64,000 bases of DNA from Longimicrobiales bacterium (GTDB taxonomy: Bacteria; Gemmatimonadota; Gemmatimonadetes; Longimicrobiales; Gaopeijiaceae), in contig CBDDCX010000008.1 in assembly GCA_965226375.1 (NCBI GenBank), forward strand, positions 1,408,001 through 1,472,000, given 5' to 3'. Shown one piece after another: positions 1 to 64,000 of this stretch. Below the pieces are notes generated by a model, which was not told the DNA's origin, ran no database searches, and worked only from the letters and a program-made list of their open reading frames with translations. The translations under genes were made by a program, and so were the position numbers. Within the stretch, counting starts at the first letter, position 1. Every line of letters begins with the position of its first letter.

Positions 1-482
1 CCTGGCAGCCGAGTCATGTCCTTCACACCCGACAGATACTTGTCGAGCTTTAGCCGTTCACGGTCGAGCAGGAGTCTCTCCTTCTTGGTGTAGAACTCGA
101 AAGCGCTCTCCTCCTGGCCTCGCTCCAGCTCCTTCAGACGGCGGATCTGCTTGCGGATGGTCTGGAAGTTGGTGAGCATGCCGCCCAACCAGCGCTCGGT
201 CACGTAATACGCGCCGCACGCCTCGGCCTCCTGCTCGATAATCCCCCGGAGCTGCCGCTTGGTGCACACGAAGAGCACGTGCTCGCCGGCCAGAACCACC
301 TCCCGCACGGCCTGTTGAGCGGTGATCAAACGATCCAGAGTCTTACGCAGATCGATGATGTGGATGCCATTGCGCTCCGTGAAGATGTACTTACGCATCT
401 TCGGATTCCAACGGCGAGTCTGGTGCCCGAAATGGACGCCAGCCTCAAGCAATTCGTTCAGGCCCACCTGCTGCTGCTGCAT
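1..482 (-). CDS. rpsB: 30S ribosomal protein S2 (3' part runs off the window)
   Basis: Hand translation from ATG at 482: MQQQQVGLNELLEAGVHFGHQTRRWNPKMRKYIF...RWLGGMLTNF. Missing from the ORF track because it is truncated. Confidence 0.97.
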   Translation of the reverse strand, partial: MQQQQVGLNELLEAGVHFGHQTRRWNPKMRKYIFTERNGIHIIDLRKTLDRLITAQQAVREVVLAGEHVLFVCTKRQLRGIIEQEAEACGAYYVTERWLGGMLTNFQTIRKQIRRLKELERGQEESAFEFYTKKERLLLDRERLKLDKYLSGVKDMTRLP

Positions 483-503
483 GTATCTCTTCGTCTCGAC
501 GTT

Positions 504-896
504 TTAACGCTTGGAGAACTGGAAGCGCTTCCGGGCCTTGGGGCGACCGGGCTTCTTCCTCTCGACCTTCCGGGAATCTCGGGTGAGGAACCCACCCGCC
601 CGCAACACCGGACGGAGCTCCTCATCCCGCTCTAACAACGCCCTGGCGAGGCCCATGCGGACGGCGTCGGCTTGACCCGTCGGGCCACCACCTCGAACGC
701 GGACAGTGATATCGAACTGTCCTTCCATCTCCACCGCCTTGAGCGGATGCTCGATGCGTTGTTGATGAGTCCACCGAGGAAAATAGTCTACCAGGGTGCG
801 CGAGTTGACCGACCAATCGCCTTTGCCGGGCTTGAGCGCCACGCGGGCAACGGCCGTCTTACGCCGGCCCACTGTCTGAATCTTGTCTTCCGCCAT
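504..896 (-). CDS. rpsI: 30S ribosomal protein S9
   Basis: GRRKTAVARV, GGGPTGQA, C-terminal KARKRFQFSKR. Confidence 0.98.
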   Translation of the reverse strand: MAEDKIQTVGRRKTAVARVALKPGKGDWSVNSRTLVDYFPRWTHQQRIEHPLKAVEMEGQFDITVRVRGGGPTGQADAVRMGLARALLERDEELRPVLRAGGFLTRDSRKVERKKPGRPKARKRFQFSKR

Positions 897-912
897 TAAA
901 TCGTTTTTCCGC

Positions 913-1341
913 TCAGAGCTCTAGGTGCTGAGGGTGCTGACTCTCATGCGGGTGCTCGGCACCCGCGTAGACCTTCAGCTTCTTACGCATATGTCGTCCA
1001 AGGGTATTCTTGGGAAGCATGCCCCTGACGGCCAATTGGATCACCCGATCCGGATGTCTCTCGATCATGCGCCGGAACGGGATGTGCTTCTCATGGCCCA
1101 TGTAACCCGAATGCCTGAAGTAGGTCTTCTGATCGGCCTTGTTGCCGGTCAACGCGACCTTCTCGGCATTGATCACCACGACGTAATCGCCCACATCGAG
1201 ATGAGGGGTGAACATTGGCTTGTGTTTTCCACGAATAATGCGCGCCACTTCAGTGGCGAGACGACCGAGGGTCTTCCCCTCCGCGTCGACGACCCACCAG
1301 GCGCGTTCGATTTCGTCAGCTTTCGGAGTGTATGTCTTCAC
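913..1341 (-). CDS. rplM: 50S ribosomal protein L13
   Basis: [37 protein letters not shown] at 1341 is the probable start (ORF track starts at 1356). Confidence 0.97.
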
Positions 1342-1377
1342 CGTGTTCCCACGCATTGCTAAGCGACAGAACTATCA

Positions 1378-1406
1378 AGGATAGTAGAGGCCGCGAGGGG
1401 TGTCAA
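1378..1406 (-). promoter_or_regulatory. sigma70-type promoter for rplM-rpsI-rpsB
   Basis: Minus strand TTGACA (1406-1401), 17 bp spacer, TATCCT (1383-1378). Confidence 0.7.
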
Positions 1407-1517
1407 CGGGGGAAAGGGCAGCGTTTCCGGGGGGTTTCGCTGGGGCCAGACCCTCGACCATGTCGTCGCAGACGACGGGTCACTCGGGGCTCGACAGCCA
1501 CCCCGGCCCACCGAGCA

Positions 1518-2375
1518 TTACTCCTGGAAAAAGGTCTCCAGAAAGCGCGCTCTGGACGCATGCCGAAGACGCAGCAAAGCCTTCTCTTTGATCTGGCGGA
1601 CCCGCTCTCTGGTGATCCCCCACAAGGACCCGATCTCTTCCAGGGTCATCGGTTCTTGATCGTCCAATCCGAAGTACAGCCTGAGGATCTTCGCCTCTCG
1701 TTCCTTCAGGGTGGACAGCGCATCTTCGACGCTGTCCTTCAGAGCGTGCTCATACGCTTCGTCCTCCGGGCCCGGTGAGTACTGATCCGGTAGGTAGTCG
1801 AGAAGCCTATTGTCCTCGCCCGGCGTAATGGGCGCATCAAGCGACAGGTGGGACTGAGAAATCGCGAGGGTGCGCTCCACCTCTTCCTCGGAGATGTCGA
1901 GGTCCTGGGCGATCTCCTCGACGGTAGGCTCACGACCCAGCTCCTGCAAAAGGGCCGAAGTCCGACGTCCGATCCGATGGAGGGCACCCGCACGATTGAG
2001 AGGGACCCTGACGATCCGGCTCTGCTCGGCCAGCGCCTGGAGAATGGCCTGCCGAATCCACCACACGGCGTAACTGATGAACTTGATGCCCTTGGTCTCA
2101 TCGAACTTATGGGCCGCCCTGATGAGGCCGAGGTTACCCTCGTTGATCAGATCGGAGAGGGGTACACCTTGATTCTGATACTTCTTGGCGACCGAAACGA
2201 CGAATCGGAGATTGGAGCGGACGAGCTTGTTTAGCGCCTCTTCCTCGCCCCGCCTGATGCCCTTGGCGAGCCGTACCTCTTCGGCCTTGTCGATCAGCGG
2301 ATACTGGCTGATCTCTTTGAGGTACTGATCGAGCGATCCTTCCCGGAAAGAACCCCGACGGGAAGGAAAACTCAT
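1518..2375 (-). CDS. rpoD: RNA polymerase sigma factor, RpoD/SigA family (short, no region 1.1)
   Basis: YLKEI, NLRFVVSVAKKY, DLINEGNLGLIRAAHKFD, YAVWWIRQ, TRERVRQIKEKAL. Confidence 0.9.
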   Translation of the reverse strand: MSFPSRRGSFREGSLDQYLKEISQYPLIDKAEEVRLAKGIRRGEEEALNKLVRSNLRFVVSVAKKYQNQGVPLSDLINEGNLGLIRAAHKFDETKGIKFISYAVWWIRQAILQALAEQSRIVRVPLNRAGALHRIGRRTSALLQELGREPTVEEIAQDLDISEEEVERTLAISQSHLSLDAPITPGEDNRLLDYLPDQYSPGPEDEAYEHALKDSVEDALSTLKEREAKILRLYFGLDDQEPMTLEEIGSLWGITRERVRQIKEKALLRLRHASRARFLETFFQE

Positions 2376-2535
2376 CTAGTCCCTCCGTCGTTTACGGGTC
2401 TCGTCACGTCCCCGCCCGGAACGGGGGGGCACCGAAGCAAGCAAATGATACGGCGCGGCGCTCGTTGCGCAACCGCCCCAACGCAGAATCTTCGGGCGAG
2501 TCTTGGGTGTCGCTCGACAACCCGAGACAGCATCG

Positions 2536-3282
2536 TCAGCGTATTCGGCCGCCTACCCGATCCCACCGCACGGCCCGCAACCAGGGAGGTCGTTGTTCGC
2601 TCGTGGCGTCGAAGGAAAAATAGACGATCCAGGGCTGACCGCGGATCGCCCCCCTGTCTACGAATCCCCAGTAACGCGAGTCCTCGCTATTGTCGCGGTT
2701 GTCTCCAAGCACGAAGTAACTGCTGTCCGGAACGGCAAGGGGACCCCAGTTGTCGCGCGACGGTCGATACTCGCCACCTCGACCGCGCCGGCGGACCGTC
2801 TCTTCGGCCAACAGATGATTACTCTGCCATTTCATGTTGGGGTGAATGGCGTCGGTGCCGCTGCGGTCGATATAGCGCGCGAGATCCTCATTCATCTCGG
2901 CGCCGTTCAAATAGAGCGCCTTGTCCCTCATTTCGAGGGTGTCGCCGGGCAGGCCCACCACCCGCTTCACGTATTTCTTGAGGGGATCATGCGGAGGCTT
3001 GAATACCACCACGTCGCCTCGGCGTGGTTCTTTCACTGCGGGCAGGGTCATCCCAAGCCAGGGTACCTCGGCTCCGTATACGGCCTTGTTGACCAGCAGG
3101 AAGTCCCCCACCAGGAGCGTCCCCTCCATGGAGGACGTGGGGATCTTGAACGCCTCGACAAGGAAAGTACGGACGAGCAGAAACAGTATCAGGGCAAAAA
3201 AAAGCGACCTGGTCCAATCCCAAATTATCCGGAGCGGGCCCGCACTCCCTTGTTCTCGAGCCGCGTTCCCTTCGTCACTCAT
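2536..3282 (-). CDS. lepB: Signal peptidase I
   Basis: IPTSSMEGTL (catalytic Ser), YVKRVVGLPGD (Lys), GDNRDNSEDSRYWG. Confidence 0.96.
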   Translation of the reverse strand: MSDEGNAAREQGSAGPLRIIWDWTRSLFFALILFLLVRTFLVEAFKIPTSSMEGTLLVGDFLLVNKAVYGAEVPWLGMTLPAVKEPRRGDVVVFKPPHDPLKKYVKRVVGLPGDTLEMRDKALYLNGAEMNEDLARYIDRSGTDAIHPNMKWQSNHLLAEETVRRRGRGGEYRPSRDNWGPLAVPDSSYFVLGDNRDNSEDSRYWGFVDRGAIRGQPWIVYFSFDATSEQRPPWLRAVRWDRVGGRIR

Positions 3283-3494
3283 GTGTCATCCTTTACTCGA
3301 GCTCGATGCCTTCGACCACTTCCAGACACTCTCTCGGAAGGCGACACACCCAGCCCCCCTACCCGGCCACCTTCGATGCGTGGGAATCCAAAATACACGG
3401 GCGCAAGGCCTCCGTTCCAGCACGGTCACGAGGGCACGTCACTTCTCGAGCCTTCCCCCGAGAGGGGACCTGAGCCTAGTCTAGTAATAGCAGG

Positions 3495-4339
3495 TTGGTG
3501 TCGATCACGCCGTGCCAGGCCGGATCGGGTCGCGAGCATCGAAAGAAGAGCGTCGTGCGCGGAAAAGTCTCTCCAGTCTCGTTCGTCGTCCTGATCGCTG
3601 TCTTCGCCGTGGGCGTGAACGTGTTGCGCGACCGAGTGGCCATTTTCGGAGGCGGAGCGGGAGACAACACCGAAGGGACGTCCGAGTGCCCGGCAGGCGA
3701 CCCGTCGTTCTGCGATGAAGGTATCTTGGCCGGCCCCAACGCTGCGCGAGTCATTCTCCAGGCCAGCGAGACCTGCAAGGACGTCGGCTATCTCTGCGCC
3801 GAGCTCGAGGAATCAGACGTACAGCGCACGTATCGGTGGCCCGACGGCACCGCACGGCTGCGCATCCGTATCCCCCCCCTCCAGGTGCGGATCGAAACCG
3901 GGTTCGGGACCTCCAACGCGCAGCGGTCCGTGGCTTTCAGTACTGGAGTCGCAAGCCCTTCGAGCTGATTATCGATTCCCGCACGACGTCTTCGGAGCCG
4001 GCCGACATTACGGTCTCATGGAATTCGGGTCTCTCGGGATCTCAACTCGGAGTGACGCGCGTCGAGTGGCGCTTCGAGAACGGCGAGCCGCACTTCCGTG
4101 TGCATACGCTGACCTTGGCAACCCGAAACCGGATGAACTGGCGTCAGGATCTGACCCCGCAGCAGATCCTTCTCACCGCAGCGCACGAAATGGGCCACGC
4201 CCTGGGAGTGCCCCACAGCGACTCACCCCGCGACGTCATGTATCCCACCAACACCGCGCGTAGTCTCTCGACGAGGGACTTCAGGACGTTGGACGCGTTG
4301 TACAACCTGCCCAACGGAGCCGAGATCAGGAAGAACTAG
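3495..4339 (+). pseudogene. Matrixin/M10-like zinc metalloprotease, frameshifted (or sequencing indel)
   Basis: TM-bearing ORF 3495-3968 and ORF 3836-4339 (HEMGHALGVPHS plus Met-turn DVMYP) join if C8 at 3872-3879 were C9. The true start is uncertain. Confidence 0.75.
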
Positions 4340-4398
4340 TGTGGTGTAACAGAAGCCATGCTGCCATTCGGACGCTACCAGATTTCTGCTACACCACC

Positions 4399-5763
4399 CT
4401 AGAGGTCGTCGCGAGTCAGGCCGTATTTTTCGATTTTCTTGTACAGGTTCGAGCGTGGCATATCGATCCGGCGCGCCGTTTCGCTGACGTTCCAGTCGTT
4501 CTCCCGGAGCTTGTGGGTGATGTAGACGAGCTCCGCCTGCTCCTTGAAGTCACCAAACGTGTCGGTACCCAGAAGCGCCATGCCCAAACCATCCCCGGCG
4601 GTGGAACCACCAACGAGTGCATCCACATCGACCGCCCTTACGACCTCTCCGGGTGACAAAATGAGCAGTCTCTCAACCGTGTTCTTCAACTCTCGCACGT
4701 TACCAGGCCACTCCAGGACCTCGAGCCGTTCGAGCGCTCCCTCCTCCAGAATCTTGGGAGCGACGTGGGTCACCCCCACCGCCTGCCCGACAAAGTGGGC
4801 GACGAGGGCGCGGATGTCCTCCGGCCGTTCCCGCAGCGGGGGCACTACGATCGGCACTACGTTCAGTCGGTAGAAGAGATCTTCCCTGAATCTTCCTTCG
4901 GCGATCTCAATCGGCAGCTTCTTGTTCGTGGCGGCGATCACACGGACGTCGACCTGGATGGCCTTGGATCCGCCCACCCGGGTAATCACACCCTCTTCCA
5001 GGGCCCGAAGCACCTTGGCCTGAGCGGCCAGAGACATATCTCCGATTTCGTCCAGGAACAGGGTGCCTTGATGTGCCTGCTGGAACGTACCTGCTCGATC
5101 CGCCACGGCACCGGTGAAGGAGCCCTTCATGTGTCCGAACAGCTCAGATTCTATGAGCTCCGAGGGAATCGCGGCGCAGTTCACCTCCACGAAAGGGGCG
5201 TCTTGCCGGGCCGAGAGGCGATGAATGCCTCGTGCCACGAGCTCCTTACCCGTTCCATTCTCCCCCATGACGAGCACGCGTGCATCCGTCCCCGCCACCC
5301 GTTCGATTCGCTCCAACACGCCCCGAATCGAAGCCGAGTCCCCGACCATCCGGTACCGGTCATCGACTTCGTTGCGGAGCAGCTCGACACTGTGGCTGAG
5401 CCCTCGGAGCTCAAGGACATTTCGCAGACTCAGTAGAAGGCGGTCGGTATCGAGGGGCTTCTCCAGAAAGTCGAAGGCCCCCTTCCGCGTGGCATCGACG
5501 GCCGTGTCGATCGTGCCGTGGCCACTGATCATGACCACGTAGGCTCCCGGATCCACTTTACGGATACGGGAGAGCACCTCGAGACCGTCCAAGCCCGACA
5601 TCTTTACGTCGAGGAAGGTGACGTCGGGGCCGAACGACTGGAACAAATCGGTGGCCTCGGGACCGTCGGCAGCCGTCTTGACCTCATGCCCCTCGTACTC
5701 GAAGACCTGCCTGAGGGCGTGGCGGATGGACTCTTCGTCGTCGACGATCAGAATTCGTGACAT
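4399..5763 (-). CDS. Sigma54-dependent response regulator (NtrC/NtrX family)
   Basis: Receiver domain, GENGTGKE Walker A, GSFTGA, WPGNVREL, Fis-type HTH. Confidence 0.95.
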   Translation of the reverse strand: MSRILIVDDEESIRHALRQVFEYEGHEVKTAADGPEATDLFQSFGPDVTFLDVKMSGLDGLEVLSRIRKVDPGAYVVMISGHGTIDTAVDATRKGAFDFLEKPLDTDRLLLSLRNVLELRGLSHSVELLRNEVDDRYRMVGDSASIRGVLERIERVAGTDARVLVMGENGTGKELVARGIHRLSARQDAPFVEVNCAAIPSELIESELFGHMKGSFTGAVADRAGTFQQAHQGTLFLDEIGDMSLAAQAKVLRALEEGVITRVGGSKAIQVDVRVIAATNKKLPIEIAEGRFREDLFYRLNVVPIVVPPLRERPEDIRALVAHFVGQAVGVTHVAPKILEEGALERLEVLEWPGNVRELKNTVERLLILSPGEVVRAVDVDALVGGSTAGDGLGMALLGTDTFGDFKEQAELVYITHKLRENDWNVSETARRIDMPRSNLYKKIEKYGLTRDDL

Positions 5764-5789
5764 GCGTGTGCCGGGCTGGTTCCGTTCCC

Positions 5790-6452
5790 TCAGCGATCGC
5801 TTACGAGTACAAGACTGTCGCGGAGGATATAGGCGGACTCGAGTCCGTCGGGAAGCGGTATGGCAATGGCATCGTCGGGCAGTCCACCCACATACTCTCT
5901 ACCCAGGGCCTCCAGAATTTCTGGGATCATACGGTCGGGAAGCGGTATGAATCCCGCCTGCACTCGGTGGATGACAAGGGCATCCCAGCGCTCGTCGTCC
6001 AAGGGCGCAAGCGCACCGTCGAAGGAGACCTCGAGAGTGTCGGGCAGAAAGCCCAGAATGGCGTTCAAATCAGGCATCTGCGGGAAGGCAGCGATCGCCA
6101 CGCGAGCCAATAGGGTTATGACACCGTCCTTTATCGCGATCCGCGGCTCACCGATCCCCGCCGGGATGATGCCCGGGACCGAATAGCGAATGACGGATTC
6201 GATTTCGCTGGCACTCAGGGCCAACTGTCCTCCCACCTCCCCACGCCGTAACGCCTCGAACCGATCCATGGTGGCCTCGGCGAGTTCGGGCGACGCGACG
6301 ACCCCGGGAACGTCTTGCCCGCTGGAAAACAAAGCGGTCACCTGTGGGAAGAATGAGGGCCCCCAACGCCATCCCACATAGGCGGCCCCAACCAGCAGCA
6401 CCCCGAGAACGATCTTCCCGAGGCAGCTCTTCAAGCAGCCGAATCCGAGCAC
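5790..6452 (-). CDS. Hypothetical membrane-anchored protein
   Basis: 220-aa ORF with an N-terminal TM segment, tightly packed between neighbours on the same strand. Confidence 0.75.
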   Translation of the reverse strand: MLGFGCLKSCLGKIVLGVLLVGAAYVGWRWGPSFFPQVTALFSSGQDVPGVVASPELAEATMDRFEALRRGEVGGQLALSASEIESVIRYSVPGIIPAGIGEPRIAIKDGVITLLARVAIAAFPQMPDLNAILGFLPDTLEVSFDGALAPLDDERWDALVIHRVQAGFIPLPDRMIPEILEALGREYVGGLPDDAIAIPLPDGLESAYILRDSLVLVSDR

Positions 6453-6455
6453 CGC

Positions 6456-7013
6456 CTACCCCTCGAAAGTGGTACTGCGATGGAGGGTGTAGCGTGCTCC
6501 CGCCTTTGAAAGGCGGCTCCTCATCAGGTCGAGCTTCCGAACCTTGATCTCGCCTTTATAGGTCAAGGCTGCCGCCCTCTCATCCAGCCCGCGAAAAGCT
6601 CCAGCCCCGTTTTGCGCCTCCGCCCGTCCAAGGGTGAGATGGGGGTGAAACGCCCGAGTCTCGCGATTGAATCCACAGTCAGTGAGTGCCCACTCTAGGT
6701 CTTGCTTCAGACAACGGAGAGCGGGCGTGGGCTCGACTCCGACCCAGATGACTTGCGGCCTACGGATGGTCGGAAAAGCCCCGCACCCACTGACCGCAAG
6801 CTCGAGGGTACCCGTCGCCTGCGCTACACGGCCAACCGCCTGTTCCACGACTTCGATAGGCTCGTCCGCGACATCACCAAGGAACTTCAGAGTGATGTGG
6901 TATTTGTCGGGCTCCACCCAACGCACCGGCAGTCCGAGTCTCGGAGAACGCGAGCTGCGCGATATGCGGTCCTTTTCCTTCTTTGACAGATTGAGGGCTA
7001 CGAAGAGGCGCAT
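6456..7013 (-). CDS. thpR: RNA 2',3'-cyclic phosphodiesterase (2H family)
   Basis: MRLFVAL start; HITLKFLG and FHPHLTLGR (two HxT motifs). Confidence 0.93.
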   Translation of the reverse strand: MRLFVALNLSKKEKDRISRSSRSPRLGLPVRWVEPDKYHITLKFLGDVADEPIEVVEQAVGRVAQATGTLELAVSGCGAFPTIRRPQVIWVGVEPTPALRCLKQDLEWALTDCGFNRETRAFHPHLTLGRAEAQNGAGAFRGLDERAAALTYKGEIKVRKLDLMRSRLSKAGARYTLHRSTTFEG

Positions 7014-7226
7014 GCTGGGGATCACACCCTAGAAAGTTTGAGAATGAGTCGGACCTCCACGAATACTTGACAGCACGACCTTACCGCTCCGTCGCTGCGA
7101 AAAAATACCGGGTTGCTCCAGCGCTAACAACTGCCTGACCGCAAAAAAACGGGGTAACTGCTCAGAAGTGGGCCTGTGCGAAGCCGAAGTCGGCGGTACA
7201 GATGCCTGTGCGGCTCTCGCAAGCGG

Positions 7227-8243
7227 CTACTCGCGATCCGAGATAGGTGCCGAAAATGGTGTCTGCCCTTCGTTCACGATCCTCGTGGTAGGATAGGCCA
7301 AATCGATATCGGCCTCCCGGTCGACCACGTGCAACACCGCCTCCCAAAGGCTCTGCTGAACTCCCCGGCGTCGGCGCGGTTCCGTGAGGAAGCGCATGGT
7401 CAAGCATACCCCCTGGTCCACCACCGACGTGTATACGGTGGCGGTGACCGTGCCATACGAAATCAACATCCGGCTCGGACGCCGTTTGAGTGATTCCCTC
7501 GCCCGTTGACTGGTTTCTTCCGTCTCTTCCTGAACGATGGACACGAAGATCGCCTTGGCTTTCTGCCAGTCGCTCTCGAACGTGAGCACGATGGGGATTT
7601 CGTTCCACAGAAACGGAAACTCGGCCGTGGAGTTGGCGATGGGCTCGGTAAGAATCTTCGCATTGGGAATCCGGACGACCCGTCCCGTGCTCTGATCGGC
7701 CTCCACCCAGTTTCCGATCTCCAACAGCGTGAAATGAAGGACGGAAATGTCCACCACGTCACCGGCGTGCTCACCGATCTGCACCCGATCCCCGAGCGCG
7801 AGCGGCGGCTTGGTCATGATGACCACCCATCCGGCCAAATCCACGATGACGTCCTTCAGCGCGATGGCCACACCTGCAGTGAACAACCCGAGGAAGGTTC
7901 CTAACTGTCGAAGACCGTCTACCCAGATAGACCCGACGAACAGCACCGCGATGACCCACGTGACGTACGCGATGGACTTGCCCCACCGATACTGGAGGCT
8001 TCGGTCGTCGACTGTCCTGGCCACAACCCGCTGCAAGACCCTTCGTACGAACCAGATGGACAGCAGAACAATGACCGTGAGGCCGACTTTCCTCCCGGAG
8101 GCGCTGTCCAGGAACAACCCCTGGCTGAAGAAGTCGATACCCTGCGTCAGGGCGCTCTGAGCGGCGCTGTCTGGGACATTCTGAACTGCCCCCCAGATAA
8201 CGGAGCTCGTCACCGGCAGCTCCGTTGCGCCGACGGGCCCCAC
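7227..8243 (-). CDS. Small-conductance mechanosensitive channel (MscS family)
   Basis: Three TM segments, GVAIALKD, GDRVQIGEHAGDVVDI, IPN. Confidence 0.9.
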   Translation of the reverse strand: MGPVGATELPVTSSVIWGAVQNVPDSAAQSALTQGIDFFSQGLFLDSASGRKVGLTVIVLLSIWFVRRVLQRVVARTVDDRSLQYRWGKSIAYVTWVIAVLFVGSIWVDGLRQLGTFLGLFTAGVAIALKDVIVDLAGWVVIMTKPPLALGDRVQIGEHAGDVVDISVLHFTLLEIGNWVEADQSTGRVVRIPNAKILTEPIANSTAEFPFLWNEIPIVLTFESDWQKAKAIFVSIVQEETEETSQRARESLKRRPSRMLISYGTVTATVYTSVVDQGVCLTMRFLTEPRRRRGVQQSLWEAVLHVVDREADIDLAYPTTRIVNEGQTPFSAPISDRE

Positions 8244-8328
8244 CTGTCGCCTGGCGACCTAGTGTCCTGATGCATGGTTGGATGGTAGTGTGCAGGGCTC
8301 GGCTTCGGTACCCCGGCGCGGATCAGGC

Positions 8329-9861
8329 TCAGACTCGGTGCCTATCGAGGCTCCTATACTGAATCGCCTCCGCCGCATGGGCCGAGGTAATGCCCTTGCT
8401 ATCGTCGAGGTCGGCGATGGTCCGTGCCACTTTGAGGATTCGGTGGTACGCCCGCGCTGACAGCCGTAGTCGATCGAGGGCCCTCTGGAGTAGTCGCGCC
8501 ACGTCCGTGGACGGGCGACAGTGTCTACGGATCTCTGCCGGACCCATTTGGCCATTGGCAAAGACGCCGACCGAGTCGCGGAGGCGCTCGATCTGCCGGT
8601 CCCGGGCCCGGGTGACTCGCTCCCGCACGCTGGCCGTTCGCTCACCCCTCCGATCCTGTGCAAGCTCCCGAAACGGAACCGCCGGCACCTCAATGTGAAG
8701 GTCGATTCGATCCAGGAGCGGACCGGACACCTTGGATCGATAGCGCTGTATATGTGTGGGATCACATCCGCACCGTCCCCCGTCGTCTCCAAACCAACCG
8801 CACGGACACGGATTCATGGCTCCAGCCAGCATGAAACGCGCTGGATATCGGAGCGCCGAGCGAGCTCTAGCGTGGAACACCACTCCATCCTCCAACGGCT
8901 GTCGCAGCGCCTCGAGGACATGCCTCCGATACTCGGGGAGCTCGTCCAGGAACAGGACACCCTGGTGCGCCAGGCTGATTTCTCCGGGCCTGGGAATCGA
9001 CCCGCCTCCTACGAGACCGGCGTCACTCACCGTGTGGTGGGGAGCCCGAAAGGGCCGGCCCACGAGAAGGGAGCCCCCCGCCGGAACCAGGCCCGCCACC
9101 GAGTGGATCTTCGTAACCTCGATGGACTCGGCCACCGTCAGGGGAGGCAGAATGCCGGGGAGTCGCCGGGCCAGCATGGTCTTGCCTGACCCCGGCGGTC
9201 CCAACAGGAGCAGGTTGTGGCATCCCGCGGCGGCGATCTCCAGGGCCCGCTTCGCGAATTCCTGACCATGGACGTCGGTGAGATCCGCCGTTGGCGGTTC
9301 GGTCTCTCGGAGGAGACGTGCGGAGTCCACCGTGGTGGGTGTGATCAGGTGACCGCCCGCCAGATGCTCCAGGACGGTAGCCAGATCGTCGCAGCCGAAG
9401 ACCTGTAGATCGCTGACTCCCGCCGCCTCCCGCGCATTTTCGAGCGGAAGCATCAGCGCCCCCACCCCTCGGTCCATGCAGCCGGCGGCGATGGGAAGCG
9501 CTCCTCGAACCGGCCTCAGACGTCCACCCAGTCCGAGCTCCCCGACAAAGCAGAGTCCGTCCACACGATCCTGCGGGACCACACCCATGCCGATGAGGAG
9601 AGCTAGAGCGATGGGTAGATCGAAGGCACTCCCCTCTTTCGGGACGTCGGCCGGAGCCAGATTCACGGTGATGCGACGAGGAGGCAGAGAGTGCCCCACG
9701 TTCTGGAGCGCTGCGGTGACACGCTCTCGCCCCTCTCTGACCGCCCCCTGAGGCAGCCCGACGACGACGAACGCGGGCAGCCCCACGGACAAGTTGACCT
9801 CGACCGAGACGGGGTAGCTCTCGACTCCCTGCACGGAGGCTGAGCGAACGTAGGCGAGTAT
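8329..9861 (-). CDS. comM: YifB/ComM Mg-chelatase-like AAA+ ATPase
   Basis: ITVNLAPAD, GPPGSGKT, RPFRAPHH, LFLDELPE, NPCPCG. Family-like sequence extends to an in-frame ATA at 9861 downstream of a GGAGG. Confidence 0.93.
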   Translation of the reverse strand: MLAYVRSASVQGVESYPVSVEVNLSVGLPAFVVVGLPQGAVREGRERVTAALQNVGHSLPPRRITVNLAPADVPKEGSAFDLPIALALLIGMGVVPQDRVDGLCFVGELGLGGRLRPVRGALPIAAGCMDRGVGALMLPLENAREAAGVSDLQVFGCDDLATVLEHLAGGHLITPTTVDSARLLRETEPPTADLTDVHGQEFAKRALEIAAAGCHNLLLLGPPGSGKTMLARRLPGILPPLTVAESIEVTKIHSVAGLVPAGGSLLVGRPFRAPHHTVSDAGLVGGGSIPRPGEISLAHQGVLFLDELPEYRRHVLEALRQPLEDGVVFHARARSALRYPARFMLAGAMNPCPCGWFGDDGGRCGCDPTHIQRYRSKVSGPLLDRIDLHIEVPAVPFRELAQDRRGERTASVRERVTRARDRQIERLRDSVGVFANGQMGPAEIRRHCRPSTDVARLLQRALDRLRLSARAYHRILKVARTIADLDDSKGITSAHAAEAIQYRSLDRHRV

Positions 9862-10111
9862 CGATGTTCCTCCAGGTTGGGGAGATGGCCCCTAACTCTG
9901 ATAGGGAAGGATGGGCGAATCCATGTCCAGACAAGCCATGAACGGGTGACGATTCGTGGTCCGAGATAGGTGGAATGGACCACCGCTTTTTCGCGAAATC
10001 CATGGAGCGAAAAGTCGGCTGATATGGTGTCCCTGACCTGTACCACCTGGTGTGGTTGGGTGGTAGATTAGTGCGCTAAACTTCGAACCAGAACAAAGGT
10101 GGGAGCGCTCG

Positions 10112-11245
10112 ATGAATGTTGCCGTTCTCGGTGAAACCAAGCCCGGAGAGACGCGGGTTGCGCTGATCCCTTCAACCGTCGGTGAGCTGGCCAAGATCGG
10201 GTGCGACGTTACGGTCGCCTCCGGTGCGGGCGTGGCATCTCACTTCGCGGATGAGGAATACACGGCGGCCGGAGCCACAGTCGTCCCGGATGCGGCCTCG
10301 GCGATGCGGGGAGCCCAGATCGTGGTAAAGGTCCAGGCTCCGAGCGATGAAGAAGTCGGGGGACTCCCGAACGGGGTGGTTCTCGTGTCGCTACTGTCTC
10401 CCCTAACGGAGCCCGAGCTGATCGGGCGTCTGGGCAAAGCTGGAGTCACCGCCTTCGCGCTGGAGCTGATCCCGCGCATCACCCGGGCTCAGAGCATGGA
10501 TGTGCTTTCCTCTCAGGCTACTGTGGCCGGGTACAAGGCCGTGCTCATGGGCGCCGACGCGCTGAGCAAGTTTCTCCCCATGTTCATGACCGCTGCCAGC
10601 ACCATCCGGCCGGGCAAGGTTCTGGTCCTGGGTGCGGGAGTGGCCGGACTGCAGGCCATCGCCACCGCTCGGCGTCTCGGAGCCAAGGTGGAGGCGTTCG
10701 ACGTGAGACCCGAGGTGAAGGAACAGATCGAAAGCCTTGGCGCGTCGTTCCTGGAGACGGAGCATGACGTCTCCGCCGAGGGCGAGGGCGGATACGCCAA
10801 GGAGCTCAGCGAGGAGCAGCACCAACGTGAGTTGGAGCTCATCGCAGCCCATATTGCCGATACGGACCTGGTGGTTACGACCGCTCAAATTCCGGGCCGT
10901 CCCGCACCCCGGCTCATAACCGAAGAGATGGTCGACTCCATGCGCCCGGGATCGGTGATCATCGATCTCGCCGCCTCGTCCGGCGGAAATTGTGCCGGCT
11001 CCGTCGATGGCGAAACCGTGATCCGCAACGGCGTCAAGATCATCGGGCCCGCGAACCTTCCCGCCGGAATTCCGGTGCACGCTAGCCAGATGTTCGCCAA
11101 GAACGTGGCCACGCTTCTCAAGGAGTTGGTCACCGACGGTGAGCTCTCCTTGGATTTCGAGGATGAAATCGTCGCTGGCACGTGCGTGACGCACGGCGGT
11201 GAGGTCCGACATGGACCCACGAAGGAGCGGCTCAGGCTCGCATGA
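10112..11245 (+). CDS. pntAA: NAD(P) transhydrogenase alpha subunit, part 1 (dI)
   Basis: GETRVALIP, RITRAQSMDVLSSQ, GAGVAGLQAI, GGYAKE. Confidence 0.95.
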   Translation: MNVAVLGETKPGETRVALIPSTVGELAKIGCDVTVASGAGVASHFADEEYTAAGATVVPDAASAMRGAQIVVKVQAPSDEEVGGLPNGVVLVSLLSPLTEPELIGRLGKAGVTAFALELIPRITRAQSMDVLSSQATVAGYKAVLMGADALSKFLPMFMTAASTIRPGKVLVLGAGVAGLQAIATARRLGAKVEAFDVRPEVKEQIESLGASFLETEHDVSAEGEGGYAKELSEEQHQRELELIAAHIADTDLVVTTAQIPGRPAPRLITEEMVDSMRPGSVIIDLAASSGGNCAGSVDGETVIRNGVKIIGPANLPAGIPVHASQMFAKNVATLLKELVTDGELSLDFEDEIVAGTCVTHGGEVRHGPTKERLRLA

Positions 11246-11332
11246 CCAGGAGCCCACATACAGTGACTCTGAAGGGCCGAACCCCACTCGGCCCACTTCC
11301 ACATACAGCATCACCAATAGAAGGAGGACTTG

Positions 11333-11611
11333 ATGGGCGAGATGGTCGTTGGACTCTACGTCTTCGTCCTGGCTACCGTGGCCGGTCGTGAGCTGATCAC
11401 CAAGGTTCCCCCGACTCTGCATACGCCCCTCATGTCGGGGGCCAACGCCATCTCGGGCATCGCTATCGTCGGAGCCCTGGTGGTTTCGTCGCAGGTCGAT
11501 TCGGGGTTGTCGGAGATTCTCGGGATCGCGGCCATTGTCATGGCCATGATCAATGTGGTCGGTGGCTTCATGGTGACCGATCGCATGCTCCAGATGTTCA
11601 AGAAGAGCTAG
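11333..11611 (+). CDS. pntAB: NAD(P) transhydrogenase alpha subunit, part 2
   Basis: KVPPTLHTPLMSGANAISG, NVVGGFMVTDRML; AGGAGG RBS. Confidence 0.95.
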   Translation: MGEMVVGLYVFVLATVAGRELITKVPPTLHTPLMSGANAISGIAIVGALVVSSQVDSGLSEILGIAAIVMAMINVVGGFMVTDRMLQMFKKS

Positions 11612-11636
11612 ACGACCACTCAAGGGAGCAAATCAA

Positions 11637-13040
<1,404 letters not shown>

Positions 13041-13042
13041 CC

Positions 13043-13525
13043 GTGCCACCGCCAGACGCAGCACCGATGGAGCGAATCGATCGTGTCCGTCAGCAGGAGC
13101 GCATCGTGCAGGTGGTGGCGGGAGCGCTCATGGCGGGGGTGGCGACCCTGGGTGGGGTCGCCTACTTCCTAGTTCGCTCGAACGTTTGGGCGCCGATGGA
13201 CGAGGCGGTGGGATCGATCATTCTCTACGCGGGAATAGGGGTCATGGTCGTGGGTTTGCTCACGGCTCCAATGCTCGGTGCCCGACTTCGGGGCTCGCTC
13301 AGCCGCCTCCCTGAACATGAGGTCGTGCAGCGGTACGCGGCCTCGGTCATCGTGCCCCAGGCGGTGCGGGAGGGCGTCGGCATAATGGGTGTGATGAGCG
13401 GGATGCTCGCGGGATCGTCGATCTGGATCCTGATCTTTGCCGCGGCCTCGGTCGGCAGCCAAGTGGTTTCCTTTCCGCGGTCAGGAGATCTGGAGGAGCA
13501 CCTGCGGCGGAGGTCCGGCCCTTAG
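13043..13525 (+). CDS. Hypothetical membrane protein
   Basis: About four hydrophobic segments; directly follows pntB. Confidence 0.7.
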   Translation: MPPPDAAPMERIDRVRQQERIVQVVAGALMAGVATLGGVAYFLVRSNVWAPMDEAVGSIILYAGIGVMVVGLLTAPMLGARLRGSLSRLPEHEVVQRYAASVIVPQAVREGVGIMGVMSGMLAGSSIWILIFAAASVGSQVVSFPRSGDLEEHLRRRSGP

Positions 13526-13533
13526 ACCCGACC

Positions 13534-15072
13534 TCAGTCCGATGAAGCCTCGTTTGCAGCCGAGGCCAGGAGCTCCCAAACCCGGCGCACGTGCTTTTCG
13601 GTGGAGCGCAGGTTCCCCACCGACAACCGAAGCGCCACCCGTCCGTGGAGTCGAGTGTGCGACAGGAACGCTTCCCCGCTGTCATTCACTCGTTTCAGGA
13701 TCGCCATGTTGACCCCATCCTGAAGTCGTCCCGCATCGGAAGCCCCATCTACGGCCCCCAGCCCTTCCACGTCTCGGCTCTTCCCGGCGGAGCCCCGGGT
13801 TGCAGTCGTAGGCACATGTCTGAACACCACCGTGCTGAACGGAACCGGAGCCACCCGCTCCCAACCCGGAGTCGCGTCCACAAGCCCGGCAAAGATCGAA
13901 GCGAGCCCGCAGTGGGTCCGTATCCGCTCCGCGATTCCCTCGCTCCCGAAATAGCGCAGCACGAACCAGAGTTTGAGGGCCCGCAGTCGGCGACCCAACG
14001 ACAGGCCGTAGTCCATGAGGTTGGTGGCGCCGTCTTCACTCGTGGTCAGGTATTCCGGAGTAATGCTGAAGGCCCTTCGCAACTGATCGGGGCGTCTGCA
14101 GTAGAGAATCGAACAGTCGATCGGAGTGAATAACCACTTGTGGGGGTTCAGAACGATGGAGTCGGCTCGCTCCCACCCCGCGAAGCTTGACCTGAGCTCA
14201 GGAACGATCGCTGCCGGGCCGGCGTGCGCCGCGTCCACGTGGAGCCATGTGCCGTACTCCTCCGCGATGTCGGCCAGCTCGTCAACCGGATCCATACTGC
14301 TGGTCGACGTCGTTCCCAGGGTAGCCACAAGGGCGACGGGACGGATGCCCTGTGCCAGATCCTCTTCCAGGGCTCTCCGGAGAGCGTTCGTATCCATACG
14401 AAATTCGTCGTCGGTCTCAATGCGTCGCACGCCGTTGAGGCCGAAGCCCAGAGTGATCCCCGCCTTGTCGATCGAGGAGTGGGATTCCTCCGAGGTATAG
14501 ATGCGACTGACTGGCACCCCGAAGAGGCCGGTCTCGCGTGCCTGCGGAAAGCAGGCCTCGCGAGCCGCACACAGTGCATAGAGCGAGCTGGATGACGCCG
14601 TGTCGTTGATCGCGCCTCGGAAGGCTTTCGGAAGTCCGACGAGCTCACGCACCCAGTCGAGAGTCAGCTCCTCGAGTTCGGTGCCGGCGGGAGAACTTTT
14701 CCACACCATGGCATTGGCGTTGAGCGCCGCCGAGAGCATTTCACCCAAGATCCCCGGAGCCGATCCGGTCACCGCAAAGTAGGCGAAGAACCCGGGGTGA
14801 TTCCAGTGCGTGACCCCGGGGAGAATCTTGGTCTCGAAGTCGTGGAGGATGTCCTCGAAGGGCTCCCCTTCCGAGGGTGCCGAAGTCGGAAGACTCTCCC
14901 GGATCTGGCCAGGAGCCACCGGGGGAAGTACAGGATAGTCTCCCACGCCTGCCAGGTAGTCGGCGATCCAATCCACCACCTCGTGGCCGTGCCGTCGAAA
15001 ATCCTCAGGAGGCATGTCACCCGTTTCCATCCCTCGCGCCGGGACAGTTTCAGGGTGATTCCTATCACTCAT
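13534..15072 (-). CDS. PLP-dependent group II (aromatic-L-amino-acid-type) decarboxylase
   Basis: PGVTHWNHPGFFAYF, WLHVDAA, NPHKW (PLP lysine), LGRRLRALKLWFV. Confidence 0.93.
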   Translation of the reverse strand: MSDRNHPETVPARGMETGDMPPEDFRRHGHEVVDWIADYLAGVGDYPVLPPVAPGQIRESLPTSAPSEGEPFEDILHDFETKILPGVTHWNHPGFFAYFAVTGSAPGILGEMLSAALNANAMVWKSSPAGTELEELTLDWVRELVGLPKAFRGAINDTASSSSLYALCAAREACFPQARETGLFGVPVSRIYTSEESHSSIDKAGITLGFGLNGVRRIETDDEFRMDTNALRRALEEDLAQGIRPVALVATLGTTSTSSMDPVDELADIAEEYGTWLHVDAAHAGPAAIVPELRSSFAGWERADSIVLNPHKWLFTPIDCSILYCRRPDQLRRAFSITPEYLTTSEDGATNLMDYGLSLGRRLRALKLWFVLRYFGSEGIAERIRTHCGLASIFAGLVDATPGWERVAPVPFSTVVFRHVPTTATRGSAGKSRDVEGLGAVDGASDAGRLQDGVNMAILKRVNDSGEAFLSHTRLHGRVALRLSVGNLRSTEKHVRRVWELLASAANEASSD

Positions 15073-15084
15073 GGTCGAGCAGGC

Positions 15085-15693
15085 TCAGTGGGCCCCAGCC
15101 GACAACTCCTCCTCGATGGTATTGAGCTGCTCTTGCACTTCCGTCACCAATTGGGCGGTCGGTACCTTGAGAACGCCGTTCCCCTTGAAGAGGGCGAAGA
15201 AAAGGGCGTCGGTGTGCCCGATGCTCGCATGTGTGACACCACTGTCGAGGAAGCGGTTGAGACGTAGTGCGTCCCCGAGCGAAAACGCGGCACCAAACCG
15301 AGCAGGCGGTGCCTCGAAGAGCAGTCGTAGCACCGCTTCCCGCAGAATCTGGAACTCCTCGACGATCTCCCCGGCGGCCAGGCCGCGCTGGGCTCCCAGC
15401 GACCCGTAAAGCTCCGCCGCCTCTCTCCAAATGGGAGCTACACGTGCGCGATCCTCCCCGACAGCCCGTGGAATAACTGCGGTAAGGAGTGCGAGAAATC
15501 GTTCAAGGAGTCGTTCCATGTCGGCGTCCGGACTGGCCCGGCGGAGAACCTCGTCTACCCAGTGGCGTGACAGGAACTCGATGTTCTGATTGAGCCACTC
15601 CCCAAGCCGATGGGAACTGGATGATGTGTCGCACTGCGGTGAGGGCGATTGTATCGGCTGGATCTCGGTCGGCTGGGCGACGGAATCCCTCAT
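15085..15693 (-). CDS. Stand-alone RsbRD N-terminal-like domain protein
   Basis: YGSLGAQRGLAAGEIVEEFQILRE resembles the helical RsbRD_N sensor domain; the start is uncertain. Confidence 0.6.
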   Translation of the reverse strand: MRDSVAQPTEIQPIQSPSPQCDTSSSSHRLGEWLNQNIEFLSRHWVDEVLRRASPDADMERLLERFLALLTAVIPRAVGEDRARVAPIWREAAELYGSLGAQRGLAAGEIVEEFQILREAVLRLLFEAPPARFGAAFSLGDALRLNRFLDSGVTHASIGHTDALFFALFKGNGVLKVPTAQLVTEVQEQLNTIEEELSAGAH

Positions 15694-15734
15694 AGTGCTC
15701 CAGAGCGAGGCAGAAATGACCAGAAACGAATGTC

Positions 15735-18700
15735 CTAAGGTGCCGAATCCTCCATCCCATCGCCAGGCTGTCCGGGCAACTCATCATCTGCGGTCGCCTG
15801 CGCGCCACCTTCTTCATCCGAATCACCCCAAGCCCTCAGCTGCATCCGAATCACCGTCCCTTCCCCTCGCCCGCTCTCCGCGGTCACCGTGCCACCCCAG
15901 GACTCCACCAGCTTCCGGACGATGGCCAGGCCAAGGCCCGTACCGGCTGAACGAGTGCTGAACTGTGGCTCGAAGATGCGACCTAGAAGCTCCAAGGGGA
16001 TACCGGTACCGTTGTCGCGGACCCGCACCTCCACCGCCAGAGGAACGTGCACGGCCTCGATGGTCACGTGGCCCGTTCCCTCCACCGCTACACGTCCGTT
16101 TTCCAGCAAGTTGAGAAGGACTTCCTTGAATTCGGTCTCGCGCGCGCTAACCAGGGGGAGGTCAACCGGGACCTGAGCCTCGAAATGTACTGGACCCTCC
16201 TCGCCCACCCGGTAGAGGGTCAATACCTCCTGAGCCAGTGATCCCACATCCACCGGCTCGAGGGGAATTTCCCCGGCTGCGGCCGGAGCACCGAACCGTG
16301 AAAAGCCACTGGCAATCTCGGCGAGTCGGTCGATCTCGCTCAGAATCGCCCCGACGTTGCGCTCAAGGATCGACTCGAAGTCCCCGCTCTTATCCTGCCA
16401 GGCCCGTCGAATATGTTGGACGCTCAGCTTGATGGGTGTGAGCGGGTTCTTGACCTCGTGTGCCACCTGACGTGCCATCTCACCCCACGCCAGAATGCGC
16501 TCCGTACGCAGTTCGTCGGTCACATCCTCGATGGACAGCACGACACCACCGGGGCCCTGCCGGGAAATTTCCCTCAACCGGACCCGAATTCGGCGCTCAC
16601 CGACCTGGAACTCGGCCGTCGCCTCCCGGAGGCCGTCGCGGAGTCCCTTCTCCATCCACTGGACCAGCTCTGCCCGTGTCCCTTCGAGCTGTGGTAGCGG
16701 CTCACCCACCTCTACCCTGCCACCGAGCACGTTCTGGGCCCGGGGGTTCACCAACGTTACGTGTCCTTCACGGTCCAGGGCCACGACGCCCGTGGCCGCC
16801 TCATCGACAATGGCCTGGGTCCGCCGCGTAGTCCGGACCAAGTCCCGACGGGCCCGGCTGATACGCAGCACCATTCGGTTGAAGGCCCGGAAGACCGACC
16901 CGAATTCATCGGCCCGCGCGTCGGGAAGCTGCACGGCCAGGTTGCCACCGCCGACCCTCTCCGATGCCACTTGCAGGGTCCGGATCGGACTCGTGAGGGT
17001 CCTTCCGACAAGTAGAGCCAGCCCCAACGACAAGGCGGCACCGATGAGGACAACGAAGGCGACCAACTCGGCCACCTCTCTCTCCCTCAGCGCTGTGGCA
17101 CCGGCCTGAAGAGGCACCTGCGTCGCCACGACGTCTCCGTCCGGAAGCCTCCGAAACGCCATGAGGTACTGTCGCCGGCCGAGATTCCCGAGTGCCGTTT
17201 CCAAAAGTTTCTCACGACTCTCGAGCCGCTGGTTGACCTCAAAGGGAATCCACCCGTCGTACAAGCCCATCTCCACCAGATCATCGACGGAGCCGCCACG
17301 AAGCTCACCCGCTCGATACTCGAGCAGGTCGGCTCCCACTCGACTCGACAGGAGGGTCATGGAGCGCCCGGCTTCGTAGTAGAACGCGGCGGCGTCAGCC
17401 GCGACACGGGCGGCAATGGCCGCGGCAGCGCGTTCGGTGGCCTGCGAGAGGGTACGGAACGCGAGGCTCCCGAAGAGGGCTGCGGAGAGGACGAAGAACC
17501 CGAACAGAGCCCATGTCACTCGTGCGCGGAATGAGGTGAACGGGTTCGTCCAGCTCCTGACCGCGGGCCGCCGACCTACCAAGACGAACTGACCCAGGGT
17601 CCACAGCAGTAGGATGAGGGCCACGTCACCCACGATCAGGAGCGTTCCCCTCGCCACCACCAGCAACGGGCTCGGCAGGTCCACTACGTATTGGGCGTCG
17701 AAACCTCCTCCAGTATAAGAGAAACTCTGGCGAGCCTCCCAGCCGTCGACCGTCCGCACCCATGCCACACCCTCGGCTTGGCTGGCAAGGTCGCCCTCGA
17801 GAATGGGGACGAGTGTCAACGGGGTCTCAGTCGAGGCCGTCGATCCACCGAAGAGCGGGCCGAATGGTGACGCACTCGGAAGCTCTCGGCGGGCTGGAAG
17901 GACGCCGGTGAGGACCCTGCCCCCGCGCAGAGGGACCTGCAACATGTAGTTCGCGTCCCCTGAAGCGAAGCGACGCACGAACGCGGGTTCACCCTGTCGG
18001 GCCTGCTCCAGAAAGTCGTCGGCACGACCCGGTCGTCCACCGTCTACCCCGATGGCGATCTCGAACTCCGGCAGATCACCGGGTGTCCACAGCGTCAGCC
18101 AAACACCCGAACCCTCTTCCGCGAGTCCGCTGTCGACCCAACTCTCATAGAGAAGCTCAGGTGGATCGGCACCCTCTGTATCCAACGAATCCGCCGACTG
18201 CACGAATCTGTGAAGAACGTACTCCAGGTACGGATCCGCCGGGGTGCCGAGCCGGGCCAGTTGCTGTTCGGCCGTATCCATACGGGACTCCACACGGGCA
18301 GCCCAAGAAACAATCAGAGCCGAGGACGCGCCCAGAAGCGCCGCCGACCCCCATGTCACCCAGATTCGGCGCCATCCCCGGAGACCGGACAGACCGAGAG
18401 CGACCAATCCAGCCGGAAGGAACCATGCCGCCGTGCTCCACGCCGGAAGTGTGCCCCCGACGCGCACCGACAGTGCACCCACACCGGCAAGAACCAAAGC
18501 GAGCGCGCCACCGACAAAAAGAGGGATTCCCGCGTGGGGTAGCCGGCGCGCGCGCTCGCCGAGCCTGAATGAAGCGAGACACAGCAGCGTGAACACCAGC
18601 GCCAACCCCAGTTGATAGGCCACCCACTTTCCCTCTCCACCCGACAACAGGGCGGGTCCGGCTCCACCCAAGAGGAGGATCGAGGCCAACGGGAAGGTTA

Positions 18701-19859
18701 CGAGCACCCCCAGACCCGAGACCATCGGGCCGAGGCGAGCGGCGGGCGGAATGTGAGCGGCGGCGACGACGGCGGCGGCGAGCGAGACCAACAGGACTCG
18801 CTCGAATGTCACGGGTAGCGGGCCCGGAAGGACGAAATCGGCTGCCGTGAACACGGGCAACGACCCCATCGCCGCCCCCACGGGGATCAAAAAGGCCAAA
18901 CCCAACGGCGTCAGTGCCGCCGCCGCGCGATCCCACTTTTCCACCCCGGCCGTAATGGCCAGGAGCAACCATGCGATCACCGCCAGCGCGCCGACCACCC
19001 TCGACCAGAAAATCCGGACGTCGCGGAGTCTCTGCTCCTGCGTCGGTCTGACCACAGAAACGCTGAAAAGCGGTTCGTCTTCCCAACTCAGGTCGAGGAC
19101 ATCGTCTCCAGAAGCCCGCTCTGCCCGAAGGATGCGAAGATCCTCACCGACGGCATCGCGGAACGACGTGACGAAGTCCCCCGGATCCGACTGCAGATTC
19201 CGGGGGAGGTTCGCCTTGATCAGCGCCGCAGCCATCGCGGTCCCGCCCCCGTCCATCGGCGCCGTGAAATACAGGTAGCTGAACAGAGGGCGTTCGCGGT
19301 ATAGATAGCGAGCTTCACCGTTGCGGAGCTCGGGCGGTACGATGCCACGATGTGTGCCGTCCCACACTACCAAGTCCCCCGTGGGCCCATAGATCGCGGC
19401 CGCAGTCATCCTGGTCCCTCTCCGAACGGATCGCAGATCCTCGAGAAGGCTTGTGCCGGCGCCACCGACCGCGAGATTTCCGATGCGCGCAACGGCAGAT
19501 TCGCCGGTGGTCAGCAGCCGCTCGAGTCTCCTGTCGAGCGCAATCTCGGCGAGCGTGTTGCGGGCCGCCCAATACGCATCGAAATCTTGTGACACTCGCC
19601 GGCTGACCTCGTGTCCGACGAAACCGGCGACGACGCCGGCCAGGACGACCACACCCGCTATCGTGTGGGCTATTCCGCGCCGAGGTCGAGCTGAGAAAAC
19701 GGACAGGGACGCGACGCTGGAAAACCCCAGCCAGCCAACCCATGGCCATCGTGTCCATGCGGCCAGCCCGAGGACGCCGAGCCAAGGACCGACCCGAGTA
19801 AACGCCAGCCAGGGACCGGAGGAGAAAAATGGAGCAGACGTCTGATCGGGGGCGTTCAT
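15735..19859 (-). CDS. Large multi-TM sensor histidine kinase (HAMP-PAS-HisKA-HATPase, NtrY-like)
   Basis: DEFGSVFRAFNRM (HAMP), AWGEMARQVAHEVKNPLTPI (H box), NLLENG, DNGTGI, GTGLGL. Confidence 0.92.
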   Translation of the reverse strand: MNAPDQTSAPFFSSGPWLAFTRVGPWLGVLGLAAWTRWPWVGWLGFSSVASLSVFSARPRRGIAHTIAGVVVLAGVVAGFVGHEVSRRVSQDFDAYWAARNTLAEIALDRRLERLLTTGESAVARIGNLAVGGAGTSLLEDLRSVRRGTRMTAAAIYGPTGDLVVWDGTHRGIVPPELRNGEARYLYRERPLFSYLYFTAPMDGGGTAMAAALIKANLPRNLQSDPGDFVTSFRDAVGEDLRILRAERASGDDVLDLSWEDEPLFSVSVVRPTQEQRLRDVRIFWSRVVGALAVIAWLLLAITAGVEKWDRAAAALTPLGLAFLIPVGAAMGSLPVFTAADFVLPGPLPVTFERVLLVSLAAAVVAAAHIPPAARLGPMVSGLGVLVTFPLASILLLGGAGPALLSGGEGKWVAYQLGLALVFTLLCLASFRLGERARRLPHAGIPLFVGGALALVLAGVGALSVRVGGTLPAWSTAAWFLPAGLVALGLSGLRGWRRIWVTWGSAALLGASSALIVSWAARVESRMDTAEQQLARLGTPADPYLEYVLHRFVQSADSLDTEGADPPELLYESWVDSGLAEEGSGVWLTLWTPGDLPEFEIAIGVDGGRPGRADDFLEQARQGEPAFVRRFASGDANYMLQVPLRGGRVLTGVLPARRELPSASPFGPLFGGSTASTETPLTLVPILEGDLASQAEGVAWVRTVDGWEARQSFSYTGGGFDAQYVVDLPSPLLVVARGTLLIVGDVALILLLWTLGQFVLVGRRPAVRSWTNPFTSFRARVTWALFGFFVLSAALFGSLAFRTLSQATERAAAAIAARVAADAAAFYYEAGRSMTLLSSRVGADLLEYRAGELRGGSVDDLVEMGLYDGWIPFEVNQRLESREKLLETALGNLGRRQYLMAFRRLPDGDVVATQVPLQAGATALREREVAELVAFVVLIGAALSLGLALLVGRTLTSPIRTLQVASERVGGGNLAVQLPDARADEFGSVFRAFNRMVLRISRARRDLVRTTRRTQAIVDEAATGVVALDREGHVTLVNPRAQNVLGGRVEVGEPLPQLEGTRAELVQWMEKGLRDGLREATAEFQVGERRIRVRLREISRQGPGGVVLSIEDVTDELRTERILAWGEMARQVAHEVKNPLTPIKLSVQHIRRAWQDKSGDFESILERNVGAILSEIDRLAEIASGFSRFGAPAAAGEIPLEPVDVGSLAQEVLTLYRVGEEGPVHFEAQVPVDLPLVSARETEFKEVLLNLLENGRVAVEGTGHVTIEAVHVPLAVEVRVRDNGTGIPLELLGRIFEPQFSTRSAGTGLGLAIVRKLVESWGGTVTAESGRGEGTVIRMQLRAWGDSDEEGGAQATADDELPGQPGDGMEDSAP

Positions 19860-20572
19860 ACGAGTTGAACCACCTGTCCTGGCCTGAAGTTCGTCTGCAC
19901 CTCGAGCGCGATCCCCGACTCATCCTGCCGGTAGGTGCGCTGGATCACCACGGACCCCATCTGCCGCTGGGTGCGAACACGCTCATAGCGGAGCGTGTGG
20001 CCCGCACCCTCTCTTCCCGCCTTCGCATCGTCGTCGCGCCGACCTTCCACTACGGTCTGACGAAACCGGACTGGACGCCGTATGCGGGCACCAGCACACT
20101 TCGCCGGAAGACGTCCCACCGTGCCATCAACGAACTCCTCACAAGTTGGGACGACCACGGAATCGCCGCAGTCGTCGTGATAACCGCACAGCGTCACGAG
20201 CCGCATCTGGAGTCCCGCCTTACGGCTCTGACAAGCAACTCTACGACCGAAGTCGTAGACCTCATGACCATCGACGTCGGAGACTTGGTCGAAGGTCGAC
20301 CCGAACACGAGCGCGGAGGAGAATTGGAAACGTCTCTGCTCCTGCACCTGGCACCGGGACTCGTGCGCATGGACGAGGCCGTGGATTACACGGACCATCC
20401 AGGCCCTCCTGGAAAGTACGTGCAAGGTCGGGTCTCATCACCCCACGCCGACTTCAAGGGTGTCGTGGGCCGTCCCTCCTTGGCCACAGCCGAGAAGGGC
20501 AGAGCCGTCTTCGAGCGCTATATCGCCCTCCTGGAACGGGCTCTGTCGCATGTTCCGGATGTGGACTCCTGA
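19829..20572 (+). CDS. Creatininase family protein
   Basis: LSWPEV, LPVGALDHHGPHLPLG, GGELETS, G.PSLATAEKG. Confidence 0.88.
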   Translation: MEQTSDRGRSYELNHLSWPEVRLHLERDPRLILPVGALDHHGPHLPLGANTLIAERVARTLSSRLRIVVAPTFHYGLTKPDWTPYAGTSTLRRKTSHRAINELLTSWDDHGIAAVVVITAQRHEPHLESRLTALTSNSTTEVVDLMTIDVGDLVEGRPEHERGGELETSLLLHLAPGLVRMDEAVDYTDHPGPPGKYVQGRVSSPHADFKGVVGRPSLATAEKGRAVFERYIALLERALSHVPDVDS

Positions 20573-20609
20573 GGCGTCACGGCCGAACCGCACACAGGGA
20601 TCCGGTGTA

Positions 20610-21326
20610 ATGTCAGGTATGCGTATCCTGTCAGCGTTCCTGGTGGTGGCGGCCGTTCTCCCTCTATCCGCTCCGCTATCCGCTCAGGCGGTAGTGTTGG
20701 ACGAGGGATCGTTCCTTGTGGAGATCGGCGGCCGTCCGGTCGGGACCGAGAGCTTTCGCATCCGCCGCTCCGGCTTCGGCGAGAACGCCCAGGTCATCGC
20801 CCAGGGCACTCTCGAACTCGCTGTCGAAGGCGGTGATCAGACGGTGCAGTCCGCCCTCGGTACGGTGGGAATCGGCATGTCTCTCGACGCATACCAGGTC
20901 AAGGTATCGGGACCCGGAGAGCTTCAGGTTTTTCTTCAGCGTCGGGGTGATCGGCTCGTCGCCGAAACGACCTCGGCCGCGGGGGTCAAAGAACGCCAGT
21001 ACCGGCGTCCATCGTCGCGGACGCCTACGGTGCTTCTCGATCGCTTTCTCGCACACCACTACTTCTTCCTCGGTCCCTATCAGAACCCGGGAGAAACGCG
21101 GATTTCCATCATCTATCCGCGGCCGGGCGGACAGGCCGAGGGGGTACTGCGCATGGGCTCCGTAGAGCCCATTACCCTGGGAGCCCGCACGTTACAAGCC
21201 CAGCACCTGCAACTGGTCCTGGCCGGAGTCGTCCACGAGCTCTGGCTCGACGGCCAGAATCGAGTACTGAGGGTAGAGATCCCCGGAGCCGATTATGTTG
21301 CCATCCGAAGCGCCCCACCCAGTTGA
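20610..21326 (+). CDS. Secreted beta-rich hypothetical protein
   Basis: Signal peptide ending in LSAQ; beta-strand-rich; ends WLDGQNRVLRVEIP. Confidence 0.7.
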   Translation: MSGMRILSAFLVVAAVLPLSAPLSAQAVVLDEGSFLVEIGGRPVGTESFRIRRSGFGENAQVIAQGTLELAVEGGDQTVQSALGTVGIGMSLDAYQVKVSGPGELQVFLQRRGDRLVAETTSAAGVKERQYRRPSSRTPTVLLDRFLAHHYFFLGPYQNPGETRISIIYPRPGGQAEGVLRMGSVEPITLGARTLQAQHLQLVLAGVVHELWLDGQNRVLRVEIPGADYVAIRSAPPS

Positions 21327-21593
21327 GCCCCGTTCTTGTCGTTCGTACGTGACCCCTGACAGCGGGCAGGTCAACTCCTCGTGAAGATCACTCCTCCTCG
21401 ACCCGTAGCCTATGATGTCGGCCCGATATTCCATGTCTTGGCACGGACTTTTCCGCCATCATGACCCGTTGAAACCGGTACGCTCGGGCAAGCGTAGGTC
21501 AGGTGCGACCCAGCGTGGCCCCTGCGGCCGGTTTGAAATCGCCAAACTGAACCCAGCTCAACCTATGCGCCATCCATCATACGGAGGCTTCAC

Positions 21594-23099
21594 GTGTTGA
21601 CCGGATCGTTACTGCGCCGGGTGACCCTGGCTGCGATGTTCATCCTTCCCGGTCGGGCGACCACCCAGGAGATTGTGCCCGTCACGCTCAGCCTGGAAGA
21701 GGCGATCGAGATTGCTCGTCTCAACAACCCGCGCTTTCAAGCCACGCGTAACGATGAGGCCCTGGCCGACTGGGATGTCAAATCCGCGTATGGCTCGCTC
21801 TTCCCGTCCGCGTCGACCAACCTCGGATTCTCCTGGCAGGGCGCTGGTGAGCAGGTGTTCGGGAGCCTGACAGCCGAACAGCTGGGCTTCGCCAACCAAC
21901 CGTCGTTCATGTTCTCGAACTACGGACTGAGCCTGAACTACGGCATCGACGGCAACACCCTACTCGCTCCAGGCCAGGCAAAAGCGAACCGGGTTGCTAC
22001 CCGAGCCGATGTGGCCTGGGCCGCAGCCGAACTCGTCTCTGTGGTCACGCAGAGCTACATCGAGGTGCTTCGCCAGACAGAGCAGGTGCGTGTGTCCGAA
22101 CAACAACGGGAGCGGGCAAGTTTCAATTTGCGACTCGCCCAAGCTCAGTTGGCCGTGGGCACCGCCACAGCCGTGGACGCCGCCCAGGCTGCCGTGTCCT
22201 TGGGGCGCGCCGAGGTCACCATACTCCAAACGGCCAACGCTCTGGAGACGGCGCGTATTCGACTGCTCCAACGAATGGGTGTGGACCTGGACAGCCCCTT
22301 TGTACCGACGACGCCGTTCGTGCTCTCGGAACCCCTGTGGAGCCGGGACGAACTCTACGGCCTGGCGTTGGACGGCAACCCGAATCTCCGGTCGCTCAGG
22401 GCCAGTCGTTCGGCTAGCCGCTACGGAGTAAAGATGGCCAAGAGCGCTTACCTGCCGACCCTGAACCTTCGCGCCGGCATCAGCGGCTTCACTCGACAGG
22501 CCTCCAGTACGGCCTTCGAGCTCCAACAGGCCGAGGCCCAGGCTCAGGGTTCGATTCAGAACTGCCTGTTCACCAACGATCTCTTCGCTCGCCTGGCCGA
22601 CCCACTACCACCCCAGGACTGCTCTTCGCTCGCGTTCACCGACGCCACCGCTCAGCAGATCCGGGACAGCAACAACTCGTTTCCCTTCAACTTTATCCGC
22701 CAGCCGGCCAGCGCCTCGATGACCATCAGCCTTCCCCTGTTCCAGGGCCTCGACCGTCAGCGACAGGTGACGTTGGCCGAAATACAGCTCGAAGACCTGG
22801 ACTACGGCCTCCGGGAACAAGAACTGGCACTGCGTGCGGACATCGCCGCCACCCTGGCCACCGCCCGGGCCGCCTATCGCGCGGCGTTGATCGAGGATCA
22901 GAATCAGATCGTTGCGGATGAGCAGCTCCGGCTGGCTCGGGAGCGCTTCAGTGTGGGTCTGGCGGATTTCCTGGAGCTTCTGGAGGCAGAGACCCTTAAG
23001 GTAGAGGCGGACCGCGAGCAGATCGCAGCTATCTTCGCATACCACGACTCCCTGGCCAATCTGGAAGCGGTGGTCGGAACGCCCTTGCGCATACAATGA
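21594..23099 (+). CDS. TolC-family outer membrane protein
   Basis: LSLEEAIEIARLNNP, AKSAYLPTLNL, ARERFSVGLADFLELLEA. Confidence 0.92.
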   Translation: MLTGSLLRRVTLAAMFILPGRATTQEIVPVTLSLEEAIEIARLNNPRFQATRNDEALADWDVKSAYGSLFPSASTNLGFSWQGAGEQVFGSLTAEQLGFANQPSFMFSNYGLSLNYGIDGNTLLAPGQAKANRVATRADVAWAAAELVSVVTQSYIEVLRQTEQVRVSEQQRERASFNLRLAQAQLAVGTATAVDAAQAAVSLGRAEVTILQTANALETARIRLLQRMGVDLDSPFVPTTPFVLSEPLWSRDELYGLALDGNPNLRSLRASRSASRYGVKMAKSAYLPTLNLRAGISGFTRQASSTAFELQQAEAQAQGSIQNCLFTNDLFARLADPLPPQDCSSLAFTDATAQQIRDSNNSFPFNFIRQPASASMTISLPLFQGLDRQRQVTLAEIQLEDLDYGLREQELALRADIAATLATARAAYRAALIEDQNQIVADEQLRLARERFSVGLADFLELLEAETLKVEADREQIAAIFAYHDSLANLEAVVGTPLRIQ

Positions 23100-23114
23100 G
23101 GCATTGAACGGCCC

Positions 23115-24407
23115 ATGACTGCTAATCGCAAAATCCTCATCGGTTTGGCAATCGTCGTCGTCCTGGGGACCGCCGCCGCCCTGAGCGTCAAGCGCCAACG
23201 CAGCCGGGGTCTCGAGGTGCGACTCGAAGAGGTGATCCGCAGAGATCTCGTCGAGACCGTGACCGCGAGCGGCAACATCCGCGCGGGCCGGGTCGTGGAC
23301 ATCAGCTCCGACGTGTCGGCGAGGGTCGTGGCCCTCCTGGTCGACGAAGGCGACGACGTGCGGGTGGGACAGTTGCTGCTCCGTCTCGATCCGACGCAGT
23401 TCGACGCCACCGCAACGAGGGCCGAAGCCGCCTTGAACCAGGCCATCGCAATGGTACGGCAACAGGAGGCCAGCCTCGAGCGTGTCAGGCGGGATCATGA
23501 GCGGCTCAGAAGTTTGTTCGAGACCGATTCCGACCTGATTGCCCGCCAGCAGCTCGATGATGCCCAGACCGACGTGGAGGTGGCTACCCGTCAGCTCGAA
23601 TCCAACCAGTTCGGGGTGGCCCAGGCGGAGGCGGCGCTCGAGGAGGCCAACGAGCGACTGAGCAAGACGATCTTCACGGCACCTATCGCGGGTAAGGTGA
23701 CCCGGCTGAACGTGGAAGAGGGCGAGACCGTCATCGTCGGAACCATGAACAACCCGGGCAGCCTGGTCTTGACCATCAGCGAACTATCCCACGTCGAAGC
23801 CGTCCTGGAGGTAGACGAGACCGACATACCCTACATCGCGGTGGGCGACAGTACGGTGATCGAGCTAGACGCCTTTCCCGATCGGCTCTTCAGCGGGGTG
23901 GTGACGGAGATCGGCAACAGCGCCATCCGCCCGCCCGCCTCGACCGCGGGAAGCGGCCAGACAGCCGCCATCGACTTCGAGGTCGTGATTACCATGGACA
24001 ACCCTCCGGGAGGCGTCAGGCCCGACCTCTCAGCGACGGCGGACATAGTGACAGCCACCCGCACGAATGTACTTTCCGTGCCGATCATCGCTCTCACGGT
24101 GAGGACCGCCGACGATGTGGAAGGCGAAGACGAGGCCAGGCCGGAGGACGACGACCAGGAGGCCCGCGAGCTCGGTCCGGCGGGTAGACCCCGAGACACC
24201 GACGTCGAAGGCGTTTTCATCGTCATGGATGGCGAGGTCACCTTCACGCCGGTCGAGATAGGAGTGACCGGGCAGGAGCACTTCGAAGTCCTCGACGGCC
24301 TCAGTGCCGGTGATACGATTGTGGCGGGCCCCTACCAGCAGATCCGGCAGCTCGCCAATGGTGACGCAGTCCGCGCCCAGGATTCGGGCGGCGGCGGCTC
24401 AAGCTAG
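23115..24407 (+). CDS. Efflux periplasmic adaptor (MacA-like membrane fusion protein)
   Basis: N-terminal TM, lipoyl halves VDEGDDVRVGQLL and APIAGKVT, VDETDI. Confidence 0.93.
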   Translation: MTANRKILIGLAIVVVLGTAAALSVKRQRSRGLEVRLEEVIRRDLVETVTASGNIRAGRVVDISSDVSARVVALLVDEGDDVRVGQLLLRLDPTQFDATATRAEAALNQAIAMVRQQEASLERVRRDHERLRSLFETDSDLIARQQLDDAQTDVEVATRQLESNQFGVAQAEAALEEANERLSKTIFTAPIAGKVTRLNVEEGETVIVGTMNNPGSLVLTISELSHVEAVLEVDETDIPYIAVGDSTVIELDAFPDRLFSGVVTEIGNSAIRPPASTAGSGQTAAIDFEVVITMDNPPGGVRPDLSATADIVTATRTNVLSVPIIALTVRTADDVEGEDEARPEDDDQEARELGPAGRPRDTDVEGVFIVMDGEVTFTPVEIGVTGQEHFEVLDGLSAGDTIVAGPYQQIRQLANGDAVRAQDSGGGGSS

Positions 24408-24419
24408 CCCCGAGGGACC

Positions 24420-25658
24420 ATGCAGTTCGCTGAAGGCGTTCGACTGGCTCTGTACCAGATCCGCACGGAGAAGCTGAAGAGCTTCTTCAGCCTACTGGGA
24501 GTCATCGTGGGCGTCATGTTTCTGATCGTGGTCGTCAGCGTTGTCGAAGGCATAGACCGATACATCCGAGAGGACCTCTCTTCGGTGGTGTTCGGCGTGA
24601 ATACGGTGACATTGCGGAGGTGGTCCGACGGGCCGAGTTCCGACGGCATGGATAGTAGGGAGCGAGCGCGTCGGCCACGCATCAGGTATGAGGATTGGCA
24701 GGCCGTGCAGCAGCAGATCACAGTGCCGGCCCGAGTCGGAGCAGAGAGTGAAACCGGGGGTGAGGTCGTCGCCGACAACGGTCGTAAGGTGGAGAACGTC
24801 AACATCTCGGCCGTGTCACCGGAGATCCTCCGCATCAGGAACCTCGCCGTGGAGAAGGGGCGACCGTTTTCGCCGCAGGAGGCCGAGCGGGGCACGGCCG
24901 TCGTGGTCCTTGGCATCGACACGGCTGACCTTCTATTCGAATCCCTGGATCCCATCGGTCGCAAAGTGCGGATACGGGGGTTCCCCTACCGAGTCGTAGG
25001 GGTGCTCGAAGAACAGGGCAGCATCTTCGGCATCTCCCTGGACAATAGGGTCATTGCACCGGCTCGCTCACCGATCCAGGCCGTCACCAATCCGAGAGGC
25101 ATCGTCGATCAAGTCGTGGCCCAGGCCCTCGATCCCGCTCACACCCGGGAGCTCCAGCGTGAGATCGAGGGCGTCATGCGGGCCCGTCGACGCCTCCGGC
25201 CGGCAGAGGACAACAACTTTTCCGTGGAAACGGCCGACGAAACGTTGAGCTTTTGGGACAATATTTCACGGATTCTTTTTCTGGCCCTACCTGGGCTAGT
25301 CGCGATCTCCCTCGTGGTGGGAGGGATCGTGATCATGAACATCATGCTGGTGTCCGTCATGGAACGGACGCGGGAGATCGGCGTGAGGAAGGCGATCGGA
25401 GCGCGGCGACGCGATATCCTGAGCCAGGTGCTGATCGAGTGCATCACCCTGTCGGGTGTGGGGGCGACGCTGGGGGTCGCGGTGGGGGTCGGACTCACTT
25501 ATCTGGTGGCCACCTTTTCGCCCCTCCCGGCGGCCGTGGACATCAAGTGGATCACCTTGGGCGTATCCCTCGGGGTCGTCGTGGGAATCGTCTCCGGGGT
25601 CTACCCTGCGTCGCAGGCATCCAAGCTCGACCCGGTCGACGCGCTGAGGCACGAGTGA
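24420..25658 (+). CDS. MacB/FtsX-family ABC permease
   Basis: GGIVIMNIMLVSVMERTREIGVRKAIGA, LDPVDALRHE. Confidence 0.94.
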   Translation: MQFAEGVRLALYQIRTEKLKSFFSLLGVIVGVMFLIVVVSVVEGIDRYIREDLSSVVFGVNTVTLRRWSDGPSSDGMDSRERARRPRIRYEDWQAVQQQITVPARVGAESETGGEVVADNGRKVENVNISAVSPEILRIRNLAVEKGRPFSPQEAERGTAVVVLGIDTADLLFESLDPIGRKVRIRGFPYRVVGVLEEQGSIFGISLDNRVIAPARSPIQAVTNPRGIVDQVVAQALDPAHTRELQREIEGVMRARRRLRPAEDNNFSVETADETLSFWDNISRILFLALPGLVAISLVVGGIVIMNIMLVSVMERTREIGVRKAIGARRRDILSQVLIECITLSGVGATLGVAVGVGLTYLVATFSPLPAAVDIKWITLGVSLGVVVGIVSGVYPASQASKLDPVDALRHE

Positions 25659-25659
25659 C

Positions 25660-26919
25660 ATGAACCGCTTGCATATGCTGGACGAGGGCGTCTCCATCGC
25701 TCTCGACTCCATACGGGCCAACAAGCTTCGCTCCGGTCTGACCATCCTCGGCGTTGCTATCGGTGTGGGCGTGGTCATGATGATCGCAGCGATGGTCACC
25801 GGCATCCGAGAGTCGATCATGGTCGGATTCGAAGCCGCCGGTCCCGACAATTTCGCGGTCATGCGATTCGATTTTACCAGCGTCCGCATCGTCCAGGGCA
25901 ATCAACGCCCCCCCTGGTGGAACAATCCCCGAATCGAACCGGAAGAGGCGGAGCGTCTCGCCAGGCTCCCGGGCGTCGGGGTGGCGCTCTACAACTTCAA
26001 TCTCAGCACCAACATGTCGGTGGACGCCCGCACCGTGCGCAACATCCAGTCTACTGCCTATACCGCAGGCTGGCCCGCGTACACTCCGGGCGACTTTGTG
26101 GCGGGCCGGGACTTCACACCCGCTGAAGTCCGGCAGTCTCGTCCCCTGGTAATTCTCTCCGCGCCCCTGTCACAGGAACTGTTCGGCGACCTGGATCCGG
26201 TCGGCCGGAAGATCCGGGTGAACGCCGGCCGCCGGGGCGTCAGCCAGTCCTTCAGCGTGGTGGGTGTGTTCCAAAACGAGGAGAACATCTTCACCGCCGT
26301 CATCAAGCACTGGGCCATTTTCCCCCATACGGCCGCGATGAAGAGGCTCAAGGCCTCTAACTGGCAAGCCGGGGTGTGGATCGTACCTCGTGACTCGGTG
26401 GATCAGGCGGTGGTGATGGATCAGGTGATCGGGGCCATGCGTTCCATGCGAGGGCTCCGGCCGAAGGAGGACAACGACTTCGCACTCCTCCGCTCCGCCC
26501 AGATCATTGAAGCGTTCAATAAGTTCACGGGGGTCTTTTTCCTCGTCATGCTGGCCCTTTCCTCCGTCGGTTTGCTCGTAGGCGGGATCGGCGTGATCGG
26601 CATCATGATGATCTCCGTAACGGAGCGGACGCGCGAGATCGGCGTTCGCAAAGCGGTGGGCGCGACTCGACGGGAGATTCTCTGGCAGTTCCTCGTGGAG
26701 GCGGCAGTCTTGACTGTTCTCGGGGGAGCCACCGGGATGGCTCTGGGTGCGGGGGCCGCCAAGGGTGTGGCCGCCATGACGCCCATCCCGGCGGCCGTGC
26801 CCCTGTGGGCCGTGGCCGCCGCCCTGCTCATGGCCCTCTTGACGGGTATACTCTTCGGCATCATTCCGGCCTATCGGGCCTCTCGGCTGGACCCCGTCCA
26901 CGCGTTGCGATCCGAGTAG
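25660..26919 (+). CDS. MacB/FtsX-family ABC permease
   Basis: LRSGLTILGVAIG, SVTERTREIGVRKAVGA, LDPVHALRSE. Confidence 0.94.
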   Translation: MNRLHMLDEGVSIALDSIRANKLRSGLTILGVAIGVGVVMMIAAMVTGIRESIMVGFEAAGPDNFAVMRFDFTSVRIVQGNQRPPWWNNPRIEPEEAERLARLPGVGVALYNFNLSTNMSVDARTVRNIQSTAYTAGWPAYTPGDFVAGRDFTPAEVRQSRPLVILSAPLSQELFGDLDPVGRKIRVNAGRRGVSQSFSVVGVFQNEENIFTAVIKHWAIFPHTAAMKRLKASNWQAGVWIVPRDSVDQAVVMDQVIGAMRSMRGLRPKEDNDFALLRSAQIIEAFNKFTGVFFLVMLALSSVGLLVGGIGVIGIMMISVTERTREIGVRKAVGATRREILWQFLVEAAVLTVLGGATGMALGAGAAKGVAAMTPIPAAVPLWAVAAALLMALLTGILFGIIPAYRASRLDPVHALRSE

Positions 26920-26978
26920 GCTTCCGCGCGATCACGACTTGACCCGGGCGCTTCCACTCTCGAGAAGGACATGCACGC

Positions 26979-27704
26979 ATGAGCGACACCTTGGACATCC
27001 TGGCCATCATGGCTCACCCGGACGACGCCGAGTTGCAGTGTGGCGGAGCACTCGCGAAGGCCGCGGCGGCCGGAGATCGCGTCGGAATCCTCGACCTCAC
27101 GCGCGGGGAGGGTGGCAGCCAGGGGTCGCCCGAGCTCAGGGAACAGGAAGCTTCCCATTCCGCCGAAGTGCTGGGTCTCGCAGTCCGCAGGAACGCGGGC
27201 CTCCGTGACACCGGCCTGGTGAACGACCAGGCCTCGAGGGAGACGGTCGCTGGGCTGATCCGCGAGCTGAGGCCCCGCGTCGTCGTAACACACTGGCGCG
27301 AAGGCCGCCATCCCGATCACAGGGTTGCCGCCCAGCTCGTGTACGACGCGTCGTTCCTTGCGGGCCTGAAGAACTACCCGGCCTCTGGCGTCGCCCACCG
27401 TCCGGAGAAGGTTGTCCACAGCGTACTGTTTCGTGAGGACGCCCCTACCCCCTCCTTCGTTGTGGACATTTCGGACTACATCGACACCAAGTTGGCCGCT
27501 CTGACGTGCTTCGAATCCCAGTTCGGGGGGAAGTTCACAGCCGGAGAGGCCTTTGGCGGAGGCCAACGCCCCCTACTCGAACAGGTGAAGGCTCAGTGCG
27601 CCCACCACGGCTCTCGGATTCGGTGCGCGTATGGCGAGCCGTTCTGGACTCGTGAAACGATCGCCCTGGAGTCGCTGGGCGACGACCGCGTGTCGACCTT
27701 TTAG
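26979..27704 (+). CDS. bshB1: Bacillithiol biosynthesis deacetylase BshB1 (PIG-L family)
   Basis: AHPDDAELQCGG, ILDLTRGE, RHPDH, YGEPF. Confidence 0.85.
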   Translation: MSDTLDILAIMAHPDDAELQCGGALAKAAAAGDRVGILDLTRGEGGSQGSPELREQEASHSAEVLGLAVRRNAGLRDTGLVNDQASRETVAGLIRELRPRVVVTHWREGRHPDHRVAAQLVYDASFLAGLKNYPASGVAHRPEKVVHSVLFREDAPTPSFVVDISDYIDTKLAALTCFESQFGGKFTAGEAFGGGQRPLLEQVKAQCAHHGSRIRCAYGEPFWTRETIALESLGDDRVSTF

Positions 27705-27803
27705 AGGGCTGTTGAAGAAGTACAGTGGGGCCCTCTCTGCCAACGTACGTGAGACACGGAGCACGCAAAGAATTAGAGTAGGGCGAAGGCAGAGAAAACG
27801 AAC

Positions 27804-28253
27804 ATGTTGGGACTGCGAGAGAGAATGGCAGAGAATGGTAGTGCCCCTGGAACCGGGGAGGCCAAGCGAAGCGCGGCAGCTCCTGCGGACCCGGAGGTAG
27901 TAGATAGGCCGCTACGGCGGCGGTTCAGTCCGTCGTACAAGCTGCGGATCGTCGAAGAAGCGGACCGGTGCACCGAGCCCGGCGAGGTGGGTCAAGTCCT
28001 GCGGCGAGAGGGCCTGTACTCGTCGCACCTGACGACGTGGCGCAAGGCGGCGCATAGCGGGTCGCTGAAGGCCCTGTCGAAGAAACGCGGCCGCAAGCCG
28101 GAGCGAAATCCGCTGGATGAGAAGGTACGCAAGCTGGAGCGGCGAAACGCACGGCTCGAGAATGAGCTCAGGAAGGCACACCTGATCATCGACGTGCAGG
28201 GAAAAGTTGCGGGGCTGCTGGGGATAAGCCTCGACGACGGGACAAACTCTTGA
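27804..28253 (+). CDS. IS3-family transposase OrfA
   Basis: RRRFSPSYKLRIVEEAD...LRREGLYSSHLTTWR (HTH) followed by a coiled coil. Confidence 0.92.
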   Translation: MLGLRERMAENGSAPGTGEAKRSAAAPADPEVVDRPLRRRFSPSYKLRIVEEADRCTEPGEVGQVLRREGLYSSHLTTWRKAAHSGSLKALSKKRGRKPERNPLDEKVRKLERRNARLENELRKAHLIIDVQGKVAGLLGISLDDGTNS

Positions 28254-29257
28254 AGGCGGCCGATGAGCTGGCTAAGCACGTCGGTGTAAAACCGGCGTGC
28301 GCGGCCCTCGAGGTCTCCCGATCGACGTTGTACCGTCGTCGAGGCCCATCAACCGGGCAACAGCAGCCCCGCCCGACGCCCGCCCGGGCATTGAGCGAGA
28401 CGGAACGAGGCGAGGTCTTCGACACGCTGTGTTCGGAGCGGTTCGTGGACCGCTCACCCGCCGAGGTGGTGGCCACGCTGCTCGACGAAGAGGTCTACCT
28501 GTGCAGCGAACGCACGATGTATCGTGTTCTGGCCTCCGAGGTGCCGGTTCAGGAACGCCGGGCGCAGCGCACCCATCCCGAGTACAAGAAGCCCGAGTTG
28601 ATGGCCACGGCGCCGAACCAGGTGTGGTCCTGGGATATCACGCGGCTGCTCGGGCCGAAGAAGTGGAGCTATTACTACCTCTACGTCATCATGGACATCT
28701 ACAGCCGCTACGTCGTGGGCTGGATGGTGGCGGACCGGGAGAACTCGGCCCTGGCCGGCCGGTTGATCCAGCAGAGCTGCCTGAAGCATGGCGTCCAGCC
28801 CCGGGTCCTGACCCTGCACTCGGATCGGGGAGCTCCAATGACGAGCCAATGCACCGCTCAACTTCTCGCTGACCTCGGCGTGACCCGCTCGTTGAGCCGG
28901 CCTCAGGTGTCGGATGACAACCCGTTTTCCGAGGCTCAGTTCAAAACCTTGAAGTACCATCCCTCGTTTCCCGGACGGTTCGGGGATCAGGGCCAAGCCA
29001 AGACGTTCTGTCGATCGTTCTTCCGCTGGTACAATGCCGAGCACCGCCATGGCGGCATCTCGATGCTAACCCCCGAGCAGGTCCACTTCGGGAACGCCGA
29101 TCAGGTCATTGCCGGCAGGAAATCCGTGCTCCGCGAAGCATGGGCCGCTCATCCCGAACGCTTCGTCAGAGGTGTGCCGAAGCCCAAACCGCTCCCGGAG
29201 GCCGTCTTCATCAATCCTCCCATCCCTTCCCTCACCACACAGGACATTGCTCTCTAA
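28250..29257 (+). CDS. IS3-family transposase OrfB (DDE/rve)
   Basis: PNQVWSWDIT, LHSDRG, DNPFSEAQFKTLK, WYNAEHRH. Confidence 0.95.
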   Translation: MKAADELAKHVGVKPACAALEVSRSTLYRRRGPSTGQQQPRPTPARALSETERGEVFDTLCSERFVDRSPAEVVATLLDEEVYLCSERTMYRVLASEVPVQERRAQRTHPEYKKPELMATAPNQVWSWDITRLLGPKKWSYYYLYVIMDIYSRYVVGWMVADRENSALAGRLIQQSCLKHGVQPRVLTLHSDRGAPMTSQCTAQLLADLGVTRSLSRPQVSDDNPFSEAQFKTLKYHPSFPGRFGDQGQAKTFCRSFFRWYNAEHRHGGISMLTPEQVHFGNADQVIAGRKSVLREAWAAHPERFVRGVPKPKPLPEAVFINPPIPSLTTQDIAL

Positions 29258-29296
29258 TTAATCCCGTAGAGTGTCCCATTGTCGTTGACAGGTTCC

Positions 29297-29332
29297 GGGG
29301 CGCGCGACCCGCGCCTTCGGCGCGGGTGCCCC
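29297..29332. terminator. GC-rich hairpin between convergent bshB1/IS and HIRAN genes
   Basis: ACCCGCGCC-TTC-GGCGCGGGT (29307-29327) flanked by GGGGC/GCCCC; no U tract. Confidence 0.4.
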
Positions 29333-29363
29333 GGGTCTTGCGAGGCTCAGACCAGGAGCGACG

Positions 29364-29702
29364 CTAGACCGCACAGTGAACCTCGAGTAAGAGTCTTCGC
29401 CAGGTCGGTACTTCCGAGCCGTGGATCTTTATGGCCCGGGCATCCGCCCCCCCACCCTGGAGGAGCCACGGTGCTAACCAGGCACTGATCTCCGAAGGTA
29501 GGTGCCCCAGTAGATCCCCCCCCTCGCGGTGCACCCAGACTTCCGGGGCTTCCTGGTCCGGATGGTCGGGGATGAGGTAAAGGGAGGCACCGGTCTTCAG
29601 ACCGTGCAGATGTCTATCACGGCCGGCGAACACCATTCCGTGAACGGTCGCCCTGAACCGTTGCGGCCGTCCCCGTGGGAACGGGGGTCGAATACCTGTC
29701 AT
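29364..29702 (-). CDS. Stand-alone HIRAN-domain protein
   Basis: TVHGMVF...LYLIPD...VWV...LLGHLPSEISAWLAPWL fits the HIRAN pattern. Confidence 0.7.
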   Translation of the reverse strand: MTGIRPPFPRGRPQRFRATVHGMVFAGRDRHLHGLKTGASLYLIPDHPDQEAPEVWVHREGGDLLGHLPSEISAWLAPWLLQGGGADARAIKIHGSEVPTWRRLLLEVHCAV

Positions 29703-29821
29703 CTGAGTCCAGTGCTCGTGTCAAGGTTCACCACCCGGAGCGCATTGGGTATGTTGTCGAAGATACGCGGAAGTCCCGGTCCGTCGAAACGGCCCTCCCC
29801 GCTTTCACCCCATGTGAACGT

Positions 29822-30973
29822 ATGCAACCGATCTACCTGGACAATGCGGCCACAACCCCGCTGCGAGATGAGGTGCGGGACGCGATGCTCCCGATCCTCC
29901 AGGAGGATTTCGGGAATCCGTCTAGTGCTCACACGTGGGGCCGTCGTGCGTCCGCTCGCTTGGAGGAGGCCCGCGAGCGGCTAGCGGAAGCGGTGGGAGC
30001 CAGCCGAGGTGAGATCTACTTTGTCCGTGGCGGCACAGAGTCGGACAACCTGGCGATTCTCGGCCGAGCCGCGGCAGTACGAGCCGACGGCGGATCCGAT
30101 CATGTCGTAACCACGGCCATCGAGCATCGCGCCGTACTCGAAGCGTCCGCCAAGGTGGCGGAGCGAGGTGGACGGTGCACCGTCCTCTCGGTCCAACCCG
30201 ACGGCACAGTCGATCTCGACGCTCTGGAGCGCGCCCTGCAGGATCGGCCCGCCGTAGTGTCGGTAATGACCGTCAACAACGAGGTGGGCCTCCACCTGCC
30301 CGTGGGGGAGCTTGCTGAGCGCGCTCGCGCAGCTGGAGTGAGTCTCCACACGGATGCGGTTCAGGCGATCGGCAAGGTCCCCGTGCGGGTGGACAAGGTG
30401 CCCGTCGACCTCCTCTCGCTGACGGCACACAAGATCTACGGTGCCAAGGGGACAGGGGTACTGTTCGTGCGGGAGGGGGTCGAAATCTCGCCGCTCATTT
30501 TTGGTGGCGGACAGGAACGCGCGCTACGGCCGGGAACGGAAGACGTGGCCGGCGCCGTCGGCATGTCCGTTGCGGTAGATCTGGCGGTACGCGAAAGGGA
30601 GCTCGAGGCCCCACGGCTGGGAGCGCTGAGGGACGACTTGCAGGTGCGCCTGACCGCTGGGCTGGAAGACCTCAGGGTGCACGGTGGCACGGCGCGGCGC
30701 GCTCCTCACATCCTAAACGTCGGCATCCCGGACGTGGATCCACAACTGCTGCTTGCCGGGCTGGACATGGAAGGCATCGCTGCCTCGGCCGGCTCTGCGT
30801 GCGAGAGCGGAGGCAAGGGAGGCAGTCATGTGCTCGAGGCCCTCTACGGCGCCATGGACAACATGGCGGCCCTGCGCTTCAGCGTCGGTCGCTCCACCAC
30901 CAGAGAAGACATCGTCCGCGTTGCAGAGACCACGTTCTCGGTAGTGGCCAGCATCCGAAGTCGGAAGGCGTAA
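29822..30973 (+). CDS. iscS: Cysteine desulfurase (IscS/NifS family)
   Basis: IYLDNAATTP, FGNPSS, HTDAVQ, AHKIYG, GSAC. ATG at 29822 is the probable start. Confidence 0.93.
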   Translation: MQPIYLDNAATTPLRDEVRDAMLPILQEDFGNPSSAHTWGRRASARLEEARERLAEAVGASRGEIYFVRGGTESDNLAILGRAAAVRADGGSDHVVTTAIEHRAVLEASAKVAERGGRCTVLSVQPDGTVDLDALERALQDRPAVVSVMTVNNEVGLHLPVGELAERARAAGVSLHTDAVQAIGKVPVRVDKVPVDLLSLTAHKIYGAKGTGVLFVREGVEISPLIFGGGQERALRPGTEDVAGAVGMSVAVDLAVRERELEAPRLGALRDDLQVRLTAGLEDLRVHGGTARRAPHILNVGIPDVDPQLLLAGLDMEGIAASAGSACESGGKGGSHVLEALYGAMDNMAALRFSVGRSTTREDIVRVAETTFSVVASIRSRKA

Positions 30974-30975
30974 CA

Positions 30976-32070
30976 GTGAAGGGCAAGCGTATCCTGGTCG
31001 CCATGTCGGGCGGCGTGGACTCGTCGCTCGCGGCAGCCTTGTTGGTTGAGGCGGGGCACGATGTCGTGGGTGCCACCATGAAGACGTTCTGCTACTCGGG
31101 CGACGGCGCGTCGTCGAAGACGTGCTGCGGGCTGGATGGTATCCAGGACGCTCGCAGGGTGGCCGACACTCTGGGAGTCCCACACTACGTCTTCGACGTC
31201 GAAGAGGACTTCACCCGGGACGTCATCGACGACTTCGTTTCAGAGTACGCCCGCGGCCGCACACCTAATCCATGTGTGCGCTGTAACTCCAATACGAAGT
31301 TCCTGGATCTGATGGCACGAGGGCGGGCGCTGGGGTGCGACGGTATTGCATCGGGACACTATGTCCGGATCGAGCATACGCACGCGGGCAAATCGACGCT
31401 TTTGCGGGGGATCGACAGCGGCAAAGACCAGTCGTACTTCCTCTGGGGACTTCCGAAGGACATGCTGCCATTGCTCCACTTTCCTCTCGGGGACCTCACC
31501 AAGCCTCAGGTGCGCGAAATGGCCCGAGAGCTCGGCCTCGCGACCGCGGACAAGCCCGAATCGCAAGAAATCTGTTTCGTTCCGACGGGGGACTACAGGG
31601 ATCTCTTGAGTAAGCGGCTCGAGTCTCGGCACCCGGCTCTGGAGCCGGGCCTATTGGTCTCGCCCGGTGGAGACATCCTGGGGGAGCACACCGGCTACGC
31701 CAACTTCACCGTGGGGCAGCGCAAAGGCCTGGGTGGCGGGTTCGAAGAGCCCCGCTTCGTCATCGAGATCCGCGCTGACGCTCGAGAAGTGGTCGTGGGT
31801 AGTCGTGACGAATGTGTCTCTCCGGGAGTCGAGGTCGGAGAGGTCAACTGGCTGGAAAGTCCTCTTACCCCAGGCTCACGCGTCCGGGTGCAGATCAGGT
31901 ACCGCGCAGCCGATGTGCCGGCCCTGGCCGTCTCCGTCGGGAACAGTGTGGCGCTCGCCTTCGACGAGCCACAGCACGCGGTGACGCCAGGACAATCCGC
32001 CGTCTTCTTCGATGGAGATCGGGTCCTCGGTGGCGGTCGCATCGTACGTGCGACGAGAGGTGACGACTAA
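30976..32070 (+). CDS. mnmA: tRNA 2-thiouridine(34) synthase
   Basis: VAMSGGVDSS, TPNPCVRCN, KDQSYFL, ESQEICF, TPGQSAVF; GTG start. Confidence 0.97.
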   Translation: MKGKRILVAMSGGVDSSLAAALLVEAGHDVVGATMKTFCYSGDGASSKTCCGLDGIQDARRVADTLGVPHYVFDVEEDFTRDVIDDFVSEYARGRTPNPCVRCNSNTKFLDLMARGRALGCDGIASGHYVRIEHTHAGKSTLLRGIDSGKDQSYFLWGLPKDMLPLLHFPLGDLTKPQVREMARELGLATADKPESQEICFVPTGDYRDLLSKRLESRHPALEPGLLVSPGGDILGEHTGYANFTVGQRKGLGGGFEEPRFVIEIRADAREVVVGSRDECVSPGVEVGEVNWLESPLTPGSRVRVQIRYRAADVPALAVSVGNSVALAFDEPQHAVTPGQSAVFFDGDRVLGGGRIVRATRGDD

Positions 32071-32146
32071 GAGTCACTGCCTTACCTGGATCGTCCACGA
32101 CCTCAGCTGGCGGCGATGGTCCGCCAACGTCGGGGCAACGCGTCGC

Positions 32147-33268
32147 TCAGTGCTTCAGGCCCGACGAGGACGCGAACTCCTCCATCGCCTGTTGCTGCTC
32201 TTGGGTAAGCTCCTCGGGAATGTCCACGGACACCTCCACGTACTGATCACCGACCCGCCCAGCCTTTTCCACTCCCTGCCCACGGATGCGGAACTTGGTC
32301 CCGGTCTGGGTGCCGGGCGGTATACGAAGGTGGACCTTTTTCCCGTCCACCGTCTTGACCGCCATCTTCGAGCCCAGCGTGGCCTGAGCCAGGTTGATCG
32401 GCACCGTAACATGGATGTCCAGCCCCTCCCTGCGGAAGAAACTGTGGGGCTTGACCTTGAACGTGATAATGAGATCCCCGGGCTTTCCGCCTTGATCGCC
32501 GCGCTCCCCCTGGCCTGTAGCCCTGATCTTCGCTCCCGGCTCTACACCCTTCGGCACCGTGATCTGGATCCTGCGGTCCTGACGAACCGTCCCGCTGCCA
32601 GCACACGACTTGCAGGGACTCTCGGGAATCCGCCCTCGACCGAAGCAGGCAGGGCAAGGTCGGCTCACCGCGAACCCACCCTGCCCGAACGAGATGGTCC
32701 CACTCCCTGAACATTCGCTGCAACGCTTGGTGTCCGTCCCGGGACTAGCTCCCGACCCACCGCAGGTGGCACACGCTTCCGTGATGGGAACGTCGATGGA
32801 GATTTTCCCGCCCTGGACGGCAGTCTTGAATGAGATCTCCACGACATACTCGACGTTGTGTCCTTTCCTGGGACCTTTGGGTCTGGACTCGTCAGGACCT
32901 TTGCCCCCACGATCGAAGATCGAACTGAAGATGTCCCCGAGACCTCCGAACCCCTGGAGATCCTCGAACGAAAAGCTACCGCCCGGCTGGGCGCCTTGGG
33001 CACTACCCCTCGGTGCTTCCCGGCCCCTGCCAAAACCAAAGCTCGAAAGGCGCCGCATGTTGTCGTACTGCTTCCGTTTTTCCGGATCCGACAGCACGCT
33101 GTAGGCCTCACCAACTTCCTTGAAGCGATCGGCGGCCTTGTTATTTCCGGGGTTCGCGTCGGGATGGTACTTCTTGGCGAGCTTACGGTACGTTTTCTTG
33201 ATCTCGTCCTGTTTAGCCTTGTCCGAGATCCCGAGGGTCTTGTAGAAGTCCTTGGTCGCAGTCGACAC
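32147..33268 (-). CDS. dnaJ: Chaperone DnaJ
   Basis: J domain with HPD, G/F-rich region, four CxxCxGxG repeats. Confidence 0.96.
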   Translation of the reverse strand: MSTATKDFYKTLGISDKAKQDEIKKTYRKLAKKYHPDANPGNNKAADRFKEVGEAYSVLSDPEKRKQYDNMRRLSSFGFGRGREAPRGSAQGAQPGGSFSFEDLQGFGGLGDIFSSIFDRGGKGPDESRPKGPRKGHNVEYVVEISFKTAVQGGKISIDVPITEACATCGGSGASPGTDTKRCSECSGSGTISFGQGGFAVSRPCPACFGRGRIPESPCKSCAGSGTVRQDRRIQITVPKGVEPGAKIRATGQGERGDQGGKPGDLIITFKVKPHSFFRREGLDIHVTVPINLAQATLGSKMAVKTVDGKKVHLRIPPGTQTGTKFRIRGQGVEKAGRVGDQYVEVSVDIPEELTQEQQQAMEEFASSSGLKH

Positions 33269-33288
33269 GATTCTCCGCTGTCCTCCGC

Positions 33289-33927
33289 CTACTCGTGCTT
33301 GAACACGGTCACCCGGGAGGGACGCACCAGGTGGCCTTTGAAGAGATACCCCTTCTGGAACACGTCCTGCACCGTATGATCCTCGTCCGGTGATTCGGTC
33401 GGGACGGTGACCATAGCCTCCATCAGGTTGGGATCGAATTCGTCACCGATGGGCTCGAGCACCTCTACCCCGGCAAGCTCCAGAGCTTGCCGAAATTTTC
33501 GCTCGACCAGATCCACCCCCTCCACCAAAGCCTCTACCGTCGTCGATTCAGGCTGCCACGCCCCAACTCGCTGCAAATCGTCCAGGCCATCGAGGAACGT
33601 ACGGAGCAGATCCGCCTGTCCCCTTGCCCAAGCCTCCGAGAGTTCGGTCTCCGCCCGCCGGCGGTAGTTGGTGAACTCGGCGGCCAGACGCAAATGACGA
33701 TCGTTCAAAGTGGTCAACTCAGTTTGCAGGTGATCCAGATCTCGAACCAGCCCTTCCTCGGCCTCCTGCTCCTCCAAGGCCTCGGGTGAAACCTGGCGCC
33801 CAGACGGTGAACCGCCGGTCGGATCGACATCACGGTCGACCGCCTCGCTCTGATCGGCATCCACGCCGGGCTCGGCTGGGTTCGATTCGGCCCTCTCTTC
33901 GGGGGTCTCGGCTACGTTGTCGCTCAT
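33289..33927 (-). CDS. grpE: Nucleotide exchange factor GrpE
   Basis: LRLAAEFTNYRRR, FDPNLMEA, FQKGY...RPSRVTV. Confidence 0.95.
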   Translation of the reverse strand: MSDNVAETPEERAESNPAEPGVDADQSEAVDRDVDPTGGSPSGRQVSPEALEEQEAEEGLVRDLDHLQTELTTLNDRHLRLAAEFTNYRRRAETELSEAWARGQADLLRTFLDGLDDLQRVGAWQPESTTVEALVEGVDLVERKFRQALELAGVEVLEPIGDEFDPNLMEAMVTVPTESPDEDHTVQDVFQKGYLFKGHLVRPSRVTVFKHE

Positions 33928-34032
33928 GCTCGTCTCGATGGTGGGTCCGCAGGACCACGCTTCCTATTACGTGTTGGTGAATTTACTTCTTCTGAGCGGA
34001 TGTGGGAGGCCCTACCACCACACACTGTTCGA

Positions 34033-34887
34033 TCACGAGCCACCCGTCCGAGGGAAGTTGTCGTCGAGCCAGGTGCCGGTCCGTGCAAAGACCTGTCCTC
34101 TCTCGGGCTCGTTGTGCGGCTCGTGAAGCGATCCTTCGAGTCGGCACGTCTCGATGTCCGGCGCCGACACACGCTCCAAGAAGTCCAAGGTCGCCTCGGG
34201 ATCCACCACCTGATCCGCCTGTGGGACCAGGAACAGCACCGGGCCTGATAGACTCTGCGAGTCGGCGAGGGCCAACTTCTGGGCGTCGATGACCGCCCAG
34301 TAGAGACCGGGCGTGACGAATTGGCGGACCAACGGATCGTCCAGGTAGGCCCTTTGCCGCTCTGGATCACGCGTCAGTGTCTCCGGGGCGAGTTCACCGG
34401 AACCCGAATTTCAGGTGCGATCCTCTTCAGTACGTGCCCGAGTACGACCTTCCACCAGGGCGTCTTCAACTTCGTCGCCAACCACGGGGCGGAGATCACC
34501 GCTCCCGCCACAGAGTCAGAGCGCGTCTGCAGGTAACGCACCACGACGAGCCCCCCCCATGGATTGGCCCCACAGAATGACCGGGACATCGCAAGGCTCG
34601 GCATTCACGCTGGTGAGCACGACGTCCAGGTCTGCCAGGAACTCGTCGAAGTGGGCGACAAAGGCCGGCCGACCTCCGGAAAGGCCGTGACCTCTCTGGT
34701 CGAACGCGACCACACGGAACCCGGCCCCGGTCAGGAATTCAGCCACCAAATCGTAACGACCACTGTGCTCTCCGTAGCCGTGGACCAGAACCACGACGCC
34801 GCGTGGCTCCGTCTCCGGCTGCCAGGAGCTCCAGCAAAGGCGAACGCCGTCGTGGGCCGTGAGCGTTCCACCGTCGGACCGATTCAA
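34033..34887 (-). pseudogene. Alpha/beta hydrolase (lysophospholipase-like), split by two single-base indels
   Basis: HGYGEHSGRY, DQRGHG, GQSMGG, then LVVVRY in another frame, then D and HE motifs back in the first frame; indels near 34551-34558 and 34392. Confidence 0.8.
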
Positions 34888-36152
34888 CGCTCCCCCGTCA
34901 TCATTCGGAACAGAAGGTGGAGCGCCGCCTGCGCAGCGCGCTCCCGAATGGCTTCCCGATCTCCCGGGAATATCCGGTGAGAGACAACGACCCGATCTTC
35001 AAGCGAGACCCCGTACCAGACCGTCCCTACCGGCTTCTCCTCCGCGCCTCCTCTAGGCCCGGCGACGCCGGTAATTCCGACACCTACATCCGCGCCGAAC
35101 CGCTCTGCTACGCCACGAGCCATACCCTCCGCCACGGCCTCGGATACCGCTCCCTCCGCCTCGACGACGGACTCTGCCACACCCAAGAGGTCGTTCTTGA
35201 TTTCGTGGGCGTATGCGATGATCCCGCCAAGGAAGTAATCAGACGACCCTGCACGATCCGTGATGCGCTTGGCCAGGAGGCCACCCGTACAGCTCTCGGC
35301 AACCGCCAACGACAGACCACGCCGACCGCACTCCTCCGCAACCGCTTCAACCAGGTCACCGCTCTCCGCATCAAACCGGTACGGAGCCAGAATCGGACTC
35401 AACAACCTCTCGGCGTCATCCAGGCGCCCACGGGCCTGGTCCGGAGTGCCCACCGTGGATACGCGTATCGAAACGCCCCCGAGATAGGGGAGAGAGGCGA
35501 GCGTCACCCGACTGGGCAATTCCGCTGCGACGGCGTCCAGCCGCTCGCCCAGAACCGACTCCGAGATCCCGGTGGTGTGAATCGTCCGATGAACCAGTGG
35601 GGCGAGGCGAGCCCCAAAATGCCGGCGAATGCGGCCTTCGATCTCAGCCTCGTACATCTCGTACAACTCTCGAGGGACGCCTGGCGTGAGCACGACGACC
35701 CCACCCTCCCGATCGATCCAGAGGCCGGGAGCGCTCCCACGGGTGTTCGGAATCACCGATGCGCCCCGGGGGACCTGGGCTTGTACAACGTTGCTCGGTG
35801 GAAACTCCTTGAAGCCACGAGCGAGGAAGCGCTCCCGAAGGTCGTCGAGTACGTCTTGATCCAGCTCGAGCTCCAGGCCAAAAAAATCGGCTACGGCCGG
35901 CCTCGTGAGATCGTCGGTCGTTGGGCCAAGTCCTCCGGTAACCAGAACCAGGTCCGCGAGCCCCAGTCCCTCAGAAACGCCCCCCTGTATGGAATCCGGA
36001 TCGTCCCCGACGACCATACGCTTGATGACCGGAACCCCCAGGGAAGCCAGCCGCTTGCTGAGCCATGAACCATTGGTCTCGACGGTCTCACCGGAGAGCA
36101 ACTCCTCACCGACGGTGACGACGACAGCGTGCGTCTCACTGCGCTCGTTCAT
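34884..36152 (-). CDS. cinA: Competence/damage-inducible protein CinA (with PncC NMN deamidase domain)
   Basis: VGEELLSG, TGGLGPTTDDLT, AESCTGG, GAVS, ITGVAGP. Confidence 0.94.
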   Translation of the reverse strand: MNERSETHAVVVTVGEELLSGETVETNGSWLSKRLASLGVPVIKRMVVGDDPDSIQGGVSEGLGLADLVLVTGGLGPTTDDLTRPAVADFFGLELELDQDVLDDLRERFLARGFKEFPPSNVVQAQVPRGASVIPNTRGSAPGLWIDREGGVVVLTPGVPRELYEMYEAEIEGRIRRHFGARLAPLVHRTIHTTGISESVLGERLDAVAAELPSRVTLASLPYLGGVSIRVSTVGTPDQARGRLDDAERLLSPILAPYRFDAESGDLVEAVAEECGRRGLSLAVAESCTGGLLAKRITDRAGSSDYFLGGIIAYAHEIKNDLLGVAESVVEAEGAVSEAVAEGMARGVAERFGADVGVGITGVAGPRGGAEEKPVGTVWYGVSLEDRVVVSHRIFPGDREAIRERAAQAALHLLFRMMTGER

Positions 36153-36157
36153 GGCGG

Positions 36158-36799
36158 TCAGCCCCGAACGCCGATAAGCGCTCGATAGCTCCACAGGTAG
36201 TCGAACATGGAGTACACGGTGAGAACCAGTGCCAACGCGAGCGTGACGCCGATCCAGGCGGAGTGAAGCTGCGTCCAGGCCGCCCACAGCAGGCCCTCCC
36301 ATTCCCAGACGTTTGCGCTCTCCGTGAGCGGATACCAAAGAAGAAGGCCGCCCGAGAACAGATTCTGTATGAAGGCCTTGTACTTGCCCGATTGGCCGGC
36401 AGCGATGACCACGTCGTGGTAGGCAGCCCACTGCCGAAAAGCAGTCACAAGCAATTCGCGGCCGAAGATGACGATCATCACCCACATGGGGAGCATTCCC
36501 CACCACGGGACCAGCCATTCGTCTCCACCTCGGTGGGAGATCAAGTAGAAGGGGATGAAGGTCGATAGGAGGAGCAGTTTGTCGGCCAGGGGATCGAGGA
36601 GCTTGCCGACATCAGTGATCCACCCGTGTTTGCGTGCCAGGTAGCCATCCCAGAGATCGGAAAGCCCTGCCACCACGAAGAGGAAAAAAGCACCGTAGCG
36701 CACACCCACGGACGGAGCGATCGCCATCGCGAAAATCGCGGGGCACGCCAAGATCCGGCCGATGGTTATGAGATTGGGGAGATTGCGGCTCCCGGACAT
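36158..36799 (-). CDS. pgsA: CDP-diacylglycerol--glycerol-3-phosphate phosphatidyltransferase
   Basis: NLPNLITIGR, DLWDGYLARK...GKLLDPLADK. Confidence 0.9.
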   Translation of the reverse strand: MSGSRNLPNLITIGRILACPAIFAMAIAPSVGVRYGAFFLFVVAGLSDLWDGYLARKHGWITDVGKLLDPLADKLLLLSTFIPFYLISHRGGDEWLVPWWGMLPMWVMIVIFGRELLVTAFRQWAAYHDVVIAAGQSGKYKAFIQNLFSGGLLLWYPLTESANVWEWEGLLWAAWTQLHSAWIGVTLALALVLTVYSMFDYLWSYRALIGVRG

Positions 36800-36806
36800 G
36801 GTCGCC

Positions 36807-37385
<579 letters not shown>

Positions 37386-37572
37386 GATCGGCTACACCCG
37401 TTTCGGGTTGTACGAATGGATCAATCCCGCCAAGCGGTCCCCCGTGATCTCGGCCCCCACATACGGAGCAAGTTGGGATTCAATGTCGTCCAGGACGGCG
37501 ACGAAGATGAGACATTCATCCCCCGCGGGAAAGGGACGGGTAAAGGTCGGGCACCCGCACACACTGAGCAAC

Positions 37573-37875
37573 CTACCCCGCAGGCAGAACACCACGCGTT
37601 GCGTCCTCCTCCATTCGGCCGACGATCGCCTGGGCGCGACGGCGCAGCGCAGCCCTGGGTTCCCATGCCACGAAGTCCTTGAGAAGATTGATGTGATCGA
37701 CGGAGGCCTCGGCCTTGGCCATGAAACCGAGCGCTGCCAACCGTCGAAGGAAAGACGGACTGAAAAGGTCCCGGCTATGCCGCTTGATCTGATCGCGAAT
37801 CACGAAGGCTGCCACTGCACCCGCCGCCGCCGCGGCAAGGACCGCAAACCCCGTGTTCTTAAGGCGCTTGTCCAT
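37573..37875 (-). CDS. Conserved-looking hypothetical protein
   Basis: 100-aa ORF 3 bp downstream of recR; N-terminal hydrophobic helix followed by a HEAT-like RRLAALG. Confidence 0.7.
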   Translation of the reverse strand: MDKRLKNTGFAVLAAAAAGAVAAFVIRDQIKRHSRDLFSPSFLRRLAALGFMAKAEASVDHINLLKDFVAWEPRAALRRRAQAIVGRMEEDATRGVLPAG

Positions 37876-37878
37876 TCC

Positions 37879-38472
37879 CTACATCTCCCGTCGACCGGCC
37901 AGGGCTTCGACGATGGTCGAACCGTCAACGTATTCCAGGTCGCTCCCCACCGGAATCCCTCTCGCCAGACGGGTTACGCGTGGCCCCTTGCTTCTGATCA
38001 AACCCTCCAGGTAGACCGCCGTCGCCTCGCCCTCGACACTCGAATTCGTCGCTACGATTACCTCCTCGACCCTACCGCCGGACTCCTGGATTCGATCCAG
38101 CAGGGGGACGATGGACAACTCCTCGGGTCCGATTCCGTCCAGAGGCGACAGCCGCCCTCCGAGCACATGGTAGACCCCTCGGTACTCTCCCGATCTCTCG
38201 ATGGCCCCAACCTCGAAGGCCTCCTCTACCACACAGAGGATCGTCCCGTCACGCCTCGGATCGCTGCAGATCTCACAGCGCTCCGTTTCGCTGAAATTGC
38301 CACACGTCGCACACGGCCGAATCCGCTCGGCCACGTCACGAATCGCCCCGGCCAACCTGACGGCCTCTTCGCGGGGTCGTTTCATGAGATGGTAAACGAG
38401 TCGTTGAGCCGTCTTCGGGCCGACGCCCGGAAGCCGAGAGAATTCCGCTGTCAGCTGCTGGATGACCGACAC
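37879..38472 (-). CDS. recR: Recombination mediator RecR
   Basis: LPGVGPKTAQR HhH, C4 zinc finger, Toprim EGEATA, RLARGIPVG. Confidence 0.97.
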   Translation of the reverse strand: MSVIQQLTAEFSRLPGVGPKTAQRLVYHLMKRPREEAVRLAGAIRDVAERIRPCATCGNFSETERCEICSDPRRDGTILCVVEEAFEVGAIERSGEYRGVYHVLGGRLSPLDGIGPEELSIVPLLDRIQESGGRVEEVIVATNSSVEGEATAVYLEGLIRSKGPRVTRLARGIPVGSDLEYVDGSTIVEALAGRREM

Positions 38473-38511
38473 TAGGAGGGTGTAGTTCCGTGAGGGCGAA
38501 CGGGCACGCTG

Positions 38512-38835
38512 CTAGAAGAGGCCCGGAAGCTGGATCGGCATGCCACCTGCAGCCTTTCGCATTTCTTCTTCGTACTGGCCCTGAGCCTTGTGTTGTGCTT
38601 CGGCGATAGCCGCCTGCACCAGATCTTCAAGCATCTCGACGTCCTCCGGGTCGACAACGGTAGGATCGATGGCGATTCTCGAAACCGTACCCTTACCGTC
38701 AACCGTGGCGGTCACCATTCCCCCACCGGACGAAGCAGAAATTTCTCGAGCCGAGAGATCTTCCTGCAGCTTGGTCATGCGCTCCTGGAGCTGCTGGCCC
38801 ATCTGCATGAGTTGTTGGAGATTCGTCATCGTCAA
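38512..38835 (-). CDS. ybaB: YbaB/EbfC nucleoid-associated protein
   Basis: SGGGMVT...IDP...DVEMLEDLV; lies between dnaX and recR. Confidence 0.95.
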   Translation of the reverse strand: MTMTNLQQLMQMGQQLQERMTKLQEDLSAREISASSGGGMVTATVDGKGTVSRIAIDPTVVDPEDVEMLEDLVQAAIAEAQHKAQGQYEEEMRKAAGGMPIQLPGLF

Positions 38836-38860
38836 GTCCTTGTCTTACAACATGTTGCAA

Positions 38861-40594
38861 TCAGTCCAGTAACTCCAAGTCAAGTTCTTCTACCGCGTGT
38901 TGAAGAAGCGGTTCCCGTTGGATCAGCTCTTTGAGCCGGTCACCCCGCACCGTCTCGGGTGTGATCCGCTCCGGCTTTTCCTGAGACCCTTCGCTCGTGG
39001 CCCGAACAACGATCTCGGGTCGATCACCCATCAGTGTCTCGAGGGCAGTCTGTAGCGTCTTGAGCGCGGTCTGCTCCCTCAGGCGCTCCAGTCCGGGGCC
39101 GGCCGGAAGCCCGACAACCAAGGCGCCGTCATCATCGACCTCCACGACAGCCGCCCGCAGGAACGGTCTCATACCCGGAGGGACCCCTTTTCCTTCATCC
39201 ACGAGGCGGGCCCACGCCTCGGTCGGGCCCAACCCGGCAACAGCAGACTCAGGCCCCTCACCTGTCGTATCCATAGGGGAAGGCACGTCGACACGACCCG
39301 GGGTCACCGACGAATCCGCCTTCTCGGCGGGCTCCTGCGGGTCGAGCTCCCCAGTCGACACCTCACCAGGCGCAGCGGATGACGACTCGTCGGACGGGCG
39401 CCCGAGTCCGCCGCCCGAGGCTCCTGAAGCCGGGTCCATCTGTGGCGAAGTCCCACCGAGGCTATTGAGCAGCTCCTCCAAGCTCACGGTGCGATCGATG
39501 TAACTCAGCCGGAGCAGGAGCATCTCGAGTAGGACCTGAGGATTCGCGCTCCGCCGGAGGCTTCCGGAGCTCTCCAGCTCCGAAGCCAACGAGAGCATGC
39601 GTACGATGTCGGCTGGCTGGAACGGCTGTAGACATGTTTCGAAAGCTTGTCGGACCTCCCCGTCCAGCTCCGGCGGATCGCCACCCAGGGAGAGGCGAAG
39701 GAGAGACCGCAGAGCATCTACCAGGCCATGATAGAACTCTACGAGATCGTACCCCTCGTCGAGGAGTCGCTCCACGAAGGCAAAAACCTCTCCATGCTGC
39801 CGGCTGGCCAGGATGTCCATGAATTCCAGGTAACGTTCGGTCTCCACCAGGCCGAGCACCCGCCTAACGGACTCCTGGGTGACCTCTCCTCCGGTCAGCG
39901 CGATGACCTGATCCAGCAACGAGAGAGCGTCTCGCATTCCCCCGTCCGCCTTGCGAGCGATGGTCCGGAGGGCATCGTCAGGCGCCTTAGACCCTTCCCC
40001 CTCGAGGACGACCGAGAGCCGTGACATGATATCCGCGACGCCGATGCGTCTGAAGTCGAAACGCTGGCAGCGTGACAGGATGGGCGCAGCCGTCTGCTGA
40101 ATCTTCTGTGGCTCAGTAGTCGCGAAGACGAAAATCACTCGTGGGGGCGGTTCTTCGAGGATCTTGAGCAGTGCGTTCCACGCCTCTCGCGTGAGCATGT
40201 GCGCCTCGTCCACGATATAGACCTTATAGCTTCCTTCCTGCGAAGGAGCGTACATGGCCCGTTCACGCAACTGACGCGCGTCGTCTACGCCTCTATTGGA
40301 TGCAGCGTCGATCTCGACAACGTCCAGGGCCGTCTGGCCACCCCAGATCCTGGAGCAGCTGTCACACTTGCCGCAGGGTTCACCCGATTCGTCTCGGCCG
40401 GCACAGTTGAGAGCCATGGCCAGGACACGGGCCAGGGTGGTCTTGCCCACTCCGCGCGGCCCGCAGAAGAGGTACGCGTGCCCCACCCTGGCGTCCGCCA
40501 CTGCGCGACGCAGGGTCTCCGAGACATGCTCTTGGGTCGCCACGTCGGCGAATCGCCGGGGGCGATATTTTCGGGCCAGGGCTATGTGGGACAC
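38861..40594 (-). CDS. dnaX: DNA polymerase III subunit gamma/tau
   Basis: ALARKYRP, GPRGVGKTT, EIDAAS, DEAHML, SRC; GTG start at 40594. Confidence 0.97.
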   Translation of the reverse strand: MSHIALARKYRPRRFADVATQEHVSETLRRAVADARVGHAYLFCGPRGVGKTTLARVLAMALNCAGRDESGEPCGKCDSCSRIWGGQTALDVVEIDAASNRGVDDARQLRERAMYAPSQEGSYKVYIVDEAHMLTREAWNALLKILEEPPPRVIFVFATTEPQKIQQTAAPILSRCQRFDFRRIGVADIMSRLSVVLEGEGSKAPDDALRTIARKADGGMRDALSLLDQVIALTGGEVTQESVRRVLGLVETERYLEFMDILASRQHGEVFAFVERLLDEGYDLVEFYHGLVDALRSLLRLSLGGDPPELDGEVRQAFETCLQPFQPADIVRMLSLASELESSGSLRRSANPQVLLEMLLLRLSYIDRTVSLEELLNSLGGTSPQMDPASGASGGGLGRPSDESSSAAPGEVSTGELDPQEPAEKADSSVTPGRVDVPSPMDTTGEGPESAVAGLGPTEAWARLVDEGKGVPPGMRPFLRAAVVEVDDDGALVVGLPAGPGLERLREQTALKTLQTALETLMGDRPEIVVRATSEGSQEKPERITPETVRGDRLKELIQREPLLQHAVEELDLELLD

Positions 40595-40647
40595 GGACGT
40601 ACGCTTCGAGAGCCGGCTGGTGCAGCGGAGAGCCACACTAGAAGAAA

Positions 40648-40746
40648 GTGCCCCAGGCGACCCGCAGCGACGATCACACACTTACCGCTGCTACCGGCAA
40701 GGTCCTGACGGAGTTCGTGGGCTTTCGCCCTACGGACCTGGGGCAC
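40648..40746 (-). ncRNA. ffs: Signal recognition particle (4.5S) RNA
   Basis: 99-nt rod closed by GUGCCCCAGG/CCUGGGGCAC; core GAACUCCGUCAGG...AGCAGCGGUAAG; directly upstream of dnaX. Confidence 0.9.
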
Positions 40747-40750
40747 GAGA

Positions 40751-40779
40751 AAGTTAGAGCCCCCCGCGCGGAGCGTCAA
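40751..40779 (-). promoter_or_regulatory. sigma70-type promoter of ffs-dnaX
   Basis: TTGACG, 17 bp spacer, TAACTT, ending 4 bp before the RNA stem. Confidence 0.7.
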
Positions 40780-40831
40780 CGCCCTGCGGGGCCACAAAGC
40801 AGGAAGTACGCGGGTTTTTCGCGTTTTCGGC

Positions 40832-41191
40832 TCATTCCATCCAGGCGCCCTCGACATGCTCGATTTCCATGGTCCCGGCTCCGTCCGAGTAAACCGAGAC
40901 GGCATCGAATCGATAAGACACGGCCTCGATCCGACTGCGCTCCATCCACAGCCGCGCCGCCACCGAAATGGCTCGGCGCTTCCGCCACGTGATGGCCTTC
41001 AACGGGTGGCCGAACCCCGGGCCACTCCGCCCCTTTACCTCCACGAAGGCCACGAGCCCGTCCTTCAAAATGACGAGATCGATCTCCTTCCGAAGGAAGC
41101 GGACGTTTCGATCCACGACCGTCCAACCCCGGTCACGAAGAAGGGCCTCGGCGAGATCCTCGAAACGTCGTCCGCGGTCCACGGTATTCAT
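40832..41191 (-). CDS. yraN: YraN family protein
   Basis: GRRFEDLA, EIDLV, FVEVKGR, RFDAV. Confidence 0.92.
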   Translation of the reverse strand: MNTVDRGRRFEDLAEALLRDRGWTVVDRNVRFLRKEIDLVILKDGLVAFVEVKGRSGPGFGHPLKAITWRKRRAISVAARLWMERSRIEAVSYRFDAVSVYSDGAGTMEIEHVEGAWME

Positions 41192-41944
41192 TGGTCGGAT
41201 TCGGGTCGAGAGGCATTGGGGTGCGGGTGTCAACGATCGCGGATAATACGGGGCTGGAACATGGTTGGAACGGCCGAGCCTTGCCCACGCCCTATTCGCT
41301 GGAAGGGGGCCTACGAGGGCCCTCGCACCGATCGGCCGATCGCGCTCGCGATAACCCGGATCTGCTCCATGAGTTCGCCGAATTGATTCGGATACAGCGA
41401 CTGAGCGCCGTCCGACAACGCTTGGGGAGGATTCGGATGCACCTCGATCATGAGGCCGTCGGCCCCCGCCGCCACTGAAGCCCGAGCCATGGGAATGACC
41501 TTGTCCCGAATCCCGGTCCCATGACTCGGATCAGCAATCATGGGCAGGTGTGAGAGAGACTTCACGACGGGGACAGCGGTGAGATCGAGGAGGTTTCGAG
41601 TGTGATTGTCAAAGCTCCGCACCCCCCGTTCACAGAGAATGACGTCGTCATTTCCCTCGGCCAGCAGGTACTCGGCGGCTAGAAGCAACTCGTTGAGAGT
41701 TGCGGACATGCCCCGCTTCAGAAGGACGGGCTTTTCGCACTGCCCGGCTCGCCTGAGTAGCGGGTAGTTCTGCATGTTCCGCGCTCCGATCTGGATGACG
41801 TCGGCGTACTCAGCCACCAGATCCACCCCATCCGGGTCCAGAGCCTCGGTGACGATGGCCAGTCCTGTGGCTTCCTTGGCCAGAGAGAGCATCTGCAGGC
41901 CCTCCGGAACCTGTCAACGACAATGGGACACTCTACGGGATTAA

Positions 41945-42952
41945 TTAGAGAGCAATGTCCTGTGCGGTGAGGGAAGGGATGGGAGGATTGATGAAGACGG
42001 CCTCCGGGAGCGGTTTGGGATTCGGCACACCTCTGACGAAGCGTTCGGGATGAGCGGCCCATGCTTCGCGGAGCACGGATTTCCTGCCGGCAATGACCTG
42101 ATCGGCGTTCCCGAAGTGGACCTGCTCGGGGGTTAGCATCGAGATGCCGCCATGGCGGTGCTCGGCATTGTACCAGCGGAAGAACGATCGACAGAACGTC
42201 TTGGCTTGGCCCTGATCCCCGAACCGTCCGGGAAACGAGGGATGGTACTTCAAGGTTTTGAACTGAGCCTCGGAAAACGGGTTGTCATCCGACACCTGAG
42301 GCCGGCTCAACGAGCGGGTCACGCCGAGGTCAGCGAGAAGTTGAGCGGTGCATTGGCTCGTCATTGGAGCTCCCCGATCCGAGTGCAGGGTCAGGACCCG
42401 GGGCTGGACGCCATGCTTCAGGCAGCTCTGCTGGATCAACCGGCCGGCCAGGGCCGAGTTCTCCCGGTCCGCCACCATCCAGCCCACGACGTAGCGGCTG
42501 TAGATGTCCATGATGACGTAGAGGTAGTAATAGCTCCACTTCTTCGGCCCGAGCAGCCGCGTGATATCCCAGGACCACACCTGGTTCGGCGCCGTGGCCA
42601 TCAACTCGGGCTTCTTGTACTCGGGATGGGTGCGCTGCGCCCGGCGTTCCTGAACCGGCACCTCGGAGGCCAGAACACGATACATCGTGCGTTCGCTGCA
42701 CAGGTAGACCTCTTCGTCGAGCAGCGTGGCCACCACCTCGGCGGGTGAGCGGTCCACGAACCGCTCCGAACACAGCGTGTCGAAGACCTCGCCTCGTTCC
42801 GTCTCGCTCAATGCCCGGGCGGGCGTCGGGCGGGGCTGCTGTTGCCCGGTTGATGGGCCTCGACGACGGTACAACGTCGATCGGGAGACCTCGAGGGCCG
42901 CGCACGCCGGTTTTACACCGACGTGCTTAGCCAGCTCATCGGCCGCCTTCAA
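41945..42952 (-). CDS. IS3-family transposase OrfB
   Basis: Same as copy 1 except two amino acids near the C terminus. Confidence 0.95.
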   Translation of the reverse strand: MKAADELAKHVGVKPACAALEVSRSTLYRRRGPSTGQQQPRPTPARALSETERGEVFDTLCSERFVDRSPAEVVATLLDEEVYLCSERTMYRVLASEVPVQERRAQRTHPEYKKPELMATAPNQVWSWDITRLLGPKKWSYYYLYVIMDIYSRYVVGWMVADRENSALAGRLIQQSCLKHGVQPRVLTLHSDRGAPMTSQCTAQLLADLGVTRSLSRPQVSDDNPFSEAQFKTLKYHPSFPGRFGDQGQAKTFCRSFFRWYNAEHRHGGISMLTPEQVHFGNADQVIAGRKSVLREAWAAHPERFVRGVPNPKPLPEAVFINPPIPSLTAQDIAL

Positions 42953-43398
42953 GAGTTTGTCCCGTCGTCGAGGCTTATCCCCAGCAGCCCCGCAACTTTT
43001 CCCTGCACGTCGATGATCAGGTGTGCCTTCCTGAGCTCATTCCCGAGCCGTGCGTTTCGCCGCTCCAGCTTGCGTACCTTCTCATCCAGCGGATTTCGCT
43101 CCGGCTTGCGGCCGCGTTTCTTCGACAGGGCCTTCAGCGACCCGCTATGCGCCGCCTTGCGCCACGTCGTCAGGTGCGACGAGTACAGGCCCTCTCGCCG
43201 CAGGACTTGACCCACCTCGCCGGGCTCGGTGCACCGGTCCGCTTCTTCGACGATCCGCAGCTTGTACGACGGACTGAACCGCCGCCGTAGCGGCCTATCT
43301 ACTACCTCCGGGTCCGCAGGAGCTGCCGCGCTTCGCTTGGCCTCCCCGGTTCCAGGGGCACTACCATTCTCTGCCATTCTCTCTCGCAGTCCCAACAT
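42949..43398 (-). CDS. IS3-family transposase OrfA
   Basis: Same as copy 1 except one E>G change. Confidence 0.92.
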   Translation of the reverse strand: MLGLRERMAENGSAPGTGEAKRSAAAPADPEVVDRPLRRRFSPSYKLRIVEEADRCTEPGEVGQVLRREGLYSSHLTTWRKAAHSGSLKALSKKRGRKPERNPLDEKVRKLERRNARLGNELRKAHLIIDVQGKVAGLLGISLDDGTNS

Positions 43399-43994
43399 GT
43401 TCGTTTTCTCTGCCTTCGCCCTACTCTAATTCTTTGCGTGCTCCGTGTCTCACGTACGTTGGCAGAGAGGGCTCTTCACCAAGCCCCTGCCAAGAATAGG
43501 GTGACGTTCTCGGTTTGAACGCACCGCCACGTAGAAGGCTGGCACCCATAGCCTTCAGTTGATGAGCGATATCGAGAATCTGTTCCTCGCTCTCCACGGC
43601 ACACGGGCCCGCGATAATGGGAACCTCGGACCCGCCGAACCGAATCCCGCCCCCCACCTCGACGATCGTGTCTGCCTCACGCCATTCCCGGGAGACCTGC
43701 TTGTAGGGCTTGGTGACCGGGATGATCTCCAATACCCCGGGGAGCCCCTGAATCCGTGCCGAATCCACTCGCCCGTCGTTCCCCATAAGGCCGACTGTGG
43801 TCCGCTGCTTGCCTGGCATGGACCGGGCCTCATACCCCATATCCTCTATCTCTCCAACGACACGCCCGACCTCTGCTTCGGAGGCGTTGTGCTTCATGAC
43901 TACCAGCATGTGATTCTCAAGTTCGGGGGGGTTCTTGGCGGTTAGACGATGCTCGCCCTCGCTACAGAAGTGTACCGGCGGGAACAGATGTAGT

Positions 43995-44786
43995 CTACCG
44001 GACCGCGGGAGGCGCTCCCTGCTCGAGGACAACACTCATTCCGTCGTACCCGGCCACCACCCGTCCATCGTACCCCGCCTGACTCACGAGTTTGGGGACG
44101 TCGTCGGGGGAGAGCGCAGGGTAGACATGCGTGGTAACCACCAGACTCGGTGAAACCTGCCGTGCCAACGCCGCCACCCCACTGGGCGTCAAATGTGTCT
44201 CTACGGGGGGCGGGTCCGGGTGGGAGCACTCGACGATCAGGAGATCCGACTTCGCCAAGAAGTCTCCGAGCATCGGATTCTGGCCCGTATCGCCCGTATA
44301 CCCGACGCTTCCCGCTCCGCCCACCCAGTGGTACGCCACCGAGTGCGGGGTGTGGTCCGTTTCGCACGTTCTCAGGTCGACCATGCCGTCGGACCAACGA
44401 TCCTCGCGTGCCAACTCTACCACGGTAAGGTCGAAGCGGGGCTCCACTACATAGCGCCCATACGCGTCCGCCAGGGCTTCCAGAAGGTGGGAAACGCCCG
44501 GTGGGCCGAGAAGGGTTAGTGGGGCCGTACGAGGCGGAGTCATTCCGTGTGACAACGCGAACATCAAGGGGGCCAACCCACCGATGTGATCTGTGTGAAA
44601 GTGGCTGAGAGCGATGTGGGTAAGATCGGCCCACGGGACCCCGAAGCGACTCATGCCGTCCAAAACGCCGGAGCCACAGTCGAGCAACAGCAGCGTGTCA
44701 TCTTCCGCGATCAGGAAGGCGGCCGGGTGACGCAGGTGATTCGGAATCAGGGTGCCCGAACCGAGCACCGTCACTGTGGCGGTCAT
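43995..44786 (-). CDS. MBL-fold metallo-hydrolase (RNase Z/BN-like)
   Basis: TVLGSGT, LLDCGSG, SHFHTDH, YTGDT, THL, THVY. Confidence 0.88.
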   Translation of the reverse strand: MTATVTVLGSGTLIPNHLRHPAAFLIAEDDTLLLLDCGSGVLDGMSRFGVPWADLTHIALSHFHTDHIGGLAPLMFALSHGMTPPRTAPLTLLGPPGVSHLLEALADAYGRYVVEPRFDLTVVELAREDRWSDGMVDLRTCETDHTPHSVAYHWVGGAGSVGYTGDTGQNPMLGDFLAKSDLLIVECSHPDPPPVETHLTPSGVAALARQVSPSLVVTTHVYPALSPDDVPKLVSQAGYDGRVVAGYDGMSVVLEQGAPPAVR

Positions 44787-44843
44787 TCCGACTTGGCCAT
44801 CCCTGAACGTTCGGGTGACCAGCGGACCACCTTCCCCCAAGTC

Positions 44844-47800
44844 CTAGGCCGCCGAACCACCCACCTGCAGAGCGTCCTGGAACTGCACCCCGACAATCGT
44901 GCTCACTCCGGGCTCTTCCATAGTGACGCCGTAGATCCAATCAGCGGCTTCGATGGACCTCGGATTGTGTGTGATGATCACGAACTGAGTCTGCTTCTTG
45001 AATTCCTGGAGCAGTCGAATGAAGCGACCGATGTTGTTCTCGTCGAGCGGGGCATCCACCTCGTCGAGAACGCAGAACGGACTCGGCTTGACCAGGTAGA
45101 TCCCGAAGAGCAATGACAGTGCCGTCAGAGCCCGCTCTCCACCCGACAACAGATCGATTCTCTGGGTTTTCTTTCCATGGGGAGAGGCGTGCACTTCGAT
45201 CGGTGATTCCAGCGGATCCTCTGGATCTTCCAGCCAAATGTCGGCCTCGCCTCCCTCGAACAGTCGCTGGAAGGTGGACTGGAAGTTTTCACGGATCTTC
45301 TCGAACGTGCCCTCGAAGAGGTCGATGGCGGTCTCATTGATCTGGCGGATGGCCGACTTGAGGTCGTTCCTTGCGGCCATGAGGTCTTCACGCTGCTCAC
45401 TGAGGAACTCGAGCCTGGCACTTTCCTCGGCATGCTCTTCGACGGCGAGCATGTTGACCAGTCCGATGCGATCCAGCTTGATCACGATGTCCTCGAGCTC
45501 CGCCTTCAGGGCTTCGGGCGTACCCTCCACCGGCTCGGCTTCTTCTAGGAGGCGCTCCAGTGGACGACCCCACTCCCCCTCGAGGCGCTCCTGAATGAGT
45601 CCGATGCGACCGGAGACCTCCTGTCTCTCCAACTCGAGCTGATGACGTCGGTCTACGGCTTCACGCTCGGCGCTGCGTGCCACGCGCGCCGCCTTATCCG
45701 CTTCAGCCAGGGCCTCGGCCACGTCGGACAACACCTTGGTTCGCTCCGCGTACACCGTGTCGGCTTCATCACGTTCACCGAACAGCCGCTCCGTCGCGAC
45801 GCGGCCATTTTCCTGGAGCGTTTGGACGGTGTCCACCTCTTCCCTCAGGTCTTTTTCCTCGACATCGAGCTCACCTAGTCGATCCTCCCCGGTGGACATC
45901 TCGCGGGTGAGATCTTTCAGGCGCTCGGCCACTCTTGCGACGTCCGCCTCCAGGCGAGCCAGGGTCACCGACAGCCGGGTCTCCTCTGCCCTAGCCTCTT
46001 CCCACTCGTCCTGGACGCGGACGAGGACCTCACGCGCTTGCTCGCGCTCGGCACGGATCGCACCCTCCTGTCCCAGAAAGCCCTCGCGATCCTCTCCGGC
46101 CGTCTGTGCTCGTTCCAGCGCCCTGGTCCGGGCAGCCTTGGCTCCCTCCAACTGCCTCGCGAGCTCGTCTCGATGGGTGTCAACTCGGGCTCGGCGGTCT
46201 ACCTGAGCCGCCATCTCGGCGCTGGTCCGCCTCAACTCGTCTTCGGCTTCCAGGAATGAGACGCGTGCGGCTACGAGAGCGGCCTCGGCCGCTTCCGCCG
46301 CGGCATCCGCGTCTTCGACCTCCCTCCTTGAAACGGTCGCCTTGCCCGCGGCCTGACCCAATGTCTTACGCAATGACTCAACGCGAGCCCTCCGCTCGAG
46401 CATGCCGGAGGTCCCCGACGGTCTGCCGATCTTCACAAAGCCGCGGGGATCGCGAACCATGCCCGTAATCGACAGCAGTGAGCGGTCTGGATCTGGACTA
46501 CTCGCGACAGCATCATCGGCCTCGACCAGATCCGCCTCACCGAGCAGTGCTTCCACCCAGGGAGCTCCCTGCCCTTTGGCTTTGACGGACTTCAGCAGTG
46601 ACCCACCCGCGTGATCGGGCACACGATCGAGGGGAAGCAGCACCAGCCCGCCATCCTCGGTCCACTCTTCGGCAAACCAGCGAACGATACGATCGACGCA
46701 AGCACCATCTCGCACCACGAGAGCCTGTGCGAGCGGGCCCAGGTAGGTCTCCACGGCCGCGGCGACCTCACTGGCAGCTTCCATGAAGTCGAGTAGGGAT
46801 CCCACCACGTCGGCGTCTTCAAGAGCGAGTACGGCCTGGATGGCCGGGTCGACACCCTCGTGCCTGAGGCCGAGAGCTTCCAAGGCCGAGACCTCGACCT
46901 CCATGCCCTGAACGATTCGAGCGGCATCGAGGTCCCTCAGCCTCGCCTCGTCGAGTGCCTTACGGCGGCCCTCGAGATCCTCCCGAGCGGTGTCGAGGTG
47001 TTTCCGGGCATCCTCCACCGCCACCTGGAGACCATCGAGGCGGGTCGTGAAGAGATCACCCTGCGACTCAAGGTCGGTCAGAACGGTGGAGGCGTCACTC
47101 AGTTCCACCGTTACCCGCTCGATGCGGCGCTCGAGCTCGGCGGCCTGGCCCCGGGCCGCTTCGGCACCGCCCTCGAGCTGTGCGCCCTTTCGGACCAAAT
47201 CGCGCTCCCGGTGCTCCGTCTCTTCAACCCGATCGCGCGCTTCCTTCAGGCGCGCCTTCACGGCCGCCGACACTTCTGCCTGGCTAGTGGCATCCGCCCG
47301 GATCGCCTCCAGCTTTCCTTCCTGCCCATCGTGATTCGCCTGAAGGTCGGTCGCTTCGACCCTGACGTCGCCCAAACGCTTGGACCAGGCCTCACGATCA
47401 TCGTCGATCTGACTCAGCCGCTTTTCGGCGTACCCTCTACGCTCTTCTGCCACGGCCAGGTCGCGCTCCCACTCGACGAGTTGGGTCTTCACCCGGTCGA
47501 GCACCTCCGCAGCTTCGGTCCTCGCCCGTTCCGCCGTCACCTCATCGAGCCGTAGCTTCTCATAGGTGGCCTCGGCTGTCCGAAGCTCGGCCACCATGCC
47601 CTGACCCGTCTTACGGTCTCCCTCCAAGACGGCATCCAGCTCCTTCAGGCGCGCCGAAAGATCCGCCAGGTCGTTGCGAACTACAGCGACCTCGACCGAC
47701 AACCGTCGTTCCCGAAGAGACTTGTATCGCTCGGCCTTGCCCTTCTGCCTAGCCAGCGACCGTACCTTGGTCTCGACCTCGCCGATAACGTCTTCCAGGC

Positions 47801-48368
47801 GAGTGAGATCGTTGTCGGCGTGCTCCAGCCGACGAAGCGCGGCCTTACGACGATCCTTGTACTTGCTGATTCCGGAGGCCTCTTCGAAGAGTTGCCGTCT
47901 CTCCTCCGCGCGATCGGAAAGAATCGCATCGATCATCCGGGTCTCAATCACCGAATAGGCGTTCGCGCCAAGTCCGGTATCGCGGCAAAGATCGACTACA
48001 TCACGCAGACGACAGGTCGCCCGGTTTAGCGAGTAATCACTCCCCCCATCCCGATATATCGTGCGGCCGATCTCGACCTCATCATACGCGACCGGAAGCA
48101 CTCCGTCCTCGTTGCTCACGACCATGGTAACCGCGCCCCGGTTCACGGGGCGGCGATTCAGTGAACCCTGGAAGATCGCCTCCTCCATCTTGCCACCACG
48201 GACGGCGGAGGGACGTTGCTCGCCCAATACCCAGCGAACGGCGTCGCTGATATTCGATTTTCCACAACCGTTGGGCCCGACGATCGCGGTGATGCCCTCG
48301 TGGAAGTCGATGACGGTGGAGTCTGCGAACGACTTGAACCCGTGGAGGCGAAGAGATCGGAGTTTCAT
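44844..48368 (-). CDS. smc: Chromosome segregation protein SMC
   Basis: GFKSF, GPNGCGKSN, coiled coils and hinge, LSGGE, LDEVDAPLD. Confidence 0.97.
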   Translation of the reverse strand: MKLRSLRLHGFKSFADSTVIDFHEGITAIVGPNGCGKSNISDAVRWVLGEQRPSAVRGGKMEEAIFQGSLNRRPVNRGAVTMVVSNEDGVLPVAYDEVEIGRTIYRDGGSDYSLNRATCRLRDVVDLCRDTGLGANAYSVIETRMIDAILSDRAEERRQLFEEASGISKYKDRRKAALRRLEHADNDLTRLEDVIGEVETKVRSLARQKGKAERYKSLRERRLSVEVAVVRNDLADLSARLKELDAVLEGDRKTGQGMVAELRTAEATYEKLRLDEVTAERARTEAAEVLDRVKTQLVEWERDLAVAEERRGYAEKRLSQIDDDREAWSKRLGDVRVEATDLQANHDGQEGKLEAIRADATSQAEVSAAVKARLKEARDRVEETEHRERDLVRKGAQLEGGAEAARGQAAELERRIERVTVELSDASTVLTDLESQGDLFTTRLDGLQVAVEDARKHLDTAREDLEGRRKALDEARLRDLDAARIVQGMEVEVSALEALGLRHEGVDPAIQAVLALEDADVVGSLLDFMEAASEVAAAVETYLGPLAQALVVRDGACVDRIVRWFAEEWTEDGGLVLLPLDRVPDHAGGSLLKSVKAKGQGAPWVEALLGEADLVEADDAVASSPDPDRSLLSITGMVRDPRGFVKIGRPSGTSGMLERRARVESLRKTLGQAAGKATVSRREVEDADAAAEAAEAALVAARVSFLEAEDELRRTSAEMAAQVDRRARVDTHRDELARQLEGAKAARTRALERAQTAGEDREGFLGQEGAIRAEREQAREVLVRVQDEWEEARAEETRLSVTLARLEADVARVAERLKDLTREMSTGEDRLGELDVEEKDLREEVDTVQTLQENGRVATERLFGERDEADTVYAERTKVLSDVAEALAEADKAARVARSAEREAVDRRHQLELERQEVSGRIGLIQERLEGEWGRPLERLLEEAEPVEGTPEALKAELEDIVIKLDRIGLVNMLAVEEHAEESARLEFLSEQREDLMAARNDLKSAIRQINETAIDLFEGTFEKIRENFQSTFQRLFEGGEADIWLEDPEDPLESPIEVHASPHGKKTQRIDLLSGGERALTALSLLFGIYLVKPSPFCVLDEVDAPLDENNIGRFIRLLQEFKKQTQFVIITHNPRSIEAADWIYGVTMEEPGVSTIVGVQFQDALQVGGSAA

Positions 48369-50941
48369 TGGGGCAGTCGGCCTCTACGTTCGGTCAGACG
48401 TACGCCACCCAGGTCGTTCGAGCGAAGGAGTCGTCCCATCGCGGCGGCCTGGAACTCGTCCACGAAAGCGCCACCATACACGCGCATTGCCGTGGTCTCG
48501 TCAGGATAACTGACTTCGAGGATGTGAGTCGGGATGGAGAGAGCGGCTAGCGACTCTACTCTGCCGGCCGCATCCGCATCCTCGGCATACTCCCCGAAGA
48601 AGAACGAGTATCTCGCTTCCTGAACCGTCCACGTGGTGGGGTCGAGTCGATCGAGAACCTCGGCCAGAGGCTCCTTGAGATCGTCCGCCTCCACCGCGCT
48701 GAAGGCCGGGCCGGCGAGCAACGCGTATTGGACGCCTCCGTCTACCTCTGTAACGGTCACAAAGAACAAGAACTCGGGAAGTCTCGCCCTGAGGGCCTCC
48801 ACGGTGCTCAAAGCCGTTTCCATATTTCGCCAAGCCTCGACCGCGAGCACGTGCGTTATCACGGGCGTCACCGGCGTCGGCCCCGGTAGCTCCACGGGGG
48901 CGGGTACGGCGGAGCGCACCCTGTCCGGTGGCGTGATCCCGGGGATGTTGACGAGGCCGAAATACGCGACGCCGAGGCCTCCGCCACCGACAATCAGTGC
49001 GGTCGTCCCGGCCACCATCAGTTGCCGGAGCCTTGCCCCTCTCTTTCTTCGCCGCTCCAACTCCTCCAGCCCCGACATTCTCGCCGGTGGACCCTCGTCC
49101 GCGACAACCTCGATGTCTGGCACCGTATCCTCGGCGGGAGGCGTGTCGGCAGCGACCTCCATGACCTCCGCGGCCGCATCCACGGCAATGGATCCGTCCG
49201 CAGCATCCACGATCGGCACGTCATCACTGAGTTCAGGGGGGCCGGCCTCAAGGTCGGCTGCGTCGTCACCACCGAGAGGCACGTCTCCCGCGGCCCCGGC
49301 AAGGTCTTCCTCAGCGGCCTGCTCCTCCTCTTCGGCCACGGCACTGGCCTCTACCTCGAGGCCTTCGTCTCCGAAGCCGAAGTCGTCGGCACCCTCCATC
49401 TCCTCTTCCGACTCCCCACCCAGCGCGACTGCATCGGCGGCCAAGTCCATGCCCTGGTCGTCCGGCGCGTCTTCAAGATCGAATCCGGAGCCTGTCTCGA
49501 ATCCGGCCATATCCAGACGGGCCGCCTCGGCTGCAGCCGCCACAGCTTCCTCATCCATTTCGACGTTGGATCGGGTCACCCCGTCCATCATGTCCGCCTC
49601 TTTGTCGGCCGCCTCATCCGCGCTCACTGGGGCCTCTGGACCCGCCGCCGCCGGTTCGTCGGGTTCCGGGGGGGACACCTCGAGCGACTCGACCTCCGAG
49701 GGCTCCATCTCCAAGGCCGCCACATCCAGGTCCAGGCCCGCTTCCTCCTCGGACTCCTCCTCCGACGGAGCGTCCTCTTCAAGTGAGGCCGCCGACTCGT
49801 CGGGTTGAGTCACTACCGGCTCGACCTCGTCAGGGACCTCGGGCGGGGGCGTGGGATCTTCCGTCTCGGCTGCGCTGGAAGCGTCGTATTGTGATCCTGC
49901 CATGCCGTCGAAGTTGAAGGCGCCGGAGTCATCCGTCTGGTCTGCAGCATTTCCCGTGGACTCGGGAAGCTCTTCCATCGAGAAGAGTTCCCCATCACCG
50001 GCGACCTCCTGTGTGACCCCGGCCGGCGTTTCATCAACACTGACAGGTGGCTCGAGCTCTAACTCCGGCTCCGACCCCAACTCCGGCCCGGACTCCAACT
50101 CCGGCTCCGACTCAGACTCAGACGTCGGGTCCAACTCCGGCTCGGGCGTTGAATCTGCCTCGAACTCGGCTTCTTGATCGTCATCCAGGTCAGAGACCAT
50201 CTCTACCTCCGGTTCCGGTTCCTCTTGGAGCACCTCTGCAACCTCCAGCTCCGCATCGAACCCATGCTCGGATTCAGGATCTAGCTCAGTCGTCGAAGCG
50301 AGTTCAGACTCGGGTTCGGACGTCCTGTCTACCTCGACGTCCATAACCGCTTCGGGGCCAATCACGGCAAGGACTCGTTCCGAAGCCGCACCCAGGATCG
50401 CTCCCCCCGCGTCTCCGCCCGCCTCCGAAACGAGGATGATTCCTGCGGCCTTGTCGAGCAGGGCCCCGGCTCCGGTGGTGGAAGCCGACAGATGCAAGAC
50501 CAGCACCGCCCCGGCCTCCTGGAAGCCGCCAATGACCGTATCCCACTTGGGGTGCGCCAATACCTCTTCAGCGTCAGCCACCGGGGTTCCTGCAGGCGCA
50601 AGGAGAAAACCACCGTCGACGGGCCGGGCTACCCGCTTCACCGAAGCCCCATAAAGCATGACGTCGGACAGGCCTTCATCGCCTGCGCCGTCAACCAGTT
50701 CATGGAGAACCGGATCCTCGAAAGACGCATCTGCCAGAAGGACGCTCCGGCCCCTGGCAGCCCAGCCCCGAGCGAGGAGCAGGCTCGCACTCGCCCCCCA
50801 GTGTCGTTCGATTTCCGGTGTCACCCAGACGACCACACAAGCCGGAGTGGAGTCGGCAGAATCAAGCGCGCCGGCAATCGGCTCCGGGAGGTCCCCACCG
50901 GTCGGATCAATGGACTGCCAGGCTGGAATATCCGGACTCAT
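48365..50941 (-). CDS. Bitopic protein: degenerate ParA/MinD-like domain, long acidic linker, TM helix, SPOR-like domains
   Basis: LARGWAARGRSVLLAD...GLSD...PAG without a GKT/S motif; roughly 430-aa D/E-rich region; TM LMVAG...YFGL; YALLAGP and RVYGGAF; ATGA overlap with smc. Confidence 0.8.
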   Translation of the reverse strand: MSPDIPAWQSIDPTGGDLPEPIAGALDSADSTPACVVVWVTPEIERHWGASASLLLARGWAARGRSVLLADASFEDPVLHELVDGAGDEGLSDVMLYGASVKRVARPVDGGFLLAPAGTPVADAEEVLAHPKWDTVIGGFQEAGAVLVLHLSASTTGAGALLDKAAGIILVSEAGGDAGGAILGAASERVLAVIGPEAVMDVEVDRTSEPESELASTTELDPESEHGFDAELEVAEVLQEEPEPEVEMVSDLDDDQEAEFEADSTPEPELDPTSESESEPELESGPELGSEPELELEPPVSVDETPAGVTQEVAGDGELFSMEELPESTGNAADQTDDSGAFNFDGMAGSQYDASSAAETEDPTPPPEVPDEVEPVVTQPDESAASLEEDAPSEEESEEEAGLDLDVAALEMEPSEVESLEVSPPEPDEPAAAGPEAPVSADEAADKEADMMDGVTRSNVEMDEEAVAAAAEAARLDMAGFETGSGFDLEDAPDDQGMDLAADAVALGGESEEEMEGADDFGFGDEGLEVEASAVAEEEEQAAEEDLAGAAGDVPLGGDDAADLEAGPPELSDDVPIVDAADGSIAVDAAAEVMEVAADTPPAEDTVPDIEVVADEGPPARMSGLEELERRRKRGARLRQLMVAGTTALIVGGGGLGVAYFGLVNIPGITPPDRVRSAVPAPVELPGPTPVTPVITHVLAVEAWRNMETALSTVEALRARLPEFLFFVTVTEVDGGVQYALLAGPAFSAVEADDLKEPLAEVLDRLDPTTWTVQEARYSFFFGEYAEDADAAGRVESLAALSIPTHILEVSYPDETTAMRVYGGAFVDEFQAAAMGRLLRSNDLGGVRLTERRGRLPQ
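50061..50114. repeat. Three imperfect 18-bp tandem repeats within the coding sequence
   Basis: AACTCCGGCTCCGACCCC / AACTCCGGCCCGGACTCC / AACTCCGGCTCCGACTCA, encoding ESEPEL-like units. Confidence 0.75.
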
Positions 50942-51088
50942 CCGCGCACCCTTCGCATGGTGAAAAAACCGCGCCGCGACGGGCACGATGCACCAGCAGA
51001 ACGGAGTCGTCGCACCCCCCGTTTTGATGGCGGCAAAGGTAACCCACCCTCCAAGAGAGGTCCACAGGAGGCCCGGACACGCCGGCCT

Positions 51089-52600
51089 TCAGCGCACATA
51101 CCGGCCTATCCTCGGCCCGAGTATCGGTACGCCTCCAAACGCAGTGTCCAACTCCGTCCTCATGACGTCCGCCTCCGCGGGGCTCTGATAGGCCCCTGCG
51201 TACACCCGAAAGCCCGGGGCCGTCGAACCGGCAACCTCGAACACGTAGGCCCCTATACCCGCGTTACCGATTTCCGCTACCCGACCAGTCGCCGCCTCGA
51301 TCGACTCGAACCCTCCAAAATCGAACGCGAGCGGGGTCGGCCGGACGATCCAACGGGCGCCGTCATCGCCCGTCAGGGTTTCCGCCAGAGATTCACGGAG
51401 GCGCTCTGCCCCGAGGGAGTCCACCGATGGGCCTGCCAGCACCCGATGATACACGCGATCCGCCACCCTCACGGGAGCGACAATGAACAACAGGTCCGGA
51501 CGTCGCTGGGCCAGCCTCTGGGCATGTCGCCCAGCGGCCTCGCGCGTCTGATAGGCAGCCAGTGCCAGTGAATACGCCTGTTGCGGCTCCGGCGGCGAGG
51601 GCTCGGCAGACACCGATGTCTGGAAATCTTCAGTAAGCGCTACCGGAACCGTCTGGTCCGCGGGAACGAGCATCCTCTGCAACAGAAACAGAGCCCCGAG
51701 CCCTACCAGCGTCCCCACCAGAGCCGGCCGCCAAGGGATCCGCCGCCGATCGGGCTCGGTCCCGGTCTCAAGCTTGGCCTCGGTCTCAAGGGCAACAGCC
51801 TCAGTGTCAGTTTCTGGCTCAGCCTCTGTCGTAGGAACGGAGTCAGTCCCTGGCTCAGTTTCAGTTTGCGGCTCTGCCTCAGTCGTAGGCTCCACCCCAG
51901 TCTCAGGCACACGTGCTGATCCAGCCTCGACCACCTCCGTGCTAGCCTCGGCCTCCACCTCACCCGCCATCTCGATCGACCCCTCCGTCGGCGGCGGTGG
52001 CCCTCGATCCTCCAAAAGACCCCACACCTCGTCGAGAGCGAAAGACTCGGCCACCCACTCCGCTTCGGTCGGATCGCCCGCAAAAAGGAGCGTTGCGGTG
52101 CTCCGAGCTATCAGAGCATCCACGCCCGGGAGGTCCGCGGGCACGTAGAAGAGGACCCTGGCCTGAGCACTCCCCACCTCCTCCACGAAGGCCGACCACG
52201 CATCGCTCAAAGTGATTTCAGTGGGATCCTCGACCGGTGTACCGACGGACACGAACTGAAATCCTGGTGCTCCGGCTTGTTGCGCCACCGATGGCATGGA
52301 CGCCTCGCGAAGGACGAGGTCAACCACGCCTACCGCGTTCGGCAATCCCAATGTCTGGTGAAGCACCGGCTCGGTGAGGGACAAATCGAAGAGGATGACA
52401 CGGTGACCCTGATCGGACCAAGCCCGTGCGACCGCGATCGCAGCGGCCGGGCTCCAGGACGATCGGGCGACGTCCGGCGTGACAATAAGGGTGACGACGC
52501 CTCCCCCGGCGCCTGAGACGAGTGCGCCGGGTGCCGCGATCTCCGGTAGATGACCGGAGTCCGGGTCAAACGGGTATAGGCGCGAGTGGCCCCGATCCAA
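51089..52600 (-). CDS. Paralog with the same architecture (degenerate P-loop domain, acidic linker, TM, SPOR)
   Basis: VARAWSDQGHRVILFD...PVLH...GT; E/T/P-rich repeats; TM; YHRVLAGP and FRVYAGAY. The start is uncertain. Confidence 0.78.
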   Translation of the reverse strand: MDRGHSRLYPFDPDSGHLPEIAAPGALVSGAGGGVVTLIVTPDVARSSWSPAAAIAVARAWSDQGHRVILFDLSLTEPVLHQTLGLPNAVGVVDLVLREASMPSVAQQAGAPGFQFVSVGTPVEDPTEITLSDAWSAFVEEVGSAQARVLFYVPADLPGVDALIARSTATLLFAGDPTEAEWVAESFALDEVWGLLEDRGPPPPTEGSIEMAGEVEAEASTEVVEAGSARVPETGVEPTTEAEPQTETEPGTDSVPTTEAEPETDTEAVALETEAKLETGTEPDRRRIPWRPALVGTLVGLGALFLLQRMLVPADQTVPVALTEDFQTSVSAEPSPPEPQQAYSLALAAYQTREAAGRHAQRLAQRRPDLLFIVAPVRVADRVYHRVLAGPSVDSLGAERLRESLAETLTGDDGARWIVRPTPLAFDFGGFESIEAATGRVAEIGNAGIGAYVFEVAGSTAPGFRVYAGAYQSPAEADVMRTELDTAFGGVPILGPRIGRYVR

Positions 52601-52745
52601 CGGGTCCTACGCCCCTGGCATGGGTCGGATTACAGCCTCCGTCGATACGTCCGTTGTGCAGCTCGTGTGGGCTGACACCACAAGCTACACGACGACCCGG
52701 AGGGTTGTAAACAGGCTTGACGACGGGGGCGAGAAGCACACCTCG

Positions 52746-53114
52746 TCACTCGAACTCGCGCCTGGGCGCGTCGCCCCACAGAACCTCGAGTTGATAGAAC
52801 TCCCGGGCTCCCGGATGAAAGACGTGGACGACGAAGTCGATGTAGTCCACCAGGACCCAGCGCCCGCTCGCCAACCCCTCGACATGTGCGGGGCGGATGC
52901 CCAGTTCCTTCAACTCCCTGATGACGTGGTCACCGATGGCTTTGACCTGGACGTCGGACTGTCCGGTCGCCAGCAAGAAGTAGTCGGTGGCACTCGAGAT
53001 GCCCCTCAGGTCGAGGACAACCACGTCGGCTGCCTTGCGTTCGAGCGCGCACTCGGCTGCACGCTCTACGTCATGACCGATCTCGGACACGTCGGTGCTC
53101 GACTGATTTCCCAT
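52746..53114 (-). CDS. rsfS: Ribosome silencing factor RsfS
   Basis: KAADVVVLDL, DYFLLATG, WVLVDY...VHVF...REFYQLEVLW. Confidence 0.95.
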   Translation of the reverse strand: MGNQSSTDVSEIGHDVERAAECALERKAADVVVLDLRGISSATDYFLLATGQSDVQVKAIGDHVIRELKELGIRPAHVEGLASGRWVLVDYIDFVVHVFHPGAREFYQLEVLWGDAPRREFE

Positions 53115-53137
53115 GCCGCTCTAGAAGAAGTAGTGCC

Positions 53138-53596
53138 CTACTCCTCCCCAGCGCGCTCCACACGTACATCGACTTGGACTTCGACCTGGCTATGGAAACG
53201 CACGGAAACCTTGAATTCTCCGAGGAGCTTCAGCGGCTCTTCGAGAATGACCGTGCGGCGGTCCACCTCGAAGTCCAATTCTCCCTGGTTCAGCTGGTCG
53301 GCGATGTCGGCGTTCGTGACCGAGCCGAACAACTTGCCGTCATCCCCCGCCCTGACATGAAACACGAGTGATTTTCCGTCGAGCTGGGCGGCGCGACGAC
53401 GTGCCTCGAGGTAGTCGTGCCTGGCCTTCTCCTCAGACCGCGCGTGCTCCTCCTCCAGCCTCTTCAAGTTGGCATCACTCGCCTGGTACGCGAGTCCTTG
53501 GGGGATCAGGTAGTTGCGCGCATAACCGGGCTTTACGTCGATGATGTCACCCTGACCTCCAAGCGCCTCTACCGTCTTCCTCAAAATGAGCTTCAT
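53138..53596 (-). CDS. rplI: 50S ribosomal protein L9
   Basis: VKPGYARNYLIP, GKLFGSVT. Confidence 0.97.
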   Translation of the reverse strand: MKLILRKTVEALGGQGDIIDVKPGYARNYLIPQGLAYQASDANLKRLEEEHARSEEKARHDYLEARRRAAQLDGKSLVFHVRAGDDGKLFGSVTNADIADQLNQGELDFEVDRRTVILEEPLKLLGEFKVSVRFHSQVEVQVDVRVERAGEE

Positions 53597-53609
53597 GGAC
53601 CCTCTCCGT

Positions 53610-54554
53610 TTACGTGTCAGTCGTACCGCCGGACAACACGTCGGCCTTGGCTCGTAGGTCGAGCCAAGTATCGCCGACGCCGATGACCAGCGCCCCCATC
53701 GTCAAAACGGGCGCAAGGAGCAACATCCCGAGCGCCATCACCAAGAAACCGAACAGCGAAATACCGCCGTTGAAAAACAGAACCACGGCAACGCCCCGGA
53801 CCGCGTATAGCCCCCCCATGAACACGACGGCGTTGGTCCCCACCCGTGTCCACGCGTCACCTAATCCGAGCACTATCAGCACCAGTCCCACCAGCAATAG
53901 CCACACGAAGTGGTCGTTGAACCGGAAGTCCTTGAGCGGTCCAAGTCCCTGATCACTCCCCGCGGCGAGTCGCACATATCCCCACCAGGCGACACCGAGT
54001 CCCGCCAGCGACGACAGGCCCAGAAGCGCCGGGAATAGCCTTCCCTGAAGGGCCGCGGTCTCGAACGCGGTGTTGACCATCTCCGTCGGGATCTCCACGT
54101 CTGGCTTCCAGGCAGCCACCAAGCTCATGGCCAGGCTGACACTCTTCATGACACCCTCGGAAACGAGCCAATCCACCATGGCCCAGGAGCCCGGCTGGAC
54201 GGCCAGGAGCACCGCCACGAGCCCAAAGGCCCCACCGACGGCTCCGAGAGCCCTCGGAAAAAAGCGGCTGTCGGGCGACCGCATGGTCAGGAACACGAAC
54301 CCACCCGCCAGGATGATCGTCCATCCTCGCTCCAGGTACCAGAGACCTCCACGGGCCGTGGCCCCCAGCGTTACCATCACGGCCAATACGGCAGCCACCA
54401 CGGTCGGGAACCGGCGGGCACCGAGTACGGCGGCGAGCACCAGGAAGGGCACCGCCACCAGTACGCCGGCGCTGACGACCGACAGCCCCATGGTGACGAG
54501 CAGAAGCGCGGCAGCGCGCAGCCACGTGCGCTCGAGCCGCGTCGGGGAATCCAA
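53610..54554 (-). CDS. DUF2232/YybS-like multi-pass membrane protein
   Basis: Many TM segments, C-terminal GVGDTWLDLR; typical position between rpsR and rplI. Confidence 0.8.
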   Translation of the reverse strand: MDSPTRLERTWLRAAALLLVTMGLSVVSAGVLVAVPFLVLAAVLGARRFPTVVAAVLAVMVTLGATARGGLWYLERGWTIILAGGFVFLTMRSPDSRFFPRALGAVGGAFGLVAVLLAVQPGSWAMVDWLVSEGVMKSVSLAMSLVAAWKPDVEIPTEMVNTAFETAALQGRLFPALLGLSSLAGLGVAWWGYVRLAAGSDQGLGPLKDFRFNDHFVWLLLVGLVLIVLGLGDAWTRVGTNAVVFMGGLYAVRGVAVVLFFNGGISLFGFLVMALGMLLLAPVLTMGALVIGVGDTWLDLRAKADVLSGGTTDT

Positions 54555-54575
54555 GAGATCGTGCTCCGCGGAGAC

Positions 54576-55229
54576 CTAGACCTCGTGGTCCCGTAGGTAT
54601 GGGATCAACGCCAGATACCGAGCCCGCTTTATGGCCCGCCCGAGCTGCCTCTGAAAACGAGCGGTGACCTTGGTCGTTCGCTTCGGCAAGATCTTACCCT
54701 GCTCCGTCATGCACTGAGAAAGGGTCGAGACGTCCTTGTAATTGAGAAGCTCGATGACCGGCCCTTCCATCCGACGACGCCGGCCGCGGCCCCCGGAAAA
54801 CTCTGGGGGTCTCTGCCGCCTGACGGCCCCTTCCTCATCCTCGGGCGCTTCCTCCTCAGGAGGCGGACCGTCATCCTCGTCCTCATCATCCTCGCTGATG
54901 CGGACCGGCCGCTCACCAAGGATGGATCTCCCGGTCGTAGGCTCCCCGTCGTTCAAGACCACGAGATGCCGCATGAGCTCAGGATCAAGCTTCAGAATTC
55001 GATCGAACTCGGGGAGGCCTTCGGAACCGGCGCGAACTTGCGCCACCACGTAATAGCCCGCCTTCTGCTTCCGCACGGAGTAGGCCATCTGACGGACGCC
55101 CCAATGATCGACGGCCACGACTTCTCCGTCACTGCCGGTCACGAGGAGATGGAACTTCTCGAGCTTCTTGTTTACCGCATCTTCGTCGAGCGTAGCATCG
55201 AAAATGTAGACGATCTCGTACAGCCGCAT
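54576..55229 (-). CDS. rpsF-rpsR: Fused 30S ribosomal proteins S6-S18 (217 aa)
   Basis: S6 (MRLYEIVYIF...WGVRQMAY...GYY...MRHLVV), acidic/basic linker, then S18 (YKDVSTL...GKILPKRTT...QRQLGRAIKRARYLALIPY) in one frame with no stop. Confidence 0.92.
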   Translation of the reverse strand: MRLYEIVYIFDATLDEDAVNKKLEKFHLLVTGSDGEVVAVDHWGVRQMAYSVRKQKAGYYVVAQVRAGSEGLPEFDRILKLDPELMRHLVVLNDGEPTTGRSILGERPVRISEDDEDEDDGPPPEEEAPEDEEGAVRRQRPPEFSGGRGRRRRMEGPVIELLNYKDVSTLSQCMTEQGKILPKRTTKVTARFQRQLGRAIKRARYLALIPYLRDHEV

Positions 55230-55235
55230 GGTATG

Positions 55236-55290
55236 TCTCCCACGGTCCGCATGTGCAACGGGCCCCGCCACAGGGGCGGAGCGGGATGAG
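55236..55290 (-). promoter_or_regulatory. Candidate S6:S18 ribosomal-protein leader
   Basis: 5' UCCC can pair with the SD-like GGGA; GACCG immediately precedes it; internal GCCCC/GGGGC hairpin; TATATT -10-like box at 55302-55297. Confidence 0.55.
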
Positions 55291-55335
55291 CCAAGTAATA
55301 TAGGCCATGTGGGGGGGTTTTGTACCCCTGGGCCA

Positions 55336-56532
55336 CTAGGACATTTCCTGCTGAAGAGCAAGGACGAGCTCGGGATACCGGGCAAAAGCCCAGCGGGCCT
55401 CCTCCACATCGAGACGCTCCCGATTCGTGTGTGCAAAGCGCTCCTCACCCGGAGCGAATCCCACCGTGGGGATTCCGAAAACACCTCGGCTCCAACCACC
55501 GTCCGTGGCAAACGTCCAGGGACGTACCGCGGCCGGGCCCTCTCCCGCGCGCTGTCCGACCGCAGCAGCTGCAGCCAGGACCAGCGGGTCGAGCGGATCC
55601 ATGAGGAAGCCAGGCGTAAAGAGGCTCCGATCGTGTGCAATTCCCGTGTAGGCAGCCTGTCGCTCCTGCGCCATCGAGACCGACACGCTGAAGCCGTCCG
55701 GGAGCTCGCCCAGTCCACGCGTCACGGCGTCTCTTACACGTGACGTCATGGCCTCTTCGTCCGTCCCGGGCAGGACCCGCCAGTCCAGGACAACCGTGAC
55801 CCGGTCGGGGATGACGTTGCGGCTTTCCGGCAGGACGTCCACACCGGTCGCTACCAGGCTCGAGGTACCGAGAATCGGATCCTCAGGCTGATGCGTGGCC
55901 AACTCCTGCACGGCCCCGAGCACTTGCGGGACCAAGTCCAGAGCGTTGTGGGCACGGTCCGGAGCCGAAGCGTGGCCGGCGAGGCCCCGCAGCACCACCT
56001 CGACCTCACCGCGGCCTCGATGCCCGATGCAAATGTCGCCGTGTGTCGATTCGCCGATCACCACGACGCCGGGCTGGACGCCCCCAGACTCGAGCAGGTG
56101 CTTCATGCCCAGACCACCGCGCTCCTCGAAGACGGTGTGCGCCACAATCACGTCTCCCGCGGCACGGCCGGCCAGGGCGGCGGCGGCGTACGTCTGCAGG
56201 GCCAGGGGCCCTTTGATATCCATGGAGCCACGCCCATGAAGAAACCCCTCGGCGACGTCCCCACCGAAGGGTGGGTACTCCCACTCCGCATGGTCGCCTT
56301 CGGCCACCACATCGGTGTGGCAGTTGAGCAGTACGGCCGGAGCGGCTCCGCTTCCCCGAACACAAGAGATGACGTTGCCCACCTCGTCGCGTCGCACGTC
56401 CTGCAGGCCCAGGGCTTCCATCTCGCTCAGAATCCGCTCAGCTACGTCGCCTTCCTGACCAGAAGGCGAGGGGATGCGGATGAGGTCCTGGGCAAATGCC
56501 AGGGCGTTCTCGAACGTTGGATCTTTCGCCAT
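55336..56532 (-). CDS. M20-family metallo-hydrolase (ArgE/YgeY-like)
   Basis: NCHTDVV, HGRGSMDIKG, EE, GES, FATDG, AHT. Confidence 0.9.
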   Translation of the reverse strand: MAKDPTFENALAFAQDLIRIPSPSGQEGDVAERILSEMEALGLQDVRRDEVGNVISCVRGSGAAPAVLLNCHTDVVAEGDHAEWEYPPFGGDVAEGFLHGRGSMDIKGPLALQTYAAAALAGRAAGDVIVAHTVFEERGGLGMKHLLESGGVQPGVVVIGESTHGDICIGHRGRGEVEVVLRGLAGHASAPDRAHNALDLVPQVLGAVQELATHQPEDPILGTSSLVATGVDVLPESRNVIPDRVTVVLDWRVLPGTDEEAMTSRVRDAVTRGLGELPDGFSVSVSMAQERQAAYTGIAHDRSLFTPGFLMDPLDPLVLAAAAAVGQRAGEGPAAVRPWTFATDGGWSRGVFGIPTVGFAPGEERFAHTNRERLDVEEARWAFARYPELVLALQQEMS

Positions 56533-56591
56533 CGCTACTCGGGCCCGGCCGGCGGCCGGCCGGACCCCCTCAATCGAACAGCTTGGACACC

Positions 56592-58709
56592 CTACCCAAA
56601 GAGGCGGGCAACCCAGCCGATGAGACCGGAAACCTGGCCGTCGACGTTGATCTCGTGAACACGGACGAACCACGGTGCGAGCACGAGAGAAACGACGGCC
56701 ATGAGCTTGATGAGGATGTTCAAGGATGGACCGGACGTGTCCTTGAACGGATCGCCCACCGTGTCCCCTACGACAGCAGCCTTGTGGGGCTCGGAGCCCT
56801 TCCCGCCATGGGCTCCGGCTTCGATGAGCTTCTTGGCGTTATCCCATGCGCCCCCGGCATGGGCCATGAAGAGCGCCATGAGCACGCCGGTAACCGTAGC
56901 ACCAGCCAAGAAACCGCCCAGTGCCTCTACGCCCAGGAAGTAGCCCACCACAACCGGCGAGATGATCGCGGTCACTCCGGGAATAATCATCTCTCGTAGG
57001 GCAGCATCGGTGGAAATCGCCACGCAACGTGCCGAATCCGGCTTGGCGGTCCCGTCCATGATGCCCGGGTTCTCTCGGAATTGTCGCCTGACCTCCTCGA
57101 CCATGCCCTGAGCGGCCTTCCCCACCGCGGTCATGGTGAGGGCGGCGATGAAGAACGGGAGCATGCCACCGATGAAGAGGCCGATCACCACGATCGGATT
57201 CACGAGATCGATGCCCGTCTCGGACAACCCGACCTTGGTGGCGTACGCCGAGAACAGCGCCAACGCCGTGAGCGCCGCTGAGCCGATGGCAAAACCCTTG
57301 CCCTGGGCTGCGGTCGTGTTGCCGATGGCGTCGAGAGAATCGGTGATCGCCCGAGTCTCCGGTCCCAAGCCGCTCATCTCGCTGATACCGCCCGCGTTGT
57401 CGGCGATGGGTCCATACGCGTCCACGGACATGGTGACACCGACGGTGGCCAGCATGCCGACCGCTGCGATGCCGATGCCGTAGAGTCCGGCCGACGAGAA
57501 GGACGCGAAGATCGCGACACAGATCAACAACATGGGGATGGCGGTCGACTCCATACCCACCGCGAGCCCGGTGATGAGGTTGGTGGCCGCGCCCGTCTTG
57601 CTGGCCTCGGCGATCTTTCGTACGGGCCTGGAAGACGTGTAGTACTCGGTGACGAGCCCGATGGCTACGCCCACCACCGTCCCAGCGACGATGGCGTACC
57701 ACGGACCCATGGCCGGATACGTCTGGCCTCCCTCGACCATCTGGAGGTCCAGCGCACGAACGACGAAGAACATGGCCGCCAAGAAGAGGGCCGCCGCAAT
57801 GAACGTGACGTGACGCAGGGCCGCTGCCGGATCGGTACGTTCGAGCGCCTTCATCATCCCGATGCCCACGAGAGAAGCTACCAGACCCACCATCACGGTC
57901 ACGATGGGCAGCGCCACGGCGTTTCCAACATTGCCGGCCAGCGCGGCCGAACTGGCCGCGATGGCGATCGTAGCGATGACCGAGCCCACATAGGACTCGA
58001 AAATGTCTGCCCCCATGCCCGCCACGTCACCGACGTTGTCGCCGACATTGTCGGCGATGGTAGCCGGATTCCGAGGATCATCCTCGGGAATACCAGCCTC
58101 CACCTTACCCACCAGGTCCGCACCGACATCGGCGGCCTTGGTGTAGATACCACCGCCCACGCGGGCGAAGAGGGCGATCGAACTGGCCCCCATGGCGAAC
58201 CCGGAAATGATCTCGGCGAAACGGAGGTGCTCCGCCGCACCGATGGCCGACGCCCCGAAAAACCAGTAGAGCACTCCGATGCCCGCGAGACCGAGGGCGG
58301 CGACGGAAAGTCCCATCACCGCGCCTCCGAAGAACGCTACCCGCAGGGCCTTACCTGCGCCCTCCTCGTTGGCCGCAGCCGAGGTACGCACGTTCGCGCG
58401 GGTCGCAGCCGTCATTCCGAAGAAACCGGCCATGACCGAGCAGAGAGCTCCCACCAGATAAGCCAGGGCCGTCTGGCCCGAAACCGCCCACGCCAAGAGC
58501 GCCGCCACCACCACCACGAAGACGGCCAGCATGGAATACTCTCGACGCAGAAAGGCCATGGCCCCTTCGTAAATCTGGTCGGCCAGATCCTGCATCGCCT
58601 CGCTCCCGGCGGGCTGACTCTTCATGTAGCGATAGATGATCCCCGCCACGGCCAGGGCTATCAGGCCAAGTGCCCAGGACCAGCTTGCGAACGTCACGAA
58701 TTGGCTCAT
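56592..58709 (-). CDS. hppA: Membrane ion-translocating pyrophosphatase (K+-dependent type, probably Na+)
   Basis: [35 protein letters not shown] (Ala variant), [11 protein letters not shown]. Confidence 0.96.
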
Positions 58710-58775
58710 CAGGTTCCTCGTGCAGTGGACATCGTCTTTGACAGCATCGGCGTGAACCTGACTGTCAGGTGAGCA

Positions 58776-59339
58776 TCACTGATTGAACTCGTTCATCGCC
58801 TCTTCCACACCTTCTCTCATCCAGGTTTCGACCGCCCTGGTGAGCCCCGGAAGAAGCCCTACGACCACATCCTCGTCTTCGCCGTCCATGGGCGACAGCA
58901 CCCAATCTGAGAGATCCATACTCCCCGGAACCCGCCCGACTCCTACTCGGAGTCGTCCGTATTCCTCGGTGCCCAAGGCACCGGTGATCGATTTCAGACC
59001 ATTGTGCCCGCCCGCACCTCCTCGGGGCCGGAAGCGTACACGACCCACATCCAGTGCCGCGTCATCCGACACCACGAGGAGGTCCTCGGACACATCGAAC
59101 TCGGGAATCATGGCGAGAGCGATGAGGGCCGCACCGCTCTTATTCATATATGTGGTGGGCTTGATCAGGCGGGCCGCTACGTCGCCTGCCATTCCGTCTA
59201 CCTGGAGGCTTCGGCCCTTCTTCTCGAAGGACGCGAATCCCCAGTCGTAGGCCAGTCGATCCACGACCCACCAACCTACGTTGTGCCGCGTGTCGTCGTA
59301 CTCCGGCCCGGGGTTGCCGAGCCCGACGATCACCTTCAC
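58776..59339 (-). CDS. pth: Peptidyl-tRNA hydrolase
   Basis: IVGLGNPG, TRHNVG, KPTTYMN, GGHNGLKSI. Confidence 0.97.
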   Translation of the reverse strand: MKVIVGLGNPGPEYDDTRHNVGWWVVDRLAYDWGFASFEKKGRSLQVDGMAGDVAARLIKPTTYMNKSGAALIALAMIPEFDVSEDLLVVSDDAALDVGRVRFRPRGGAGGHNGLKSITGALGTEEYGRLRVGVGRVPGSMDLSDWVLSPMDGEDEDVVVGLLPGLTRAVETWMREGVEEAMNEFNQ

Positions 59340-59362
59340 AACACGAGATCCGACGCGCGATG

Positions 59363-60055
59363 TCAGCCGTCGGAGTCCTCGTCCCCACCAGAAGTATCGC
59401 CCTCGGCGGCAGGTGCACCCTCTGCACCTTCTTCCCCTTCTGCCAGTTCGCCCTCCTCCAACTCCAGATCCTCTTCCTCCTCGACAACCTCTTCCTTCGG
59501 AATGGCGACGAGGCACAGCGTGCGGATGGGATCGGTCAAGAGCTCCACCTCATCTTCCATCTCGATGTCCCTGGCGTGAATCGAGTCGCCGACATCCAGC
59601 GCCGAGACATCGATCTCAAAGCTCTCGGGAAACCTGGACGGGATGCACTTGACGCGAAGCTCGTGGAGGATCACTTCGAGAACACCACCGAGCTTCACAC
59701 CCTCGGGGGTCCCCACATACTTGATCGGGACATCGACTTCCATCGCCACACCCCTTTGGATGCAGTAAAAGTCGACGTGCACGATGTCCGGACGGAAAGG
59801 GTGCATCTGGATCTCACGCACGAGCGTCTCAAGCACTTCGTCGTCGTCATCGACCTGCACGTTGACGATCGTGTTCTCGACCGAGATCGAGTGGAAGAGC
59901 TGATAGGCCTCTTTGGCATCCACAGTCAGCGCGATCGGCTCCTGATCCTTGCCGTAGATCACCGCGGGTACCTTCCCCATCGCCCGTATCTTCCGCGCTG
60001 CGCCCTTGCCGGTTTCGCTGCGTCGCTTCGCCGTAAGTCCCGTATTAGCAATCAT
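59363..60055 (-). CDS. rplY: 50S ribosomal protein L25/Ctc
   Basis: GKGAARKIR, VPAVIYG, HVDFY, acidic tail. Confidence 0.96.
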   Translation of the reverse strand: MIANTGLTAKRRSETGKGAARKIRAMGKVPAVIYGKDQEPIALTVDAKEAYQLFHSISVENTIVNVQVDDDDEVLETLVREIQMHPFRPDIVHVDFYCIQRGVAMEVDVPIKYVGTPEGVKLGGVLEVILHELRVKCIPSRFPESFEIDVSALDVGDSIHARDIEMEDEVELLTDPIRTLCLVAIPKEEVVEEEEDLELEEGELAEGEEGAEGAPAAEGDTSGGDEDSDG

Positions 60056-60108
60056 TTTCTTGTTTCCACTCTCTTGTAGTTCCGCCGCAGACCCGGTTCG
60101 GGTCTCGG

Positions 60109-61074
60109 CTATGCATCTGTGGCCAGCTCGAACAGCTGGGTCACCGATTCGTTCTCGTGTACGCACTGGATGGCTCTCGCAAAGAGGTCGGCCACCGAAA
60201 GTATCTTCAAACTCTCGAAGCGACGCTCCTCGGCCACATGGATCGTGTTGGTCACCACGAACTCCTCCAGGGGCGCCGCCGCGAGCTTCTCGGTGGCGCT
60301 GCCGGAGAGCACTGCGTGCGTGGCCCCAGCATACACCTGCCGGGCGCCTCGTTCACGTAGAGCAGTCACGGCGTTCGCCAATGTTCCGCCCGTATCGACC
60401 ATGTCGTCGACGAGAAGGCAGGTTCTACCGTCCACCTCACCGACCACGTTGAGCACCTCGGCTTCGTTGGCCGCGGGCCTCCGCTTGTCGATGATGGCAA
60501 ACGTGCCGCCGAGCCGCTTGGCGAATCCCCGAGCCATCTTGGCCGACCCCACATCAGGCGCCACCACCACGAGATCCGGCAGCTTCTTGTCCAAGAAGTA
60601 CTGGATCAGGACAGGCGCAGCATAAAGATGGTCCACCGGAATATCGAAGAACCCCTGGATCTGATGTTGATGGAAATCCATGCCGATAAGGCGGTCCGCA
60701 CCGGCAGCGACCATGAGGTTCGCCACCAACTTGGCGCCGATCGCCACCCGAGGCTGATCCTTTCGGTCCTGTCGACCGTAGCCGTAGTACGGGACCACAG
60801 CCGTCACCCGTGCCGCCGAGGCCCGTGTCGCAGCGTCGATCAGCAGGAGAAGCTCCATAATGCTGTCCGCGGGAGCCACCGTCGGCTGGATGATGAAGAC
60901 GTCCCGGCCACGGGCATTTCGCTCGATACGAACGAAGATCTCTCCGTCGGAGAAATCACGAATCGTGGCGGATTCGGGGTCCTCTCCGAGAATCTGCCCG
61001 ATCTCTAGTCCCAGGGGGCGATTCGCCCGTCCGGAAAGCACGAGGAGCGGTCCCCTACGAAATGTGTCGTCCAT
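60109..61074 (-). CDS. prs: Ribose-phosphate pyrophosphokinase
   Basis: FSDGE, YGRQDRK, PDVG, IDKRR, VDDMVDTGGT. Confidence 0.97.
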   Translation of the reverse strand: MDDTFRRGPLLVLSGRANRPLGLEIGQILGEDPESATIRDFSDGEIFVRIERNARGRDVFIIQPTVAPADSIMELLLLIDAATRASAARVTAVVPYYGYGRQDRKDQPRVAIGAKLVANLMVAAGADRLIGMDFHQHQIQGFFDIPVDHLYAAPVLIQYFLDKKLPDLVVVAPDVGSAKMARGFAKRLGGTFAIIDKRRPAANEAEVLNVVGEVDGRTCLLVDDMVDTGGTLANAVTALRERGARQVYAGATHAVLSGSATEKLAAAPLEEFVVTNTIHVAEERRFESLKILSVADLFARAIQCVHENESVTQLFELATDA

Positions 61075-61116
61075 TGACCTCAGACCGAGTGTGGCGCCAA
61101 GCGGCAACAGCCTGAA

Positions 61117-61145
61117 AAGTTAGACTTTCCGACAAACGTCGTCAA
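61117..61145 (-). promoter_or_regulatory. sigma70-type promoter of prs-rplY-pth
   Basis: TTGACG, 17 bp spacer, TAACTT; identical hexamers to the ffs promoter. Confidence 0.65.
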
Positions 61146-61180
61146 CGCCGAACGTCTTGTGCCTGAGCGACTTTCAAGCG

Positions 61181-63037
61181 TTACCGCAAGATCTGAACAG
61201 CTCGTGTCCTCACCAACGGTTCCCGGCCTCGAACGGACACCTCCAGGCGGAGCAGATACTCACCCGCCTCGAGCTCGGGCAAGTCCACGTTCACGGAGCG
61301 AAACCAAGGCCCGGTATGACCCGGACCGGGTTCGCTCCAGCCGATCTGAAGAGGCTCGTCATCTCCACCGCCCAGACCCAACCACCGCCCGACTCTCTCC
61401 AAAACGCCCTCCCCTTCTTCGGAGACGCTCAACTCGAAGTCCACACGCTCCTCCCGCCAACCCAAGCCGAAGATCTCCCAGCCCACGGCGAGCGGTTGCC
61501 CCGAGACCAACTCGAGTGACGGTCTCATGAGAGGTAGAGCCTGATCGAGTCGGGCCGGAGGCGTATCGACAGGATCCAGAATGATCAGGTCGGAGAGGGT
61601 GGCCAAGTCCTGCGGTACGCTGTCGGTGACCAGGCCGAGGCGGATGCGCCCAGCGCGGCGCTCGTCGGGAGCCCAGGCCTCGAGGCTCATGAGATAACGG
61701 CCCGCCGGGGCGGACAGCGCGAGCACACCCTCACTCTCTCCAAAACGCCTCGCCTCGCGAAGCCCATTCTCAGGATCGATGAGAAAGAGGCCGACCTGGG
61801 CAGGCTGATCCAAGAACTCGGGTTGTGCCCACGGGAGTGGGCCTTCCGGCTCGGCTGAGGGGATCTCACCGACCATCACCTCGGTGACCGACTGGTGGTC
61901 GGATCGCTCAGGTAGTCGAGTGGCAGCAGCCACCAGGATGGAATCCCCGCGGTGAAACACGGCTACCTGCCCAACCCCCGGATCGAGGTCGGGTGAATAA
62001 GCCGCCACGTGCGCTTCTCGGGGACGTTCCTTCGGCAGCCAGGAGCCTCGGTCGGTCAGCCACGGCCGCTCCAGGACGACACCGGGCGGCACGAATTCCC
62101 GGGTCCCGGGCAGGTCGTGGCCGACGGTCATGCTCTCTTGACCGAGCGATCCGACGCTCGGCCGACGTCGCTCCCAACCGCGATCCCATCCGTAGCGGAC
62201 CGTCAACTCCTCGAGATCACTTCCCCACGGCACTCCACGTGGGCTACGGGCACGATCGCTCATCTCGGAGTAGGTCCACCGAGCATAATGCTCCGTCTCC
62301 CTGTCGTTCCCCGACATCAGATACAGGGGATCGGCCAGAATCCAGAACCTGGCCCTGAGGAGCTCCCACTCCTCGTCGGCGGCATCGTTCATCACGGCCT
62401 TCGCCCTTCCGTCGAGGAGGACCTCGGGATACCGCCACTCACGTGCCTTCTTCGGGTCCATGCCGGAGAGACCACGGCGGAAAGACGACATGGCCGGTCC
62501 GTATCGCCCTGCACCGTGTTGCGCGAATCCCAGGAGTACGTCGCACCACCAGGTCGGCTCGACCCCGCACGCGCCGGCCACCTCCATGGCCTGGCCCCAT
62601 CGGCCCGCCTCCGCAAGGTAGAAGATCCGCTGTCCGAGTATCCACCGATCTCCAGGAATTCGCACGGAAAGCTCGGAGAGCTCGGCCAACAGCCCCTCGC
62701 GCAGTCGCACAACCTCGGGGGTGTCCGCAATGGGCCGCCACCCGCTGTCTTCGTCGTGCCACTGACAGAAACGGCCTACGCGATTGTCGCACGGGTGGCC
62801 GCTCTCACCCGGTGTCCAGGGTAGGGTGGCTCGTCGTCGACGCTCGAAACGGCTCTGGGCGCGTCGGGCCACACCGAGTAGGTCGGATGAGTCGGGAGGC
62901 GAAGACTGGGGAATGGGCTGAAGATGCCTCGCTTTCGACTCGCCAGACATCATCGCGGCCTGGATTTCACCCTGCCCGGGACCCACCGCCAGTCCCATGG
63001 CCATCCACAGCGCGGGCCGGAGGGGAGTCTTGATCAT
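61181..63037 (-). CDS. Exported GWxTD-like domain protein
   Basis: FWILADP...NDRETEHYAR and VRYGW resemble the GWxTD domain; beta-sandwich-like C terminus; probable start at 63037. Confidence 0.65.
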   Translation of the reverse strand: MIKTPLRPALWMAMGLAVGPGQGEIQAAMMSGESKARHLQPIPQSSPPDSSDLLGVARRAQSRFERRRRATLPWTPGESGHPCDNRVGRFCQWHDEDSGWRPIADTPEVVRLREGLLAELSELSVRIPGDRWILGQRIFYLAEAGRWGQAMEVAGACGVEPTWWCDVLLGFAQHGAGRYGPAMSSFRRGLSGMDPKKAREWRYPEVLLDGRAKAVMNDAADEEWELLRARFWILADPLYLMSGNDRETEHYARWTYSEMSDRARSPRGVPWGSDLEELTVRYGWDRGWERRRPSVGSLGQESMTVGHDLPGTREFVPPGVVLERPWLTDRGSWLPKERPREAHVAAYSPDLDPGVGQVAVFHRGDSILVAAATRLPERSDHQSVTEVMVGEIPSAEPEGPLPWAQPEFLDQPAQVGLFLIDPENGLREARRFGESEGVLALSAPAGRYLMSLEAWAPDERRAGRIRLGLVTDSVPQDLATLSDLIILDPVDTPPARLDQALPLMRPSLELVSGQPLAVGWEIFGLGWREERVDFELSVSEEGEGVLERVGRWLGLGGGDDEPLQIGWSEPGPGHTGPWFRSVNVDLPELEAGEYLLRLEVSVRGREPLVRTRAVQILR

Positions 63038-63209
63038 GCTGGGTATCCGTGCCTCATCTTCATCAATCCAACGACACCTCGATGCCGGTATGGGTCCGCG
63101 GAGAATCGCACGGCCGAAGAAAACATTGCTCATTGAGCACGCTCGGCCTAGTGAATTGCACCAATCACTTCGACCGGGATCGGTCGATGACCACGACAGG
63201 AGATCACAG

Positions 63210-63656
63210 ATGAAAGCTTGGTTCGGCGTTCCCGCCGTATTGGCGGTTTGCCTCATCGCCGCGCAGTCCGAAGCAACCCTCCAACCCCCGTCGCAGGAAG
63301 CCGCCGTAGTTGTAATAGGCCTGAACGGGGACGTCATCACCGCTTCGCCAAACGTAGTGGTGGCGAACCGCGGTCAGGCGGTCGAATGGCAGCTGGCCCC
63401 GGGATCCGGCATCGAACGATTCCAGGTTCGATGCGAATCCGGTCGGCCGTTCGGCGCCGGCGCGTCGCAGCAGGGACTCGACAGCAACCGAGGCCCTTCC
63501 GAAGACGCGTCCCACCGCGCCCGGGCCGTCGTTTCCGGCGAAGCCGAGGTCGGGGCGCGATACAAGTACGACATCCGGGTGTGGACAGGGCCTGGCGAAC
63601 CACTTTTCCTCGACCCTGAGGTACAGATCGGCACAGGGGGAGAGGGCCAAAGCTAG
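63210..63656 (+). CDS. Secreted hypothetical protein
   Basis: AGGAG RBS, signal peptide, small beta domain ending YKYDI...LDPEV. Confidence 0.7.
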   Translation: MKAWFGVPAVLAVCLIAAQSEATLQPPSQEAAVVVIGLNGDVITASPNVVVANRGQAVEWQLAPGSGIERFQVRCESGRPFGAGASQQGLDSNRGPSEDASHRARAVVSGEAEVGARYKYDIRVWTGPGEPLFLDPEVQIGTGGEGQS

Positions 63657-63675
63657 CGGTCCGCCATTAGTAACC

Positions 63676-64000
63676 CTATCGGGGCTCGGTGGCCGTCAGG
63701 GCCTTGAAGTCCTCGTGGTCACCGAGCCCCCTCCACCACCAGTCATTGGCGATGTAGTCCCGCCTGTCGGGTAGCCGTTCGAGGAATTCCCCCAGCAGGG
63801 CAACAGCCCGCTCCGGGTCGCCAAGCTGTATCTGGGCGTTCGCCTCGTAATATCGGGACCAAGGATCGTCGGCCACTCGCGGCCGCACACGCTCGACCAC
63901 CGCTCGGGCACTATCGGCCAGTCCGGCACGGGCAAGAACACCCGCTACCAGGAGTTCGCCATTGTCCCATCCACGCAAAGTCGTACTCAACTCCCACGCC
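63676..64000 (-). CDS. C terminus of a TPR-like helical protein (5' part outside the window)
   Basis: ARAGLADSAR...QLGDPERAVALL...DWWWRGL...F. Confidence 0.6.
   Translation of the reverse strand, partial: AWELSTTLRGWDNGELLVAGVLARAGLADSARAVVERVRPRVADDPWSRYYEANAQIQLGDPERAVALLGEFLERLPDRRDYIANDWWWRGLGDHEDFKALTATEPR

Follow-up and report, generated by a model that had tools for sequence, protein, structure and literature searches.

S6 and S18 are a textbook pair of ribosomal proteins that are normally made as separate chains. Can one polypeptide take the place of both? This question is raised by a locus in a 64,000-nucleotide stretch of DNA from a Longimicrobiales bacterium (the window), for which the original prediction had reported an uninterrupted 217-aa frame holding a complete S6 and the S18 core, and had read it as a natural single-chain S6:S18.

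One open frame carries the only S6 and S18 of the genome

The fusion ORF runs on the minus strand from an ATG at 55229-55227 to a TAG at 54578-54576, encoding 217 aa without internal stops, and the plus-strand frame at 54576..55229 contains a stop. Both domains scored well above their cut-offs: Pfam Ribosomal_S6 (PF01250) covered aa 4-91 (E 1.2e-23, 83.5 against 27 bits) and Ribosomal_S18 (PF01084) covered aa 162-209 (E 1.2e-19, 70.6 against 21 bits), and the NCBIfam models passed their curated thresholds at 77.8 against 42.9 for TIGR00166 (bS6) and 71.2 against 38.75 for TIGR00165 (bS18). The canonical rpsF-rpsR layout, with a stop after S6 and a separate start for S18, is absent from this ORF. 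A profile search of the whole genome (90% complete, 8 contigs) found S6 once and S18 once, each inside the fusion ORF, and no separate rpsF or rpsR copy besides it. Because this is the only copy of both proteins, its product probably carries the usual bS6:bS18 function, namely 30S incorporation and 16S binding.

The region 54400-55400 was spanned in one piece, with no indels, by contigs of all four runs searched (four studies); these spanning sequences are assembled contigs, and run X1 may be the source of this DNA. Within the ORF the runs differed by five substitutions, three missense and two synonymous, none of which created a stop. A stop or frameshift in the linker was looked for and did not appear in the contigs of any of the four runs; the open frame in the contigs of four studies refutes an assembly error, and the S6-S18 fusion is real and not a chance product. 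Two conserved positions deviate in this genome, Cys173 (usually Phe in close homologues) and Leu28 (usually Pro), and their codons at 54710-54712 and 55146-55148 on the minus strand showed no alternative letter in the four runs.

The features of the locus are collected in Table 1. The ssb genes are located elsewhere in the genome. The earlier remark that no ssb or priB separates S6 from S18 was correct, but the absence is not special, as 54 of 54 unfused Gemmatimonadota loci leave no room for a gene there. A promoter scan gave no sigma-70 sites, and terminators were no more frequent than chance. Further along, two tandem ORFs that look similar by eye (48365-50986 and 51089-52600, minus strand) lie upstream of smc (44844-48368). 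Each has an ATPase-like piece at its N-terminus and a SPOR-like region at its C-terminus, and in between a long low-complexity stretch of acidic residues and a hydrophobic segment.

Table 1 Features of the fusion locus and its surroundings in the window
Feature	Coordinates	Strand	Evidence
rpsF-rpsR fusion ORF, single-chain bS6-bS18, 217 aa	54576..55229	-	Pfam, NCBIfam, only copy, intact in 4 runs
bS6 domain, aa 1-95	54945..55229	-	Pfam aa 4-91; pLDDT about 90-95; structural match to S6 chain 8cwo_F
Conserved S6 C-terminal stretch, aa 96-108; G95 and S102 invariant	54906..54944	-	Family alignment; homologous stretch in unfused S6
Acidic variable linker, aa 109-136, D/E 15/28	54822..54905	-	Alignment; pLDDT <50
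PPx(F/Y) junction motif, aa 141-144	54798..54809	-	Alignment of 59 fused loci
Remodelled S18 N-terminal arm, aa 145-163, G/R-rich	54741..54797	-	Alignment of 59 fused loci
bS18 core, aa 164-217; T189 and invariant F192 in place of the ancestral CxxH	54579..54740	-	Pfam, alignment
Leader resembling the S6:S18 operator	55238..55286	-	CCC:GGG stem over SD, covarying hairpin, family-specific short hairpin, CCG bulge
DUF2232 membrane protein gene, downstream, probably in the same operon	53610..54554	-	Pfam
rplI (bL9), SD-like GGAG upstream	53138..53596	-	Pfam
rsfS, ribosome silencing factor gene	52746..53114	-	Pfam

The fusion is shared by one family of Longimicrobiales

The search for two-domain proteins was productive: all 120 homologue clusters among the matches listed (of 1656) carried both Pfam domains at 100% query coverage, and two named fused loci were found, one in a Longimicrobiales MAG and one in a Gemmatimonadetes MAG. 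We then refer to the window's family as f1, to its two sister Longimicrobiales families as f2 and f3, and to other unfused families as f4, f5 and f7. The order survey comprised 201 genomes of three families, 77 of them from f1 including this genome. In f1, 58 genomes had a stop-free full-length match, one had a match that was truncated at the end of a contig but had an open junction, 17 had two-piece matches and one had neither match; all 17 two-piece matches, once translated, were a single frame with a longer linker. The fusion is present in 76 of 77 genomes, 58 by translation and 18 by profile row alone. In f2 and f3, 120 of 124 genomes matched, none with a stop-free full-length match, and all 34 translated loci had separate genes.

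Across the phylum, no stop-free full-length match was found in 213 genomes outside f1, where two-piece matches could hide a long-linker fusion. All 20 translated loci from five other families had separate genes, which together with the sister families makes 54 of 54. A second fusion in f7 was considered and rejected, since the open frames there owe their length to extended acidic S6 tails and S18 is encoded apart (separate genes in 10/10 loci). These tails can be very long (loci L100-L107 and L109, S6 of 177-254 aa in total) and parallel the linkers of f1 genus g3; long acidic tails also occur on L31 in some genomes. The tallies for the order, the phylum, bS21 and rimI include a few outgroup genomes, and no conclusion depends on them. 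In a quick tree of the two cores, the f1 clade had an SH-aLRT of 99 and was nested within unfused Longimicrobiales at 86. The original prediction had named separate genes in all close relatives as grounds for abandoning it; the family itself is fused and its sister families keep the genes apart. By elimination only, f1 is probably GTDB UBA6960 (Gaopeijiales); Table S5 of PMC11651109 lists UBA6960 and RSA9 and marks the UBA6960 rows as novel taxon.

Anatomy of the junction

To describe the junction we used 59 fused loci (57 f1 genomes and the two named records) and 54 unfused loci (34 from sister families, 20 others). Fused proteins ranged from 205 to 345 aa, with the variation confined to the acidic stretch, whose length differed by up to about 140 aa and always stayed in frame. 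The linker had been described as acidic and then basic, and the sequence agrees. S6 of unfused relatives ends in an acidic D/E tail that makes up the first part of the linker, which bears out the proposal that an acidic S6 tail was internalised; judged by alignment, the linker is the ancestral free acidic S6 tail.

In 51 of the 54 unfused loci (43 by script, 8 by reading), the rpsF stop lies within -4..+4 nt of the rpsR ATG, and the GAG-rich codons of the S6 tail read as a Shine-Dalgarno (SD) sequence for S18. With stop and start abutting and coupled in this way and the SD within the tail codons, fusion needed very little: a single origin in the family ancestor would have involved loss of the stop and start between the two genes. 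The gain from the fixed 1:1 stoichiometry that had been proposed is probably small because the unfused genes are already translationally coupled. The fusion is probably near-neutral and, with the start signal of S18 lost, not easily undone.

The acidic stretch ends in a PPx(F/Y) motif (P 55/59, P 55/59, F or Y 56/59), absent in two loci and displaced in a third, followed by (S/T)G(G/A)RGRRRRx(E/D)GP. The F of the motif lies at -20 from the S18 YKD, and the start Met of unfused S18 lies at -19/-20 in 33 of 34 Longimicrobiales. The residues after the motif resemble the N-termini of unfused f3 S18.

Could S6 and S18 really be two proteins here, made by internal re-initiation? An in-frame Met stands just ahead of the S18 core in this genome, and in 30 close homologues Met154 looked invariant. 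As an internal start it was rejected, since position 154 across the 59 loci is H in 23, M in 16, V in 8, I in 6 and another residue in 6. Moreover, codons -35 to -6 ahead of YKD include neither ATG nor GTG nor TTG in 31 of 59 loci, and a start codon with an SD-like word occurs in four of 59 and in none at Met154, in agreement with the original prediction that no SD precedes the internal Met. A start there would also remove the conserved arm. In the family alignment, an internal S18 start is not a conserved feature. Given the same open frame in four studies and the fusion throughout f1, the two-protein explanation, whether by assembly error or by re-initiation, is extremely improbable.

A conserved motif that closes a linker otherwise free to vary, ends where the ancestral S18 began and is followed by residues like those of f3 S18 would also suit a polyprotein that is translated whole and then cut after PPx(F/Y) by a specific protease, giving S18 an ancestral-like N-terminus. 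Prp is the protease that processes the bL27 precursor. Prp (PF04327) was found in 0 of 5 genomes, with the control positive in 3 of 14; the loci in which the motif is missing or displaced, and the fusions of other lineages that lack it, also speak against cleavage. A protease other than Prp that releases S18 at PPx(F/Y), or a tether kept until a 30S assembly checkpoint, is an alternative that we consider very unlikely, and the protein would stay uncleaved in the cell.

Loss of the S18 zinc site

The absence of an N-terminal CxxC in S18, noticed at this locus, extends to all 59 fused loci, which lack the CX2C..CX2H motif; it is present in 52 of 54 unfused loci, including 34 of 34 from sister families (the 20 non-sister loci were scored by eye). 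The N-terminal Cys positions (-12, -9) are now Arg and Glu/Asp (R152 and E155 here), and Thr and an invariant Phe occupy the place of the later CxxH (T189 and F192 here). In solved bacterial ribosomes the CX2C..CX2H motif of bS18 binds Zn, and in the human mitoribosome bS6m donates the fourth ligand, placing the S18 metal site at the S6 interface (PMC11791143). Fusion and zinc loss fall on one branch in f1 and therefore count as one event. Zinc loss is possible without fusion, as two of four S18 in unfused f5 have no zinc motif.

An alternative is that the S18 half came from a different lineage as a zinc-free S18, displaced the native gene and was fused on arrival, as part of zinc sparing. This explanation is compatible with a tethered heterodimer as the mechanism and differs on origin only. 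The long stem branch of f1 S18 (0.54) is in its favour, as is the finding that grouping with gammaproteobacterial S18 was not rejected (p-AU 0.58, in an S18-only tree of 54 columns that was unresolved); likewise, the best PDB matches are gammaproteobacterial, with no Gemmatimonadota chain among the matches listed. Against it, f1 S18 is 53-59% identical to S18 of unfused Gemmatimonadota and 45-48% to other fused S18, and both the native gene position and the spacing from the old start are kept. General zinc sparing was also not supported, since the four Cys are retained in each of S14, L31, L33 and L32, both here and in 10 of 14 f1 genomes. A foreign S18 is unlikely, and descent from the native gene is preferred.

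Separately, four genomes (G004, G013, G046 and G196) have only zinc-free S14, L31 and L33; the three genes lie within about 3 kb in G004, and two are adjacent in G013 and G046. This arrangement suggests that a zinc-free cassette may have replaced the native S14/L31/L33 genes in some f1 members.

RimI, bS21 and initiation signals

RimI acetylates the N-terminus of S18, and its loss is expected if S18 has no free N-terminus. Above a cut-off of E 1e-20, rimI was found in 21 of 40 f1 genomes, compared with 79 of 80 in f2 and f3 and 16 of 16 in unfused f7. It is therefore missing from 19 of 40 f1 genomes and from one of 96 unfused relatives, counts that come from related genomes which are not independent, and it is kept in this genome. 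None of the 19 rimI-negative genomes had a match above the cut-off at a loose threshold, and nine of them are single-contig. The absence is spread over seven f1 genera, including 9/9 genomes of g2. The loss fits a buried N-terminus and is a further point against cleavage; persistence of rimI in 21 genomes is what a released S18 would favour. RimI also acetylates EF-Tu (PMC9079301); this and the retention of rimI here count against taking the losses as a sign of a tethered S18. RimK exceeded its cut-off in one of five genomes, a fused one.

We also considered an adaptive role in translation initiation, in which the tether, together with the aromatic/basic arm, would alter the 30S platform near the anti-SD in the way of bS6, bS18 and bS21 in Bacteroidota. 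The Flavobacterium bS6 C-terminal extension, together with bS18, sequesters the anti-SD (PMC7797042), and the arm in f1 is highly conserved. On the other side, the 16S gene here has a canonical anti-SD, and SD words at -16..-5 precede 36% of 324 bounded starts compared with 9% further upstream. An SD stood before five ribosomal protein genes at 74 of 94 f1 starts and 48 of 71 sister-family starts, with equal mean pairing energy, in sets whose gene mix differs. Because SD words are enriched and equal in strength to those of the sister families, occlusion of the Bacteroidota type is unsupported, and we regard an initiation role as very unlikely. The related idea that the linker replaces bS21 was rejected, as bS21 is present in 40 of 40 f1 genomes. 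Each of these genomes had one bS21 match, and many f2 and f3 genomes had two.

The leader resembles the S6:S18 operator

The S6:S18 heterodimer acts both as an assembly unit and as a repressor (PMC4647458, PMC10931766), and its operator combines a CCC:GGG stem that overlaps the SD with a hairpin and a CCG bulge (PMC10931766, PMC4647458). A single pattern for such a leader matched 57 of 59 fused and 38 of 54 unfused loci. In 26 fused leaders chosen for their short loops, the main hairpin had two-sided changes in six of eight pairs, and none of 500 shuffles reached the covariation score. By pattern, an additional hairpin of 4 bp (CCGU/RCGG) precedes the CCG bulge in 48 of 59 fused leaders and in none of the 38 matched unfused leaders; in the 26-leader alignment it showed U-A/U-G variation only, and a two-sided variant occurs in L014. 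The minimum-energy fold of the single leader of this genome differs from the operator shape and is 1.9 kcal/mol lower. An Rfam search gave snoRNA-level noise only at the locus and nothing in eight related loci, six of them unfused; as these loci were also without a match, the search had no positive control. Autoregulation through an S6:S18 leader is likely to be retained, as judged from the conserved pattern and the covariation.

A tethered heterodimer as the preferred reading

An AlphaFold prediction made from 54 sequences gave confident S6 and S18 domains with a linker at pLDDT <50 (pTM 0.67); the conserved arm was undocked in this model, and aa 143-152 had pLDDT <50. The best structural match of the S6 fold was 8cwo_F (Z 16.2, rmsd 1.5 over 96 residues, TM to target 0.91). 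Several solved S6 chains have ends that superpose on model residues up to 166-169, which places the start of S18 beside the end of S6 in the model; linkers of about 6-12 aa in some other fusions fit this arrangement. Among the best 60 of 134 matched PDB sequences, none had both domains in one chain.

Taken together, we put at about 80% the probability that the fusion product stays uncleaved and works normally as a tethered S6:S18 heterodimer, its tether and rebuilt arm standing in for the zinc knuckle. The single polypeptide would fold in cis into an ordinary bS6:bS18 heterodimer, bind the uS15-remodelled 16S central domain and repress its own mRNA leader. The formerly free acidic S6 tail would serve as a disordered tether that loops out from the platform. 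The N-terminal arm of S18 would have been rebuilt zinc-free (Cys to Arg and Glu/Asp, His to Phe), and the stabilising role of the knuckle may have passed to the PPx(F/Y)-G/R arm and the covalent tether.

Recurrence in other lineages

Fusions of S6 and S18 are also present in databases outside the family. Among the best 150 representatives at 50% identity, 53 had both domains, of which six were f1-type and about ten looked like chimeras or frameshifts; of 20 other two-domain representatives examined, 16 were single-member clusters, so some of these entries are doubtful and lend the two-protein explanation some support. Several groups are nevertheless well founded. Both domains occurred in 45 of 120 matches listed to a gammaproteobacterial-type profile and in 25 of 120 to a mixed profile. 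A Legionellales-labelled fusion was found on 19 contigs, and three clusters in the ESM Atlas, mostly Pseudomonadota and with 55-88 members, have both domains. A single origin of 21 fused rows was rejected (p-AU 2.7e-8; LG+G4 quick tree with 24 unfused rows, 10 of them with S6 only). By this test the fusion arose independently in other phyla.

Three single-member fusions without a zinc motif (P0127, P0136 and P0138) grouped with unfused f4 (SH-aLRT 90) and are possible further origins inside Gemmatimonadota. In the P0295 cluster, which is marine gammaproteobacterial with a Thiotrichaceae label, a 117-aa S6 and a 196-aa S6-S18 each occur on many contigs; this mixture of lengths is a further point for the two-protein explanation, and the fusion in this cluster may still be polymorphic or may reflect recurrent read-through.

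The original prediction was not aware of a published description, and we found none of a natural S6-S18 fusion in open papers; a mention in a table or a closed paper is possible. The main text of PMC3353972 contains none of the terms 'fusion', 'fused' or 'S18', and a review treats S6 and S18 as a heterodimer (PMC10931766). Automatic database names are already two-domain ('ribosomal protein S6/ribosomal protein S18', 'Multifunctional fusion protein'). Elsewhere, annotation pipelines hide the fusion by naming the protein S6 only or S18 only.

The fusion defines a family, its junction is mapped, it is linked to loss of the zinc ligands and it recurs, and it is probably without effect on the mechanism of the ribosome. 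It offers a clean family marker, and comparison with the unfused, zinc-binding sister families allows codon-level mapping of the junction. It also provides a natural test of whether 30S assembly and autoregulation require S6 and S18 as separate chains, of the role of the S18 zinc knuckle and of the reason for retaining RimI. Should the family be UBA6960, ribosome mass spectrometry and cryo-EM could be done on a cultured member, Gaopeijia maritima. The repeated origins suggest that S6-S18 may be a fusion hot spot of the bacterial ribosome.

Comparison with known systems

Canonical bS6:bS18 of E. coli, B. subtilis and T. thermophilus shares with this locus two complete domains, the rpsF-rpsR order followed by rplI, an S6 fold that superposes at rmsd 1.5-2.5 A, and a conserved leader with a CCG bulge and an SD stem. 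Here, in contrast, there is one chain, and the free S6 C-terminus and free S18 N-terminus are lost.

Other database fusions (Legionellales-labelled, Proteobacteria-labelled and from unnamed groups) have the same domain order, and 52 of 53 two-domain representatives have no CxxC where S18 begins; the exception is probably a frameshift product. They differ in having a separate origin and different linkers, some of about 6-12 aa, with no PPx(F/Y).

Compared with zinc-free (C-) bS18, such as M. tuberculosis RpsR2 and proteobacterial S18, the fused S18 likewise lacks CX2C..CX2H, but it is the sole copy and not a second paralogue, the other zinc ribosomal proteins keep their Cys, and it is joined to S6. 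The anti-SD-sequestering bS6/bS18/bS21 platform of Bacteroidota is comparable as a lineage-specific remodelling of the S6 C-terminus and S18; that platform goes with a genome-wide lack of SD sequences, whereas SD signals are retained here. Finally, human mitoribosomal bS18m-bS6m is also a case of the two proteins stapled together near the S18 metal site (PMC11791143). The human staple is a shared [2Fe-2S] cluster, while the fused protein is held together by a peptide tether and has lost the metal site.
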